Source: Bdellovibrionales bacterium (lineage in GTDB: Bacteria > Bdellovibrionota > Bdellovibrionia > Bdellovibrionales > JAUICD01). From it: a stretch of 64,000 nt of DNA. Of the stretch, positions 1 through 64,000 are shown piece by piece. The first letter of the stretch is position 1, and every line of letters begins with the position of its first letter. The notes beneath the pieces were generated by a model that was not told the origin of the DNA, searched no databases, and worked only from the letters and a program-made list of their open reading frames with translations. The position numbers and the translations under genes are program-made. The stretch covers positions 2,592,001 to 2,656,000 of the forward strand of contig OZ253553.1 in NCBI GenBank assembly GCA_965262715.1, in the 5' to 3' direction.

Positions 1-3000
1 GACTTTGACTCCTTGGATTCTTTGTGATTCACATTGGTCTTGATTTGCATAGTTTTTAAGACTGCAAAAGGCTGGTTTGTCAAGTTTTTTGAATATGGAT
101 TCTTTGAAGCTATTTTATGATGATTTCTTGATGAACCATTTTTTTGATCTTTTGTTTTATGCCATTGTTTCTTGATTTTGTATTGATTGTGTTTGCTTTG
201 AGGGTTTTTGTGTTTAGCAACCCGTTGGTTATTTTTGTTTTGACCTTGCTCTTGTCCATAAAAACTTTTGCTATTATGTATTTGTTCTCTAGTTTCAGAT
301 GGTAGAAACTTCCATTTTCCAATTTCACTACTATCTTTAATCTTTTTGGCAATGTTATAAGCTGCCACTTTATCAGGATCATTAATATCTTTAAGGAATT
401 CAAATTTCTCATTATAGAAACTTGGCTTGACCTCTGGGGTATAGTCTTTTTCCCTTTCTTCTTCAGTTTTAAAAGCATAAGTATCAAATCCACATGACTG
501 GCATCTAAAACGTTTTTGTTTAAATTTCTCGTCATTCTTTTCTTTGTGTGTCTGCTTTTCTTCACAATAAGGACAATTCTTGCTTGTGTTAAATTCATCT
601 ACAAAAACAATAGCTCCAATTTGTGAAGATCTAATGGATTCCTTATTGTCTTTTTGTTGTTTCCGAACATCTTCTCTTAATTGAATGATGTCTTTAACAT
701 GAGGAGGGACCAAACTCAAAGATTGAAATTTATTATATAGAGCGACTTCTAGCCTATTATAAATATTGTCATTTTCTTTAGTTTTTCCTTTTTCTAAATC
801 TTCTAAAAGAATAAATCCAGGGTAAGTTTTATATAGATAAGAAATTACTCCTACTATATTAGCAGTAAGAGCATTTCGTAAGTGATTGATTTGTAAAATA
901 CTCGGTGTATGTCTTTCATCTTGACTTTTTAGTTCATCAAGATAACGATTCAAATCTTTTTCAATGCATTTTTCAGAAATAATGTCTTTATATTTATTAC
1001 AATAGTGGTAAATAGCTGTTTCTGGGTCTTCTCTATTAGCCCCTATATTGATATTTAAAACTCCTTCTGGATGATGTTGTTTCGACTCCTTACCATTTTT
1101 ATATTCAAATTTATATTTACTCCATTCTAATTTTGCTGTTGAATCGACTTGCCCTTTACCATAAAGTTCATACAGTTTACGTTTAGCTGATACTTTTTTA
1201 AGCTTAAGGTAAGTCCTCACATCACCATTAATAACGATTTTTCCTTTAATGACTTTAGCTGTTGTCAAATCCAGACAAGAGGTAGGTTTGATGTCAAAAA
1301 GTGATTTGTATTTGTCATCTATAAAATAAGAAAGGTTGTCAATAGCTCTTTGATGTGTTTTTTCTCTCTGCTTTCCATCATCAAAAAGGATTTGATAGTT
1401 ATAATCTTTCAAAGTGTAGCATTCAATAGAAGCAAGTTTTGATTTTACAACTTTTTTGTCATTAGCTTCATAAATATCTTGATCAAGATTAAATTGAGCA
1501 AGGCATAAGGTCGCAAGTTCAGTTTGGCCTCTATCAATTCCATACTTCCAAGCTGTTTTAAAATCTTTTTCAGAATTGAACTTTGCATTGAAACCATTTA
1601 TTTTTTCGCATAAGTCTTCAGGCTTGGCAAAGGCCAAATCTTCATATTTGTTGCCTGCATTGAGTGCTAAGGTCAATCCTATTGTCAACTGTTCCTGTTT
1701 CTTTCGGTGCTTAAACTTAGTAGGAAAATCTTTGTTGTTAAGGTATTTTTCCAAAGCATCATCAGCCCTCCGGTATCTGATTTTAACTTCAGGATTGAGT
1801 CGTACCTCTCCAACAGGAAAGTTTTTCACTGTTGCGGTTTTATCTGGTTTATCAATATTTTCCCAAAACACTTTCCACAAATCGGTATGATATTTATTTT
1901 TACTAGCAGGTGTTTGATGTGTGTTTTTATTCCTGCCTTCTAGATCATAAGAAGTCATATTTAAGACTGTCACATCATGATTTTTGATAAAGTTTTGTTT
2001 TTCTTCCTCATTAAGAGGTATTTCTTTAACGTGGTAGCAAGCACGTTCTAAAGCTTTTTCAAACTCATTAAACTCCTCAGTTTGATGTACCTCTTGCAAG
2101 TTACTAAAATGTTTAAGCTGTAGGGTCTTTTTTTCATCACTTTCAGGTAATCCCTGTTGCCATTCTAGTACTTTTTTAAAAAATTTTAATTCCTCTTCCT
2201 TTTTTCTTTCTCTTTTTTGTTCACTACTTTGAGAGAATGCTTGATTATTACTCTCTTTTTTATTGATTGCTTTGGTTTTTGTTCGAAGATCTTTTAAGTA
2301 GTCTGGCATTGCTTCAACAAAAGTGCTTTGTTCTGCAAAGCAGAGTTTATGTAAGGCTCTCATAGTTAGGGATTCAAAACAGCAAAGATATGGACATCCT
2401 AAACTGTTGTTTTGTTCAGCAAGTTCATTAATATCTTTCTTTGCATCTTGCATTTTGTCTTTAGGTATAAGCCATAGTTTTTTATGATCATTTTCTACAT
2501 AGATCAAACTCCAATAGCTTGTTTGCTTTGCTTCTTCTTTTTCTTTTTCAATGCCTTTAATTTGAGCAATAAGTTTACCTAGTTCTTGTGCTACTTTTTT
2601 GTAACCTTCACAAAAGTTTCCATATTCTGCGAAATAGCAATTTTTGCCAAATAGAAAGTCCCTCCCTCTTTTTTTTGCTGTATCTCTCTTTTTTTGACTA
2701 TCTTGTTCTTGTTCTATATTTCGAGTTAATTCTATAAATTCGTTGTATTTTTCTTCAGCTTTTCCTGTATAATACTTATTTTTATGCTTATTATCGAATT
2801 GAAACAAAGAAAAAGTTTGATTAATCCCTTCAAGATCAAACTGCTCATAACCTAGTTTATATTCTTTAAGTAAATGATTTTTTTTGACTTCATAACTACT
2901 ACCACTTTTTTTATCACTGGCAATGTGTTTCATCACTTCATAAAAAATAGATTTTTGCTCTGCTTTAAAAGCTTTCATAGCATGGTAAGTTTGATCTAAG

Positions 3001-3992
3001 GAAAGCTCCACTCTATTTTGAAGATCGCCTTTTATTTTATATTCATTGCTTTCGTCTTTATTGTACTTATCAATATACCTTTCAAGCCATTTCTTTTCTA
3101 AATCACTCTTAAAGGTAAGTATTTTTTGATCTTTTTGGCCATTTTTATTTAAAGTATGCCAAATATAACCATTTTTATTTTCTATTTTTGAGCAACATTC
3201 TTCATACCTTCTTTTTTCTAATTTTGCTAATTTATTCTCATAATAATCTTTTGGTTTTTTGTTAACGGTGTAATAATTAAAGCTTGCTTTGGCAATTTCA
3301 ATGCCGGAGGAGTCAGAGGAAAGATAGATTTGCTCTGCTGTTTTTAGATCTTTTTGTAATTGCTCTAAATCACTTTTTAAGCTTTTAATTTGATTATCTA
3401 AATTTGATTCAGATGTATGAGCTTCATTTAAAAAAGCTTGAATATAAGGTAGTCTTTTATTATTTAAAAACCATCTAATGAGATAAGCTATATCACTATG
3501 ACGCGCTTGAAATTCTTTTAGCTGTTGAGAGTATCTTTTAAGCTGATCTACTTTCTCTTTCCAATTCTCAAGCCACTTTTTTAAACTTTCATCTTCATGT
3601 ATGAGTTCTAATTCCTGAAGTTTGTACTTACCATCTTTATTTCTTAGATTCTTGATGGAAGCATGAAAGATATTTTTATGCCAAACTTTTAGCCAATTTT
3701 TACTTACAGATAACTTCTTATTGAATTTTGGTTCTTTATTTTTGGCATCCTCTTTATCATCATCATCTGTTTTGTGAGAAAAAAACAATAATTTTCCTAG
3801 ACCTGTATAAACTTTCAATAAAAGATTAGATAATTCAGGTATATCAACTTGAGATTTATCCCATTGTAGTTTTTTTTGAAAACATTGACTTTGGCTTTGT
3901 GGCTTAACTTTAAAACGGATGGCGCGGGTGTATTGATAAGGATTATCAAAACCATTTTCTTTTAGAGTAGTAGTAGAACTTTCTTCCTTCAT
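1..3992 (-). CDS. Type V CRISPR effector, Cms1/Cas12a2-related (Smithella-type clade, Cas12a3-like); 3' end outside window
   Basis: Manual translation from ATG 3992 (upstream in-frame TAG at 4020-4022): MKEESSTTTLKENGFDNPYQYTRAIRFKV; SSGIEIAKASFNYYTVNKK; FESLTMRALHKLCF; RuvC-I WKYGIDRGQTELATLCL (D at 1535-1533); LDLTTAKVIKGKIVINGD; RuvC-II ILLEDL (E at 803-801); zinc finger CPYC...CQSC; RuvC-III DPDKVAAYNIAK (D at 374-372). The start, RuvC and zinc-finger codons share one frame, which is open at position 1. The ORF track lists no fragment in this frame, consistent with no internal stop. Confidence 0.92.
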   Translation of the reverse strand, partial: MKEESSTTTLKENGFDNPYQYTRAIRFKVKPQSQSQCFQKKLQWDKSQVDIPELSNLLLKVYTGLGKLLFFSHKTDDDDKEDAKNKEPKFNKKLSVSKNWLKVWHKNIFHASIKNLRNKDGKYKLQELELIHEDESLKKWLENWKEKVDQLKRYSQQLKEFQARHSDIAYLIRWFLNNKRLPYIQAFLNEAHTSESNLDNQIKSLKSDLEQLQKDLKTAEQIYLSSDSSGIEIAKASFNYYTVNKKPKDYYENKLAKLEKRRYEECCSKIENKNGYIWHTLNKNGQKDQKILTFKSDLEKKWLERYIDKYNKDESNEYKIKGDLQNRVELSLDQTYHAMKAFKAEQKSIFYEVMKHIASDKKSGSSYEVKKNHLLKEYKLGYEQFDLEGINQTFSLFQFDNKHKNKYYTGKAEEKYNEFIELTRNIEQEQDSQKKRDTAKKRGRDFLFGKNCYFAEYGNFCEGYKKVAQELGKLIAQIKGIEKEKEEAKQTSYWSLIYVENDHKKLWLIPKDKMQDAKKDINELAEQNNSLGCPYLCCFESLTMRALHKLCFAEQSTFVEAMPDYLKDLRTKTKAINKKESNNQAFSQSSEQKRERKKEEELKFFKKVLEWQQGLPESDEKKTLQLKHFSNLQEVHQTEEFNEFEKALERACYHVKEIPLNEEEKQNFIKNHDVTVLNMTSYDLEGRNKNTHQTPASKNKYHTDLWKVFWENIDKPDKTATVKNFPVGEVRLNPEVKIRYRRADDALEKYLNNKDFPTKFKHRKKQEQLTIGLTLALNAGNKYEDLAFAKPEDLCEKINGFNAKFNSEKDFKTAWKYGIDRGQTELATLCLAQFNLDQDIYEANDKKVVKSKLASIECYTLKDYNYQILFDDGKQREKTHQRAIDNLSYFIDDKYKSLFDIKPTSCLDLTTAKVIKGKIVINGDVRTYLKLKKVSAKRKLYELYGKGQVDSTAKLEWSKYKFEYKNGKESKQHHPEGVLNINIGANREDPETAIYHYCNKYKDIISEKCIEKDLNRYLDELKSQDERHTPSILQINHLRNALTANIVGVISYLYKTYPGFILLEDLEKGKTKENDNIYNRLEVALYNKFQSLSLVPPHVKDIIQLREDVRKQQKDNKESIRSSQIGAIVFVDEFNTSKNCPYCEEKQTHKEKNDEKFKQKRFRCQSCGFDTYAFKTEEEREKDYTPEVKPSFYNEKFEFLKDINDPDKVAAYNIAKKIKDSSEIGKWKFLPSETREQIHNSKSFYGQEQGQNKNNQRVAKHKNPQSKHNQYKIKKQWHKTKDQKNGSSRNHHKIASKNPYSKNLTNQPFAVLKTMQIKTNVNHKESKESK

Positions 3993-4389
3993 ATTTTTCT
4001 CTTCATTAGTTTCATTTAACTAGGCCTTAAAAATATGTAGTCTTTCTGTAAGCATAATAATATGAATAGGCACAAAGTAATGCTTCTAAGTATGCTTTGT
4101 TTTATACAAGCCATTTGCTTTGAATGTCCTTTCATTTATTTTTGTTAAGTAGAAGAAAAACTGTGATGTTAAGAATCTTGTGATTTAAAAAAGATACTAT
4201 GTTTAATTATCGGTAAGATATAGGCGATTCTTTATTATTTGATGAGGTTTTCTTTTAAGATAATAAATAACAATAAAATTATTAACTTTTCTAATTATAA
4301 AACATATTTTTTAGGAGACTTGTATTGTTTTGATAATTAGAAGCAACAAAAGAAGTTTTATATTTTATAGTTATCTCTTTTAATTGTAA

Positions 4390-4752
4390 TTATTTACTTA
4401 AGGGTTCTAAGAGGGACCACTTAGAAGGAAGGCTGCTAGTGAATTTGATACCCTTATTGATCCACACTATCAGATCTTCTTCAAATTCGATACCTTCTGG
4501 GTCTACAAGCACCCATCCTTTCACTATTCGACCACTCATGTTAGCAAGGCTGGTGTATGGTTCTGCAAGTATCTCATCGTGTTTCTTTTTGTCACATCGG
4601 ACGAGTAGCGATCCTTTCTTCCACGTGCCAACACATATATTGCCATTGAGCATAAAACAGACACTACCAAACATTTTTTTTTCAGAGAACAACCCCTTCC
4701 GTCTTGAAAGGATGGATCGTATGCGTTCAATTAGCACTTCATCGTTTTTCAT
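4390..4752 (-). CDS. TfoX/Sxy N-terminal domain protein
   Basis: EKKMFGSVCFMLNGNICVG ... LLVR ... MSGRIVKGWVLV pattern typical of TfoX_N small proteins. Confidence 0.8.
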   Translation of the reverse strand: MKNDEVLIERIRSILSRRKGLFSEKKMFGSVCFMLNGNICVGTWKKGSLLVRCDKKKHDEILAEPYTSLANMSGRIVKGWVLVDPEGIEFEEDLIVWINKGIKFTSSLPSKWSLLEPLSK

Positions 4753-4864
4753 GGATCTCTTGTTTACTTAGAGTTTTCTTTTATGTCAATTTTTAACTAG
4801 AGGCCACCTCAAAAATCCTGAATTTATTACAAATAAAGGAGAAGAATTATTGATATTAATGAAA

Positions 4865-5490
4865 CTAACTTAAGAATAATTTTTTTGCGGCTTTGCCAGA
4901 AGCATAACAAGATGAACCATCAACATTTGCTCCAATAATCCCAGAAACAAAAGGAATACCTTTTCCTAGATTTATTATACCTTTCTCTCCAAACTTTGTA
5001 ATCAATCTAGTACCTACAAAGCGATTTATTGTGTTTAAAGTTTCCTTGTTTATTGAAGAAATAACTTTATGAGTTAATTTTTCACCTATTTTTATTCCAA
5101 TCTTTTTTAAAGGTTCTGTACACAGATCACCAATTAAACAACAATAAGCAAGTGTTTTTACTTGATCTTCAGATGGTTTATATCTTGATATTTTTGCAAT
5201 AATTGCAATCATATGCATTTGAATATAAAAAGATGCTGCTAATCCGACAGGAATGGCTATAGGTAAAGTAATCAATCCTCCTATAGAAGATACAAATCAA
5301 AATATTGAACTTTTTGTTAAATGCCATCGAATAACAGAGTCAATGGTTTCCTTTTTTTTTATTATTGCTATTTTTTAAATATTTTTCTGCCTCTTTTTCT
5401 ACAGCTGATGTGCCATGCAAGCCTTCTATGACATTGTCATATATAGGATCAAGAGCCTTGATAATATTGCCTTTATTAACTTTTATATTA
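4865..5490 (-). pseudogene. EcsC family protein, disrupted
   Basis: C-terminal part GGLITLPIAIP...RLITKFGEKGIINLGKGIPFVSGIIG is EcsC-like. The upstream part (KALDPIYDNVIEGLHG...) is broken by a frameshift in the homopolymer run near 5353-5360 and an in-frame TGA near 5297. Confidence 0.7.
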
Positions 5491-5531
5491 TTCTTCCTAC
5501 AACTTTAATTTAAGAAAGATTGGAGATTGAT

Positions 5532-8500
5532 CTAAGAAGATTTTCTTAGTTTATAATTTTTTGGGAAACATCTTTTTTTTGACCTCCCAACTACTTTCTC
5601 CGATTGAACGTAATTTTGCCATTTGTTCTTTTTAACAGCTCCTAATTTTAATTTTTCAATATCTTCTGACTTTTTGATTTCCTCTAAAATACAAATACCT
5701 TTCCTTGCAATGTTGTAAGCACCATTGGCATCTGAATCTACCGGCAATTTTGCAGTTTTAATTTCACCGACATACCGACTATCAAAAAAAGGTTCAACAG
5801 GTGAGAGAATATAATCCAAATCACCATCATTAACTCGTATATTCAAAATAGCATTAAAATACCTGGCCATCTGCTCATGCAAATCAACATTATTATTTTG
5901 TGCAAGCTGTCCTTTAATACACTTGCCATCTTGATAGCTGATCTCATGCTTTTTTAATAAACTGACTAGCTCTTTATGAAGATCATAGACATGAGTTATT
6001 TTCTTATCTCTATCATAATAAGAGCGGGTCACATTACTGCATACAGTCCACTCTTTTCTTTTAACTTCAAGATCTTCTTTTTGTTGTCTTCCAGATTGCT
6101 TCACTTTGCTAATATCATAGGTAAACTCAAAATAATCTTCCTTTGTATTAAACTGAATGCTATTAAAACTATTCCAAAAACTTTGAGAATCCTTTAAATT
6201 TGTATAACTATAATGAGTATTTTTTAAAAACCCTGTAATAGGATCTGTTGTTGATGTATAGCTAGCTGTTGTATAAAATAAAATACCGCTCTGTTTGCCC
6301 AATTTTTCAAAACTTTTAAATGGTGCAGCTAGTTGATAAGCCTTAAGATAATGACCAGACTGCCCTTTAGGTGCATTCTTAAAAACTAAATAATTTAGTT
6401 TATCTATAAGCGTCTTTTCAAACTTTTGGTAGACTTGCTTTTCAACTTTAAAACGTCCTCGCTTAAATCCAAAATTTAAATCCTCTAAAACAACGATGGC
6501 ATTATATTTTATGATAAGCTGTGAAAGTTTATGAACCACTTGTGATAGATAACCGTCCTTTAATTCCTTGATGTTTTTAATGTGAAACCAATTCTTTCTA
6601 GCACTATCTCTTTCTTTTCCCTTCTCATCTAGCTTTTTATGGTAATCAATAGCTTTACCCGTATGAGTATTTGTAATGCTATTAAGAGTGTCTTGCTCTA
6701 TAATATCACCATTTTGATTGATAATAGAATAATAAAGTAGGTTTTTTTCTCCTCTGTCAATACCAATGATATTAACCTTACTATGCTGCTTTTTTAAAAA
6801 CTTGTTTATCTCTATATTGGTATCTTTATTTTGTGGATTATTAGGCCGTTTGTAATTAAGAGTGATTGGAACATGAAAGAAAAACTTATCCTCACTATAC
6901 CTGCGGTCTTTTAATATAGGATATTTGAATTTTCCTTTTAAACTTTCTGTATGGTGTCCCTCTGTTTTTTGTTTGTCTGTATATTTAATAGAAGCTGGAC
7001 GGAAGAAAATCTCTGCTTTACCATTTAACTTAATCGTATCACCTTGACTTTTTGCTTTGCCGTTGAAAAGCCGAATGACTTTACCTTCATTTTTCTCTTG
7101 AAATAGACCTTTCCAGTACAGAGTATGAAGGTTATCCTTACCTTTTGATTTTTTGTTTAAAGAAAAGTCTTTGTTATAAATCTCAAAAAAATACAGCCAA
7201 CCTTTTTCTATACAGTAATGAATGTAGTCTACGGATACATCCTGAAATGTGACTTTGTAACCTTGATGTTCTACTTCACGATAAAAATCACTTAAATCAT
7301 TATAGCTTTCTGTGCGAGAAAACTTGAAGTTAAAATGTTTCCAGTCCGAATGCTTTAAAATAGAAGCTTTGAAGAAGTCAATCACTTTGTACATATCGTG
7401 TTGATTAAACTCCTTCTTTTTAAATTCACTTTTAGGCTGTCCATCCTTTGTATGACTAGCATGATTAATTATTTTTAAAATCTCTTTTGAAGGAGAGTAA
7501 TCTTTAATATTCTTTTTGCTAAAAAAGACTTTAGGTAGCATTTTGTTAGCACCCGGTAAGAGTTTATAAACCATCTTCTGGTAGTTGCCATTCTCTTTTG
7601 AAGAAAGATGTGTCTTTTTATCTTTAAGTTCAGTGATTCTTTTTTGATGTTCTTCTAATTTATTTTTAATTTTTTGATAAACTAGAGCACCTTCCTTTTT
7701 TGTATTAAGTAGCTCTTCATCTTTTAATATTAATTCTCTATATGTTGTGATTTGGTTTTTTATTTCTTTAAAATCTATATTCTCAAACAAAGTCCTATGC
7801 TTTTTATCCATAACTCCAAGAAAGTACTGTTGATCTTTGATAAACAGTACGCAGCTATTATCTACTTCTTTATTTTGATCCCAGCCATTTGCAAGTGTAG
7901 GGTTTGCAAAATTAACTTTGACTTTATCCTTACTATAAGGCTTTTGCGTGATCCAATTGCGAGCCTTATTGTAAAGATGCATAACGCCAAACTGATCACT
8001 AAATGTTTGAAGAAACTCTTGCCACCTTTCACCTTCACTACTTTGCTCTTGTTCTTTTAAAAAGTCTTTTTCTCTCACTTGTAAAGTTCTCACAAAACTG
8101 GATAAACTAAGGCAGGCATCAAGAAAGTTTTGTATTAAAGCAATCTGTTCCTTTCGCTTTTTTGGTTTTTTGCTAAGTTCATCAAGGTTTAAAATACCCT
8201 CTTTATTTAATTTATCAAAAGATTCTTTGATACTAAAAATCTTCTGACCATTTTGATCCTTTCTTACTTCTCCGCTGATCAATGCTTTTAATTCTGTATT
8301 GATATAATCCCTGATCAATTTTTCAAGCTTCCATTCTTGCCATTTTTTTGTTATGAGACTTTTGTTTTCTTCTTGAATATAGCTAAAAATATCTTGGATT
8401 TCTTTAAATGATAAAAGCTTCTTCTTATATTCTTTAGTTTGATGGCTTTTAGAAAGATTGTGTTTTCCAGTGATATGCTTCTGCCACCAAAAGTTTAAAG

Positions 8501-9755
8501 TGTTCCAGTGACCACAAGTTTCTATAGATAGGCTTTTTATTTTTGCTCTACTGAGATAATGAAACTTTAAGTCAGTTTCTTCTAATAAATTCAAATGGTT
8601 TTTGATCTCTTTTTGTAAAAGACTTGGTAACTTCTTTTTTTTATTATGAAACATTTTAATGGTATTTAAAAATTCCTCGTCACTATCAAATACATCCATA
8701 AAGACACTGTCATCTTCACTAAGGATTTGTTTGTAGAATTGCTGCATGCCAGGAAAAGACTTGCGATCAGACTGGTTTTTTTGATAAGTTAAATTAATGA
8801 TTTCATTTAGGCCTTGCACTTTTTGAGTACCAGCCATTGCAGGACTGCCGCCTAAAATTTCATTGTATTTATCAATACCCGATTGAGAGAAGTAATTAAG
8901 AAAACCAGCAGGTTTAAATAGTTCATTGAGTTTAACTGTAACCTGTTTTTCTAAGGTGTTGATTTCTTTTTGAAAGTTCTTTTTGTTGGTGCTTGAGACT
9001 TCATTTAGACTTTTAGTGATTGTTTGCCATTTTTGGATATTCTTAAAATGAAACGGTAAATTTTGCTCAAACAAACGATAGGCTATAGATGTTGAATGAA
9101 GATTCTTACAGTCATAAATATTCTCACGGTTATCATGAAATCCTTCAAAATAAGTACTGAAACTCTCAAAAGGTTCACAGCTTTTTTCTAATTCATCTTT
9201 GGTATATGGAGTTTTATCCCTTTTTTGAACTTCAATAACCTTATCATCTCTGTTTTGATCTTCTTCTATTATAGTTTTTAAAACTTTAAAAATGGAAGCT
9301 GAAAGCAATAACTTAATGCCTTTCTTTTTCTTATTAAGTGAGTATTTAGACTCCCAATCATTAATAGTGTCATTAAAAAGATCTCCTAACTTTTTAGCTT
9401 GCTTTTTTTGATGGCCTTGATAGTTTTTATGATTTTCCTTTCTTTTTTCCCATGCTTTATAAAAATCATCTAGAAGTTTATTGTTAAATGTCTTTTTAAC
9501 TCGACTTTCAAGTAATGCTTCCCTTATAAACTGTCTATGCACATCATCTAATATTTCTTTCATGACTTTGTAATCTTCAGCTCGCTTTGCATCTTCACCA
9601 AAAATCTCATTGCTGTTTTTTTGCCATGTAGCTCCAATTATTCCTGCTGTTTTAATATGCTTTGTTGTGTTTCCAATAGGTCTAAGTTCAAATTTTAGAG
9701 TTTTATTTAAAGAATATTGATGGGTGAATTGATCAAAAATACTATTACTGCTCAT
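5532..9755 (-). CDS. cas12a: Type V-A CRISPR effector Cas12a (Cpf1)
   Basis: FTHQYSLNKTLKFELRP N-terminus; FSTYFEGFHDNRENIY; GWDQNKE; YKLLPGANKMLPKVF; RuvC motifs IGIDRGEKNL, VLEDLNFGFKRGR, DSDANGAYNIARKG; 1407 aa. Confidence 0.98.
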   Translation of the reverse strand: MSSNSIFDQFTHQYSLNKTLKFELRPIGNTTKHIKTAGIIGATWQKNSNEIFGEDAKRAEDYKVMKEILDDVHRQFIREALLESRVKKTFNNKLLDDFYKAWEKRKENHKNYQGHQKKQAKKLGDLFNDTINDWESKYSLNKKKKGIKLLLSASIFKVLKTIIEEDQNRDDKVIEVQKRDKTPYTKDELEKSCEPFESFSTYFEGFHDNRENIYDCKNLHSTSIAYRLFEQNLPFHFKNIQKWQTITKSLNEVSSTNKKNFQKEINTLEKQVTVKLNELFKPAGFLNYFSQSGIDKYNEILGGSPAMAGTQKVQGLNEIINLTYQKNQSDRKSFPGMQQFYKQILSEDDSVFMDVFDSDEEFLNTIKMFHNKKKKLPSLLQKEIKNHLNLLEETDLKFHYLSRAKIKSLSIETCGHWNTLNFWWQKHITGKHNLSKSHQTKEYKKKLLSFKEIQDIFSYIQEENKSLITKKWQEWKLEKLIRDYINTELKALISGEVRKDQNGQKIFSIKESFDKLNKEGILNLDELSKKPKKRKEQIALIQNFLDACLSLSSFVRTLQVREKDFLKEQEQSSEGERWQEFLQTFSDQFGVMHLYNKARNWITQKPYSKDKVKVNFANPTLANGWDQNKEVDNSCVLFIKDQQYFLGVMDKKHRTLFENIDFKEIKNQITTYRELILKDEELLNTKKEGALVYQKIKNKLEEHQKRITELKDKKTHLSSKENGNYQKMVYKLLPGANKMLPKVFFSKKNIKDYSPSKEILKIINHASHTKDGQPKSEFKKKEFNQHDMYKVIDFFKASILKHSDWKHFNFKFSRTESYNDLSDFYREVEHQGYKVTFQDVSVDYIHYCIEKGWLYFFEIYNKDFSLNKKSKGKDNLHTLYWKGLFQEKNEGKVIRLFNGKAKSQGDTIKLNGKAEIFFRPASIKYTDKQKTEGHHTESLKGKFKYPILKDRRYSEDKFFFHVPITLNYKRPNNPQNKDTNIEINKFLKKQHSKVNIIGIDRGEKNLLYYSIINQNGDIIEQDTLNSITNTHTGKAIDYHKKLDEKGKERDSARKNWFHIKNIKELKDGYLSQVVHKLSQLIIKYNAIVVLEDLNFGFKRGRFKVEKQVYQKFEKTLIDKLNYLVFKNAPKGQSGHYLKAYQLAAPFKSFEKLGKQSGILFYTTASYTSTTDPITGFLKNTHYSYTNLKDSQSFWNSFNSIQFNTKEDYFEFTYDISKVKQSGRQQKEDLEVKRKEWTVCSNVTRSYYDRDKKITHVYDLHKELVSLLKKHEISYQDGKCIKGQLAQNNNVDLHEQMARYFNAILNIRVNDGDLDYILSPVEPFFDSRYVGEIKTAKLPVDSDANGAYNIARKGICILEEIKKSEDIEKLKLGAVKKNKWQNYVQSEKVVGRSKKRCFPKNYKLRKSS

Positions 9756-10041
9756 AAAACAAACTCCTTTTTGTTGATTGTATTTTAGTTTTTTTTTGGA
9801 TTTAAAACATCTTGACTAGCTTTTAATGGAAAATTCTTATGATAAAAAATCAAGACTTGATGCTCTTTATTGTACATGTATTTTTTGAAAATCAAAATAA
9901 AAAAGATTTTTTATTTTTATCTTGTATCAATTTGAATCAATATTGAATATACTAAGAAATACTTAAAGTTAAGATATAACCTTTACATGTCTGAATGCAA
10001 AACAAAAACCCGCTATGCTCCCAGCTTTCTTTTTTTAGAAT

Positions 10042-10230
10042 CTATTTTTTAAGTTTTTGAAGTTGTTGGATTGAAAGATTTGTTATTTTGGCAATAAATT
10101 GCAGTTCCATATTTTGCTCTAACATCCGCAAAGCCACTTTTTCCATTCCTTTCTCTATTCCTTTCTCTATTCCTTTCTCTATTCCCTTTTCTATTCCTTC
10201 ATCAATCAATCGATCATAAGTGCTTTTCAT
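10042..10230 (-). CDS. Putative internally translated small Rpn C-terminal protein (RpnS-like antitoxin), 62 aa
   Basis: In-frame ATG at 10230 preceded by AAGGAGGAG (10245-10237) within the rpn coding sequence. Confidence 0.65.
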   Translation of the reverse strand: MKSTYDRLIDEGIEKGIEKGIEKGIEKGMEKVALRMLEQNMELQFIAKITNLSIQQLQKLKK

Positions 10231-10989
10231 TGCTTGCTCCTCCTTACTTCTAATAATCTCATTTTCAATCTCTATAAATTCCTCTTTTGAGTAATTTGTA
10301 CCTTGAAGCATGTATCTTCCTAAAATGTCAGCATTCTCTTGATAGTTTGGGTCCTTACCATCTTGATAACACATCTCAAATATAGACTTGATCTTATCCC
10401 GTGTCATATTCCAAATGTGTTTGAATGCAAGACAAAAACTTGCTATATCTCCAGCCTTATCTTTAATATCTTCATCAGGTCTCTGATTTAAATCTACCAC
10501 ATTCAATCTAAAATTGAAACTCTCAGCACCAAAAACCTCTTTTAACCCCTTTGACCAACCAAAAGCCGATTGTAAATCAGAAGGAAGATTTAAGGGTTTT
10601 TTACCATGAACTAATAAAATAGTGGTGATAGGGTAAATATGACTTTCTAAAAGAGCTACATTGTACTTTAAAGCTTGTAGAAAAATCTTTCTCTGTGGCT
10701 CAATATGACTCTTATGCTCAACAATAACTGCGACTAAAAGATCTGTACCTATTTTTGCTTTTTTTAAATTCACTTTTGCAATAATATCTGCCCGACATTT
10801 TTGAATATCTCCACTGGACTGTTTTCTAAGAAGCTCTGTGTCAATAAACTCTATCTGATCTCCAGCAATGACATTAAATTTTTTAGGATCTAATGCAAAC
10901 TTTAAAAGCTGTCTAAAACGATCTTTATTCTTAAAAGCTAATTTAAATATCTTATCATGATCAATTTGAAAATCTGTATCCCTAGACAT
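10042..10989 (-). CDS. Rpn family (YhgA-like) PD-(D/E)XK nuclease / putative transposase
   Basis: HDKIFKLAF, RADII, VEHKS motifs; C-terminal GIEK x4 repeats and IAKITNLS HTH-like tail. Confidence 0.88.
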   Translation of the reverse strand: MSRDTDFQIDHDKIFKLAFKNKDRFRQLLKFALDPKKFNVIAGDQIEFIDTELLRKQSSGDIQKCRADIIAKVNLKKAKIGTDLLVAVIVEHKSHIEPQRKIFLQALKYNVALLESHIYPITTILLVHGKKPLNLPSDLQSAFGWSKGLKEVFGAESFNFRLNVVDLNQRPDEDIKDKAGDIASFCLAFKHIWNMTRDKIKSIFEMCYQDGKDPNYQENADILGRYMLQGTNYSKEEFIEIENEIIRSKEEQAMKSTYDRLIDEGIEKGIEKGIEKGIEKGMEKVALRMLEQNMELQFIAKITNLSIQQLQKLKK

Positions 10990-11199
10990 AATATCCCTCT
11001 TTCTATGAATAAAAAATAAACTTCAGGTATAACTTTCAGTAGCAAAAGTAATGCCAAATTTTTATTGGCTAAAAAGTGGTTTTAAGAAGATTTAAGAGAA
11101 CTTAAGAGAATATTTGTCTTAATGGTTGGACACTAAAGCTTAAATCCCGGACATGAAAGCACGTTTTTTAGAGAAAGCATTTCTGTCCATAATAACAAT

Positions 11200-11446
11200 G
11201 ATTCAATAAAATGAGAATATAAGATATTCTAATATGATGATATAATGAAGTTGGTTTTTATGAGTAAGAGTGTTATATTAAAATAAGGTCTTTGACAAAA
11301 AAATAGTTTTCAAACTTAGGAAAGCCTGTTTATTGCAAACCTTGGTTTTAATATTATTTGTAGGTATCATAATGGCAAAATTATTGATTTTAAAATTTAT
11401 TTTTGTTTGTTTATTTGGTGAAACCTACTTATTTTGGAGCTTATGT
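11200..11446 (+). promoter_or_regulatory. CRISPR leader (AT-rich); 5' boundary approximate
   Basis: Non-coding AT-rich stretch directly before the first repeat. Repeat orientation and the degenerate opposite end place the leader here. Confidence 0.6.
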
Positions 11447-14400
11447 GTCTAAGAAGACTTATTAATTTCTACTATTGTAGATGAAACAAAGCGTTCTTTA
11501 TTTTACTCAAGTCTAAGAAGACTTATTAATTTCTACTATTGTAGATTGCATAACGGGGATTTAGTATTCATCTGTCTAAGAAGACTTATTAATTTCTACT
11601 ATTGTAGATATAGTCATTATCTCGCTCTGCAAATCCAGTCTAAGAAGACTTATTAATTTCTACTATTGTAGATCCACTGACACTTCTATACATTTTAAAG
11701 TCTAAGAAGACTTATTAATTTCTACTATTGTAGATAGACCTGAGACCACACCAGGCAAACAAAGAAGTCTAAGAAGACTTATTAATTTCTACTATTGTAG
11801 ATAGATTCAATCTATCATATCTACGCACGTCTAAGAAGACTTATTAATTTCTACTATTGTAGATCAATACGCTTTCTTTTCAGCGAGTCTCGTCTAAGAA
11901 GACTTATTAATTTCTACTATTGTAGATCTGAGTAAAAAGACTCATTAATAATAAATGTCTAAGAAGACTTATTAATTTCTACTATTGTAGATAGTTTAAC
12001 ATTTCATTCCCTTTGCCCTGTCTAAGAAGACTTATTAATTTCTACTATTGTAGATAAGAATAAGTTTTATTATTTCTTTTTCATGTCTAAGAAGACTTAT
12101 TAATTTCTACTATTGTAGATACTGATGATAACTCCAGCGATTCTTGGTCTAAGAAGACTTATTAATTTCTACTATTGTAGATGAACTCTAATTTTGAATG
12201 CTACAAGGGTCTAAGAAGACTTATTAATTTCTACTATTGTAGATAACCCCCTTGCGCTCTGCGCGCTGTTAAATCTAAGAAGACTTATTAATTTCTACTA
12301 TTGTAGATTGATATAAGTTTTGCGCCCTTCAGTTGTCTAAGAAGACTTATTAATTTCTACTATTGTAGATAGTGTTAGAACGACTGTAGCTTTATCTTGT
12401 CTAAGAAGACTTATTAATTTCTACTATTGTAGATTGACATTCCAGTTCAAAAGCGATGTCAAGGTCTAAGAAGACTTATTAATTTCTACTATTGTAGATT
12501 CATCTAATATTTCTTTTTCTGTTTTTGGTCTAAGAAGACTTATTAATTTCTACTATTGTAGATAATCATTTATTCCCCCTATCTGTGTCAGTCTAAGAAG
12601 ACTTATTAATTTCTACTATTGTAGATTGACATTCCAGTTCAAAAGCGATGTCAAGGTCTAAGAAGACTTATTAATTTCTACTATTGTAGATTCATCTAAT
12701 ATTTCTTTTTCTGTTTTTGGTCTAAGAAGACTTATTAATTTCTACTATTGTAGATAATCATTTATTCCCCCTATCTGTGTCAGTCTAAGAAGACTTATTA
12801 ATTTCTACTATTGTAGATTTTCAATGGTGTTGTTTGCAATTATGTCTAAGAAGACTTATTAATTTCTACTATTGTAGATTCACCGACTATCTCATGCATC
12901 TTTTCGAGTCTAAGAAGACTTATTAATTTCTACTATTGTAGATTTGATGAAGATGGAAATTTTCAGGGTAAGTCTAAGAAGACTTATTAATTTCTACTAT
13001 TGTAGATTTATCAGCACTAACTACCTGTGTAAATGTCTAAGAAGACTTATTAATTTCTACTATTGTAGATACTCTGTCTTTTAGGTTTTTAACTTTGTCT
13101 AAGAAGACTTATTAATTTCTACTATTGTAGATTTAGAAACCTCAAATAATTCCCAATAAGTCTAAGAAGACTTATTAATTTCTACTATTGTAGATCTTGA
13201 ATGACAGAGGGATGTGTATAAGTCTAAGAAGACTTATTAATTTCTACTATTGTAGATTGAAGCTGGATAAACTCCATCAATTTTGTCTAAGAAGACTTAT
13301 TAATTTCTACTATTGTAGATAATATCTTTATTTGCTCTTTTTCTGTAGTCTAAGAAGACTTATTAATTTCTACTATTGTAGATCCATCTAACAAATCTTC
13401 CCTAGTTTTCTGTGTCTAAGAAGACTTATTAATTTCTACTATTGTAGATATAGCACACATATTATGTAGATGACTAGTGTCTAAGAAGACTTATTAATTT
13501 CTACTATTGTAGATGGAAAAAAGATACAGATCTATTTGTCTGTCTAAGAAGACTTATTAATTTCTACTATTGTAGATGAAATGTTAGCGGTGTATTTTTA
13601 TCAAGTCTAAGAAGACTTATTAATTTCTACTATTGTAGATTGATACGGGTATTCTTCCAATCTTCGGGTCTAAGAAGACTTATTAATTTCTACTATTGTA
13701 GATAAGCATCACGGAAAGACTTCTTGAGGTCTAAGAAGACTTATTAATTTCTACTATTGTAGATCTAATCATGTTGGTACGATTCTGAATTGGTCTAAGA
13801 AGACTTATTAATTTCTACTATTGTAGATATATAACAATACTACAAATCCAGCAGGTCTAAGAAGACTTATTAATTTCTACTATTGTAGATTAATCATATT
13901 ATCCTCCTTTTATTACGTCTAAGAAGACTTATTAATTTCTACTATTGTAGATATGTTAGTGCATTTCAGTCAGATTTTGTCTAAGAAGACTTATTAATTT
14001 CTACTATTGTAGATACATCGTTAAACATTGTTTTTAAAAAAGTCTAAGAAGACTTATTAATTTCTACTATTGTAGATAATAATAAAAGGTCTCTCACTTC
14101 ACAGGTCTAAGAAGACTTATTAATTTCTACTATTGTAGATGGTCTAGGAACACTGGAAGGTTTTGTGGGTCTAAGAAGACTTATTAATTTCTACTATTGT
14201 AGATGTAAGAAGCTCTTGCACTGGTTTTAGGTCTAAGAAGACTTATTAATTTCTACTATTGTAGATTTATGCTAGGACATGATATTTATAAGGTCTAAGA
14301 AGACTTATTAATTTCTACTATTGTAGATCATTTGTAGGTTTCGAATTTGTCTATTGGTCTAAGAAGACTTATTAATTTCTACTATTGTAGATATGTGCTA

Positions 14401-15205
14401 TCGCTTGTCTCAGGGCTTGGTGTCTAAGAAGACTTATTAATTTCTACTATTGTAGATCTGAACAACTATGGTCAGCCAGATTACAGTCTAAGAAGACTTA
14501 TTAATTTCTACTATTGTAGATGCGAGCGTGAGGTCCCCAGTAGCGGTTAGTCTAAGAAGACTTATTAATTTCTACTATTGTAGATAACTCAATATCCGCT
14601 GCTTTAACATGTGTCTAAGAAGACTTATTAATTTCTACTATTGTAGATTTAGGGATGTCTCACGATAACCCTAAAGTCTAAGAAGACTTATTAATTTCTA
14701 CTATTGTAGATCTAAAGGGGGGGTTCGAATCCCTCCCCAGTCTAAGAAGACTTATTAATTTCTACTATTGTAGATCATAAAGAGATTTCCACAGACGACA
14801 AGTCTAAGAAGACTTATTAATTTCTACTATTGTAGATTACCTAGAAGTCTGTTTACTTGAGCAGTCTAAGAAGACTTATTAATTTCTACTATTGTAGATA
14901 ATTGTTACTTGTCCTATATCATGTGGTGTCTAAGAAGACTTATTAATTTCTACTATTGTAGATACGTGTCTAACACGACCGTCAGACTCAGTCTAAGAAG
15001 ACTTATTAATTTCTACTATTGTAGATACCAATAATAAGTTTTACTTACATCTGGTCTAAGAAGACTTATTAATTTCTACTATTGTAGATACCAATAATAA
15101 GTTTTACTTACATCTGGTCTAAGAAGACTTATTAATTTCTACTATTGTAGATGTAAAAATTGACCTTTCGCTTGATCTGTATGTCTAAGAAGACTTATTA
15201 ATTTC
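11447..15205 (+). CRISPR. Type V-A CRISPR array: 59 full 36-nt repeats plus a truncated 60th, 59 spacers (25-31 nt)
   Basis: Repeat GTCTAAGAAGACTTATTAATTTCTACTATTGTAGAT, ending in the Cas12a handle AATTTCTAC-TATT-GTAGAT. One G>A variant at 12273. Manual count. Confidence 0.99.
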
Positions 15206-16448
15206 GATCTTTCACTCAAAATGCCTCTTGCTTCTAGCAACTTTCTGGCAGTAAGCTCGACGACTCTCGTCGTCGTAAAAAGCTTACTGCCTAGAAAGCT
15301 TGAGGCATTTTTACTAAGGAGGACTTCCTCATTCCTTAACACTATGTTAAGGAAATCGTTGTTATTTACCATAGTCAGCCTAATGGTTCACACCATCAGT
15401 AAAATGGTCATTGCCTAGAAAATCTGTTCCTTTTGAGTAAGAAGATAGCCTTTGCTTTTTACATCATGTTAAGGAACCAGGTTTTCTAACAAGCACTCAA
15501 ATCTTCATAGTAGGTTAAGGTTTAGCTTTATAGTAAGAAAATGACTTTTTGCTTCTATTATCGTACATATAACTATTGTCATATATATCTCAGTGTCTAA
15601 GAAGACTTATTAATTTCGATCTTTCACTCAAAATGCCTCTTGCTTCTAGCAACTTTCTGGCAGTAAGCTCGACGACTCTCGTCGTCGTAAAAAGCTTACT
15701 GCCTAGAAAGCTTGAGGCATTTTTACTAAGGAGGACTTCCTCATTCCTTAACACTATGTTAAGGAAATCGTTGTTATTTACCATAGTCAGCCTGATGGTT
15801 CACACCATCAGTAAAATGGTCATTGCCTAGAAAGTTTGTTCCTTTTGAGTAAGAACATATTCTTTGCCTTTAACATCATGTTAAGGAATCAATTTTCTAA
15901 TTAATTTCTACTATTGTAGATTAGAGCTTCGCCAGTTATGGGGTTAAAGTCTAAGAAGACTTATTAATTTCGATCTTTCACTCAAAATGCCTCTTGCTTC
16001 TAGCAACTTTCTGGCAGTAAGCTCGACGACTCTCGTCGTCGTAAAAAGCTTACTGCCTAGAAAGCTTGAGGCATTTTTACTAAGGAGGACTTCCTCATTC
16101 CTTAACACTATGTTAAGGAAATCGTTGTTATTTACCATAGTCAGCCTGATGGTTCACACCATCAGTAAAATGGTCATTGCCTAGAAAGTTTGTTCCTTTT
16201 GAGTAAGAAGATAGTCTTTGCTTTTTACATCATGTTAAGGAATCAAGTTTTCTAACAAGCACTCAAATCTTCGCAGTAGGTTAAGGTTTAGCTTTATAGT
16301 AAGAAAATGACTTTTTGCTTCTATTATCGTATATATAAATATTGTCATATATATCTCAACGTCTAAGAAGACTTATCAATTTCGATCTTTCACTCAAAAT
16401 GCCTCTTGCTTCTAGCAACTTTCTGGCAGTAAGCTAAGGTTTAGTCTT
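15183..16448 (+). repeat. Tandem ~412-bp units, each a 23-nt CRISPR half-repeat plus structured repeat sequence; includes one orphan repeat half and spacer
   Basis: Units start at 15183, 15595, 15949 and 16361 with GTCTAAGAAGACTTATTAATTTC-GATCTTTCACTCAAAATGCCTC. The 3' repeat half is at 15900-15921 and a spacer at 15922-15948. Confidence 0.9.
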
Positions 16449-16471
16449 ATATCTGTTGCTGTTGCTATTTC

Positions 16472-17812
16472 GTAACTTCAAATCGTAAGTGCAACTCTTT
16501 TGTGTTTATAGATATTTTTAAAAGTTGTATCATTTTAGGATTAATATTCCAACAAAGTTTTAATTATCATAAAAGATTATTGAAATTTATTTTATTTGAA
16601 TGGATGTATTTTGATGTTTATGGCAAAGTCTCGTAGTCCTCGAGCTATCGCTCTGCGGAAGAACGATTCTTTGCCATAAACATCAAGCTGTCAAATGAGA
16701 TATTCATTAGCAGAAGTTATTATATATAAGTGACATTAAATGGATAAACTATGAATGACTTCAGCAAACCATCTTCTGCCTATGAAACTCATTAGGACTT
16801 AGAAATCCTAAACTCTTTCGAGGACGATGGTTTAAAAGAACTTCAACTCTTTTTACATCCTTTTGAGTGATCTTTCTGAAGTCTGTCTTCTTTGGAAAAT
16901 ACTGACGGATTAAACCATTTGTGTTCTCATTTAAACCTCGCTCATAAGAACTGTAAGGATGTGCAAAATAAACTTTACATCCGGTATATTCACTGATCTG
17001 CTCATGACACGAAAACTCTTTACCATTGTCTAATGTGATCGTATGAACAATCTCTCCTTTAAGAGCTTTAGAAATAGAAAAACAGCTTCAGATCTCTTAG
17101 ATCCTATTTTGAAGATCCTCGTCTTCTTAGAGCATCTATCTACAAGAGTCACTAAAGCTCCCTTGTGATTTCCTTCTATCATCAGATCACCTTCTATATC
17201 TCCTATCCGTATCTTCTTATCTACTATCTGAGGCCTCTTATCAATACTCACTCTATTCTGTATCTGACCCCTTTTATCAAATCTACTTGTACCATATCGC
17301 TTCTTCCGTTTTTTCTGACATCTTAAAAATTTGTAGAGAGAACCTCCTACTTTCTTATCCTTTAGAATATGCTGGTAAATACTCTCGTGACTTACAAATA
17401 AACCTCTTTCACGAAGATAACCACAAATCTGTTCCGGACTCCAATAACAACAACGAAGAAACTTCTCAATCCTACGAATAACTTTCTGTGTTATCTTTAT
17501 ATGTCTATGAGAATTCTTCAGACGATAAGAGGCTTTTTCATGGGCTTGGTGAGCGCGATATCCACGCAAACCTCTATTACGATTCATTTCCCTATATAAC
17601 GTGCTTTTATCTCGACCTAACTGCTTTGCAATTGAACTTATTGATTTTCCACTTCTCAAAAGTGCTGAAACCTGATACCTTTCAACTTAGGTTAGATGAG
17701 TGTACTTGCTCATGGAATACTCCTTTCATTATTTAAAGCGTATGGACTAGAGTATTCCTCTAACCCACTTTAAACAACTAGGCAAGGAGTTGCACTTACA
17801 GCTTGAATCCAC
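16472..17812 (-). mobile_element. IS30-family insertion sequence (inactive)
   Basis: Imperfect 26-bp terminal inverted repeats GTAACTTCAAATCGTAAGTGCAACTC (16472-16497) and GAGTTGCACTTACAGCTTGAATCCAC (17787-17812) enclose a transposase pseudogene. Confidence 0.85.
16761..17713 (-). pseudogene. IS30 transposase pseudogene
   Basis: IAKQLGRDKSTLYREMNRN, WSPEQI, SHESIY, GDIEGD; a second frame gives TLDNGKEF...YERGLNENTNGLIRQYFPK...NHRPRKSLG. In-frame TAA at codon 9 (17689-17687) and a frameshift near 17030-17080. Confidence 0.9.
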
Positions 17813-17984
17813 CAAATCTAAAATCCTTAATCAAATGAAAACTCCGGCTTCCATGATAACCTAAATAATTTAATCTCAAAAATATAAAAAATACTCACCA
17901 ATATCTCTCTAGCTAAATCCTTCTGCAACAAAGCCTTTAAAAGAAATAAAAAATCATCTTATATCTTTAAAAAGTAAAGGATTT

Positions 17985-18629
17985 ATGTTATCAAGAAGAG
18001 AAGGCTCAACAAGTATAGGGCATACTCTAGAACAGGAACTTGGGTTAACTGAAAATAATTTAGCTATTCCCGATATAAGTGGTCGTGTAGAATTAAAGGC
18101 AACTCGAAAAAATTCAAGTTCACTGATAACATTATTTGCTTTTAATAAAGCCGTTTGGAGAATTCACCCAAAAGAGGTTATTGAGAAATATGGTTATATT
18201 GATGAAAAAAGTCGTCAAGCTCTACAGTCAAGAGTCTCCTGTTCTCGTTACAATTCACGGAATTTAAAAATTGAGTTAGATAAAATAGATCATAAAGTTC
18301 ACCTGTATTCTAATACAGAAGATTTGCTTGCAACATGGAATATTTATACAATAGTAGGAAAATTTATCTCTAAATTCGAAAAATTATTGATTGTTTTCGC
18401 AGATACTCGACGTGTTCATGGTAAAGAAAGTTTTTTATTTAATGAAGCATATCTTCTTAAAGAGCCACTTCCTGAATGCTTTCTAAGAGCTTTTGAAAAT
18501 TCTCAAATTGTGATTGAGCTGCGCATGTATTTAAAAAACACAGGTAGTGTAAGGAATCATGGAACTGCATTTCGTATTAAAGAAAGCGATATAATTCATT
18601 TATATAAAGATAAACAACAAATTTTGTGA
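17985..18629 (+). CDS. MvaI/BcnI family restriction endonuclease
   Basis: GSTSIGHTLEQELGLTENN...PD...ELKATR...ITLF and C-terminal RNHGTAFRI motifs. Confidence 0.8.
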   Translation: MLSRREGSTSIGHTLEQELGLTENNLAIPDISGRVELKATRKNSSSLITLFAFNKAVWRIHPKEVIEKYGYIDEKSRQALQSRVSCSRYNSRNLKIELDKIDHKVHLYSNTEDLLATWNIYTIVGKFISKFEKLLIVFADTRRVHGKESFLFNEAYLLKEPLPECFLRAFENSQIVIELRMYLKNTGSVRNHGTAFRIKESDIIHLYKDKQQIL

Positions 18630-18876
18630 CCACTCCTCCAGCACATAATAAAATAAAGAAGTCTATCATAGCTTTATATACAAGCTAGAAGTTTATGTTA
18701 TAAAACCTTGTTTGCCAGACTCCCAGATAAAGTGTAACCTATGTCTCCAGAATGGACCCAGCTGCCTGAAACGGATTGCCTTGTCTGCCCGATTGCCAGA
18801 TCCTAGAATATATATTGTAGATGCGATATCTGTTGGGACCACTCTATTTAAATTAATATTTATGCAATAGGTTAGG

Positions 18877-20295
18877 TTATTGAGGGTTGTCATAAAGGAA
18901 GGTGGGATATTGCTTATCAAAGCAAGCTGCGCAGTAAGTGTCTTTATCATCCTTAACAGCAGCAAATAAATCTTCCATTGATAAATATGCTAGCGAGTCT
19001 GCTCCAATACTTTGTCTGACCTCTTCTAGAGTCAAAGTGTTCATAATGAGTTTTTCTGCTTTTGGAGTATCTACACCATAAAAACAGGATCCTCTTGTTG
19101 GAGGCGCAGCTATACGGAAATGAATCTTTTCAGCACCAGCTTTTCTCAAAATTTGAACAACCTTCTTACTAGTAGTTCCTCTCACTAAAGAATCATCTAC
19201 AACAATGATCTGCTTTCCTTTTAAAAAAGCGGATAAAGGATTAAGCTTTATTTTTACACCAAAATTTCTCATACTTTGTGTTGGTTCAATAAACGTGCGA
19301 CCTACATAGTGACTTCTAATGATTCCAAGTTCAAAAGGAATTTTTGAAGTCTCACTGTATCCAATAGCTGCAGGTATGCCGCTGTCAGGTACAGGCATTA
19401 CCATATCTGCTTTGATAGATTCTTTTTTTGCTAATAGAGAGCCAAGAGTTTTTCGAACTTTGTATACACTCTCACCAAAAATAAAACTATCTGGTCTTGA
19501 AAAATAAACATGTTCAAATATACATTTTGATTTCTTTGAACTTTTTTTACTAGGGAGAGGTATACTTTTAGCAAAAGAATCAGAATGTTCTCCTGACTGA
19601 TCTCTCCAAAAAATCTCTCCTGGTTCAATCTCTCTTACATAATCTGCTTCAATTAAATCTAAGGCACAAGACTCAGAGGCAATAACTGTTGTTTTTTGGT
19701 CCTTTTTACCTAATATAAGAGGACGGAACCCGTGAGTGTCTCTTATCACAATCAAACTCCTATCAGTTAAGATAAGTAAACTGAATGCACCATCTAGTTG
19801 ACTTAAAACAGTTTTTAACCCTTCTAAGAAAGGCACCTCTGACTGCTTTGCTAAAAGATGTAAAATCACTTCTGTGTCATTAGTGCCATGAAAAAGAGTG
19901 CCTGTACTAGATAACTGCTTTCTAATCTCAGTAGTATTCACAATATTACCATTATGAGCAATAGAGATTTGCCCTTTTCTCCATTGAGTGGTAAGAGGTT
20001 GAATATTATTCATAGAATTGCGGCCTGTGATAGAATATCTGACATGTCCTATAGCAGCAGCTCCTTTTAAACGGTCTAACTCTTTTTGTTTAAAAGCATC
20101 AGCTACTAAACCTAAACGTCGACTTTGGATTTGTAGTTTTTTCTGATAATCTAAGCTAACGATACCACACGCTTCTTGTCCTCTATGTTGTAGAGCATAA
20201 AGGCCTAAATAAGTCCACTTACTAGCTTCATTATCTCCCCAAATTCCAAAAATGCCACATTCGTCCTTAAAACCCAAAACTCTTCTCCTTTTCAT
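18877..20295 (-). CDS. purF: Amidophosphoribosyltransferase
   Basis: ECGIFG, LQHRGQE, GHVRYS, HNGN, VDDSLVRGTT. Confidence 0.97.
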   Translation of the reverse strand: MKRRRVLGFKDECGIFGIWGDNEASKWTYLGLYALQHRGQEACGIVSLDYQKKLQIQSRRLGLVADAFKQKELDRLKGAAAIGHVRYSITGRNSMNNIQPLTTQWRKGQISIAHNGNIVNTTEIRKQLSSTGTLFHGTNDTEVILHLLAKQSEVPFLEGLKTVLSQLDGAFSLLILTDRSLIVIRDTHGFRPLILGKKDQKTTVIASESCALDLIEADYVREIEPGEIFWRDQSGEHSDSFAKSIPLPSKKSSKKSKCIFEHVYFSRPDSFIFGESVYKVRKTLGSLLAKKESIKADMVMPVPDSGIPAAIGYSETSKIPFELGIIRSHYVGRTFIEPTQSMRNFGVKIKLNPLSAFLKGKQIIVVDDSLVRGTTSKKVVQILRKAGAEKIHFRIAAPPTRGSCFYGVDTPKAEKLIMNTLTLEEVRQSIGADSLAYLSMEDLFAAVKDDKDTYCAACFDKQYPTFLYDNPQ

Positions 20296-22405
20296 AAGAT
20301 TTGTATATTTGATCTAAATCCCAACAGATATCATCATTTTTAATAGCTTCACCACCTGTTTCACCTAAAAGTATACCATCTTTTAAATCTGGTTCTGTAA
20401 ATTGATCTAAAACAGCATTGACACTTAAAGGGTCTACAGCAAGGATGACTTGATAAAGTTTTTCAGAAAACAAAGGAATGTCATTTAATAATTTGATGCC
20501 TACACAAGCTGATTTACAACAAAGTCTGCAAAGAGTATAACCGACAGAGTGTTTTATAACCCTTGAAGCAAATATTTTATCTGTAGAACATAAATTTTTT
20601 AAATCATATATCCATTGATTAAGCTTATCAAAATCTGGCTTCTTGTCATATCGATCAAGATAAGACATATTTATTTCTAACAGTAAAATGGCATGTCCTA
20701 CCTTATAAATTGCATCTTCAGGGATATGTGATGAGTTGTCTTTTAAACCGACCATACCAATTGCAGGAGTAGGTGTGATATTTTGATCTTGAAACTCATT
20801 ATAAAAACTGACGTTACCAGAAATGATAGGAATATTTAGAGATTGACAGGCTTCATTCATCCCATGGACTGTATCTACAAATTGGGTCATGATCTGTGTT
20901 TTTTGCGGGTTTCCAAAGTTTAGGCAATTTGTCACAGCAATAGGTTCGAACCCTTTAATAGCAAGCTCTATAGCAGGGTAAAATATGGCATCTTTGCCTC
21001 CTATTAAGGCATCTTGTTGCATGATGTGAGGGCGACCACCTAAAACTATGCCTAGATCTCTTTGAGTTTCAGGAAGCTTTAAAACTCCTACGCTATAAGA
21101 GCAATCTCTTACAGTTTTAGCTCCAACTCTTTGGTCATATTGTTGAAAAACCCAACGCCTTGAACAGCCTTGCGCGCTTGAAAGCTGATCCCAAATAGAT
21201 ATTGGATGTGTTTGAGATGTGTTTAAAGACTCATATCCTTTATGATCTTCTCCCTCATTGTATGGCCTGTTATATTCAGGGGCATCTTTAACTAAAATAT
21301 CAGGGTCTATTTTAGCTATTTCTTTGCCATGCCAATAAAGATAAACTTGTCTCTCCTTAATGATATGACCTATTTGCTGGGCTTGTAGGTCCCACTTATT
21401 AAAAATAGCCTGTAGTTCTTGAAGGTTTTCAGGGTGGCAGATCACAAGCATCCTCTCCTGACTTTCTGATAAAAGAATATCTGCTGGAGTTAAATTTTGA
21501 TCTCTTAAGGGGACTTGATCTAAATAAAGTTCCATCCCAACTTGTCCCTTAGAGGCCATCTCAAAGCTAGAGCTAGTGAGACCAGAGGCGCCCATATCTT
21601 GAATAGCTTCTACAAGATTGGCTTTCATCGCTTCTAAACAAGATTCAATAAGCAATTTCTCAAAAAAAGGATCACCGATTTGTACAGTTGGTCTGTTATC
21701 AATTCCTTCATCTGAAGGTTTACTTGCCATACTTGCACCATGAATGCCATCTCGGCCTGTTTTTGCGCCTACATAGACAACCAAGTCCCCTTCATTTTTT
21801 GGATGAGATAAAAAAATTTTATCATTTTTACCAAAATACCCTAGAGCAAAAGCATTGACTAAAATATTATAATTATAACCTGAGTGAAATTCTGTTTGGC
21901 CTGTCAGCATAGGTACTCCTACACAATTACCATATCCTCCTATACCACGGACAACACCATTTAGAAGCCATTTCATTTTAGGGGAGATAGGACTCCCAAA
22001 ACAAAGGTAGTTTGCAAGAGCGATAGGTCTTGCTCCCATTGTGAAAATATCTCTTAAAATACCTCCTACACCTGTTGCAGCACCTTGGTAAGGTTCAATT
22101 AAGCTAGGATGATTGTGGCTTTCTATCTTAAAGGCAATTCTTTCTCCTTGTCCTAAATCTACAACACCAGCATTTTCACCAAAACCATGAAGCACTCTTT
22201 TGTGTTGGGAAAAAAGCTTTCTTAGATGTTTTTTTGAGCTTTTATAACTGCAATGCTCACTCCATAAAGCAGAAAAAAGAGACCATTCTACTCCTTGTGG
22301 CTCTCTATTAAGCTTTTTGCAAGCCAATTGGTACTCTTCTTGAGATAAGCCATAATAGTTAAGTTTGTCTTTTTTTGCCTTTTGGCTGTTATCTTCTGTA
22401 TTCAT
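20267..22405 (-). CDS. purL: Phosphoribosylformylglycinamidine synthase subunit PurL
   Basis: WSEHCSYK, ESHNHPS, DMGASGL, SESQERM, SGNVSFYN. Confidence 0.97.
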   Translation of the reverse strand: MNTEDNSQKAKKDKLNYYGLSQEEYQLACKKLNREPQGVEWSLFSALWSEHCSYKSSKKHLRKLFSQHKRVLHGFGENAGVVDLGQGERIAFKIESHNHPSLIEPYQGAATGVGGILRDIFTMGARPIALANYLCFGSPISPKMKWLLNGVVRGIGGYGNCVGVPMLTGQTEFHSGYNYNILVNAFALGYFGKNDKIFLSHPKNEGDLVVYVGAKTGRDGIHGASMASKPSDEGIDNRPTVQIGDPFFEKLLIESCLEAMKANLVEAIQDMGASGLTSSSFEMASKGQVGMELYLDQVPLRDQNLTPADILLSESQERMLVICHPENLQELQAIFNKWDLQAQQIGHIIKERQVYLYWHGKEIAKIDPDILVKDAPEYNRPYNEGEDHKGYESLNTSQTHPISIWDQLSSAQGCSRRWVFQQYDQRVGAKTVRDCSYSVGVLKLPETQRDLGIVLGGRPHIMQQDALIGGKDAIFYPAIELAIKGFEPIAVTNCLNFGNPQKTQIMTQFVDTVHGMNEACQSLNIPIISGNVSFYNEFQDQNITPTPAIGMVGLKDNSSHIPEDAIYKVGHAILLLEINMSYLDRYDKKPDFDKLNQWIYDLKNLCSTDKIFASRVIKHSVGYTLCRLCCKSACVGIKLLNDIPLFSEKLYQVILAVDPLSVNAVLDQFTEPDLKDGILLGETGGEAIKNDDICWDLDQIYKSYEKEKSFGF

Positions 22406-22610
22406 AAGTGATATGGCCCTCGTTCAATGTGTTATACAAGTGAGGGGAACTTAATGCAAGCTCAATCCTCTTAAGTTCCTTTGGGTTGCAAAAACAATTA
22501 GAAAATAAACTGGAATTATTTTTTAAATTAGCTACAATATAATAAGAAAAATAATAGGTCTTAGAAAGTTATTATTGTTTATGAGTTTGTGAGTTGTTTA
22601 GGCTATCATT

Positions 22611-23405
22611 ATGATGATTTTTTTATTCACTATTTGCTTAGGAGCCATTGTTGGGATACTATCTACTTTTTTAGGTTTAGGTGGTGGGATCTTTTTCGTA
22701 ACGCTTCTTCCTCTTCTTTACGAGGGAATTGACCATAAAACGGCTATTGGAACTGGTCTGGCTAGTGTATTTTTAATTGTTTCTTTAAACACTTTTCAAT
22801 TCAACAAAAGAGGACTTGTATGCTGGAGTACTGTTTTAAAACTGGCGCCCTCTACTCTCATTTTTGCTTTTTTAGCTGGCAAATTAGCGCATAAGGTTCC
22901 AAATGAGATACTTATTTTATGTCTTACAGGGGTTTTGGGTTATTTGTCTTTTCGATCCTTTGTAAATAAGCCTAAAAAGAAAAAGCCAAAATCTATACCT
23001 TTGATATGGCTGAACTTATTAGGAATTTATGCAGGAGGGATTTCAGGGTTGACAGGTATTGGTTCTGGAGCTGTCACAAGTACATGTTTTTTAAACTGGA
23101 ACCTTTTACCAAATCAAAAAATCTCTCCAACAAGTAATGCTGTGATGGTCATGACAAATTTATCAGGACTCCTTGCTTATTTAGAACTTCAAAATATGAC
23201 CTTTCATTGGCCTCTGCAAATCGGTTATGTGAGATGGGATTTAGCCCTTTTGCTTTTTGCCTCTTCTCTCTTAACAGTGTTTTTTGGTGTACGTTTGCAA
23301 GGTCGTATTGCTGAAAAGACTAGATCTTTATCTATTGCTTACTTATTGTTTGTTCTTTGTATTTATGAAGCTTTTCAGTTTTATCAGTTGTATAAGAATT
23401 TGTGA
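22611..23405 (+). CDS. Sulfite exporter TauE/SafE (TSUP) family membrane protein
   Basis: GLGGG and GIGSG motifs, AIGTGL, multiple hydrophobic helices. Confidence 0.8.
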   Translation: MMIFLFTICLGAIVGILSTFLGLGGGIFFVTLLPLLYEGIDHKTAIGTGLASVFLIVSLNTFQFNKRGLVCWSTVLKLAPSTLIFAFLAGKLAHKVPNEILILCLTGVLGYLSFRSFVNKPKKKKPKSIPLIWLNLLGIYAGGISGLTGIGSGAVTSTCFLNWNLLPNQKISPTSNAVMVMTNLSGLLAYLELQNMTFHWPLQIGYVRWDLALLLFASSLLTVFFGVRLQGRIAEKTRSLSIAYLLFVLCIYEAFQFYQLYKNL

Positions 23406-23445
23406 CGTATTTGCTTTTAACTTTTATTGATGTCTTATAAAATCT

Positions 23446-23718
23446 TTAGAACTCAAAAGGTTTAGGTGAAATGGGAGCAGGCCTTCCAGATTTTGAATAA
23501 GCAGCTACACCAATAGGCAAGAGTCCTAAATGACGGGATTTTTTAATAGCTTGTTTAAGATGTCTTTGTTGGAAGTGGCTGAGTTTAGTTATCCTGGCAG
23601 GAGTGATTTTAGCTCCCTCAGACAAACATTTACTTAAGCTTAAAGGGTTTTTGTAATCAAAAACATAATCAGAAGGGTAATCTAGGCGATACTTTAAACG
23701 AACATTTTTGTTTAACAT
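23446..23718 (-). CDS. rpsR: 30S ribosomal protein S18
   Basis: DYKNP..L...LSEGAKITPARIT....QRHLKQAIKKSRHLGLLP. Confidence 0.9.
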   Translation of the reverse strand: MLNKNVRLKYRLDYPSDYVFDYKNPLSLSKCLSEGAKITPARITKLSHFQQRHLKQAIKKSRHLGLLPIGVAAYSKSGRPAPISPKPFEF

Positions 23719-23901
23719 TATCTGGCACTCCTTATGGGCTTAAATTTTGTATATCTCTACTTAATTGTATGCATTAGCTGTAAAAAGTAAACAATAAAGG
23801 CTTGTCAAAAGGCCTTCTTTTTTATATACAAAGTGAGAATACTTTTATATAGTATAATGATAGTAAAAACAACTCATAATTTTTAAAAGGGGCTTCTTAT
23901 T

Positions 23902-24186
23902 ATGTCCATTTGCGAGCTTACAAGGAAAAAACCAGTTGTTGTGAATTTAGTGAGTCATTCTAATATCAAAACCAAGTCATTTAGTAGGCCTAATATTCAA
24001 AATAAGCAGCTTTATAGCCAAGCACTCAGGCAGAGCTTTAATTTTAACATTGCAATAAGCACATTACGTACAATAGAGCATAAAGGGGGCTTTGACACAT
24101 TTATTTTAAAGCAACCAAGTCATTTACTTTCAAAAAGGGCCGTGATAGTTCAAAAAAAGATAAAAAAGAAGTTAAAATCAATTTAA
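23902..24186 (+). CDS. rpmB: 50S ribosomal protein L28
   Basis: CELTRKKP..NLVSHSNIKTK...PNIQ...LRTIEHKGGFD. Confidence 0.92.
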   Translation: MSICELTRKKPVVVNLVSHSNIKTKSFSRPNIQNKQLYSQALRQSFNFNIAISTLRTIEHKGGFDTFILKQPSHLLSKRAVIVQKKIKKKLKSI

Positions 24187-24236
24187 TCTAATATTTTGAG
24201 TTAAAATATTTACAAACAAATAAGGTAGAGGGTTTT

Positions 24237-24548
24237 ATGAGCAGTGGTATAGGTAAAAAATTTAGAGCTTATAAAGGACGTTCTGCCAAAGTTATTGCAG
24301 GTGCTGATAAGGGTAAAACAGGCACTATTTTAAACATTCGTGAATTTAATAATACCATACAGGTTCAGGTACAAGGGGTGCGTCTGCAAAAAAAGCATGA
24401 TAAAAAGGAAGGTATAAAAACTCAAACAGGTTATATTGATTTTTCCAATATCAAGGTAGATCTTACAAAAGCAAAGGTTACAAGCTCACCTAAAACAAAT
24501 AAGAAGGATCAAAAAACTCCTGTAAAGGCAAATGATGATAAATCATGA
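24237..24548 (+). CDS. rplX: Ribosomal protein L24-like KOW protein
   Basis: VIAGADKGKTGTI...VQGV...KKH...IDFSNI. Confidence 0.7.
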   Translation: MSSGIGKKFRAYKGRSAKVIAGADKGKTGTILNIREFNNTIQVQVQGVRLQKKHDKKEGIKTQTGYIDFSNIKVDLTKAKVTSSPKTNKKDQKTPVKANDDKS

Positions 24549-25501
24549 ATAAAAACCTTGCTTTAGAATTTGTAAAGGTCACAGAAACTGCTGCTGTTGC
24601 AAGTGCTAAATTTATAGGAAAAGGAGATTCTATCGCAGCAGATCAGGCGGCTGTAGATGCTATGAGAAAGGCATTTAACCGTGTAGATATTGATGGAGAG
24701 ATTGTTATAGGTGAAGGTGAGCGTGATAAAGCTCCTATGCTCTTCATTGGGGAGAAAGTTGGCAGTTTAACAAGTGGTTGTCCGCAAGTTGATATTGCTT
24801 TGGACCCGTTAGAAGGGACTTCAATTTGCGCAAAGGCTGGGTATGGGGCACTTTCAGTTCTTGCCGTGGCTCCCAAGAAAAATCTTTTACATGCTCCAGA
24901 TACTTATATGGATAAAATTGCTGTAGGCCCAGAAGGTTGTCATGCTGTTCATATTGAAAATTCTGCTACAAAGAACATCCAGTCTTTAGCTAGAGCATTA
25001 AAAAAGAATGTCTCTGATATAACCGTTACAATTTTAAATAGACCTCGTCATGAGAAGCTTTTAGATGAAGTTCGAATGACAGGGGCACGTGTTCAACTTA
25101 TTGATGACGGAGATGTTTCTGCAGCTATTATGACAGCACAAAAAAACTCTGGTGTTGACTTGCTTTTAGGTATTGGAGGAGCTCCTGAGGGAGTTCTTGC
25201 AGCTGTTGCTCTTAAATGTTTACGTGGAAAATTTGAAGGTCAATTAAAATTTCAGGATTCTCAAGAAAGAGAGCGTGCTATTTCTATGGGTTTGAAAGAT
25301 CCTGATCAGAGTTTAAAGTTAGAAGAATTAGTCTCATCAGATGATATTATGTTTATCGCAACAGGTGTAACAGATGGCCCTCTTTTAAGGGGTGTTCAAT
25401 TTTGTTCAGAATCTGGTATAAAAACATTTTCAATAGTGATTCAACCAGGGACGACTCTTTATATTGAAACTATTCATCAATCAGATGAGATGGTCGTGTA
25501 A
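24545..25501 (+). CDS. glpX: Class II fructose-1,6-bisphosphatase
   Basis: VIGEGERDKAPML, DPLEGT, YMDKIAVG, DGDV, GIGGAPEGV. Confidence 0.96.
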   Translation: MNKNLALEFVKVTETAAVASAKFIGKGDSIAADQAAVDAMRKAFNRVDIDGEIVIGEGERDKAPMLFIGEKVGSLTSGCPQVDIALDPLEGTSICAKAGYGALSVLAVAPKKNLLHAPDTYMDKIAVGPEGCHAVHIENSATKNIQSLARALKKNVSDITVTILNRPRHEKLLDEVRMTGARVQLIDDGDVSAAIMTAQKNSGVDLLLGIGGAPEGVLAAVALKCLRGKFEGQLKFQDSQERERAISMGLKDPDQSLKLEELVSSDDIMFIATGVTDGPLLRGVQFCSESGIKTFSIVIQPGTTLYIETIHQSDEMVV

Positions 25502-25514
25502 ATTTGGTCACAAT

Positions 25515-25805
25515 ATGATGTCTATAAATATTAAATGCTTTTCTTGTAAAAAAGTCACTAGTTGGGAAAATGTAACAAGAAGGGATGAATGTCCTCATTG
25601 TAAAGCTGATGCGCATGTTTGTTTGAATTGTCGGTTTTTCTCTGAGTCTCATCATCATCAATGCCTAGAAACTCAAGCTGAATATGTCAAAGAAAAAGAA
25701 CGTGCCAATTTTTGTGAATACTTTGCCCCTTCATCTTCCTCTGATCAAAGTGGTTCTAAGTCGGAAGATTTATTAAAAACTGCTGAACAGTTGTTTAAAA
25801 AATAA
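25515..25805 (+). CDS. Small Cys-rich (zinc-binding) hypothetical protein
   Basis: CFSC, CPHC, CLNC, KERANFCEYF; likely start at the MM at 25515. Confidence 0.7.
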   Translation: MMSINIKCFSCKKVTSWENVTRRDECPHCKADAHVCLNCRFFSESHHHQCLETQAEYVKEKERANFCEYFAPSSSSDQSGSKSEDLLKTAEQLFKK

Positions 25806-25894
25806 TCAATATAACCATTCATAATTTGTGAAAGAAGCCTTTACTAACTAGTAGATGGTTTTTAGGTATAGGGTTTAAGCAACTAAATCATTGT

Positions 25895-26677
25895 TTAAAT
25901 ACTGACAGGTTGTTCTAGTGGAGATGTTCTTCTTAAATAATCTAAGTCATATATACAAGAAAGGTTATTAATATCTTCTTCATTCACTGGTTGCCTGACT
26001 AAATCAGTTATCATATTAGACTTAATGTACATTAGAGGGCTGTTAGGGTTATCAGCTAATCCGAGCGCATGCCCAAATTCATGAGATATAGTATTTCTTA
26101 TCAAGTTTTCGTTAAAAGCTCTTATACCTCTTGGATTTAAATATTGAAGATTAGTATTAATGAGAGTGTTAACTGTATCTTCTACTATTATAATATCAGT
26201 ATTTATAAGCTGAACGTAAGAGTTCACTAGTTTAACACCCGATTTTCTTGTAAGAGCTAAAGAACGTGTATAAGAGTTATTTTCGTCAGTAACTGGAATC
26301 TCACTTCGACTTAACCAATAGATCACATTTTTTTTATCAGATTCCATAGAGTTTACACTTAAGACACGTTTTTGATTGATATCGTTTTGGATTATAATAA
26401 ATTTGGCATCAAGTGCTGTATTCCACATTTCAGCACTTTCATGGAAAAAAGAAATATATTCTTCAGGAACAGTATGGTGTAATTCAAAAAGAACAGGTAA
26501 AGATATACCCCAAGAATGAGGTAAATCTGAAAACTTTTCTGATCGAGTTACAAACTCACATGAATTATCTGGATCTCTTGTTGCGTTAGAATTTGGATTA
26601 GGAGCAGGGGAGCAGCCACAAAAAATTATTGATAAAATCCATAGTGTTAATTTGTGATAGAAATTTTTTTTCATCAT
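25895..26677 (-). CDS. Matrixin-like (M10) metalloprotease lipoprotein
   Basis: Signal peptide with Cys; HEFGHALGL zinc motif (third His replaced by Asp) and Met-turn LMY. Confidence 0.7.
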   Translation of the reverse strand: MMKKNFYHKLTLWILSIIFCGCSPAPNPNSNATRDPDNSCEFVTRSEKFSDLPHSWGISLPVLFELHHTVPEEYISFFHESAEMWNTALDAKFIIIQNDINQKRVLSVNSMESDKKNVIYWLSRSEIPVTDENNSYTRSLALTRKSGVKLVNSYVQLINTDIIIVEDTVNTLINTNLQYLNPRGIRAFNENLIRNTISHEFGHALGLADNPNSPLMYIKSNMITDLVRQPVNEEDINNLSCIYDLDYLRRTSPLEQPVSI

Positions 26678-27079
26678 AAAGCTCTTTGAAGTTTATGTTA
26701 TAAGAAGCATATCAGAGCACAGGCTTGATAATTTTTCAATCAAAATTTCACTAAAAAAGTAATGTAAAGTCTTTATTAAATATAGATAAAGGACAACCTG
26801 ATAAAGGCAAAGAGGTCTGAAATAATATTTAATAAGTTCAATCTATGTATGAAATAACTAAAATATATTGTAGGTCGCTTTAAAAATAATATTTAACTTA
26901 ATTTATGAAGTAATATCCATGACTTGCTTCTTTTTTAAAGATTCTTTAAATATATATGGACTTTATAGTTTTTTGCAGAAAAACTTGATTCATTAGAAAA
27001 GGATGTGTTAACTGTCTCTCTATAGACTTTTTGTGGCTATGTACTTTTTGGTAACACAACATGGTTAAGGTGGAGTGGT

Positions 27080-27964
27080 TTGCATTTTTGTAGAATTGTA
27101 TTCTTAATAGCTACCAGTATAGCAGTAGTAGGTGGGTTTGTGTTAGCAAATGATCAAGTTGCTGTTTTGCAAACTGAGTCACCTGTCTGTGTCTCGCCTT
27201 TATTACAAGATAGGGTATCAAATCATTTACAAGAGATAGAGCTTTTTGCGGCAATCATGGATGGGGATCACTCAGCTGTACGGAAGGCGTTACAGGCTGG
27301 GACAGATTCTTCTACTATTTCCAATTCTATATATGCAATTTATAAAACGAGTGAACCTATATTAAATGCATCAAATCCAAGAGTTAAAGCAGTCAATCCA
27401 AAAGCTGTATTTATACCTAAGCCTGATGATACACTGTTAGATAGATTTTTTTATACTCGTAAAAATGGTACCAAAACAAACTCATTGATATCGAGTCTGT
27501 TAGATAAACTCTTTAATGTTCATGGGAGTGATAATGATACAGAGATCATAGAACTACCAGCTTTACATATTGCTGTGGTAATGGGTAATCCTCATATAGT
27601 AAAGTTACTTTTAGAAGCTCATGCAGATACAAAAACAATAGATAAACAATATAATCTTACGGCTTTGTCTTTTTTGTGTTGTCAAGGACGTGTTGACGAT
27701 GCAGTTGATGTAGAATTAATGGTAGAATCTTTTATTGAAGCTGGTTCAAACAGTAATGAAGTGGCTAATGCATTTCATTATGCAGCTATGACAAGTAATG
27801 TGATTGTGGCTGCTGCTCTTGTGAAAGAAGCAAAGGAATTCATACCAGATTGGATGCTCACTATGCAGCGTGCAGTTCCATTAAGGGACAGAGAAAGAGC
27901 AAGTGCTTATAATTCAATGTTACAACAATTAATGGATATGAGGTTAATTGAACCAGAACCATAA
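27080..27964 (+). CDS. Secreted ankyrin repeat protein
   Basis: Signal peptide; ALHIAVVMGNPHIVKLLLEAHAD ankyrin consensus. Confidence 0.75.
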   Translation: MHFCRIVFLIATSIAVVGGFVLANDQVAVLQTESPVCVSPLLQDRVSNHLQEIELFAAIMDGDHSAVRKALQAGTDSSTISNSIYAIYKTSEPILNASNPRVKAVNPKAVFIPKPDDTLLDRFFYTRKNGTKTNSLISSLLDKLFNVHGSDNDTEIIELPALHIAVVMGNPHIVKLLLEAHADTKTIDKQYNLTALSFLCCQGRVDDAVDVELMVESFIEAGSNSNEVANAFHYAAMTSNVIVAAALVKEAKEFIPDWMLTMQRAVPLRDRERASAYNSMLQQLMDMRLIEPEP

Positions 27965-27985
27965 ATTGACCATCAACTAAAAACT

Positions 27986-28207
27986 TCATACTTCAATTAA
28001 TCTAGGGTGCTGCATTTTAGAAGAGGCATATTTTATAGAAGCTCTTATATCTTTCTCTGTTAATTCTGGAAATTCTTCTATTATCTCAGAAAAAGATAAT
28101 CCATTTCCTAAAAGATCTAAAACATCTACTACCCTTATACGCATTCCTCTTATACAAGGTTGTCCACCACATTGGTTGAAATTTATAGTAATAATATTTT
28201 TATCCGT
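27986..28207 (-). pseudogene. DUF433 antitoxin-like gene with ACG in place of the start codon, followed by a truncated DUF5615/PIN toxin start
   Basis: GAGGTG RBS then ACG-DKNIITINFNQCGGQPCIRGMRIRVVDVLDLL...EEFPELTEKDIRA; an overlapping ATGA starts MKFLVDGQ, which runs into the end of the ankyrin gene. Confidence 0.75.
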
Positions 28208-28488
28208 ATTTCACCTCATTAAATTATTGTTTTTGAATAGAGAGTATGGGTTTTCTTTTTTCATAATTACCACAATTTATGTTATAATTATACATATAGA
28301 AACTTAGATTTGTCATTATATTTATATTTGTCACAATTTATCTGACAATCGGTTCCTGGATACTGCTTGCCTGAATGCCAGAAAAACAAAGGGTGGATAG
28401 GTACAATCATCAGGCAGTCGGGCAATCTGTATTAGGCAACAGCTTGCCAGATGACTAGAGGAAGATATTAAAAAAATGAAAAGATGAT

Positions 28489-28960
28489 TTCCTTAACATT
28501 TTGTAAAAAAATAATAAAGATCCGCCTTAGTAAAAATAAACGGATTTTTGAGACAGTGTAGTAGAAGGATTGTTTTTTAGAAAAACAAGGAAAAAATCTT
28601 TGAAGCTATGATTTGATGCATAAGCTGAGTCCTCGAGCGATTGCTTAGATAGCAATCACTCTGCGGAAGATCTCGTTCTTCAGCTTATACATCAAGTCTT
28701 ATTTAGCTATAAAGATTTGGTGTAATTTGTAAGGAGAGGAAGTAAGAAATAAGATAGTAACCATTTTCCCTAACATGAGATAAGAGAATAAAGACATTCT
28801 TCCTACTAAAAATAAACATGCTTTTGAGGTAGTCAGCTTTTTATTGAAGGCGTGAGCCTTCAAGCTGACTACCCAAAAGTGGCTAGAAGCCAGTTTATTT
28901 TTAGTGAGATAAAATCGAGAGGCATTTTAGTGAAACAGAGGCAGGTTTATTTTTAGTGAA
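28489..28960 (-). repeat. Cluster of dispersed structured repeats (inverted copies of the ~145-bp family plus one GTCCTC/GCGGAAGA hairpin)
   Basis: Reverse-complement matches to 30564-30710 at ~28489-28558 and ~28766-28910; hairpin at 28613-28695. Confidence 0.75.
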
Positions 28961-29161
28961 ATAATTGTAATATGATATAATATTATAAACGTGTTACCTC
29001 ATAATAAATTGTGTTTTTATGAATAGAGATGGACATTTCTCATTTTTGTGTTATAAACTAAGGAAATTTTATCTTAAATGTAAAGACCTGCTGATTTGCT
29101 TTAAAAATACCGATTAGTTTTAATCAGTGGTGGCTTTTTATTACTAAAAGGAGAATTTTTA

Positions 29162-30310
29162 ATGTTGAGAGTGCCAGTAAAACCTGAACTATTACGTTGG
29201 GCATACCAACGTGCAGGTATTAAGCCTCAAGACTTAAACAAACGTTTTAAAAAACTGGAAGATTGGGAAACTGGTAAAGTAAAACCCACACTCAAACAAT
29301 TAGAAGCTTTTGCTGATGCCACTTATGCGCCAATTGGATATTTATTTTTAGATAAACCCCCAGCAGAGGAAAAAATTCCTATACCAGATTTACGCACAAT
29401 AGGCAATAAAGAAGTCCATAGACCAAGCCTTCAACTTATTGATACTATTCATTTATGTCAACAACGGCAGGATTGGTATCGAGATTATATCCGCTCTGAA
29501 GGTCATAAACCTCTTACATTTGTTGGTTCCGCTAATATAAAAAATTCTATTGAAAAAATAGCTGAAGAAATGCGCAAAGCTCTTAATTTTAACTTAGAAA
29601 CGCGTAAACAACTTCAAACTTGGGAGAATGCTTTGCAGTTATTTAGAAAGCAAGTTGATCGTATTGGTGTCATGGTTATGATTAGTGGTGTTGTAGGTAA
29701 TAACACTAAACGCGAACTGAATGTTGAAGAATTTAGAGGTTTTACTTTAAGCGACAATTTTGCTCCTTTAATCTTTATAAATGGTCAAGATGCCAAATCT
29801 GCGCAAATGTTTACTTTAGCTCATGAACTAGCTCATATCTGGCTTGGTGAAAGTGCCATTAGTAACGTGGCTTTAAACTCTCATCTATCTAATAATAAGG
29901 AGATTGAAGTTTGGTGTAATAAAGTTGCAGCAGAGTTCCTTGTTCCATTAAAAAGTCTTAAAAAAGAAGATGTGGGAACTCATCCTCTTAATGTTATTGT
30001 GCCTTTAGCTAAAAAATATAAGGTAAGTACATTAGTCACTATACGTAGATTATTTGATGCTGGATACATTAACCAAGATGAGTTTGATAAGTCTTATAAA
30101 GAGGAGCTTATTAAAATTAGAAAATCTTCTAAAAGCAGTGGTGGAGGTCACTTTTACCGTACAATAGAAATACGTACTAATAAAAGATTTATACGTAACC
30201 TTATGACATCTACTTATGAAGGAAAAACTTTATTTACAGAGGCCTTTCGTTTGCTAGGTATTACAAAAATAAAAACATTCGAGAGGATGAGAAAAGAAAT
30301 ATGGGAATGA
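29162..30310 (+). CDS. HTH plus ImmA/IrrE family metallo-endopeptidase
   Basis: N-terminal XRE-like HTH (WETGKVKPTLKQL); FTLAHELAH; EVWCNKVAAEFLVP. Confidence 0.9.
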   Translation: MLRVPVKPELLRWAYQRAGIKPQDLNKRFKKLEDWETGKVKPTLKQLEAFADATYAPIGYLFLDKPPAEEKIPIPDLRTIGNKEVHRPSLQLIDTIHLCQQRQDWYRDYIRSEGHKPLTFVGSANIKNSIEKIAEEMRKALNFNLETRKQLQTWENALQLFRKQVDRIGVMVMISGVVGNNTKRELNVEEFRGFTLSDNFAPLIFINGQDAKSAQMFTLAHELAHIWLGESAISNVALNSHLSNNKEIEVWCNKVAAEFLVPLKSLKKEDVGTHPLNVIVPLAKKYKVSTLVTIRRLFDAGYINQDEFDKSYKEELIKIRKSSKSSGGGHFYRTIEIRTNKRFIRNLMTSTYEGKTLFTEAFRLLGITKIKTFERMRKEIWE

Positions 30311-30618
30311 CCTATTTACTTGATACTGATGTATTTATAAGTGCGAAGAATCTTCATTATGGTTTTGATTTTTGTCCCGCTTTTTGGGATTGGTTAATTG
30401 TAAAAAATAAAGAGGAAAAAGTTTTTAGTATTAAAAATGTATATGATGAAATAAATAAAGGTAAAGATGAATTATCAGAATGGATGAAAAATAAAGGAAG
30501 CAACTTGTTTTTAAAACCAGATGAAGGGTTACTAACTGCTTTAAAACATATTACTGACTGGGTAGCTGTCTCACTTAAAATAAACTGGCCTCTGGCTATT
30601 TTTGGACAGTTAGCCTGA
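30301..30618 (+). pseudogene. DUF4411 family (PIN-like) protein truncated by a repeat element
   Basis: YLLDTDVFISAKNLHYGFDFCPAFWDWL; the frame runs into the repeat at ~30564. Confidence 0.75.
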
Positions 30619-30710
30619 AGATTTACATCTTCAAGAAAATGCTAACTGTCTCAAAAATCCGTTTATTTTAAGTAGAAAGGATATTCTCTTTTCTTTACTA
30701 CATGTTAAGG
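30564..30710 (+). repeat. Dispersed ~145-bp structured (MITE/REP-like) repeat
   Basis: TCTCACTTAAAATAAAC...CAGTTAGC-hairpin-GCTAACTG...GTTTATTTT...CATGTTAAGG; near-identical copies at 31205, 31401 and 57943. Confidence 0.85.
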
Positions 30711-30799
30711 CAATCCGGCAAACTGTATCAGGTAGCTGGCAACTGTTTTAAATTTTTCCCTAATTTTTTCTCCCACCAAAGGGTAAAGGAGAAAAAGGT

Positions 30800-31093
30800 A
30801 TGAAAAAATTTAAAACTTATCAGTTAGCAATTCAATTTTATCGTAATTCTAATAAATTATATTTAAAAGAACCTCTTAGAAATCAATTTCAAAGAGCTTC
30901 TCTAAGCATTGTGCTTAATTTAGCCGAGGGCACCGCAAAACCAACAGCTAAAGACCGTAGGAAGTTCTACAGAACAAGCCTTGGATCACTTAGGGAAATT
31001 CAAGCAATATTGGAGATTGTTAATGATCAAAAGTTAATCAAAGAAGCTGATCAATTAGGTGCTTATCTTTATAAGTTATGTCAGAATACATAA
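30800..31093 (+). CDS. Four helix bundle protein (23S rRNA IVP / TIGR02436-like)
   Basis: LRNQFQRASLSIVLNLAEG...RRKFYRTSLGSLREI; RBS AAGGAG. Confidence 0.9.
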   Translation: MKKFKTYQLAIQFYRNSNKLYLKEPLRNQFQRASLSIVLNLAEGTAKPTAKDRRKFYRTSLGSLREIQAILEIVNDQKLIKEADQLGAYLYKLCQNT

Positions 31094-31204
31094 TCTATTT
31101 ATGGGTAAAACTTATCTGACAATCGGTTCCCTGATACTGCTTGCCTGAATGCCGGAATGCCAGAGAAAAAAGAGGTGGATAGGTACAATATCCACCCTTA
31201 AGAG

Positions 31205-31600
31205 ATAGCTGTCTCACTTAAAATAAACTAGCCTCTGGCTATTTTTTGGCAGTTAGCCTGAAGATTTACATCTTCAAGAAAATGCTAACTGCCTCAAAAA
31301 TCCGTTTATTTTTAGTAGAAAGGATATTCTTGTTTATTTACTACATGTTAAGGAAATGTAAAGGAAAAGCGGATGGGTACAATCATCCGCCTTTCAAAGA
31401 GATAGTTGTCTCACTTAAAATAAACTGGTCTCTGACCATTTTTGGACAGTTAGCCTGAAGGTTTACACCTTCAGAAAATGCTAACTGCCTCAAAAATCCG
31501 TTTATTTTTAGTAGAAAGGATATTCTTGTTTATTTACTACATGTTAAGGAAATGTAAAGGAAAAGCGGATGGGTACAATCATCCGCCTTTCAAAGAGATA
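31205..31600 (+). repeat. Two tandem copies of the dispersed structured repeat with a GCGGATG...CATCCGC linker hairpin
   Basis: 31205-31400 and 31401-31600 are nearly identical. Confidence 0.9.
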
Positions 31601-31628
31601 AAAAATGATCTGTTAAGATCTTATATGT

Positions 31629-32087
31629 TTAAGTTTTGGCAACTTGCAAATTGCAAGAAGATTTAAATGTATCCCAATTGATAGTCTCACACCTTAATGG
31701 CTGATCGTTCTCTAATGTCACTCTCACTGTGCAAAAATAAACTCTGTATTTACTAAACTTGGTGCTACTTTGTAAATCATTGCACAATTTAGAAGCGTCC
31801 CTACCTCTGAAAAGTCCACAAGAGGCTTGGCAAACATTAAAAAACTCTTCTTTACTTCCTACAGAATTCGTTTTTTCAATATAATCTGTATCAAGTCGGT
31901 ATTGTGCATAAAATACCTTTTGTGCTTTTTCTGTATCTAACTTTAAATTTGTAGATAATAGCTTCTTATCTGCTCTTTCAGTAGCTTCAAGCATCATAAG
32001 TCGACCACTATTATAGATAAACCCTAAGATACAAATAACAGCTATCGCTAATAAATAAAATAACCTCCTTGGTTTTGTTTTTCTCAT
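31629..32087 (-). CDS. Hypothetical membrane-anchored protein in pilin operon
   Basis: N-terminal TM helix; start overlaps the pilin stop codon. Confidence 0.6.
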   Translation of the reverse strand: MRKTKPRRLFYLLAIAVICILGFIYNSGRLMMLEATERADKKLLSTNLKLDTEKAQKVFYAQYRLDTDYIEKTNSVGSKEEFFNVCQASCGLFRGRDASKLCNDLQSSTKFSKYRVYFCTVRVTLENDQPLRCETINWDTFKSSCNLQVAKT

Positions 32088-32806
32088 AATCCACCAGCTT
32101 GTGCATTCTTTAAATCTTTATGATGGGATATAGTCCATACATCATCTACATCACCTCCTAAATTGCCAATGGCTGTAATGACAAAGACGGGACTAAACGC
32201 ATTCTGATTGTCAATTCCAGCATTTGGTGTTACCCATGTTCCGCTTGCTGATGTACAGTCAGCTTGATTAGCTACATTTCTTATTGAGCAGGCCCCTGCA
32301 TGACTTGGAACTAATGAAAAATCAAGAGTACTTCCACTGACATTTAAATCAGCACCTACTTTGATAAGACATGTTTCAGTCCCAGGTTTGCACAGTTCAT
32401 GTGTATTGGTTAGGTCCACATCAGTAGTAGGAGGACCATCAAACCAACTAGGGGTAGTGGTTAGATTTATGTTTTTACCTGTTGGGTTGACTGTGGTGCC
32501 TTTAGGCCAACCAACCAGATAGAGCAGATCTCCTTGAGCACTAAAACCTATCTGTTGAAGGTTTTGTGAGGCATACCGCCATTCTGATGCAAATGCAATT
32601 TCACTAGTGTAAATGCCAGAGAGCATTGTTTTAGCTTCTACCTGCTTTGCCTTGCGCACATAACCTTGATAGCTTGGAACAGCTATTGCCGTTATTACAC
32701 CTATAATAGCCACAACAATCATAATCTCTAATAAAGAAAAACCTTTGTTGGATAAATACATCTTTTGATCACCTACAATAAAATGCCCATGCTTGAACAT
32801 GGGCAA
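32084..32806 (-). CDS. Type IV pilin (PilA/PilE-like)
   Basis: KGFSLLEIMIVVAIIGVITAIAVPSY prepilin cleavage/methylation motif. Confidence 0.92.
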   Translation of the reverse strand: MPMFKHGHFIVGDQKMYLSNKGFSLLEIMIVVAIIGVITAIAVPSYQGYVRKAKQVEAKTMLSGIYTSEIAFASEWRYASQNLQQIGFSAQGDLLYLVGWPKGTTVNPTGKNINLTTTPSWFDGPPTTDVDLTNTHELCKPGTETCLIKVGADLNVSGSTLDFSLVPSHAGACSIRNVANQADCTSASGTWVTPNAGIDNQNAFSPVFVITAIGNLGGDVDDVWTISHHKDLKNAQAGGL

Positions 32807-32810
32807 TTAA

Positions 32811-33581
32811 TCACTCAACTCCATTCTGTACATTTGTTATCCTTTTACTTTCAGTCATAGTCCATTGATCTGTTAGGTCACCTCCAATACTGGCAACTGC
32901 TCCAATAGTAAATATTGTCCTATTCCTTGCTACATTATTAAGTTTGGGGCCAGCTTTTTGACAACCTGTAGCTCCTGGTGGTGTAGGATCACAAGCTTTA
33001 GTTGCTAGATTATAATTACAGCCAGTTGCCGTGCCAGTTCCTAAAGTACAACTTTTAGTTACATCGGCTAAAGATAAAGAAGTTCCATCTGCTTCTTTAT
33101 TTGCACCAAGTGGAACATGACATGAGTTAAGAAGTGTTCCTGTTGTATGATGTGGCCCGCTACAAATAAAGGTGTTGATATCATCTTCATTTTTAGCTGC
33201 AGGACCATAATAACCTAGAGGTGCTGTTGTTAAATTTAGATTTATGCCAGTATCTACTTTCTCTGAAAAACCTGTTAAATATGTCACTTGACCACTAGGT
33301 GTAAAACCAATTTGCAGTAAGTTAGACGAGCCTAAGGCATGTTCTGCCATAAAAGCAATCTCTGCTGTGTACAAAGATGCCAGCATTGTCTTTGCTTCTG
33401 ATTGGCGTGCCTTTCGTTGAAATTTCTGGTAACTCGGTATGGCAATGGCTGCTAATATACCAATGATGGCCACCACAACCATTAACTCCACTAATGAAAA
33501 CCCTTTTTGACTTTTTAATAATTTATTTCTTTTAATAAACTTAAACACTCTTGATAATGATTTCATTTTTATTCTCCCCAT
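32811..33581 (-). CDS. Type IV pilin (PilA-like)
   Basis: [39 protein letters not shown]. Confidence 0.93.
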
Positions 33582-33734
33582 TTATCTTTAAAGATTGTTA
33601 AAAACACCTCACTACTTGCTTTTTTGTTTCTTATGTATTCTCAAGCTGACTGTGAAAGGTAAAAAAACAGCTAAAAATATCAAAAATGAAAATCTTCAAA
33701 GCCACATCAAAAGACTAGTTTTTGAACTAACTGG

Positions 33735-33897
33735 ACTGTAACTTACGTACATAAGTTACAGTATCAAGTTATTAAAATGATTACCGATATAATAAATTGG
33801 AAGGTCTTAGACAGTGATGGTAGTTGGTCTGGAAATGGCCAAAAACGTCAATGATTCTAAAGGAACAGGACTGTAACTTATGTACGTAAGTTACAGT
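33735..33897. repeat. Pair of 28-bp 11-6-11 palindromes upstream of the pilins
   Basis: ACTGTAACTTA-CGTACA-TAAGTTACAGT (33735-33762) and ACTGTAACTTA-TGTACG-TAAGTTACAGT (33870-33897). Confidence 0.85.
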
Positions 33898-34383
33898 GCT
33901 AAGTATTTGAAATCATTGAGTTGCTGGACTGTCTAGTCTAGCATTGAAACAACACCTAAGCTTAGAAAACCATAAGAATGTTGCAAAACGATAAATAATT
34001 TGTATCTAAGCAGGACAATTCTCTATATTTTCATTTTAGTGAAAGAAAAATGCAAAGAAAAGTTTTCCTTATTACCACTCGAGTTCAATCTTTCTATTTG
34101 TAAGCACTTTATTTTGAATGCCAAACAAGTAAGAAGAGCTAATGATAAAAATGAGAAAAAGCTTGCTTCATGAGTCTGACTTTTGGGCAATGGTTTTGAA
34201 ATTAGCTAGATAAATTGAAGGTAAATGTTATTGAACACAGCGCGCTTAAAGTTTTTATTGCTTTTTTGAACAATATATAATATTATATATAGTAACTTCC
34301 CTATTAATTTCGATTGGTAGGTGCAAGCCACTACATTTTTGTAGTGGCTTTTGCTTTTTTATGAAATATTGGTAAGTCATGAA

Positions 34384-34542
34384 ATGAACAATTATAAAAA
34401 ATACGGTATATATGTTGATGGTTTTAATCTTTATTACCGTCTTCTCAAAAAGTTTCCACGATATAAATGGCTAGATGTAAAGTTGCTTTTTATGTCTTTT
34501 AATTTTGAGCCTCGTCCAATTAAGGTTATTAGATATTTTTAA
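34384..34542 (+). pseudogene. NYN domain protein N-terminal fragment
   Basis: IYVDGFNLYY...KWLD...IRYF then stop. Confidence 0.6.
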
Positions 34543-34728
34543 AAATTATATCAGATTAATATTCCAAGGTTTTAATTGTAGTGCCTATGGTGCAATGTAT
34601 CATCTAATGATTCCAGTAACTTATAAGTTTAAACCGTCGAAGTCAGGATTATAGTAAGGAATTTAATTTGACATCTTAGATGCTCATCGATTATAGAACC
34701 TTGTAAAGTCAGGTTTTTAAACTTAATT

Positions 34729-35391
34729 GTGGGGAGATGTGTAATGTATAAATTGAGTCAATATTTACTAGGTTTTATAATAACTATGTCGCTGGGTTCT
34801 TTTGCTTCAGCACAAGGGAATTTATTTTGTAGTAGTTCATGGTGGAGTGGGATCACCTTTGATGGTGCTACTCGTACTATAGAACTCTATCGTGACTCCT
34901 TAGATTTTGCTATGACACAAACTTGTAATCAACAAGGAGATACTCCTTTCATGATCGCTTTAAGATCTATACCAGAACCTATATCGTCAGATCAAGTCAA
35001 AGCTTTGGTACCTTTCTTTGCTTTTTTAGATGAGCATAATCTTCATCATGTCACTAATAGAGATGGCTACACAGCTTGGATTATAAGTCAACTGCGATGG
35101 CAAAGAGCACTTCGCAGATGGAATGATTATGCTCAAAACCATCCTATGAGTCAGTGGGGAAATAATCTTAACGGAGAGGTATTTGAAGCTACGCTTTTTA
35201 TTCTTCTTATGCAGGCAGATCGAGATGTTTCATTCAGTGAAGTCTTAAGTACAGTGATAGATGATTTAACTGAACACACAAGCGATGTTAACACTACTCT
35301 AATGGAAGAATTAGAAAGATTAGAGGAGCTATTGGAAAGAGGATTCGAAGAAAATTTATTACCCGAATCTCAAGGTAATGAAAACAGGTAA
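34729..35391 (+). CDS. Secreted hypothetical protein (one ankyrin-like GDTP motif)
   Basis: Signal peptide ending ASA; GDTPFMIAL. Confidence 0.55.
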   Translation: MGRCVMYKLSQYLLGFIITMSLGSFASAQGNLFCSSSWWSGITFDGATRTIELYRDSLDFAMTQTCNQQGDTPFMIALRSIPEPISSDQVKALVPFFAFLDEHNLHHVTNRDGYTAWIISQLRWQRALRRWNDYAQNHPMSQWGNNLNGEVFEATLFILLMQADRDVSFSEVLSTVIDDLTEHTSDVNTTLMEELERLEELLERGFEENLLPESQGNENR

Positions 35392-35472
35392 TAAAATAAC
35401 TTCTTATTCCCAAAGTTGTTTGTTAAAGCATTTCAAGCTATATTTGTATTGCATCCTTATGAGGAATAGGGC

Positions 35473-35640
35473 ATGAGCAAAGTTATTAGCATATTGTTAA
35501 TGTTATAGTTACAGCCAACTTTTGTATTGGCTGTAACTTCCCGTATCGTAAGTTTCTCACCAGCGACAACAGAAATGCTCTTTGATTTAAACTTAAGCCA
35601 TCTCATTGTGGGAAAACACAATATTCTGACATATCCCTAA
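35473..35640 (+). pseudogene. Fragment of a BtuF-like ABC substrate-binding protein
   Basis: RIVSFSPATTEMLFDLNLSHLIVG with an upstream in-frame stop and early termination. Confidence 0.55.
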
Positions 35641-35842
35641 TTTTAACTCAAATATTAGAATTTTGACGTTTTGACCGGATGCATTTCGAAACAAAATTTA
35701 AATCTCATCATTATTTTGCACATTCTCTCTGCCAATGTATCTGGCAATCAGGAATCGGTTTCCGGGATCAGTTCCCGAATACTGCATGCCCGATTGCCAG
35801 TCTGCCTGTTTGCCGGAAAAGAAAAAGCTTAGACACTTAACC

Positions 35843-36736
35843 TTATTCAGAAGATGTTATCAGTTTCATGCTGATGTTGAAAGATATTAAAGGATGCCAT
35901 GTGCTACTGTCTTGTTCTACTGTACCTACTGGTTCAAGAGCAAGAGCTGCTTTAATATCTGTAATCACAGATTTAGGAACCATTAGGAGCTTGCTTGAAA
36001 TGCTTAATTCAGTTGGAATTTCATCACTAGAGGATGGTTGGCCTAGATCAACTAAGTAAATCATAACTTGATCTGGAAGAGTTTGGATATCAGCATCTAA
36101 ATCATCTTTAAGAGCTAACAGTGTATAATTTGTATTTTCAACTTGAACCACCCTATTTATATCATACTCATCCTCATCCTCTTGATCGAGTTGTATATAA
36201 TCATTATTGAAACGATGAAAAGTAATTGTAAAAGACACATCTTCTAGGAGAAATGTAAACTCTTTAGCATCTATAGTTGACTGTTCTATTTCTTTAGGAT
36301 CGGAAGCAATGGCTTGTTTAATATCTGTGATTAAAGATTTCTGAGTAAGAAGAACTTCTCCTTCAAATGTGACATCACCATTGCTTTGATCTGCTCCTCG
36401 AGTAACCAGTATAATACTTATATATTCAGGGAGACTTGTAAGCTCAGTATCTAAATGCGCTTGATCAACTAGAAGTGTTTTACTTGTTCCTTTAACTGTC
36501 ACTTGACTATTGAGGTCTTCCGGAAAAGCCCCTGCAATATCATCGCTATTACTATCGTCATTATTATTATTACTGAAAGCTATTTTCATAGACTCTAAAA
36601 AGTCATCAAAGGTTACATCTGGGTTTTGAATGTTAGGGTTAGGTTGGTTAGGTTCTTCTTGTTGAACCTCTGCACGGCAACCTAAAAAAAGAAATGTACA
36701 AGATACTATAATAAACAGTCTCATTTTTTGACACAT
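35843..36736 (-). CDS. Lipoprotein with an internal duplicated domain
   Basis: Lipobox FLGC; repeats TLL...LPEYISIILV...KSLITDIKQAIA and TLL...LPDQVMIYLV...KSVITDIKAALA. Confidence 0.65.
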   Translation of the reverse strand: MCQKMRLFIIVSCTFLFLGCRAEVQQEEPNQPNPNIQNPDVTFDDFLESMKIAFSNNNNDDSNSDDIAGAFPEDLNSQVTVKGTSKTLLVDQAHLDTELTSLPEYISIILVTRGADQSNGDVTFEGEVLLTQKSLITDIKQAIASDPKEIEQSTIDAKEFTFLLEDVSFTITFHRFNNDYIQLDQEDEDEYDINRVVQVENTNYTLLALKDDLDADIQTLPDQVMIYLVDLGQPSSSDEIPTELSISSKLLMVPKSVITDIKAALALEPVGTVEQDSSTWHPLISFNISMKLITSSE

Positions 36737-37075
36737 CGTATAGACTCCTTGAAAGTATCAATAATTAAGTAAGAATACCTTTATGATTTATCGGTAGAAT
36801 TTATTTCCTTGTAAAGGTTATTAGAAGCCATCTCAAAAATGCTGCTTGCCTCGAAAATCCGTTTATTTTTAGTAGGAGGATATCTTCTTTCTTTTACATC
36901 ATGTTAAGGAAGTTTTCTCTCATTACTGTTTTACTCAAAATGAATAGCCTTTCTAGGCATTGATCTAACCATCGAATCAGCGCTAGAAAGCGCGCCAGAG
37001 GCTCGCCTCGAGAGGTTCACCTCGAGAGGTTCACCTCGAGAGGTATATGTATTTTAGTGAAACAGAGAGCCTATT

Positions 37076-38122
37076 TTAAATTTCTATTAAATGATTATAA
37101 GAGCATAAAAGCCCTTGAAGAGCTAACCTGTCAATCTGCTTTGGAACAGTAATGTTCTCAAAAAAATTAGGTATTAAAGTGATTTTAAATCCACTATGCA
37201 TTAAACTATTTAGTACATTATTATGCTTTAATCCAAGTGCGTGTCCAAACTCATGAAGTATATTATTACTTAATAAAACAGTACTATTAAGGATACTTGC
37301 AAAGTTTGAGGAAAGCCCTTCAATCATTAAAGCTTGGAGATCTTCAAAAGAGGTAAGTTCAATATCTTTTAATTGTGCATTTATTTGTGAAATAACCCAA
37401 GATTGGGCAGCTTTTTTATTCATCAAAATAATACCTTTATCTTTTAACATTTGAGCAACCATCTCATAGAAATTATCACTACTCATATTTGATAACCTAT
37501 CAATAAAAAACCTTTGAAAGTCCATAACATTCATATTTTCAGAAGGTTCAATACCCGCTCTTTTTAAATGTCGAGTAAATACCTGGTGAATGTATTCGCT
37601 AATAACATTTTGCTCCTCATATATAATAATATCAACATCAGCAATGAATATATAGGATGATGAAGGATCCACAGGATGTACTTCAATAAATGTTTCTGCT
37701 GCTACTTTGGCTGCTCCGTTCTGTAAAGTAATATCTTCTAAATTATATTGATCGTCATTTAGCCAATAAATAACATTTTTAAAGTCTCGACTTCTTACAT
37801 CGCTATGATCAATTTCATCACTTATACGAATCATTTCAGAGTTAGCTGCTATATTCCATTCTGAAGCGGATTCACCAAAGACATCTCTATACTGCTGTGG
37901 GATGCTATCATTTAAGTGAAATTCTATCGGAAGGTTATCAAAATATAAAGGATTACTGGGTATGTTACCAGGTATAGGTGTATCAGGGTTCTGGCTTTCA
38001 TATAAACTTCTACCATTATGCATAAGATAACATGAATTAATTGGAAGATATGGTTGTCCATCTAAATATTGAAAATGAAGTACAAATATGAAAAACACGG
38101 CTAATTGACAGGCTTTATTCAC
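37076..38122 (-). CDS. Matrixin-like (M10) secreted metalloprotease
   Basis: HEFGHALGLKH, Met-turn SLMH; paralog of 42806-43900. Confidence 0.8.
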   Translation of the reverse strand: MNKACQLAVFFIFVLHFQYLDGQPYLPINSCYLMHNGRSLYESQNPDTPIPGNIPSNPLYFDNLPIEFHLNDSIPQQYRDVFGESASEWNIAANSEMIRISDEIDHSDVRSRDFKNVIYWLNDDQYNLEDITLQNGAAKVAAETFIEVHPVDPSSSYIFIADVDIIIYEEQNVISEYIHQVFTRHLKRAGIEPSENMNVMDFQRFFIDRLSNMSSDNFYEMVAQMLKDKGIILMNKKAAQSWVISQINAQLKDIELTSFEDLQALMIEGLSSNFASILNSTVLLSNNILHEFGHALGLKHNNVLNSLMHSGFKITLIPNFFENITVPKQIDRLALQGLLCSYNHLIEI

Positions 38123-38381
38123 AATAATTCCTTAAGTTGCTTGAATTTTGACTCTATATACAAATTAGATCTTTTAGTGTGTGAGCTTGTAAATAAAAAA
38201 TATAAAAAAAGGATTATAGTCGATTTTATCTTTTGATCTATATTTATAACTGTGTAATAAGATCAGTACTTTGAACCTGTGTATGATTTGGATTTTTTAG
38301 AATGTTTTTGCGTATTCTAGAAGTTTTTATTGCAACTGCATAATATAGTCATATCTATTTTTTTAAAAAGGTGTATGAGAT

Positions 38382-39425
38382 ATGAAAAAGTTTAATATTA
38401 AACAATTATTGATCTATTCATTAATTTTTGGCATTTCAATTACATGGCCTACTACAAGTAGCTCTTTTAAGTTTAGAGTATTTCAATCTTGTGCCGATGT
38501 TCTTCTAGGAGAATTACCTCAACCACTGATTGAAACTGAACAGCAAATGAGAGATGAAGGGTATGAAGATAGATATATTGTAGGCCTTGATCATGCTAGA
38601 GACAATCTTCAGTTGGCTGAGAAATTACGCTCAAACTCTGTTGATCCTAAAACCACTCATATACAAGAATTTGCTGATCTCATTGAAAAATATACCGACT
38701 TTATTGAAGAAGGTATTCACTTGCAAAAATATGGTGATGAAGATTTTAGATTACAACAACTGGAGTTATTAAAATCTGAAGCTCAAGCACGTAAAAATTC
38801 AAAGACTGTAACTCTTCGTTGGTGGTTTTTCTTTAACTTACGTCTTTCTATTGTTGCAAGTCCATGGAGAGAACACATGAAAGGATATTTTAATTCAGAA
38901 GAACCATTAGAAGAAGTAATGATTCATGAGGGAATAGAAAGTTTTTGGGCACAGAAGGAGCCTAATTTTTTTTTAATGATGGATCGTTTTCCTGAAAGAA
39001 TTATGATTCCTACAATACAAGACTTAGGGAAGATTTCAATCAATAGTACTTATGGAACCGGAGTGCATCTTATTGGTCTTAGTGATCGTTTTCAAACAGC
39101 TGATGGTGTATGGATGTCTCCTTTTTTATTTTTCAAACACGATCTCGTACATGCCTTAATAAGAAATGTCGATCAGTTACTAAGAACTAAAAGAGTTATG
39201 CAGAAAATAGCAAATCTCCAAGGACAGTTAAGACAAAACGTTGAAAATCTTTTTTTTGAGTTAACTCATGAACAAGGATATGGATTAGATAGATCACTAT
39301 CTTTTAATATTGGACGTATCAATCATATGCGTATTAATGAACCAGAAGGCAAGAGAATATTTATTAAGATTCTTAAAGATGCAACATGGGGATATCGCCT
39401 ATCAAATTTTTTTCCATGGTTTTAA
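38382..39425 (+). CDS. Secreted hypothetical protein
   Basis: Signal peptide; 347 aa; ADG...FFKHDLVH motif; 3' end duplicated at 42541-42718. Confidence 0.65.
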   Translation: MKKFNIKQLLIYSLIFGISITWPTTSSSFKFRVFQSCADVLLGELPQPLIETEQQMRDEGYEDRYIVGLDHARDNLQLAEKLRSNSVDPKTTHIQEFADLIEKYTDFIEEGIHLQKYGDEDFRLQQLELLKSEAQARKNSKTVTLRWWFFFNLRLSIVASPWREHMKGYFNSEEPLEEVMIHEGIESFWAQKEPNFFLMMDRFPERIMIPTIQDLGKISINSTYGTGVHLIGLSDRFQTADGVWMSPFLFFKHDLVHALIRNVDQLLRTKRVMQKIANLQGQLRQNVENLFFELTHEQGYGLDRSLSFNIGRINHMRINEPEGKRIFIKILKDATWGYRLSNFFPWF

Positions 39426-39549
39426 TATAGTGTAAGTTCAAATCGCAAGAGCAACATTGTTTAAGATTATAGATATTTTTAAAATTTGTATTTGTATTTC
39501 AGTTCAAGACAAATCCATATCAAAAAAGGTAATATTATATGACAATTAT

Positions 39550-41607
39550 TTATGGATTTGAAGTGTTGGTATTGGATAGCACTTGGCTTATTCTTTGTTG
39601 TTGTTGCATCAACTTCTCTCTTCTTCTTCTTGAATATTGTATCCACCATCTCAGCTCACTCTTGCAGAAAGATATATCAACCTCATTGGAACTACACATG
39701 AACTCTTGGCCATTCACATCCCCTGTTTGAATAGCTGCCTGCTCTAATGTAATTAAATTTCTGCTCATTCTGTTTATTAAAGCATTCGTTGACCGTATTT
39801 GAAAATTTAAAACTCTATGTTCTTTTTCAATTTGTTCCTGGCTTTTACCAAGTACATTTTGATTTTCACATTGGTTTTTCAAGTCAGGACAGTCTTCGTT
39901 GGAAGTTAAACCTTGATAACCTGTTTGACGTGCTAATGCAGCACAGGTTCTATAGAGTTGAACGTCCTCTCTGTTTGCGCAATTCCCATACAGGATAGCA
40001 TTGAAATGAACTGGATCTAGTAAGGAATACTCACTAAAATCTGATGGTTTGATATGAGCATTGGAAGGTAGTCCTGGCATTGCGTATCCAATACGAAGGC
40101 TTTCACCATAGGGAAAAACTTTTTGCCATCTTTCTTTCTGATTTGACATAATGCTATTTTCTTGTGTCACACGGCAATTGTATTTTGGGCGAAAATCAAA
40201 TTCTTCTTTTTGAGGTGGTTGTTCTTTATATCGACTTGATACCTTTATGACTTCCCCTGTTTCAATATTGACATATTCTCCCATCGAGCCTTCTTCATAA
40301 CCATCATTCAATCCTCCTACTTCATGTAATAGTTCATGCGCTGTGGTAGGGCAATCAATGTCTGCTTCATAACTTCCTGAATTAGAACGTCCAGTGCTGG
40401 ATTGAATTGTAATATCGAGCTGAGGGAGACAGGAATCAGCTTGAGGATCTGCAATCACAATATTTAATCGCTCTCCATTAGGACCTAGCATTTTAGGATT
40501 AGCCTGGTTTAAACAATCTGTGGCTCGCTGCCTGTAATGGGCATTTACTTGGTCTTTTGGAACATTTTTTTCATTGTCATAATCATCAGCAGGAGAAAAT
40601 GTCATGGCGATAGAAGCTGTATAACTTCCATCAGTTTCTTTTTTGATCCTATAGTGAGTCCAAGGATCTGTAGAAACATCTCTTTCTTCCCCAGGTTGAT
40701 AATCACTGCAAGCCATCTCCTTGTCTAAATCTTCTAAAAAATCTCCTAAGACAAAAAAAGAAGGCTCACTTTCTAAACAAGTACCTAAAGACTCTACTGC
40801 CTGTGATGAAGATTGTGACATGACCAAATCGGTAAGACTTGAAAGTCGCCCTATAATCAGTTCTTGATCACGTTTTAACCTATTACAAATATCCCTTTGA
40901 CGACCAGTTTCACCTTCACAGCTATCAGGTAAGTTGAAAATATCGTTTGCTTTTTGAATTTCCCGGCCTAAAGTTGCCAGAGCATTTTTAAGGCAGGAAG
41001 GACCTATTTCAGATAATCTGTCAACTGTCTTCTCATATTGTTCTTGATTTCCATGACTTAACATTGATGAAACTGCTTGATCACTACAAATGCTTAGACA
41101 ATCCAAGCTAAGCTTCTCATGCGCATCTTTGACTCTGTAGCTTGAAATATCTCCAATAGCATAATGAGCATCTGGTAATAAGAGCCGACCTGCCTGTGCC
41201 TGTCGCAGTTCTACTTCAGCCTCGTCAAGAGATCTTTCAGCACGTTCTTCACATAACTGGATTTGATGATCAGGAAGTCCAGCCATGCTAGTACGACATC
41301 CTCCTTTAACTGCCATTGCAAATAAGCCATGTAGGTTTTCAAAAAATTTCTGATTTTGATAATCAGACTGTTGCAGCAGAGTTTTTGCGCGATCAACAAA
41401 AGCCGAAATATCCACCTGTCCATCTTTGAATGTGATGATGCCACCTGAGTAAGGATCATCAGGACAACTTTTTTTCATACAAGGTGGTAATTTGATAGCA
41501 CTTAACCATGCGCTTAAATTCCTTTCAGAAGCTAGACAAATACGTAAGTCCCATGTTATTAAAGTGATAATCCATATCACCCATAAAGTAGTTCTCATAA
41601 GCTTCAA
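39550..41607 (-). CDS. Secreted Cys-rich putative zinc metalloprotease
   Basis: Signal peptide; AHELLHEVGGLNDGYEE; SIMS Met-turn-like. Confidence 0.65.
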   Translation of the reverse strand: MKLMRTTLWVIWIITLITWDLRICLASERNLSAWLSAIKLPPCMKKSCPDDPYSGGIITFKDGQVDISAFVDRAKTLLQQSDYQNQKFFENLHGLFAMAVKGGCRTSMAGLPDHQIQLCEERAERSLDEAEVELRQAQAGRLLLPDAHYAIGDISSYRVKDAHEKLSLDCLSICSDQAVSSMLSHGNQEQYEKTVDRLSEIGPSCLKNALATLGREIQKANDIFNLPDSCEGETGRQRDICNRLKRDQELIIGRLSSLTDLVMSQSSSQAVESLGTCLESEPSFFVLGDFLEDLDKEMACSDYQPGEERDVSTDPWTHYRIKKETDGSYTASIAMTFSPADDYDNEKNVPKDQVNAHYRQRATDCLNQANPKMLGPNGERLNIVIADPQADSCLPQLDITIQSSTGRSNSGSYEADIDCPTTAHELLHEVGGLNDGYEEGSMGEYVNIETGEVIKVSSRYKEQPPQKEEFDFRPKYNCRVTQENSIMSNQKERWQKVFPYGESLRIGYAMPGLPSNAHIKPSDFSEYSLLDPVHFNAILYGNCANREDVQLYRTCAALARQTGYQGLTSNEDCPDLKNQCENQNVLGKSQEQIEKEHRVLNFQIRSTNALINRMSRNLITLEQAAIQTGDVNGQEFMCSSNEVDISFCKSELRWWIQYSRRRREKLMQQQQRISQVLSNTNTSNP

Positions 41608-41653
41608 TTTTTCCTTTAAAAGTAATTTTTTTTAAGTTCACTGAGTTTAAATT

Positions 41654-42346
41654 TTATTCCATTTCAAACAGACCAAATTGATGGTCTAAACATTCCAAAC
41701 GTTTTTGGCTTAAGTTCAGGCATTGAAGTTTATTTTTGGAAAAAAGCATAGAAGCAGGTTTTCGTCCTTTCTTTTTAAAAATTCTTACAATGTCTTTTCC
41801 TTTTTTCTTGTACTCAGCGCAGGACAGGCACTCCCATTTATGTTTTTGGGCATCAAGTAATATCCTATGTAGGGACTTAAAATAAGGATTGGATTCTCTG
41901 ACTTCAATACTTTGTCCATTCATACCCACACGAATAATGGAGGCATGAGGATCTGTATCAAAATCGTTAATACCTGTGGCTTTCTTTACTTTGGCCAAAT
42001 CAATCCCTTTTCCTCTTTTTTTCAAGAGCTTTTGATAGACTTATATCTTCCTTTTTAGGAGTTTAAATCGGTCACTTAAGGGGGTGTGAAAATGACCTAA
42101 ACGGATAGAAGTATTTTCATTGTTTGGGTCTTGAATAGATATTTGAGAAACATTTGTGACTAGTTCCACTGTTTTGTTTCTAAAGATCAGAAATGTTTGA
42201 TCTGTGTTCCTCGTATGAGAAGCCTGAAATTGAAGGATGATAGGTTTGCCTGTCGTTTTAGCAAAAACCTGCTTATGAAAACTTCCCAACAGAAGCACTA
42301 CATAAAAATATCTTATCAAAATTTTTAAAGTCATCTTCCCCTTCAA
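41654..42346 (-). pseudogene. Probable frameshifted secreted hypothetical protein (two fragments)
   Basis: Adjacent ORFs 42041-42346 (signal peptide) and 41654-42025 (weak TTG start) lie 15 bp apart. Confidence 0.45.
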
Positions 42347-42805
42347 TACGTTTGTCTAGACAAAATTCCTTGTCGTTTGACTTTAAATAGGTCGGAAAAA
42401 AATCACTTTGGCTTTAAAAATTTGCCCTACCTCACTTAAATGGCTATCTGCTCAAGCTGTCAATGAAATGACAACAGTTGCTAGTGATGTCTTTTCTTAT
42501 TTTTTTACATTTTGTAACTTTAAATCGCAAGTGCAACACTTTTGGATTAACTCATGAACAAGGGTATGGATTAAATAGATCGCTATCTTTTAATATTGGA
42601 CGTATCAATCATATGCGTATTAATGAACCAGAAGGCAAAAGAATATTTATTAACATTCTTAAAGATTCATCATCAAGAAAGGCTTGTTTATTAGCTTTTT
42701 TCCCATGGTTTTAATATAGCATTAATTTATATCTAAAGGTTGTTGCCATTTCGCAGGAATTATAAAGACTTAAGTGTTTTGATATAGCCGTAAGCGTTTA
42801 ATTTA

Positions 42806-43900
42806 TCACTGAGTTTGGAATATAGACATTAGAGGCTGTTTTAAGTGGTCTAACTCTTCATAAGAACATAAAAGCCCGTAAAGAGCTAAGTTATCAACAG
42901 GCTTTGGGATTACAATCTGTCTAGGGAGTTTAGGTATTGGAATGCGATTAAAACTGTTATACATCAGAGTATTTGGTGTGTAATTATGACGTAATCCAAA
43001 CGCATGTCCAAATTCATGAAGTATATGGGTTTTTAAGAAACCATGGTTATCGAAGATAGTTGTAAGATCAAAAGAGTATTCTTTAACTATTAAAGGCTGA
43101 AGGTCTTCAAAGTATGCAAGAGGCTCAATGTCCTTTACTCTTGCATTTACTTCTGTGAGGATCAAAGATTGAATATCCTCTCTACTGAGGTCAGGATTGA
43201 AAGTAGTACCACTATCTTTTATCCACTGAATCATCATTTCATAAAAATCGTCACTGCTCATACTTGATAGTTTATTAACAGCTAAACTTTGAAGATCTAA
43301 AACATCCATATCTTCAGAAGGACTGATACCTGCTGCTTCTAAAAGACTGGTAAATATCCAGTGAGTGTGTCCTCTGACAGTATTTTGCTCCTCATATATG
43401 ATAATATCAACATCAGTAATAGGTATGTAATAGTCCGGAGAAATCACATGATTTACTTCAATAAATGTTTCTGTTGCTGTTTTAGTTGATCCGTCTGGTG
43501 AAGTGATACTTTCTACGTTATATTGACTGCGCCAGTAAATGACATTTTTAGAATCTTCTTGATTTCTTGCTGCACTGTGATCAATTTCATCACTTATGCG
43601 AATCATCTCAAGTTCAGCTTTTGTATTCCATTCTGAAGCAGATTCTCCAAAGACATATCTATATTGTTCTGGAATGCTATCATTTAAATGAAATTCAATT
43701 GGTAAATCGTCATCCAAAGATAAAGGATGGCTGGTTATGTGTTTTGGTATGGGTATATTAGGATACTGATCCATATATAAGGTCCTGCCATTATACATAA
43801 AATGACATGGAGGCAAAATAAGATTTGGCTGATTGCTTAAAGCGTGTTGAAAATAAAGGGCAAATACTAAAAATACCACTGACCTACAAGCTTTATTCAT
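42806..43900 (-). CDS. Matrixin-like (M10) secreted metalloprotease
   Basis: HEFGHAFGLRH, TLMY; shares LPIEFHLNDSIP and EMIRISDEIDHS with 37076-38122. Confidence 0.8.
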   Translation of the reverse strand: MNKACRSVVFLVFALYFQHALSNQPNLILPPCHFMYNGRTLYMDQYPNIPIPKHITSHPLSLDDDLPIEFHLNDSIPEQYRYVFGESASEWNTKAELEMIRISDEIDHSAARNQEDSKNVIYWRSQYNVESITSPDGSTKTATETFIEVNHVISPDYYIPITDVDIIIYEEQNTVRGHTHWIFTSLLEAAGISPSEDMDVLDLQSLAVNKLSSMSSDDFYEMMIQWIKDSGTTFNPDLSREDIQSLILTEVNARVKDIEPLAYFEDLQPLIVKEYSFDLTTIFDNHGFLKTHILHEFGHAFGLRHNYTPNTLMYNSFNRIPIPKLPRQIVIPKPVDNLALYGLLCSYEELDHLKQPLMSIFQTQ

Positions 43901-44087
43901 GGCAACACCTTAACTGGTTAGAACCCATCCACATTAGAACTTCTATTTTGAGTTTGTAAACCTTTAGCTGAAAGAATACAAGAAGAATATCACATTTAGT
44001 CAATGCCATCACTTGGTTTGCAAAAAAAGACTGTTTAAACCTGCATCCTTTATGTCTAAAGGCATTTTAAATTGTTAAAAGGATAAT

Positions 44088-45557
44088 TTAAATGACAGAC
44101 CCATAATTAGGGGCTTCTTTTGTGATAGAAACATTATGGACATGAGATTCTTTTAAACCGTGTGAAGTGATTTGAACAAATTTAGCCTTCCTTTGTAATT
44201 CTTTAATAGAGTCTGCACCCAAGTAACCCATTCCTGATCTTAATCCTCCAACCATTTGATAAAGAATACCTGTTGTGGGTCCCTTATAAGGCACTCTAGC
44301 TTCTATACCCTCTGGTACAAGCTTATCACTAGAAACATTGGTTTGTTGATAACGTCCTTTAGAACCTTTTTTCATTGCAGCTAAGCTGCCCATACCATGA
44401 TAGACTTTGTATGTTCGACCTTGATAGAAAATAAATTCTCCAGGGCATTCATCTGTTCCTGCTAAAACGCCTCCCAACATAACCGTGTTTGCACCTAGAG
44501 CAAGAGCTTTTGTTATATCACCTGAATACTTAATACCGCCATCAGCTATAATAGCTTTTCCTAGCTTTTTGGCTTTAGCGGCACAACCTAAAATAGCAGA
44601 TACTTGAGGCAGGCCTATGCCAGCAATCACACGAGTTGTGCAAATACTTCCAGCACCTATCCCGACTTTAACAACATCAGCACCCGCTGTGACTAAAGCT
44701 GAAACACCTTCTTCTGTCACTACATTTCCAGCAACAATCACAATGTCTTTTTTCACTTCTTTCACTCTGTTTTTAATCTGCTGCACAAGAGATAAGACAG
44801 CTTTAGAGTGTCCATGTGCTGTATCTACCACTAAAATATCTACACCTGTGTCAATAAGAGCTTCTATTCTTTGTGATGAGTTTTCCTCAATATTCACAGC
44901 AGCAGAGGCAATAAGTCGTCCGTGGCTGTCTTTAGCTGAATCAGGATAAGCTTGAGACTTTTCAATGTCTTTTATTGTAATTAAACCTTTTAAATATCCC
45001 TTATCATCTACAACTGGGAGCTTTTCAATACGATGATTTTGCAACTCTACTTTTGCTTGTTTTAAGTCAGTACCTACTTTTGCAGTGATAAGATTATCTT
45101 TTGTCATAATATTAGAAATAGGCTGATCTAAACACACCTCAAACCTAAGGTCTCTATGAGTGAGTATTCCGACTAATTTCCCTTCTACTATAATAGGCAC
45201 ACCACTAATAGATTGCCTTTCCATTAACAGCATAGCTTCAGAAACAGGTGCGTCAGGAGAGAGAGTTATTGGATCTAAAATCATACCGCTTTCAAATTTT
45301 TTGACTTTTTTCACTTCTGCAGCTTGTTCTTCTACTTTTAGGTTTTTATGTATAACCCCAAACCCACCTGCTTGAGCCATAGCAATAGCCATCTTGTGAT
45401 CAGTCACAGTGTCCATTGCTGCAGAAATAACTGGAATTTTTAAATAAATGTTCTTGGAAAAACAAACTGATGTATCCACCTGGGAAGGAAGCACTTCGGA
45501 ATATTGCGGAACCAGCAAAATATCATCAAAAGTTAAAGCTTGATCAAACTGTTTCAT
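44088..45557 (-). CDS. guaB: IMP dehydrogenase
   Basis: [21 protein letters not shown] pair, [11 protein letters not shown]. Confidence 0.98.
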
Positions 45558-45604
45558 AATTTATTGACCATAAACTTATTGATACTGTCAACTGGTTTAT
45601 GTGT

Positions 45605-46126
45605 TTAATTATACCAAGAAGAAATCAAGATATAATTCTTTGCAGATTCTTCTAAATAGTTAAGTTCTTTTTCAGTTAATTTTCGAATCATACGGCCTGG
45701 TCGTCCTAAAATTAAATGCCCAGGTTCAAATTGAGTTCTCGGTGTAATTAATGTTCCTGCCCCTATAATGCAGTTTGTGGGAATCATAGCCTCATCCATG
45801 ACACAAGAGCCCATGCCAATAAGCGTCTTATCACCAATTTGACATCCATGTAAAACCACAGCATGACCGATTGTGACATCATTGCCTACTACAACTCCAT
45901 AAGAAGATGTGCCATGAAATACACAGTTATCTTGAATATTAGATCTCTCACCGACAATAAGAGGTGCTATATCACCTCTTAAAACAGCTCCATGCCAAAC
46001 AGAAGATTGCTTACCAATACTTACGTCTCCAATAATCTGAGCCGTTTCAGCAATAAATGCTGTTTTATGGATCAGAGGTGATTTCCCTCTACATTCAAAA
46101 ATAAAAGGCTTTTGTCTCTCATTCAT
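45605..46126 (-). CDS. Gamma carbonic anhydrase family protein
   Basis: LRGD, SNIQDNCVFH, TIGHAVVLHGC hexapeptide repeats. Confidence 0.9.
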   Translation of the reverse strand: MNERQKPFIFECRGKSPLIHKTAFIAETAQIIGDVSIGKQSSVWHGAVLRGDIAPLIVGERSNIQDNCVFHGTSSYGVVVGNDVTIGHAVVLHGCQIGDKTLIGMGSCVMDEAMIPTNCIIGAGTLITPRTQFEPGHLILGRPGRMIRKLTEKELNYLEESAKNYILISSWYN

Positions 46127-46150
46127 AGTTCATGCTACTATAAGTAAGAA

Positions 46151-46504
46151 ATGTTGGCAAATTTATTACGTGTATGTAATACAGGTCATAATAATTTGCA
46201 ATATGACCTATTTTTTGATATAGTTTATAGGGAGAAGTGGAAAGTAGAGATTTCAAAAAGAATAGCAAAACAGGTGATTAAACTTCCCAAAATAGTTAAA
46301 GAGAATCTCATTAAGCTTATATTAGAGATCGAGATATTGGGTCCTGTTAGAGGTCATTGGAAAAATTATGGCAAATTGGGAAAAAATAAACATCATTGCC
46401 ATATAAAGGTGGGACATCCCACTTACGTTGTTTGTTGGAAGATAAAAAAAGAAAAAATAATTGAGGTTTATTATGTCGGAACCCGTGAAAAAGCACCTTA
46501 TTAA
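46151..46504 (+). CDS. RelE-like type II toxin (start uncertain)
   Basis: WKNYGKL...HHCHIKVGHPTYVVCW...IEVYYVGTREKAPY. Confidence 0.7.
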   Translation: MLANLLRVCNTGHNNLQYDLFFDIVYREKWKVEISKRIAKQVIKLPKIVKENLIKLILEIEILGPVRGHWKNYGKLGKNKHHCHIKVGHPTYVVCWKIKKEKIIEVYYVGTREKAPY

Positions 46505-46850
46505 AGACGGAAGAGTCTCTATTTGGATTGGAGATAAAAATGCAAAATTATATCTTCTCCCTAAAAAAAAGGCAAAAGCTCTTTCTTCTATGTTAGAAGA
46601 ATATGAAAGTAAAGGATCTATACCCTGGAGAGATGTTTTAGGTGATTTTATTAATGAAACAAGTCAACAGGCAGTTGTTTTAAGAGCTTCAAGGCGTGAG
46701 AAAAAGATATCTCAAAAAGAGCTAGCAAAGATATTAAAGGTTGATCAATCATTCATTTCTAAGATTGAAAGTGGTACAAAGAGTATAAGCAAACCTCTTG
46801 CTAAAAAATTGGCAAAAATTTTTAATACAAGTTATAAAATCTTTCTTTAA
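46473..46850 (+). CDS. XRE HTH antitoxin
   Basis: ISQKELAKILKVDQSFISKIESG; overlaps the toxin 3' end. Confidence 0.8.
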   Translation: MSEPVKKHLIKDGRVSIWIGDKNAKLYLLPKKKAKALSSMLEEYESKGSIPWRDVLGDFINETSQQAVVLRASRREKKISQKELAKILKVDQSFISKIESGTKSISKPLAKKLAKIFNTSYKIFL

Positions 46851-47014
46851 TTTTCTAATTTGCAATTATTTGAAATAGTTTAGGTGAGTGCTTATGACAT
46901 ATAATCGATATTTTTTTGTTCTATAAAATTTGATAATGCTAAGAGGTTTTCTTAGTAGATGTGAAATATAAGCTCTAAGTTTTTGTTGGTACAGTTTGCT
47001 TATCTAGGAGTATT

Positions 47015-47986
47015 ATGATAAAGAAGTGCATTATGAAAAAATTATTTATTTTTAATAGTTTGGTTATTTTAAGTTTACACACTCTAACTTTCAGTGCTGA
47101 GATGACTGATCAGGAACTTGATCAATTTGTCTATAGATATTTAAATGATTATAATGAAAAAGAGTCCCATTGTCGTGATGGATATTGCTATTATCTTTCT
47201 TTAGAAGGTATGATTAAGATAGAAGAAAATGCCGCAAAAGCAATTGTCAAATCTTTATTAAGGGAACATGAGGTACTTGAGGACTTGGCAGAGATTAGAA
47301 CAAGCCCTGAACTTTTACCTTATCTAGAAAAGTATAGATCTTTAAAGGTAGAATCAACAGGGAGACCAATACAACCAGATATTAAAATAGTTTTTGCAGG
47401 AGATGGATCACAAGTAGGTGGTTTTTGTGATTTTTCAAGCGGTTTAGTTTTTATTCAGCCTATTATTGGAAGTTGTTTTCAAAATGATGCTTATTCTACT
47501 GAGTTTTTAATTTTTCATGAATTAACGCATTGTGATTTAGGGAGGCATCATAGTGATTATTATGATGATGCCAAAGATGATAATATTGATTCTTCTGGTT
47601 TTTTCTCTTTTATGAATTTAAAGTTACTGGATATCTTAAGCAACAATTCATGTGATGAAAGATTCAGTATAGAAGATGACAGTCAACGGCATTTGCTATC
47701 AAATATTGATAGAAATCATGTTGAAGCAAACTTTGGACAGCTTTATGCAGAACTTTTTACGAAAGATCAATTCTATCATGATGATGGTTTCCATATACGT
47801 TATTACTCTTATTTGTCATACTCCTCCTTCACAGATGATTATAGAAGCGAGGCAGAAAGCTATGCAGAAAGAGATATAGAAGAGGAAAGGGCAATAGAAG
47901 AAGAGAAGGACTTAAGTGAATTCACTAATATTGTTAGGAATGATCTTTTGAGGTATAAGCAGTTATTTCAACAACTTGCTGAATAA
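47015..47986 (+). CDS. Secreted putative metallopeptidase
   Basis: Signal peptide; FHELTHCDLGRHH; SFMN. Confidence 0.65.
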   Translation: MIKKCIMKKLFIFNSLVILSLHTLTFSAEMTDQELDQFVYRYLNDYNEKESHCRDGYCYYLSLEGMIKIEENAAKAIVKSLLREHEVLEDLAEIRTSPELLPYLEKYRSLKVESTGRPIQPDIKIVFAGDGSQVGGFCDFSSGLVFIQPIIGSCFQNDAYSTEFLIFHELTHCDLGRHHSDYYDDAKDDNIDSSGFFSFMNLKLLDILSNNSCDERFSIEDDSQRHLLSNIDRNHVEANFGQLYAELFTKDQFYHDDGFHIRYYSYLSYSSFTDDYRSEAESYAERDIEEERAIEEEKDLSEFTNIVRNDLLRYKQLFQQLAE

Positions 47987-48095
47987 CAAAGGCGGTAATT
48001 TGACTGATGACCTTATAAAAACCCATCTAATCATTTGATTAAAACTTGTAGTTAAATATCATTTAAAAGTAATAAGACTTAATAAAGAAAATAGT

Positions 48096-49409
48096 CTATG
48101 CTATTTTTTCGCCTTTAAAAGTTTGTGGGAAGGCTTGGTGAATTTTGACACGTAAGGTTTGACCAATTAAGCTTTTATCTCCTTTAAAATGTACAATTTT
48201 GTTTTGAGTGGTACGCCCTGACGCTATTTGATTTTTCTCCTCAAAACTTTCAACAAGTACATTCTCAGAAGTATTTTCATAACGTTTCACCAGTTGAAAT
48301 GCTATTTTATTGTGTTTTTCAAAGAGTCTCTGAAGCCTTTCTGACTTTTCCTCTTCTGGAACTTGATTGTCATATTGAGCAGCTTTGGTAAAAGGACGTG
48401 GACTGTATTTAAAAGCAAAAATAGATTCAAAAGGCACATGATCTAATAATGTAAGTGTATCTTGAAATTGAGCGTCTGTTTCTCCAGGAAACCCTACGAT
48501 TAAGTCTGTGGATAGAGCAACTCCAGGCAATTCATCTAAAATCATCTCAATTTTTCTCAGATATTCCTCCCTAGTATAACCACGATTCATTCTTTTAAGA
48601 ACCTCAGAGTTACCTGATTGTACTGGTAGGTGAATGTAATCACAAATGCGAGGTCGATATTTGGCCATAACCTTCACAAGGTCCTTGTCAAAATCTTTTG
48701 GATGACTTGTTGTATAGCGAATGCGTTCAATAGTGGTTTTTTCACAAATCTCTTTTAAAAGATCTGCAAAACCTGTATTTGAATCTGCACAGTAAGAATT
48801 AACATTTTGACCTAGAAGCGTTACCTCTGAGATTCCTCTTTGAATCAAACTGTTAATATCCTCTACTATGTGGGAGATAGGACGGCTTCGGAGTCGTCCT
48901 CTGGTAAAAGGTACGACACAAAAAGTACAGAAATTATCACATCCTTTTGTAATATTGATAAAAGTAGAAACACCTGGATTTTTAATCAATGTTTGAATTT
49001 CATAAGGCTTGCGAGGATAAAGACGAGCGCCGCAAACACGCTCCTTTTGAGATAATATTTCTGGAAGTTCATCAATATTGTCCGGCCCAAAAACAAAATC
49101 TAAAAGAGGAATATCTTTAAGTAGCTTTTTCTTTTCTTGCTGACCAACACATCCTCCCACACCAATACGTAAATTCTTATTTATTTTTTTTAATTGTTTG
49201 TATCTTCCTACTTCACTGTGAACTTTGTGAACAGGTTTCTCTCGAACACTACAAGAGTTGATGATGATCAAGTCAGCCATATTAGGAGATGGTACAGGCA
49301 TGTAATTTTGCATTTCTAAAATAGCATACATGCGATCTGTATCATTGACATTCATCTGACATCCATAGGTGGAAATATAGACGCCCTTATATAAACTTGG
49401 AGAAGTCAT
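48096..49409 (-). CDS. miaB: tRNA-2-methylthio-N6-dimethylallyladenosine synthase
   Basis: TYGCQMN, GCDNFCTFCVVP, TTSHP, TRAM domain. Confidence 0.96.
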   Translation of the reverse strand: MTSPSLYKGVYISTYGCQMNVNDTDRMYAILEMQNYMPVPSPNMADLIIINSCSVREKPVHKVHSEVGRYKQLKKINKNLRIGVGGCVGQQEKKKLLKDIPLLDFVFGPDNIDELPEILSQKERVCGARLYPRKPYEIQTLIKNPGVSTFINITKGCDNFCTFCVVPFTRGRLRSRPISHIVEDINSLIQRGISEVTLLGQNVNSYCADSNTGFADLLKEICEKTTIERIRYTTSHPKDFDKDLVKVMAKYRPRICDYIHLPVQSGNSEVLKRMNRGYTREEYLRKIEMILDELPGVALSTDLIVGFPGETDAQFQDTLTLLDHVPFESIFAFKYSPRPFTKAAQYDNQVPEEEKSERLQRLFEKHNKIAFQLVKRYENTSENVLVESFEEKNQIASGRTTQNKIVHFKGDKSLIGQTLRVKIHQAFPQTFKGEKIA

Positions 49410-49429
49410 AGCTTTAAACCTCTATCTTT

Positions 49430-50518
49430 TTATGTCTCAGACCTTTCATCAGAAAATGGAATATGATCATCTTCCAAATGGGCATCTTTATGACTGTCCT
49501 GATAATCTGATGTATGCTCTGAAGCATGAGCGATTTCTAACTCTTGAAGGGTTATAGTAAAATCTCTTTCTGTACTTAAGTTTTTTCTTATCATGTCTAA
49601 AAACTTGTCAGGGTATCTGTTTGTGATCTCTTGAATAAACTTTTCTAGCTTACTACCTTCTAGAATCTTCTTTTTACGCTGTATGAGATCCCATAATGAA
49701 ATATAGTGATGACGGCAATAAATACCTGTTGTGGCGACTTGATCACACTCTTTATGGTGGCAAAATTGTTTGCCCTCTGCATTTGTTAAAACCACTTGTT
49801 CATTATGGAAAGCAGCTTCAATAGCATCATAAGATGTTTCTTTGTCTTTCTTTTTCTGTGATATAGAGTCAGTTTTTGGCTGAGAAGTTATTAAAGCTTC
49901 TGCTTTTGGAGATACAGTTTGTTCACTCTTCTTAGGTAAGTGGCTTAAATGTTTCTGAGTAGCTTTTTGTGGACTTTTATGTATAACTTTTGATTTGCTT
50001 TCATGAAGTTCTTTCTTTGTCTTTTTTAGTTTGTCTTTAACTTTAGGTGATGCAGTCTTTTTCAGTGGAGCTTTTTTTGGAATTGTTTTTTGAGTTGTTT
50101 TTTGAGTTGTGGCAAGAGTTTTTTTCAATGACTTTGTATCACTTTTGGATACCTTGGTTAAAGTGGATTTCTTAATACTTTTAGGTTTTGCAAGGTTAGC
50201 CTTTTTAGCTTTGACAGTGGTTTTTTTAGATGAGGCTTTTTTAATATTAGATGTTTGTATTTTTTTCGTAGTTTTAACCTTCTTTTTAACAGAAAGAGCT
50301 TGAGAAGTCTTTGACTTATGAGGTTTTGCTACCTGCTTTTTTTTGTGTTTTGATGAAGATGTGACTTTTTTGCTCTTAGCCTTTTTAGATGCTGTGGTTA
50401 CAACTTTGTTTGTTGATTTAGACTGAGCCTTTTTTATCTTTTGTTTTTTTTTGCTAGATTGGGCCATATTAAGTGATCTCCCTAATAAATATACATTATT
50501 ATGGTAACTCATTACCAA
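49430..50518 (-). CDS. Lys/Ser/Thr-rich (histone H1-like) protein with a C-terminal Cys/His domain
   Basis: Long basic low-complexity N-terminus; C-x4-C...YCRHHY C-terminal motif. Confidence 0.65.
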   Translation of the reverse strand: MVMSYHNNVYLLGRSLNMAQSSKKKQKIKKAQSKSTNKVVTTASKKAKSKKVTSSSKHKKKQVAKPHKSKTSQALSVKKKVKTTKKIQTSNIKKASSKKTTVKAKKANLAKPKSIKKSTLTKVSKSDTKSLKKTLATTQKTTQKTIPKKAPLKKTASPKVKDKLKKTKKELHESKSKVIHKSPQKATQKHLSHLPKKSEQTVSPKAEALITSQPKTDSISQKKKDKETSYDAIEAAFHNEQVVLTNAEGKQFCHHKECDQVATTGIYCRHHYISLWDLIQRKKKILEGSKLEKFIQEITNRYPDKFLDMIRKNLSTERDFTITLQELEIAHASEHTSDYQDSHKDAHLEDDHIPFSDERSET

Positions 50519-50706
50519 AAATACAAGAACAAATCAATAAATATCTAAAACTTAAATAACTAACTTTATGCAACTTTTGTAATTTTAAGAGATTTGTTGT
50601 TGTTTATTGATTTATCTAAGTTAAATCTTGATGAATTGCCATCTTTTGAAATCTGGGAAACCGGGAGATCGAAGAACCGGAATACCGTGAAATAAGATGA
50701 TGTTTT

Positions 50707-53700
50707 TTATAACATATCCACTGAAACCATCTTGGAAATACCTTTTTCTTCCATAGTAATGCCATATAACTTTTCACAGACCTCCATCGTGTGTTTATTG
50801 TGGGTCACTAGTATGACTTGTGAATACTTGGACATTTCTCTTACCAAGTCATTAAACCGGGAGACATTTGCATCATCAAGAGGAGCATCTACCTCATCTA
50901 ATATGCAATAAGGGGAAGGTTTCACTAGAAATATAGCAAAAATGAGTGAGACAGCTGTTAAAGCTTTTTCTCCTCCTGAAAGCAGGCTCACATTTTGCAA
51001 TCTTTTACCAGGAGGACGTGCTGTGATGGTGATGCCTATGTCTTCCTTCTCTTTTAAATCTATCAAGCCTAATGAAGCTTCTCCTCCACCAAATAAAGTG
51101 GGAAATACCTTTTGAAATCTCATATTTACAGCTTCAAATGTATCTTTAAATCTCTGGCTGCAAATTTTATTGATTTTATCAATAACCTTACCCAGCTCGT
51201 CCTTTGCTAATATCAGATCTTCTTTTTGTTGTGATAAGAACATATATCTGCTATTGACTTCATCATATTCTTCAATGGCACCGAGATGAACAGTTCCCAT
51301 TTTATTCAATTGAGCGCGTAGAGATTCTAATTTTTCCTTTGTTTCATCCCAATCAATATCATCCCATTTTATGGATTCATTTTGTTGCTCGTCTTTTTGA
51401 TGAATCCCTTTATCTAAAATATCATTATTTTCACCATTTTTATACTTTATTGCTATACTTTGGATATCCACTAAATAACGCTCTTGAATGGTTTCTGTAA
51501 GCGTGTTCATCTTGAGTTCTAATGTGTTTATTGTCAGAGATAAGTCATTTCTCTTAGATTGTATTTGATTAGATTCTTTTCTTAAATTTGATAATTGCTT
51601 GTCTATTTCCTCTATTTCTGATCTTGATATTTCATATTGATTTTGAATTTTAGAAAGGGTTTCTTGCTTGTTTTGCTGTTCTGTTAGAAGCCCTTGTAAG
51701 GTAGCTTGTTCCTTTTTATGTTTTTCTTGATTGTCAGTATAAGTCTGAGTATTTTTTTGCTCTTCTTCTATCAGATGAGTCATTCGATCTGATGTTTCAT
51801 CGAGTTGTTTTTGTATTATCTCTTTTTGATGGCTTTTGCCTTGTGCTTCTTGAGTGCGAGCTACAGAATCAACACGTAATTGATGAACCTCTTGCCTTAA
51901 AGCATCTAGATGCTTCTGGCTCATAGATATATGTTCAGTCAGTTTTTGAATTTCAGAGTCTATATCTTGTTTCTGGTAGTTTGATGTTTCTAGTTCCTTT
52001 GTTAAAGAGTCTATTTGTTCTTTTTGTGATAACTTTTGTGTGAAGAGACGGTCGACTTCTTTATTTTGCTTTTCAAGGAAATCTTTACTATCTGTTAATT
52101 GTTTAGATATTCTTTCTAAGTCCTTTTTTAATTCGACAACCTTTACTTCTTGTTGCAGATGACTTTTTTGAGTCCGTTCAAAATCCTTTTCCAAATCATT
52201 AAGTCGCTTTTCTGTTGTTTTTAGCTGAGCCTCTTCTAATGTTAACTGTTTTTCATAAGTTGTTTTTTGCTCTAAGACTTCTTTCATTTCTCTACGTAGT
52301 TTTAATCGACCAGAATCTAAATCATCAGATGTACCTCCCATCACTATGTGATTTGGAAAAATTGTATCTCCATCCAAAGTTACAAAAGTCCAATCAGGGT
52401 ATTTTTGAGATAAGTCTAATGAAATAGAATTGACAATAGCTACTTTGTATAAAAGTGTATCAACACAGGGCTTATATTTTTCATCTGTTGAGACAAAGTC
52501 TTTTAATAAACCAATGACAGAATCTTCTTTGATCATATCAAAAGAAGGTCTGTCTATTGATGTGTGTAAGAAGCTAGCGCGTCCACATTGATTTTGCTTT
52601 AGAAAATCTAGTGCCCTGAAAATGTCGTCCATAGATTTTGCTAGAACTGTTTGCAGATTTGTTCCTAAAACAGCTTCTAATGCAAGCTCGTATTTAGTAG
52701 GAACATCTATAATATCTGCTACTGGAACAAAAGGTGATTCTTTTGGTTGTTCTAAAGCGTTTGGGTCTTGTATCTGTTGTTGTTTCCATATCAATATCTC
52801 TTTGACTCCCTTCTGAAACCCTTCAAAGTTTCTATATAAGTCTTCTAGTGCATTTAACTTACTTGCTAGTTCATTCTTGCTATTTTTCAATTGATCTGTT
52901 TTTTCTTTTTGCTCTGTAAGAGAACTTAGCAAGTGATCTTTATCTGTTTTAAAACCTTCTATGTCAGATGTTAGGTTTAATTGAAGTTGCCTGGCACCTT
53001 CAAGCTCGCGCTCAACAGAATTTTGAACCTTTGCAAATTCTTTATCTTTAGTTATAAGATTTTCTAAAAGAGATTGAGCTTCATCTTCTTGTATTTGATA
53101 CTCTTCTTGTTTTGTTTGAAGAGATTGAATTTGCACTTCGAGCTGAATATTTTTTTGCTGAAGTTTCATTAATTCTTCTTGTTTTTGCTTAAGACTTTTT
53201 TCATCTTCCTGCAATTGTGATTGATTGTTCTCATATTTGGTATTCAATGTGTGGTAAAGAGATTCTATACGATGAGCTTCTTTTTGAAGGGTTTCATGAG
53301 AGTTACTCAGTTCTTGGAGGTTTTTTTGTAAGACTTCTTTTTTGCTTTGAGTTTCAGATATAAGATCAGAATGTAGGATTTCTTGTTTTTGAGATTGCTC
53401 TATGTGAAACTCTAGCCCTTGAATAAGGGTTTCTTTTTCTCTCACAATCTTTCTTGTATCCTCAATAGATTGTTGTTGTGTTTCTATTTTCTTTTCACAT
53501 TCTAATTGGGAAAGTTTTTTTATTTCTCTTTGCTTTTCAGCTCCTAATATTTGATTTTGAAAGTGCATTTCTTTATCACTTATGTCTTGTGATAAAGATT
53601 GAGTTGATGTGTATTTTTCTTTTAAGTCTAAAAAGTCTTTTGAAGAAATTAATATATCTTGTTTTTCTACTTTTTCCTGAAGTCTCTTATATTGATTGGC

Positions 53701-54342
53701 TTTTTTAGATTGACGTTCTAAGGATGATAAATGTCTTTTTAATTCATTTATGATGTCATTTAATCTTGTAAGATTTTCTTCTGTTGCTATAAGTTTTCTT
53801 TGAGATTCTTTTTTTCGAGCTTTAAATTTGGTGATCCCAGAGGCTTCTTCTATAAGTGCTCGCATTTCTTCTGGTTTGGCTGTTACCATCCTGCTGATAG
53901 CACCTTGTTCTATAAGACTAAAACCTCTAGAGCCTGCACCTGTGTCCATAAATATGTCATAAATGTCTCTTAGTCTGACAGGTTCCTGTTGGATTAGATA
54001 TTGTGACTCTCCTGAGCGGTGTAGTCTTCTTGTGATTTGAATTTCAGAGTAATTAAGGTATTTTACTGGAAAATGTTTGCCATCATTCTCTAATATAAGT
54101 GATACTTCAGCTAGTCCGCCAGGGACATATCCTTGAGAACCTTGAAAGATCACATCCTCCATAGAAGAGCCTCTAAGGCCTTTTGCAGACATTTCGCCCA
54201 TAACCCATTGAAGAGCGTCTACTATATTTGACTTTCCACAACCATTTGGTCCAACTACAGCTGTGATATTTGCATCAAAATGGATCACTGTTTTGTCTTT
54301 GAAAGACTTAAAGCCTGTAATCTCTAATCTTTTTATCCTCAA
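50707..54342 (-). CDS. smc: Chromosome segregation protein SMC
   Basis: GPNGCGKSN Walker A, coiled coils, hinge, LSGGEK, LDEVDAPLD. Confidence 0.98.
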   Translation of the reverse strand: MRIKRLEITGFKSFKDKTVIHFDANITAVVGPNGCGKSNIVDALQWVMGEMSAKGLRGSSMEDVIFQGSQGYVPGGLAEVSLILENDGKHFPVKYLNYSEIQITRRLHRSGESQYLIQQEPVRLRDIYDIFMDTGAGSRGFSLIEQGAISRMVTAKPEEMRALIEEASGITKFKARKKESQRKLIATEENLTRLNDIINELKRHLSSLERQSKKANQYKRLQEKVEKQDILISSKDFLDLKEKYTSTQSLSQDISDKEMHFQNQILGAEKQREIKKLSQLECEKKIETQQQSIEDTRKIVREKETLIQGLEFHIEQSQKQEILHSDLISETQSKKEVLQKNLQELSNSHETLQKEAHRIESLYHTLNTKYENNQSQLQEDEKSLKQKQEELMKLQQKNIQLEVQIQSLQTKQEEYQIQEDEAQSLLENLITKDKEFAKVQNSVERELEGARQLQLNLTSDIEGFKTDKDHLLSSLTEQKEKTDQLKNSKNELASKLNALEDLYRNFEGFQKGVKEILIWKQQQIQDPNALEQPKESPFVPVADIIDVPTKYELALEAVLGTNLQTVLAKSMDDIFRALDFLKQNQCGRASFLHTSIDRPSFDMIKEDSVIGLLKDFVSTDEKYKPCVDTLLYKVAIVNSISLDLSQKYPDWTFVTLDGDTIFPNHIVMGGTSDDLDSGRLKLRREMKEVLEQKTTYEKQLTLEEAQLKTTEKRLNDLEKDFERTQKSHLQQEVKVVELKKDLERISKQLTDSKDFLEKQNKEVDRLFTQKLSQKEQIDSLTKELETSNYQKQDIDSEIQKLTEHISMSQKHLDALRQEVHQLRVDSVARTQEAQGKSHQKEIIQKQLDETSDRMTHLIEEEQKNTQTYTDNQEKHKKEQATLQGLLTEQQNKQETLSKIQNQYEISRSEIEEIDKQLSNLRKESNQIQSKRNDLSLTINTLELKMNTLTETIQERYLVDIQSIAIKYKNGENNDILDKGIHQKDEQQNESIKWDDIDWDETKEKLESLRAQLNKMGTVHLGAIEEYDEVNSRYMFLSQQKEDLILAKDELGKVIDKINKICSQRFKDTFEAVNMRFQKVFPTLFGGGEASLGLIDLKEKEDIGITITARPPGKRLQNVSLLSGGEKALTAVSLIFAIFLVKPSPYCILDEVDAPLDDANVSRFNDLVREMSKYSQVILVTHNKHTMEVCEKLYGITMEEKGISKMVSVDML

Positions 54343-54611
54343 GTGTAAATCTCCCTTTAAGAGTTTTTTCCTTTTTTATCATACATAAGGTATAAATAAC
54401 TAAAAAATAAATTTAAAGATTGTAATTTTAGCGTAAATAAGGTTAAACTAAGATTAGTATTTCATGCTAGATATTTTTTTTTAATGAGATGAATAAAAAG
54501 TATGTCATTCACTACTTACTTAATCATTAAACAAAAAAGATATAAAAAGGGCTAGCTTTTATTAATTAATAAAATGAGTAAAAATTATTAAAATTTTTTA
54601 AGGAGGAACGT

Positions 54612-54794
54612 ATGCGTTATTTTTATTTTTTATTTGCATTTGTTATATCAGCAGTCATAGGCAATTACTCAGCATTTGGCTGTGGCGGTGATGACAATAA
54701 TAATGGGGGTTCTGGTGACTATATGGACAACTCATCAATTATTGTTAGTTGCGGCGGTGATGATAGTAATAACAATGGGGGTTCTAATAACTAA
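54612..54794 (+). CDS. Small secreted peptide with a duplicated CGGDDxNNNGGS motif
   Basis: Strong RBS AAGGAGGA; signal-like N-terminus; followed by terminator hairpins. Confidence 0.75.
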   Translation: MRYFYFLFAFVISAVIGNYSAFGCGGDDNNNGGSGDYMDNSSIIVSCGGDDSNNNGGSNN

Positions 54795-54830
54795 GCTCAT
54801 ATAAATATTTGCTTAGTTATTTTAAAAAGC

Positions 54831-54866
54831 AAAGGCTCTTAAGGTTTTAAGAGCCTTTTGTTTTTC
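54831..54866 (+). terminator. Rho-independent terminator
   Basis: AAAGGCTCTTAA-GGTT-TTAAGAGCCTTT followed by a T-rich tail. Confidence 0.8.
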
Positions 54867-55153
54867 GTTATTTAGCTTTGTTATCTGAATAGCAGAGTGG
54901 TTTTATAGAATAGTGCGTCACCTCATGACAATTTTTGATGCCTTCATTTTGTCATATTGAGCATAATATATGTATGAATCATATATTATGCTTGAGGAGT
55001 TCTAATTTTTTGGATAAAAATCCAAAAATTGGCATGAAAAATAAAGTGTTTCAGTATTATTCAAAAAATGATACATTAAATATTCTCTCCTAGGATTTAC
55101 GCATCAAATTGAATCAGTCAAATCAAATTTAAACTATAAATTATGAGGTCCTT

Positions 55154-55717
55154 ATGGCTCTAGCCTTATGGCATTTTGAGGTATTTAGATACCATCTTTT
55201 ACTTGCTTTTGTTTTCTTTTTATTATGCATGCATTACACCAACTTTGCTTATGCTAGTTATCAGCAGGTAAGTCTTCCAGGTGATAATTATATTTCACCA
55301 TTACAACTACAGAATGAACAGGGAGTTCAAGATACAGCTTGTAAGTATTCTCCAGATTTATTGGATATGGAAATTAGTAAAGTCAATCTTTCTACTCAAC
55401 AGGAAGATATTTTCCAGTTTTACGTAGAAATGAGTGATCTTCAGGTAGAACCTAGTCATCTTAGTTATACATGGGTGATAGAGTTTCCTTCTGGTGCTAT
55501 AGTAAGGCAGCAGCCTGTTTTAGATGAAAATGAAGATAATAGATTGTTGTTGAAACTTGATCAATGGGGCACTTATAGTATAACACTTATTCTAGAAGAT
55601 TCTTTTCAAAACTGCAATTACAGAGTTTATATTTTTCAATATCCTGCAGTAGATCATGATAATGCTGAGTTTATTCCTAGTATACATGCTGAATTTGGGG
55701 ATACGTGGATGTTTTAA
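55154..55717 (+). CDS. Secreted hypothetical protein (PKD/Ig-like beta domain)
   Basis: Signal peptide; LSYTW...GTYSITLILED. Confidence 0.55.
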   Translation: MALALWHFEVFRYHLLLAFVFFLLCMHYTNFAYASYQQVSLPGDNYISPLQLQNEQGVQDTACKYSPDLLDMEISKVNLSTQQEDIFQFYVEMSDLQVEPSHLSYTWVIEFPSGAIVRQQPVLDENEDNRLLLKLDQWGTYSITLILEDSFQNCNYRVYIFQYPAVDHDNAEFIPSIHAEFGDTWMF

Positions 55718-55839
55718 TAGATTTTCAAATGAGGTATATACTGTTTTTTTATGAAAAGCTTCCATAAAAACCTTGATGTGCGCTACATTTATGTTCTAGC
55801 ATTTTTATAAGTGTTATCTAATTGTGAGCAAGATGTGGG

Positions 55840-57195
55840 GTGCTTATGTTTAAAAGAGAGAAGTGGAGCAGTCAATTAGGATTTATTTTAGCCACAACAG
55901 GTTCTGCTGTTGGGCTGGGTAATATTTGGAAATTTCCTTATATCGCGGGTGAAAATGGCGGGGGCGCATTTGTCCTTGTTTATTTAGGCTGTATCTTGCT
56001 TATTGGTATTCCTATTTTTATGTCAGAGTTATTTATAGGCCAGAAAGGGCAATCAAATGTCGTTGATTCTTTTGAGAAGTTAGATAAAAAGGACAGCCCA
56101 TGGCAAGCATGTGGATGGTTATTGTTTGTATCACCTATATTGGTTTTATCTTTCTATAGTGTCGTTGGTGGGTGGTGTTTAGATTTCGCATTTAACTCAG
56201 TGATGAACAGATTTTCCGGTATGTCCCAGGATCAAGCTTTAGGTGTATTGGGCGGTCTTTTTGAAAATTCGACAAGGCAAATCTTATGGCATGGTATTTT
56301 TATGAGTATTTGTATATTTATTGTTTATAATGGAGTTCAAAAAGGATTAGAGCGTTGGAATAAAATATTGATCCCTTTATTAATATTGATTTTGGGAGGT
56401 CTTTTTATCAAATCATTTTTCCTTGAAGGGTTTGGTGAAGCTTTAAAATTTTTATTTGTACCTGACTTTACACAGATTTCAGTTGAGGGTGTATTAGTTG
56501 CTATAGGGCATTCTTTTTTCACTTTAAGTATTGCGCTTGGAACTCTTCTTACTTATGGCAGCTACTTATCTACTAAGCAAAAGCTACCTAAATTAGCAAT
56601 AACTGTTGCAGTTTTAGATACATTGGTAGCTTTAGTTGCTGGTGTTGTTATATTTTCTGTGGTTTTCTCTTTTGGTCTAGAACCAGGAGCAGGACCTACT
56701 CTGGTTTTTGAGACTTTGCCTTCTTTATTTGTACAAATGACTGGAGGAGCTTTATTATCTGTTGCTTTTTTTGTGCTTATATCTTTAGCAGCTATCACTT
56801 CTGCTGTTTCTATATTTGAAGTACCTGTTGTCTTGGTGAGCGAAAAGTTTTGCATCAAACGTGGAACGTCTACCTTTATGTTAGGTGGAGTTGTTTTCTT
56901 GCTTGGTATCTTATGCGCTTTATCTTTCAATCATTTAGCCGATTTTAAAATAATAGGTTATAATATTTTTGATCTTTTTGATAAAGCGACCACTAATTGG
57001 TTGATGCCAATTGCTGGAATACTTATAGCCTTATTTGCAGGGTGGAAGCTAAAACCGTCTGTTATCAATGAGCTTTTAAAGCAACTTCCAGGTGATTATA
57101 TCAGATGGATATTTTTATGGACAATTCGTATTGTTGCTCCTATAGCTATATTGCTTGTCATGCTCAATACCATTATAAAGTTTATCAGCAGTTGA
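55840..57195 (+). CDS. Sodium-dependent transporter (NSS/SNF family)
   Basis: GSAVGLGNIWKFPY, GGGAF, FFTLS, YGSY. Confidence 0.95.
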   Translation: MLMFKREKWSSQLGFILATTGSAVGLGNIWKFPYIAGENGGGAFVLVYLGCILLIGIPIFMSELFIGQKGQSNVVDSFEKLDKKDSPWQACGWLLFVSPILVLSFYSVVGGWCLDFAFNSVMNRFSGMSQDQALGVLGGLFENSTRQILWHGIFMSICIFIVYNGVQKGLERWNKILIPLLILILGGLFIKSFFLEGFGEALKFLFVPDFTQISVEGVLVAIGHSFFTLSIALGTLLTYGSYLSTKQKLPKLAITVAVLDTLVALVAGVVIFSVVFSFGLEPGAGPTLVFETLPSLFVQMTGGALLSVAFFVLISLAAITSAVSIFEVPVVLVSEKFCIKRGTSTFMLGGVVFLLGILCALSFNHLADFKIIGYNIFDLFDKATTNWLMPIAGILIALFAGWKLKPSVINELLKQLPGDYIRWIFLWTIRIVAPIAILLVMLNTIIKFISS

Positions 57196-57204
57196 TAAGT
57201 AAGG

Positions 57205-57690
57205 TTAGACTGAGACAACTAGCGTTTTATGCACACAATCAATAATGTGTTTCATGTCTTTTCTTAGCCAAATATCATCAACAACTTTTCCAATCAGTCC
57301 ATAACCGACAGTGTATTCTATATGGTTCATCATTAATGTATTTTGATCACCATGGTCTTGAAGTTGACATTCATGCCTCCAGTTTTGAAAAACAAAAGAA
57401 GTCTCGCATTCTACAAAGCATTCATTTTTTTTAAAGGCCTCAATCTTAGTCGTCCAACTGCGAGAAAAGCCAAATCGCTTTATTTGAAATTCATATTCTA
57501 CTCCTACTTTCATTTTTTGAGCAGTGGTGACTAGGGAGAGTGAAATATCATTAGGGAGTAATGTGATATATTTGTTCATATCCGTAATATAATTGAAAAT
57601 TAGCGCTCTTTTTTGTGGAATTATTGAGGAAAACTGTATATATGCCATAACTAACCTCTTCATTTTTAAAATAACATTTTTAGCTGTCAA
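57205..57690 (-). CDS. SRPBCC family protein
   Basis: WTTKI...F..WRHE...IEY..GYGLIG pattern. Confidence 0.65.
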   Translation of the reverse strand: MTAKNVILKMKRLVMAYIQFSSIIPQKRALIFNYITDMNKYITLLPNDISLSLVTTAQKMKVGVEYEFQIKRFGFSRSWTTKIEAFKKNECFVECETSFVFQNWRHECQLQDHGDQNTLMMNHIEYTVGYGLIGKVVDDIWLRKDMKHIIDCVHKTLVVSV

Positions 57691-57858
57691 AAAGGATGAC
57701 TTTTTTAATATTTCGGAGAAAGTCTTTTTTATCTTGTAGATTTTTCAAAATATTCTTACCTTTAATCTATTAGCTTGTTTTTGATCTATAGCCAATCTAT
57801 AGCAAGTTTGATACAATAATAAAACCATGACTATGAATAGATGTCTCATAGTTTATGA

Positions 57859-57935
<77 letters not shown>

Positions 57936-57942
57936 TTTCCCT

Positions 57943-58078
57943 AAAAATAAACCTGCCTCTGGCAGTTTTTGGGCAGTCAGCCTGAAGATTTACATCTTCA
58001 AGAAAATGCTGACTGCCTCAAAAATCCGTTTATTTTTAGGAAGGAGACTCCCTTCGTTTTTTAACATAATGTTAAGGG
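57943..58078 (+). repeat. Dispersed ~145-bp structured repeat copy
   Basis: Matches 30564-30710. Confidence 0.85.
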
Positions 58079-58160
58079 AATTGTATTTTGCTGATTTCTA
58101 TAAAATGAACTTGTTTATCTTATTACCACTATATTGCATAAAAGTTTTAAAGACTATGTT

Positions 58161-58224
58161 GGCCTGTCACGCCGGAGGCCCGCCTCGAGAGGCCACGGGA
58201 CTCGAGCCGAAGTCCACTCCGCCA
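58161..58224 (+). pseudogene. Degenerate 3' half of tRNA-Asp (att-like remnant)
   Basis: GGCCTGTCACGCCGGAGGCC identical to the tRNA, a 14-nt insert, then a decayed T-arm and GTCCACTCCGCCA. Confidence 0.7.
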
Positions 58225-58521
58225 TACACAGAAACTCAAAGCTTTTGATGTTTTAGTATAACATATTAAAATTGTTGCAGTTTATGATTATGTCAAAAGC
58301 TCGTAGTCCTCGGATAATTGCTTTTGCAATTATCTTGCGGAAGAACTCGCCCATTTGGCATAATCATTACACCTTTTTCTTTATGATGAACAGAATTAGG
58401 CTTGTCAATTTAGGTAAATACTTTACAGATATAGGGATTTATCCGGTAATCATATCAGCGACTAGTGTCAATCGCTCCTTTAGTGATTGTCCCTTTTGGG
58501 ACTGGTCGCTCCTTAAAATGG

Positions 58522-60294
58522 TTAGTTGATATCATGAAATAATTCGCGATATTGTTCTTTATCTTTGTATTTATTATGTAAACGATCCCAAAGTTCTTTT
58601 TCTATATTTTTTATAAAACATAAATGCCCTTGGATATGAAATTTTTTCTTATTTTCTCCTTCCTCATAATTCCTTAATAATTTTTTTATATAGTTCTTCT
58701 TATTTCTTCCTATAGATATTTTACCTTCAGGGGTAAGATACAAACCTGTTATTTTTCTTTGACCTTTTTTTGACATGTGGACTGTTTTCTTATTGTTAAT
58801 TTGTAAATCAGATGGGTAAGGTATCTCTTTTATAACTTTTTGTACCTCACTTTCCATAATGGACAGTTTATTAGGTTGATCATGAGAAAAAGCAAGATCA
58901 TCAGCATATCTTGTATAGGTTATACCCAAAGAATGACTATATTCTGATATTTTTTCATCAAAAGAATAGAGCAGAATGTTTGATATAATTGGAGAAGTAC
59001 TAGCTCCTATAGGCAATGAAAAATCTTCATTCGTTATTGAGTCATCTTTAAAAGCTATATCACAAATGAATTCAATATATGTATTAAGCTTTTGACATTT
59101 AAGGTTTATATTTTTTAAATATGCAAAAAAATCTTTTCTTTTTATAGAGTTAAAGAAAGATTTAAAATCCAATTTAAGAATGAATTGATTCTTATAATGT
59201 TTTTCTACATTTTTTCTTATATTACTTCCTTTTACATAAGCCATAGCGGACTCATGTATGGGAAATATGTCTTTGTTATCCAGTATTCTCGTTTTTAAGA
59301 CTTTTTGTAATACATCTAATTGTGGTTGTGGCTTTTTATAACATTCAGAGGGATACTTCTTAGAATAAGAATATGAAAAATAGTCTTCATCTGCAAAAAT
59401 TTTCATGTATTTTAATAAAACTAGGTTACTCATTGTTTTGTCAGCGTCAGCAACCTGCTTAAAAATATCTCTATTATGAAATTCGTTTCTTGAAGCTGAA
59501 GGAGAGATTGCAGATAGAGAACAGTCTGCTCTTATCAAACTTAAGAATTTTATTTTATTAAAATCTGGTTCTTCAATTATCAAACCTAAAGATTTTAGTA
59601 TTTTTAAGTGATTACCTAATTTTTCTGTATATCTTTTAAGTTCATTATTTTTATTCAGTTCTTCAATTATTTGTTCTTCAGTCTTCCATGTACAAAGAAT
59701 TTCCAAAAGAGAAAAATATAAACTTGTGGGATTATTTTCTTGCGTCTCTATTCTATAGTCCTTGTCTCTAAAAGAAAAAATCTCTTGAAATATCTTTTCA
59801 TTGTGATTTGTTTTTTCAATATCATAATATATAATCCTGCCCTCAGAAAGACAAGGATCTTTAATAATGGCTCTTTGTATAAATGAGTCTTTATTAAAGT
59901 GTTTCTCATTTAAAATAATCAATAATTTTTTTTTAAGGCTTGGTTCACAAAGGAAGGCTCCAGCTTCAATCATAGCACCACATCCTTCTAAAAAAATAGG
60001 GATAACTGAAGCTAATCTTGCTATATCCATTTCAAAGTCTAATAGGTTATTATAACCACTATTGGTCTCTGTTAAACATGTCTCCCACAAATGTTGTACC
60101 TTTTCTGCGATAATAATTCGTTCATCAGAAAAAATATTTTTAGTTGCTTTCCCACTAACAAAAATATGATTATATTGGTACTCAACATAATCAAGAAACT
60201 TAGACCTCATAGAGTCTTTCTTATTAGCTCCACACAAAAAGGCCATATTGGGAAGTCTGCCTAAGATATATTTTTTTTGGTCCATGACATCCAT
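58522..60294 (-). CDS. Retron reverse transcriptase with an N-terminally fused Ec86/St85-type NDT effector domain
   Basis: N-terminus FLCG, LLDFE, FLEGCGAMIEAGAF, LKKKL, DSFI, then wHTH-like helices; RT motifs AYVKG..IRKNVEKH, LDFKSFF, LPIGASTSP, YTRYADD, INNKKT, ITG. Confidence 0.85.
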   Translation of the reverse strand: MDVMDQKKYILGRLPNMAFLCGANKKDSMRSKFLDYVEYQYNHIFVSGKATKNIFSDERIIIAEKVQHLWETCLTETNSGYNNLLDFEMDIARLASVIPIFLEGCGAMIEAGAFLCEPSLKKKLLIILNEKHFNKDSFIQRAIIKDPCLSEGRIIYYDIEKTNHNEKIFQEIFSFRDKDYRIETQENNPTSLYFSLLEILCTWKTEEQIIEELNKNNELKRYTEKLGNHLKILKSLGLIIEEPDFNKIKFLSLIRADCSLSAISPSASRNEFHNRDIFKQVADADKTMSNLVLLKYMKIFADEDYFSYSYSKKYPSECYKKPQPQLDVLQKVLKTRILDNKDIFPIHESAMAYVKGSNIRKNVEKHYKNQFILKLDFKSFFNSIKRKDFFAYLKNINLKCQKLNTYIEFICDIAFKDDSITNEDFSLPIGASTSPIISNILLYSFDEKISEYSHSLGITYTRYADDLAFSHDQPNKLSIMESEVQKVIKEIPYPSDLQINNKKTVHMSKKGQRKITGLYLTPEGKISIGRNKKNYIKKLLRNYEEGENKKKFHIQGHLCFIKNIEKELWDRLHNKYKDKEQYRELFHDIN

Positions 60295-60640
60295 AGATTG
60301 ATTTTTTATTAATATTAAATATAAATCCCCTTCTTAATAAAGAAGGGGAAATATATGTAAACATAGCTGTATTTTAAAACTGTTTGCAGATATATTCTAC
60401 CAACATAGTAAAGGATATTATCATTATATAATGGTAGTCAAATAAATTATTTCCCTCTATTTTATATAAGTGTTGCTGCCTCCGTTACAGAGACTAACAG
60501 TATATATGATACTATTTAGTGAATGGTTTCTTATCCAATAAAAACCTTTTAGAGGACTTATCTTGTTTGTTTCTATTATTTCCTGAAATATTGTTTTCCA
60601 GATTTTTAAGTAAAAATAAATGGTCGCTGGCTTATTAAAG
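60295..60640 (-). ncRNA. Candidate retron msr-msd region (boundaries unresolved)
   Basis: Non-coding region upstream of the retron gene with hairpins, e.g. CCCCTTCTT...AAGAAGGGG at 60327-60348; a1/a2 repeats not confidently identified. Confidence 0.35.
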
Positions 60641-61016
60641 TTATTTTCATATTTTTAAAACAATCTCAAAATAAGATCAAGGATGTCACATTTGCGTCGA
60701 TCAAATGTCATTTACACTGATTTTGTCTAGCAAAGGAGTTATGAGGGGTTTGGCCGCATAAATTTGATTAAATTCTCAGGCTTTTCTATAATTAAATAGT
60801 AATTTAGAGTTTATAAATATTGATAGGTAGTTTACAAATAAAGACATAAGGGGAATAAGAAAACACTTATTTATAGACAAATAGGATAGTTAAACATGAT
60901 AAAAGATCATATTGCCAGCTCACCTGATATAGAGGAGGATGATTTTAGAAGAACTCCATTTGATGAAAAAATAACTTAAGAGAATTATAAATAAAAGTAA
61001 ATGAAGAGTTGTTTAT

Positions 61017-62399
61017 ATGACAGATAAAAAAATTAAAGATCTCATTTTAACTGGTGAAGGATATCATATAGAGTTTAAACAGGCTTTAGATAAATCTCTT
61101 ATTGATGAAGCTTGTGCTTTTGCTAACTCATCTGGTGGAGATATTCTAGTTGGAGTCACTGATGATGGAATAGTAAAAGGCATTGATATAGACAATCGCC
61201 TTCGCTCTCAAATTCAAGATGTATTGAACCAATTGCAACCAAAATTAGATATTACTATTGAGTCTACAGAAAATCTCATTATTATTCATGTTCCTGAAGG
61301 CCAAGAAAAACCTTATGGGTGTTCAAGAGGTTTTTTTATGAGAGTTGGAGCAAATTCTCAGAAAATGACGAGGAACGAAATCATTGCTTTTTTTAAAAAA
61401 GAGGGACGTGTTAATTTTGAAGAGTTAATTAATGAAAAATCCAGTTTTGAAAAGGACTTTGATTCTAAAGCTTTTAAATATTTTTTAAAGCTTTCAGGTA
61501 TTACTTCGACCATTAAAAAAGAAACTCTTTTACAAAATCTGGATTGTCTAACATCTGATAAAAAACTTACAAACTTAGGGGTTTTGTTTTTTGCTAAAGA
61601 TATAGATCTTATTATGAATTATGCCCTTGTGGATTGTATTTTATTCAGAGGAGCAGATAAAGTTAAGATTTTAGATAGAAAGCAGTACAAAGGAAACCTC
61701 ATTGAAAATATTGAAAGTGCTTTGGCTTTTGTTCAAAGGCACACAAATACCGAATATGTGATTACAGGTAAACCTCGCAGAGAAGAAATTCCTGATTATC
61801 CTGAAACTGCTTTGCGAGAAACCATTGTCAATGCTGTTTGCCACAGAGATTATTTTGAGAAACGGTGTCATGTTGTTATAGAGATTTTTTCTGATAGGGT
61901 GGAGATTTATAACCCAGGTGGATTACCAAGTGGACTTAATCCAAAAGATTTTGGAACGAAAAGTGTTCCGCGAAATCTTTTTATTGCTTCAATGCTACAT
62001 AGAGTAAATTATATAGAGCAAGCAGGAACAGGGATTGGCCGTATCAAAGAGGCACTTGCAAATCATAAAAAGAAGGTGGGACTGGATATTCAGTATAGTG
62101 ATGACAGTATGTTTTATAAGGTTATTTTTAAGAAAGGTAAATTGGTAGAAACTACCCAGAAAACTACCCAGAAAACTACCCAGAAAACTACCCAGAAAAT
62201 TTTAGATCTAATTGATAAAAATCCTTATATTACAAGGAGAGAATTATCAGAGCAAATTAAAAATATCACTCCTGATGGTGTCAAATATCATATAGAGCAA
62301 TTAAAGAAACAAGGGGTTTTAAAAAGAATTGGGGCTGATAAAGGTGGTTATTGGAAAGTGATTAAAAACAATCAGAAAACTTCAAAAATCAAAAATTAA
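61017..62399 (+). CDS. AlbA_2 (Schlafen-like) / RecG C-terminal ATP-binding HTH protein
   Basis: GEGYHIEFK, AFANSSGG..LVGVTDDG, ALRETIVNAVCHRDY, NPGG, RN, EQAGTG; TTQK x4 linker; C-terminal HTH. Confidence 0.88.
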   Translation: MTDKKIKDLILTGEGYHIEFKQALDKSLIDEACAFANSSGGDILVGVTDDGIVKGIDIDNRLRSQIQDVLNQLQPKLDITIESTENLIIIHVPEGQEKPYGCSRGFFMRVGANSQKMTRNEIIAFFKKEGRVNFEELINEKSSFEKDFDSKAFKYFLKLSGITSTIKKETLLQNLDCLTSDKKLTNLGVLFFAKDIDLIMNYALVDCILFRGADKVKILDRKQYKGNLIENIESALAFVQRHTNTEYVITGKPRREEIPDYPETALRETIVNAVCHRDYFEKRCHVVIEIFSDRVEIYNPGGLPSGLNPKDFGTKSVPRNLFIASMLHRVNYIEQAGTGIGRIKEALANHKKKVGLDIQYSDDSMFYKVIFKKGKLVETTQKTTQKTTQKTTQKILDLIDKNPYITRRELSEQIKNITPDGVKYHIEQLKKQGVLKRIGADKGGYWKVIKNNQKTSKIKN

Positions 62400-62511
62400 G
62401 AAAAATCTTTTAATGATCTTTTGAGGAATATAATTATCGTTATAAAAAGATATTTAGAGTTCTTATATACTGTGTTCAGTTAAATTGGAGAATTCTCAAA
62501 GTGATATCTAG

Positions 62512-63381
62512 ATGAAGACTACGATTCTAGTAACATTGATCTTATTGCTCATTTTTGAACTTGCGATAGCTAAAATTCACGTTCAAGGACATCGCGGTGC
62601 AAGGGCAATTTTTCCTGAAAGTGCTCTCGAAGGGTTCCACTACGCTCTTTCCTTAGGAATCGACTTCTTGGAGTTTGATCTAGCAGTTAGCAAAGATATG
62701 CAGGTTATTATCAGTCACAATCTTGCCGTCAATACGACATTGTGTCGTTTTGATCAGGAACAAACTCCCTTTTTTACTTTAATCCTACGAAAGATTAAAG
62801 AGATAGGCTGTGGGTTACTGCTCAGTTTTCTCTTTCCTCAACAACAACAGGTTGCAGGTGCCAAAGTTCCCACTCTTAGTGAATTGTTCGAGTTGGTAAA
62901 AGAATCCCAACTCCCCTCTGCGCAAACTGTTCAGTTTAGCATTGAAATAAAAACATCTCTCCTAAGTTCTAGCCTTACCCCTGAAGTAGGGGAGTTTGTC
63001 CAATTAGTTTACGAAGTCATCAGACAACATGATATGGTGAAACGATCCATTATTCAGTCCTTTAACCACAGAGTATTACGATTAGTTAAAGCAATCGACC
63101 CCGAACTGCGTATTGCTGTTATCCTCTATCCACTGCCTTATTCTATATCCGACCTTGTTAGAACTGCAAAATACCTCGAAGCGGAGTACATTTTCCCGAA
63201 CTACCGATGGATTACACAAAGACAAGTCGAAGAGCTTCAATATATTGGAGTAAAAACGGTGCCGTGGACCGCTAATACTTTCAAACAATGGGATCGAATG
63301 ATAGATTTAGGAGTTGATGGTATTATTACCGATGATCCACAGGCACTCATCGAATATTTGAAGGAAAAAAGACTGCGCTAA
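62512..63381 (+). CDS. Glycerophosphodiester phosphodiesterase
   Basis: GHRGARAIFPE, LEFDL, EIK, QSF, WTAN, GVDGIITDDP. Confidence 0.92.
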   Translation: MKTTILVTLILLLIFELAIAKIHVQGHRGARAIFPESALEGFHYALSLGIDFLEFDLAVSKDMQVIISHNLAVNTTLCRFDQEQTPFFTLILRKIKEIGCGLLLSFLFPQQQQVAGAKVPTLSELFELVKESQLPSAQTVQFSIEIKTSLLSSSLTPEVGEFVQLVYEVIRQHDMVKRSIIQSFNHRVLRLVKAIDPELRIAVILYPLPYSISDLVRTAKYLEAEYIFPNYRWITQRQVEELQYIGVKTVPWTANTFKQWDRMIDLGVDGIITDDPQALIEYLKEKRLR

Positions 63382-63476
63382 ATACATATGATATTGAAAG
63401 ATTGTCCTTGTGAGTGTTCTTTCCAAATAACGCTTAATATAATCAATAGATTGCGGCTATAGCACCATCTCCGCAA

Positions 63477-64000
63477 TTAACCTTTGATGCAGACCACTTG
63501 TTTTAAGGTGTGTAAGATTTCAACAAGGTCTTTTTGGGCTTCCATCACTTTGTCAATATCCTTATAGGCTTTAGGTGATTCATCTAAAACACCTTTATCT
63601 TTTCTGCACTCTACTCCTTTTGTGGCTCTGCGATGTTCTTCAAGAGAGATCAATTGCTTAGCTTTAGTTCGGGACATCACTCTGCCTGCGCCATGAGAGC
63701 AGCTATGAAAACTCTCTTCGTTTCCAAGCCCTCTGACAATATAGGATTTAGCTCCCATACTGCCAGGTATAATTCCTAAATCGCCTACCCTCGCTCGAAC
63801 AGCACCTTTCCTAGTTATATATACATTTTGATCATAATGATGTTCAATTTCTACATAGTTGTGATGACAGTTGATAGCTTGCTTTTCTACTTTCATAAAT
63901 GGAAAATCTTTCAATAACACTTCTAAAATATGTTTCATCATGATCTCTCGATTGATACGAGCAAACTCTTGTGCCCAGCTAACAGCTATCATATATTCTT
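63477..64000 (-). CDS. rtcB: RtcB family RNA ligase (partial; 5' end outside window)
   Basis: NCHHNY, RKGA, PGSMG, SCSHGAGR, DESPKAYK, CIKG. Confidence 0.93.
   Translation of the reverse strand, partial: EYMIAVSWAQEFARINREIMMKHILEVLLKDFPFMKVEKQAINCHHNYVEIEHHYDQNVYITRKGAVRARVGDLGIIPGSMGAKSYIVRGLGNEESFHSCSHGAGRVMSRTKAKQLISLEEHRRATKGVECRKDKGVLDESPKAYKDIDKVMEAQKDLVEILHTLKQVVCIKG

Follow-up and report, generated by a model that had tools for sequence, protein, structure and literature searches.

What remains for a retron reverse transcriptase (RT) to do once it shares a single polypeptide with its toxin, and is msDNA still made by such a protein? In type II-A1 and II-A3 retrons the nucleoside deoxyribosyltransferase-like (NDT) effector is encoded by a separate gene, and in type II-A2 a winged-helix (wHTH) domain is fused to the RT (Mestre et al. 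2020, PMC7736814). The msDNA restrains the effector and senses the phage in Sen2 (bioRxiv 2020.06.22.160168) and Eco1 (bioRxiv 2023.08.16.553469), and likewise in Eco7 (PMC12804668) and Eco2 (PMC12916289). The question is raised by a locus of a Bdellovibrionales bacterium (assembly GCA_965262715.1, contig OZ253553.1), located within a stretch of 64,000 nucleotides that was analysed as a whole and is called the window here. The gene and its domains, in window positions, are:

58522..60294, minus strand: fused NDT-wHTH-RT gene, 590 aa, without internal stop
59761..60252, minus strand: NDT-like effector domain, aa 15-178, from profiles and conservation
59524..59739, minus strand: winged-helix domain, aa 186-257, from profile and predicted structure
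59431..59523, minus strand: linker, variable and of low confidence, aa 258-288
58534..59430, minus strand: retron RT domain of the St85/clade 1 type, aa 289-587 (D376, YADD 463-466, ITG 515-517)

The original prediction of one intact reading frame joining an NDT-type effector to an RT is borne out by NCBIfam and PADLOC profiles along the 590 aa. All sequence motifs named in that prediction are present, and the RT retains NxxxH, YADD and ITG. The start codon is probably the ATG at 60285 (Met4), where homologs begin, which would give a protein of 587 aa. The effector model NF038232 (St85; NCBIfam) matches aa 15-251 (E 1.8e-27) with 96.8 bits, slightly below its cut-off of 100, which is exceeded by the homologs P0002 (103.2 bits) and P0010 (109.1 bits); the RT model NF038233 (St85; NCBIfam) matches aa 295-577 with 248.4 bits, above its cut-off of 235. 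PADLOC assigns aa 4-253 to NDT_II-A and aa 300-579 to RT_II-A, the latter profile (477 positions) being aligned only across its positions 202-467, and RVT_1 is the sole Pfam match on the fused protein. In an AlphaFold2 model based on a 138-sequence alignment (pLDDT 89.6, pTM 0.89), which supersedes an earlier 11-sequence model (pLDDT 55), the RT part compares best with the RTs of Eco7/Ec78 and Ec83 (Z 25.9, rmsd 2.7, 289 aligned). The effector part resembles the Eco1 effector fold (Z 14.4, rmsd 5.9, 221 aligned). The G+C content of the gene is 28%, versus 33.6% for the genome, in which no second RT or NDT is matched by the profiles used.

The locus is a variant of the type II-A retrons, and not a II-A1 retron as defined. 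With II-A1 (Sen2/St85, Eco3/Ec73, Vc81) it shares the clade-1 RT of the St85 family, the NDT/winged-helix effector and the gene order RNA-effector-RT, and its predicted RNA resembles the II-A1 RNA in the shape and order of hairpin, spacer and hairpin. In II-A1, however, the effector is a separate gene, whereas effector and RT form one chain here; moreover, the Lys and Arg of the RT fingers are lost, the a1 arm, the branching G, the first stem-loop and a2 were not found, and the second hairpin is short and terminator-like. Retron-Eco1 (Ec86, II-A3) has the same effector fold and catalytic Glu, but consists of two genes with a clade-9 RT and forms an msDNA-regulated 4:4:4 filament, in contrast to the single gene and clade-1 RT described here. 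Type II-A2 carries the winged helix at the RT N-terminus, as here, but its NDT is split off by a frameshift, whereas the NDT-wHTH-RT frame is continuous in the window. RT and effector also share one polypeptide in the single-protein retrons I-C (Eco2), VII-A1, XI and XII, whose effectors (TOPRIM, DUF3800, protease and TIR) are C-terminal, unlike the N-terminal NDT of the fused gene. In the accessible text of a 2026 source, these four are the only fusion retrons named, and Eco2 is described as msDNA-controlled (PMC12916289); among the best 25 rows of PADLOC output, the profiles of single-gene retrons are those for fusions with Toprim, DUF3800, a protease or TIR.

Neither an NDT-RT fusion nor a retron without a priming arm was found in the literature searched, subscription papers being outside its scope, and the accessible parts of PMC12475279, PMC8867640 and two 2026 preprints mention neither. 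The suggestion of an undescribed architecture thus stands for the NDT-RT fusion within this literature, with II-A2 (wHTH-RT) as a partial precedent. A fixed effector:RT stoichiometry (1:1) had also been put forward; it is not new, since the filament of the two-gene Ec86 system is already 4:4:4 (bioRxiv 2023.08.16.553469).

The effector domain appears to be capable of activity. Its key codon is:

59965..59967, minus strand: codon of E110, the equivalent of the catalytic E106 of the Ec86 effector, from alignment

The putative catalytic Glu is retained, as expected beforehand: in the alignment, E110 falls on the Glu of the Ec86 effector that was changed to Ala for the E106A structure. E64, E88, E103, E110, G112, F114 and S137 are invariant in 14/14 fused-family effectors, and E64, E110 and S137 correspond to Ec86 E65, E106 and S133, at each of which a change to Ala abolishes defence (bioRxiv 2023.08.16.553469). 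An NAD+/nucleotide-depleting output and an anti-phage role are predicted by analogy with Retron-Eco1 and Sen2. Across NDT, wHTH and RT core of four intact genes dN/dS amounts to 0.14-0.34, with dS near saturation, and the fused gene is mostly under purifying selection.

The RT deviates in one region:

59329..59382, minus strand: remodelled RT1 fingers hairpin, aa 305-322 (Lys/Arg lost; Y310, Y319 and K320 new invariants)

The prediction of a full RT is correct for the motifs and the Asp triad, but not for the fingers motif, which is degenerate and lacks Lys/Arg. The catalytic residues D376, D465 and D466 are kept in 14/14 members of the family and 2/2 distant members, and the same sequences preserve almost every invariant of the palm and thumb. 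Among 141 unfused RTs, 53 columns show a conservation of at least 85%; the window's family retains 44 of these columns and loses 9, six of which lie within or adjoin the RT1 fingers hairpin. The fingers Arg, located five residues before a conserved Pro, is found in 1/14 family members and 0/2 distant members, versus 141/141 unfused RTs; it is retained in 11/11 other fusions, and in 28/28 proteins of an enlarged second fused clade (26 by pattern; two mis-anchored rows were read individually). The fingers Lys is present in 2/14 family members versus 137/141 unfused RTs. Three residues are new invariants, each at 0% among unfused RTs: Y310 (13/14), Y319 (14/14) and K320 (13/14). Y310 and Y319 occupy the sites of two hydrophobic strand residues, and the hairpin is still formed in the AlphaFold2 structure.

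At this place the RTs of G2L4, group II introns and HIV-1, as well as HCV polymerase, have an Arg that contacts the incoming dNTP (PMC12337344), and the same Arg is conserved in AbiK (PMC9508834). Judged by motif and position, the fingers Arg of retrons would be the dNTP-binding Arg of these other polymerases.

A second deviation concerns the RNA. About 110 nt upstream of the fused gene are conserved in all six related loci for which DNA is available, and 6/6 fused loci carry there a predicted two-hairpin RNA element of about 90 nt in single copy. In the window its parts are:

60412..60441, minus strand: sigma70-like promoter candidate (9/12), a consensus match only, ending 7 nt before hairpin 1
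60381..60405, minus strand: hairpin 1 of the predicted ncRNA, with 3 pairs, a G.A mismatch and 4-5 pairs, the shape of msr stem-loop b
60357..60380, minus strand: single-stranded spacer of about 25 nt, a length as in canonical IA/IIA1 RNAs
60317..60356, minus strand: hairpin 2, a short msd-like stem of 15 pairs with a U-rich tail, terminator-like

Two-sided changes are seen in 5 of the 20 consensus pairs, and folding z-scores range from -2.9 to -6.4 (five loci folded). Searched with a model of the element, the genomes G000, G353, G305 and G366 each show one copy, adjoining the gene; these loci are the training sequences of the model, and the informative point is that there are no further copies. 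The same model has no match in G001 or G243. Membership of the hairpins in a dispersed repeat was considered and ruled out, the element being present once per genome and beside the gene. An Rfam search returned a tRNA as its sole match.

Canonical IA/IIA1 RNAs of two-gene loci were aligned for comparison (17 and 18 loci, boundaries set by the analyst). They consist of TTA(C), an invariant G, a variable stem-loop, stem-loop b, a spacer, a long stem and a2; in stem-loop b, a purine mismatch separates three pairs from four, and the invariant G lies 23-39 nt before this stem-loop. By shape and position, hairpin 1 matches stem-loop b. Neither covariance model, that of the fused element or that of the canonical 5' part, detects the RNAs of the other group. 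At the six fused loci, where a conserved G or common helix was sought, no a1 arm, branching G, first stem-loop or a2 is recognisable. Where canonical RNAs carry a1 and the branching G, the fused loci have a promoter-like box ending 3-11 nt before hairpin 1. This box, which recurs at the same position in relatives, matches 9, 9, 10, 8, 10 and 6 of 12 consensus positions in the six loci, and no canonical locus scores above 8/12 (n=20). Promoter-like sites in the region occur at chance level (18 vs 16.1), the A+T-richness of the fused loci favours both promoter and terminator calls, and the six upstream regions are all kin. Hairpin 2 has 12-15 pairs (three loci scored) versus a canonical median of 23.5 (16 of 24 loci scored), and a terminator-like end is found in 6/6 fused versus 3/20 canonical loci.

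Since the putative dNTP-binding Arg is lost, and apparently the RNA primer arm too, canonical msDNA is very probably not made at the fused locus. The original prediction had assumed an ordinary working retron and did not note the degenerate fingers and the apparently shortened RNA.

Based on this dataset, we hypothesize that the locus works as an RNA-gated anti-phage toxin without canonical branched msDNA, its RT being kept as an RNA-binding scaffold (probability roughly 0.4). With the same tentative standing, the trimmed retron RNA itself would be both antitoxin and phage sensor, reverse transcription of msDNA having been given up. A promoter immediately 5' of hairpin 1 would produce an RNA of about 90 nt that ends mostly at the U-tailed hairpin 2, and this termination would keep the RNA in excess over the read-through mRNA. 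The second stem-loop of the Ec78 RNA wraps the RT thumb (PMC12804668), and the thumb of the fused protein may hold hairpin 1 like stem-loop b in Ec78/Ec83, the RT serving mainly to hold RNA. Hairpin 2, as RNA, would replace the msDNA stem and keep the tethered NDT domain off. The RNA would disappear when the phage shuts off transcription in the host, or through a phage nuclease, whereupon NDT dimers would become active, destroy NAD+/nucleotides as the Ec86 effector does, and abort the infection.

The RNA-gated toxin is favoured by the loss of Arg/Lys, the absence of a canonical 5' part, the promoter-like box and the terminator-like end, and further by the single-copy folded element with two-sided pair changes, the invariant effector residues and the low dN/dS. 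However, the Asp triad and the palm and thumb are retained beyond what is usual in a dead polymerase. Unprocessed Sen2 RNA, moreover, is no antitoxin: a branching-G mutant of Sen2 leaves the toxin active, so that RNA without msDNA provides no restraint (bioRxiv 2020.06.22.160168). The intact Asp triad and this Sen2 result are the main difficulties for the hypothesis. The chance-level promoter sites, the A+T-richness and the kinship of the upstream regions also count against it, as do an a1/a2 helix score that separates nothing (see below), covariance models that do not cross between the groups, and the drift of the effector at the equivalent of S100 and at an otherwise invariant Gly replaced by Ala.

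Type III toxin-antitoxin systems (ToxIN) comprise a promoter, a small structured RNA, a terminator and a toxin gene, and the RNA, present in excess, is the antitoxin. This order of promoter, RNA, terminator and toxin resembles the predicted layout of the fused locus, where an RNA excess may likewise be expected. ToxIN has tandem RNA repeats and an endoribonuclease toxin, whereas the window has a single copy of the element and an NDT-like toxin, and an RT-derived domain would hold the RNA. The ToxIN terminator lies between RNA and toxin; the terminator-like pattern at the fused loci (6/6) is a predicted one.

A close rival, which we regard as possible if rather unlikely, is that the RT is still a polymerase with non-canonical priming, and that the fused toxin is held in check by a short product, either DNA or RNA-DNA. 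The terminated RNA might fold its 3'-OH back on hairpin 2, so that the spacer of about 25 nt is copied, or Y310/Y319 might prime, with K320 and Y319 standing in for the lost Lys/Arg. Consistent with such a polymerase are the intact catalytic triad and palm (16/16), a dN/dS of 0.14-0.33 in the RT core (four intact genes), the invariants Y310, Y319 and K320 that are new to the family, and a fingers hairpin that is still modelled. The U-tail of hairpin 2 pairs back onto the 5' arm of this hairpin, and Tyr priming is known from AbiK (PMC9508834). Tyr-primed AbiK, however, retains the fingers Lys and Arg (PMC9508834), and it primes from a Tyr within a long and mobile loop, in contrast to the hydrophobic strand positions of Y310 and Y319. 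The fingers stretch is also under the weakest selection of the gene, with a dN/dS of 0.40-0.89 in a short stretch for which one pair is undefined.

It is unlikely that the locus is a muted toxin, that is a domesticated or slowly decaying remnant selected for a different function, for example in nucleotide salvage or in binding RNA/DNA, in which fusion was followed by weakening of the effector and the priming parts then became dispensable. The equivalent of Ec86 S100 is Gly in 9/14 fused-family effectors, and the glycine of SFIxxG, present in 59/59 other effectors, is Ala in 14/14 members of the family; these substitutions may alter effector activity or the dimer contact. Broken copies occur as well. 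Among 384 genomes of the window's order, nine match at E<=1e-30 and seven carry the fused family. The fused frame is open in G000, G353, G305, G356 and G300, frameshifted within the wHTH in G366 and without its 5' end in G243, while G090 and G056 contain ordinary two-gene retrons. Several partial family proteins are found on long contigs, and at 59125, in an A run of the RT part, one base is missing from the only contig of a second sample (depth 4.17); this loss could reflect either an error or a broken allele. A muted toxin is contradicted by the dN/dS of the NDT domain (0.16-0.26 in the four intact genes, with dS >1), by the invariance of the catalytic Glu and four further site residues, and by the conservation of the RNA element with compensatory changes; the patchy spread over 7/384 genomes of the order is instead in keeping with a mobile defence gene.

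Even less probable is an ordinary one-piece type II-A1 retron that makes normal msDNA and whose a1/a2 and branching G escape detection through shortness or A+U-richness. The RT scores above the St85 cut-off, the order of hairpin, spacer (25 nt) and hairpin is that of IA/IIA1, NxxxH, YADD and ITG are kept, and the helix score could not exclude a1/a2: compared with shuffles, an a1/a2 helix reaches p<=0.05 in 0/20 canonical and 1/6 fused loci, which does not separate the groups, and duplex energy likewise fails to discriminate fused from canonical loci. An a1 motif pattern (20/20 canonical versus 2/6 fused) is circular, having been fitted to the canonical set. Against normal msDNA stand the lost fingers Arg, the shortness of hairpin 2, and the region 5' of hairpin 1, where no conserved G or common helix is found in six loci. 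The canonical 5'-part model (E<0.01) detects 0/6 fused loci, a result to be read against 4/9 held-out canonical loci detected (5/9 missed), one of the held-out set, L108, being close to a training locus. The model finds nothing elsewhere in G000, G305, G356 and G366; its match in G090 is a training sequence and shows just that the search runs.

An assembly error joining two overlapping genes, where a single indel would suffice given a 4-nt overlap of effector stop and RT start in 15/26 two-gene loci, has a negligible probability and is ruled out by fused homologs, of which at least 10 full-length ones (56-68% identity) are among the matches listed (120 of 225), together with four further genomes with an open frame and contigs from 4 runs (2 samples) that have no difference at the domain junction and no stop or frameshift between the domains. 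The whole ORF is covered with zero differences by contigs from 3 runs of one sample, possibly the source.

The search for full-length fused homologs that had been proposed thus places the window's gene in a family. The four GTDB loci of this family are Bdellovibrionales MAGs, as is one distant member; conservation of the fused gene is seen within a small family of Bdellovibrionales, all uncultured. G001, a genome of the same genus, contains no match to it, and a phylum sample of 401 genomes contains no additional fused copy. Among 80 metagenome loci and 80 viral loci there is no fused ORF, and the phages searched gave no fused match.

A profile search of the whole library returned further fusions of 587-690 aa, and a search with an alignment of these other fusions gave 25 full-length clusters from 30 matches (28 including the earlier ones). 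They define a second NDT-wHTH-RT clade (P0134, P0138 and relatives) of 28 full-length proteins of 598-684 aa with intact fingers, whose RTs hold an insertion of roughly 35 aa, and one record of which is labelled Legionella pneumophila. P0147 and P0167 are single-sequence fusions and possible errors. The 4-nt overlap in 15/26 two-gene loci makes fusion easy, and the existence of the second clade suggests that fusion itself is recurrent. Both fused groups are supported clades in trees, and the first trees placed them apart. Independent origins were considered and could not be upheld: a single origin is not rejected by the AU test (RT without fingers p 0.65; effector p 0.22), and a mixture tree (quick search) has both clades within one unresolved fork.

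A family with an apparently live NDT toxin, but without the putative dNTP-binding Arg and apparently without primer arm, makes the dispensability of msDNA directly testable, and allows one to ask what else the active site of a retron RT can do. The second clade, with its intact RT, offers a ready comparison and represents type II-A in an uncatalogued form with a single protein. Such one-protein retrons might escape detection rules built on two genes.

Several minor observations were made in these genomes and in the protein set. P0131 and P0159, both RTs of the St85 family, are extended at the C-terminus by about 160 aa to which no NCBIfam model gives a name, possibly another uncatalogued fusion. 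G353 contains two different copies of the fused gene (L001 and L002), one of them cut by the contig end. In G243, the family's wHTH-RT remnant (L184:5988-7556) lies right after a transposase-like fragment, amid restriction-like genes (names by eye). In G305 (L003:259-2004), TIR-like, DUF4231-like and NYN-like genes (names by eye) are located 4-6 kb from the fused retron, suggesting a defence island.

In the window, the divergent neighbour of the fused gene (61017-62399, plus strand) encodes a protein with AlbA_2, RecG-C-like and winged-helix parts and short TTQK repeats; proteins of this AlbA_2/RecG-C-like/winged-helix type are usual residents of defence islands. On the other side, the only tRNA-Asp gene of the genome (57859-57935, plus strand) has an exact partial copy of 20 nt located 273 nt downstream, within a decayed tRNA-like stretch (58150-58225, plus strand). 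This copy might be the scar of an integration event at the border of the retron's island. The tRNA-Asp gene is followed by a dispersed repeat of about 146 nt (57936-58081). With the 586-nt flank as query, BLAST returns 366 pieces from the genome, among them at least 8 copies with a period of 235 nt (G000:C1:2868256-2870045), and metagenome contigs cover the flank deeply.
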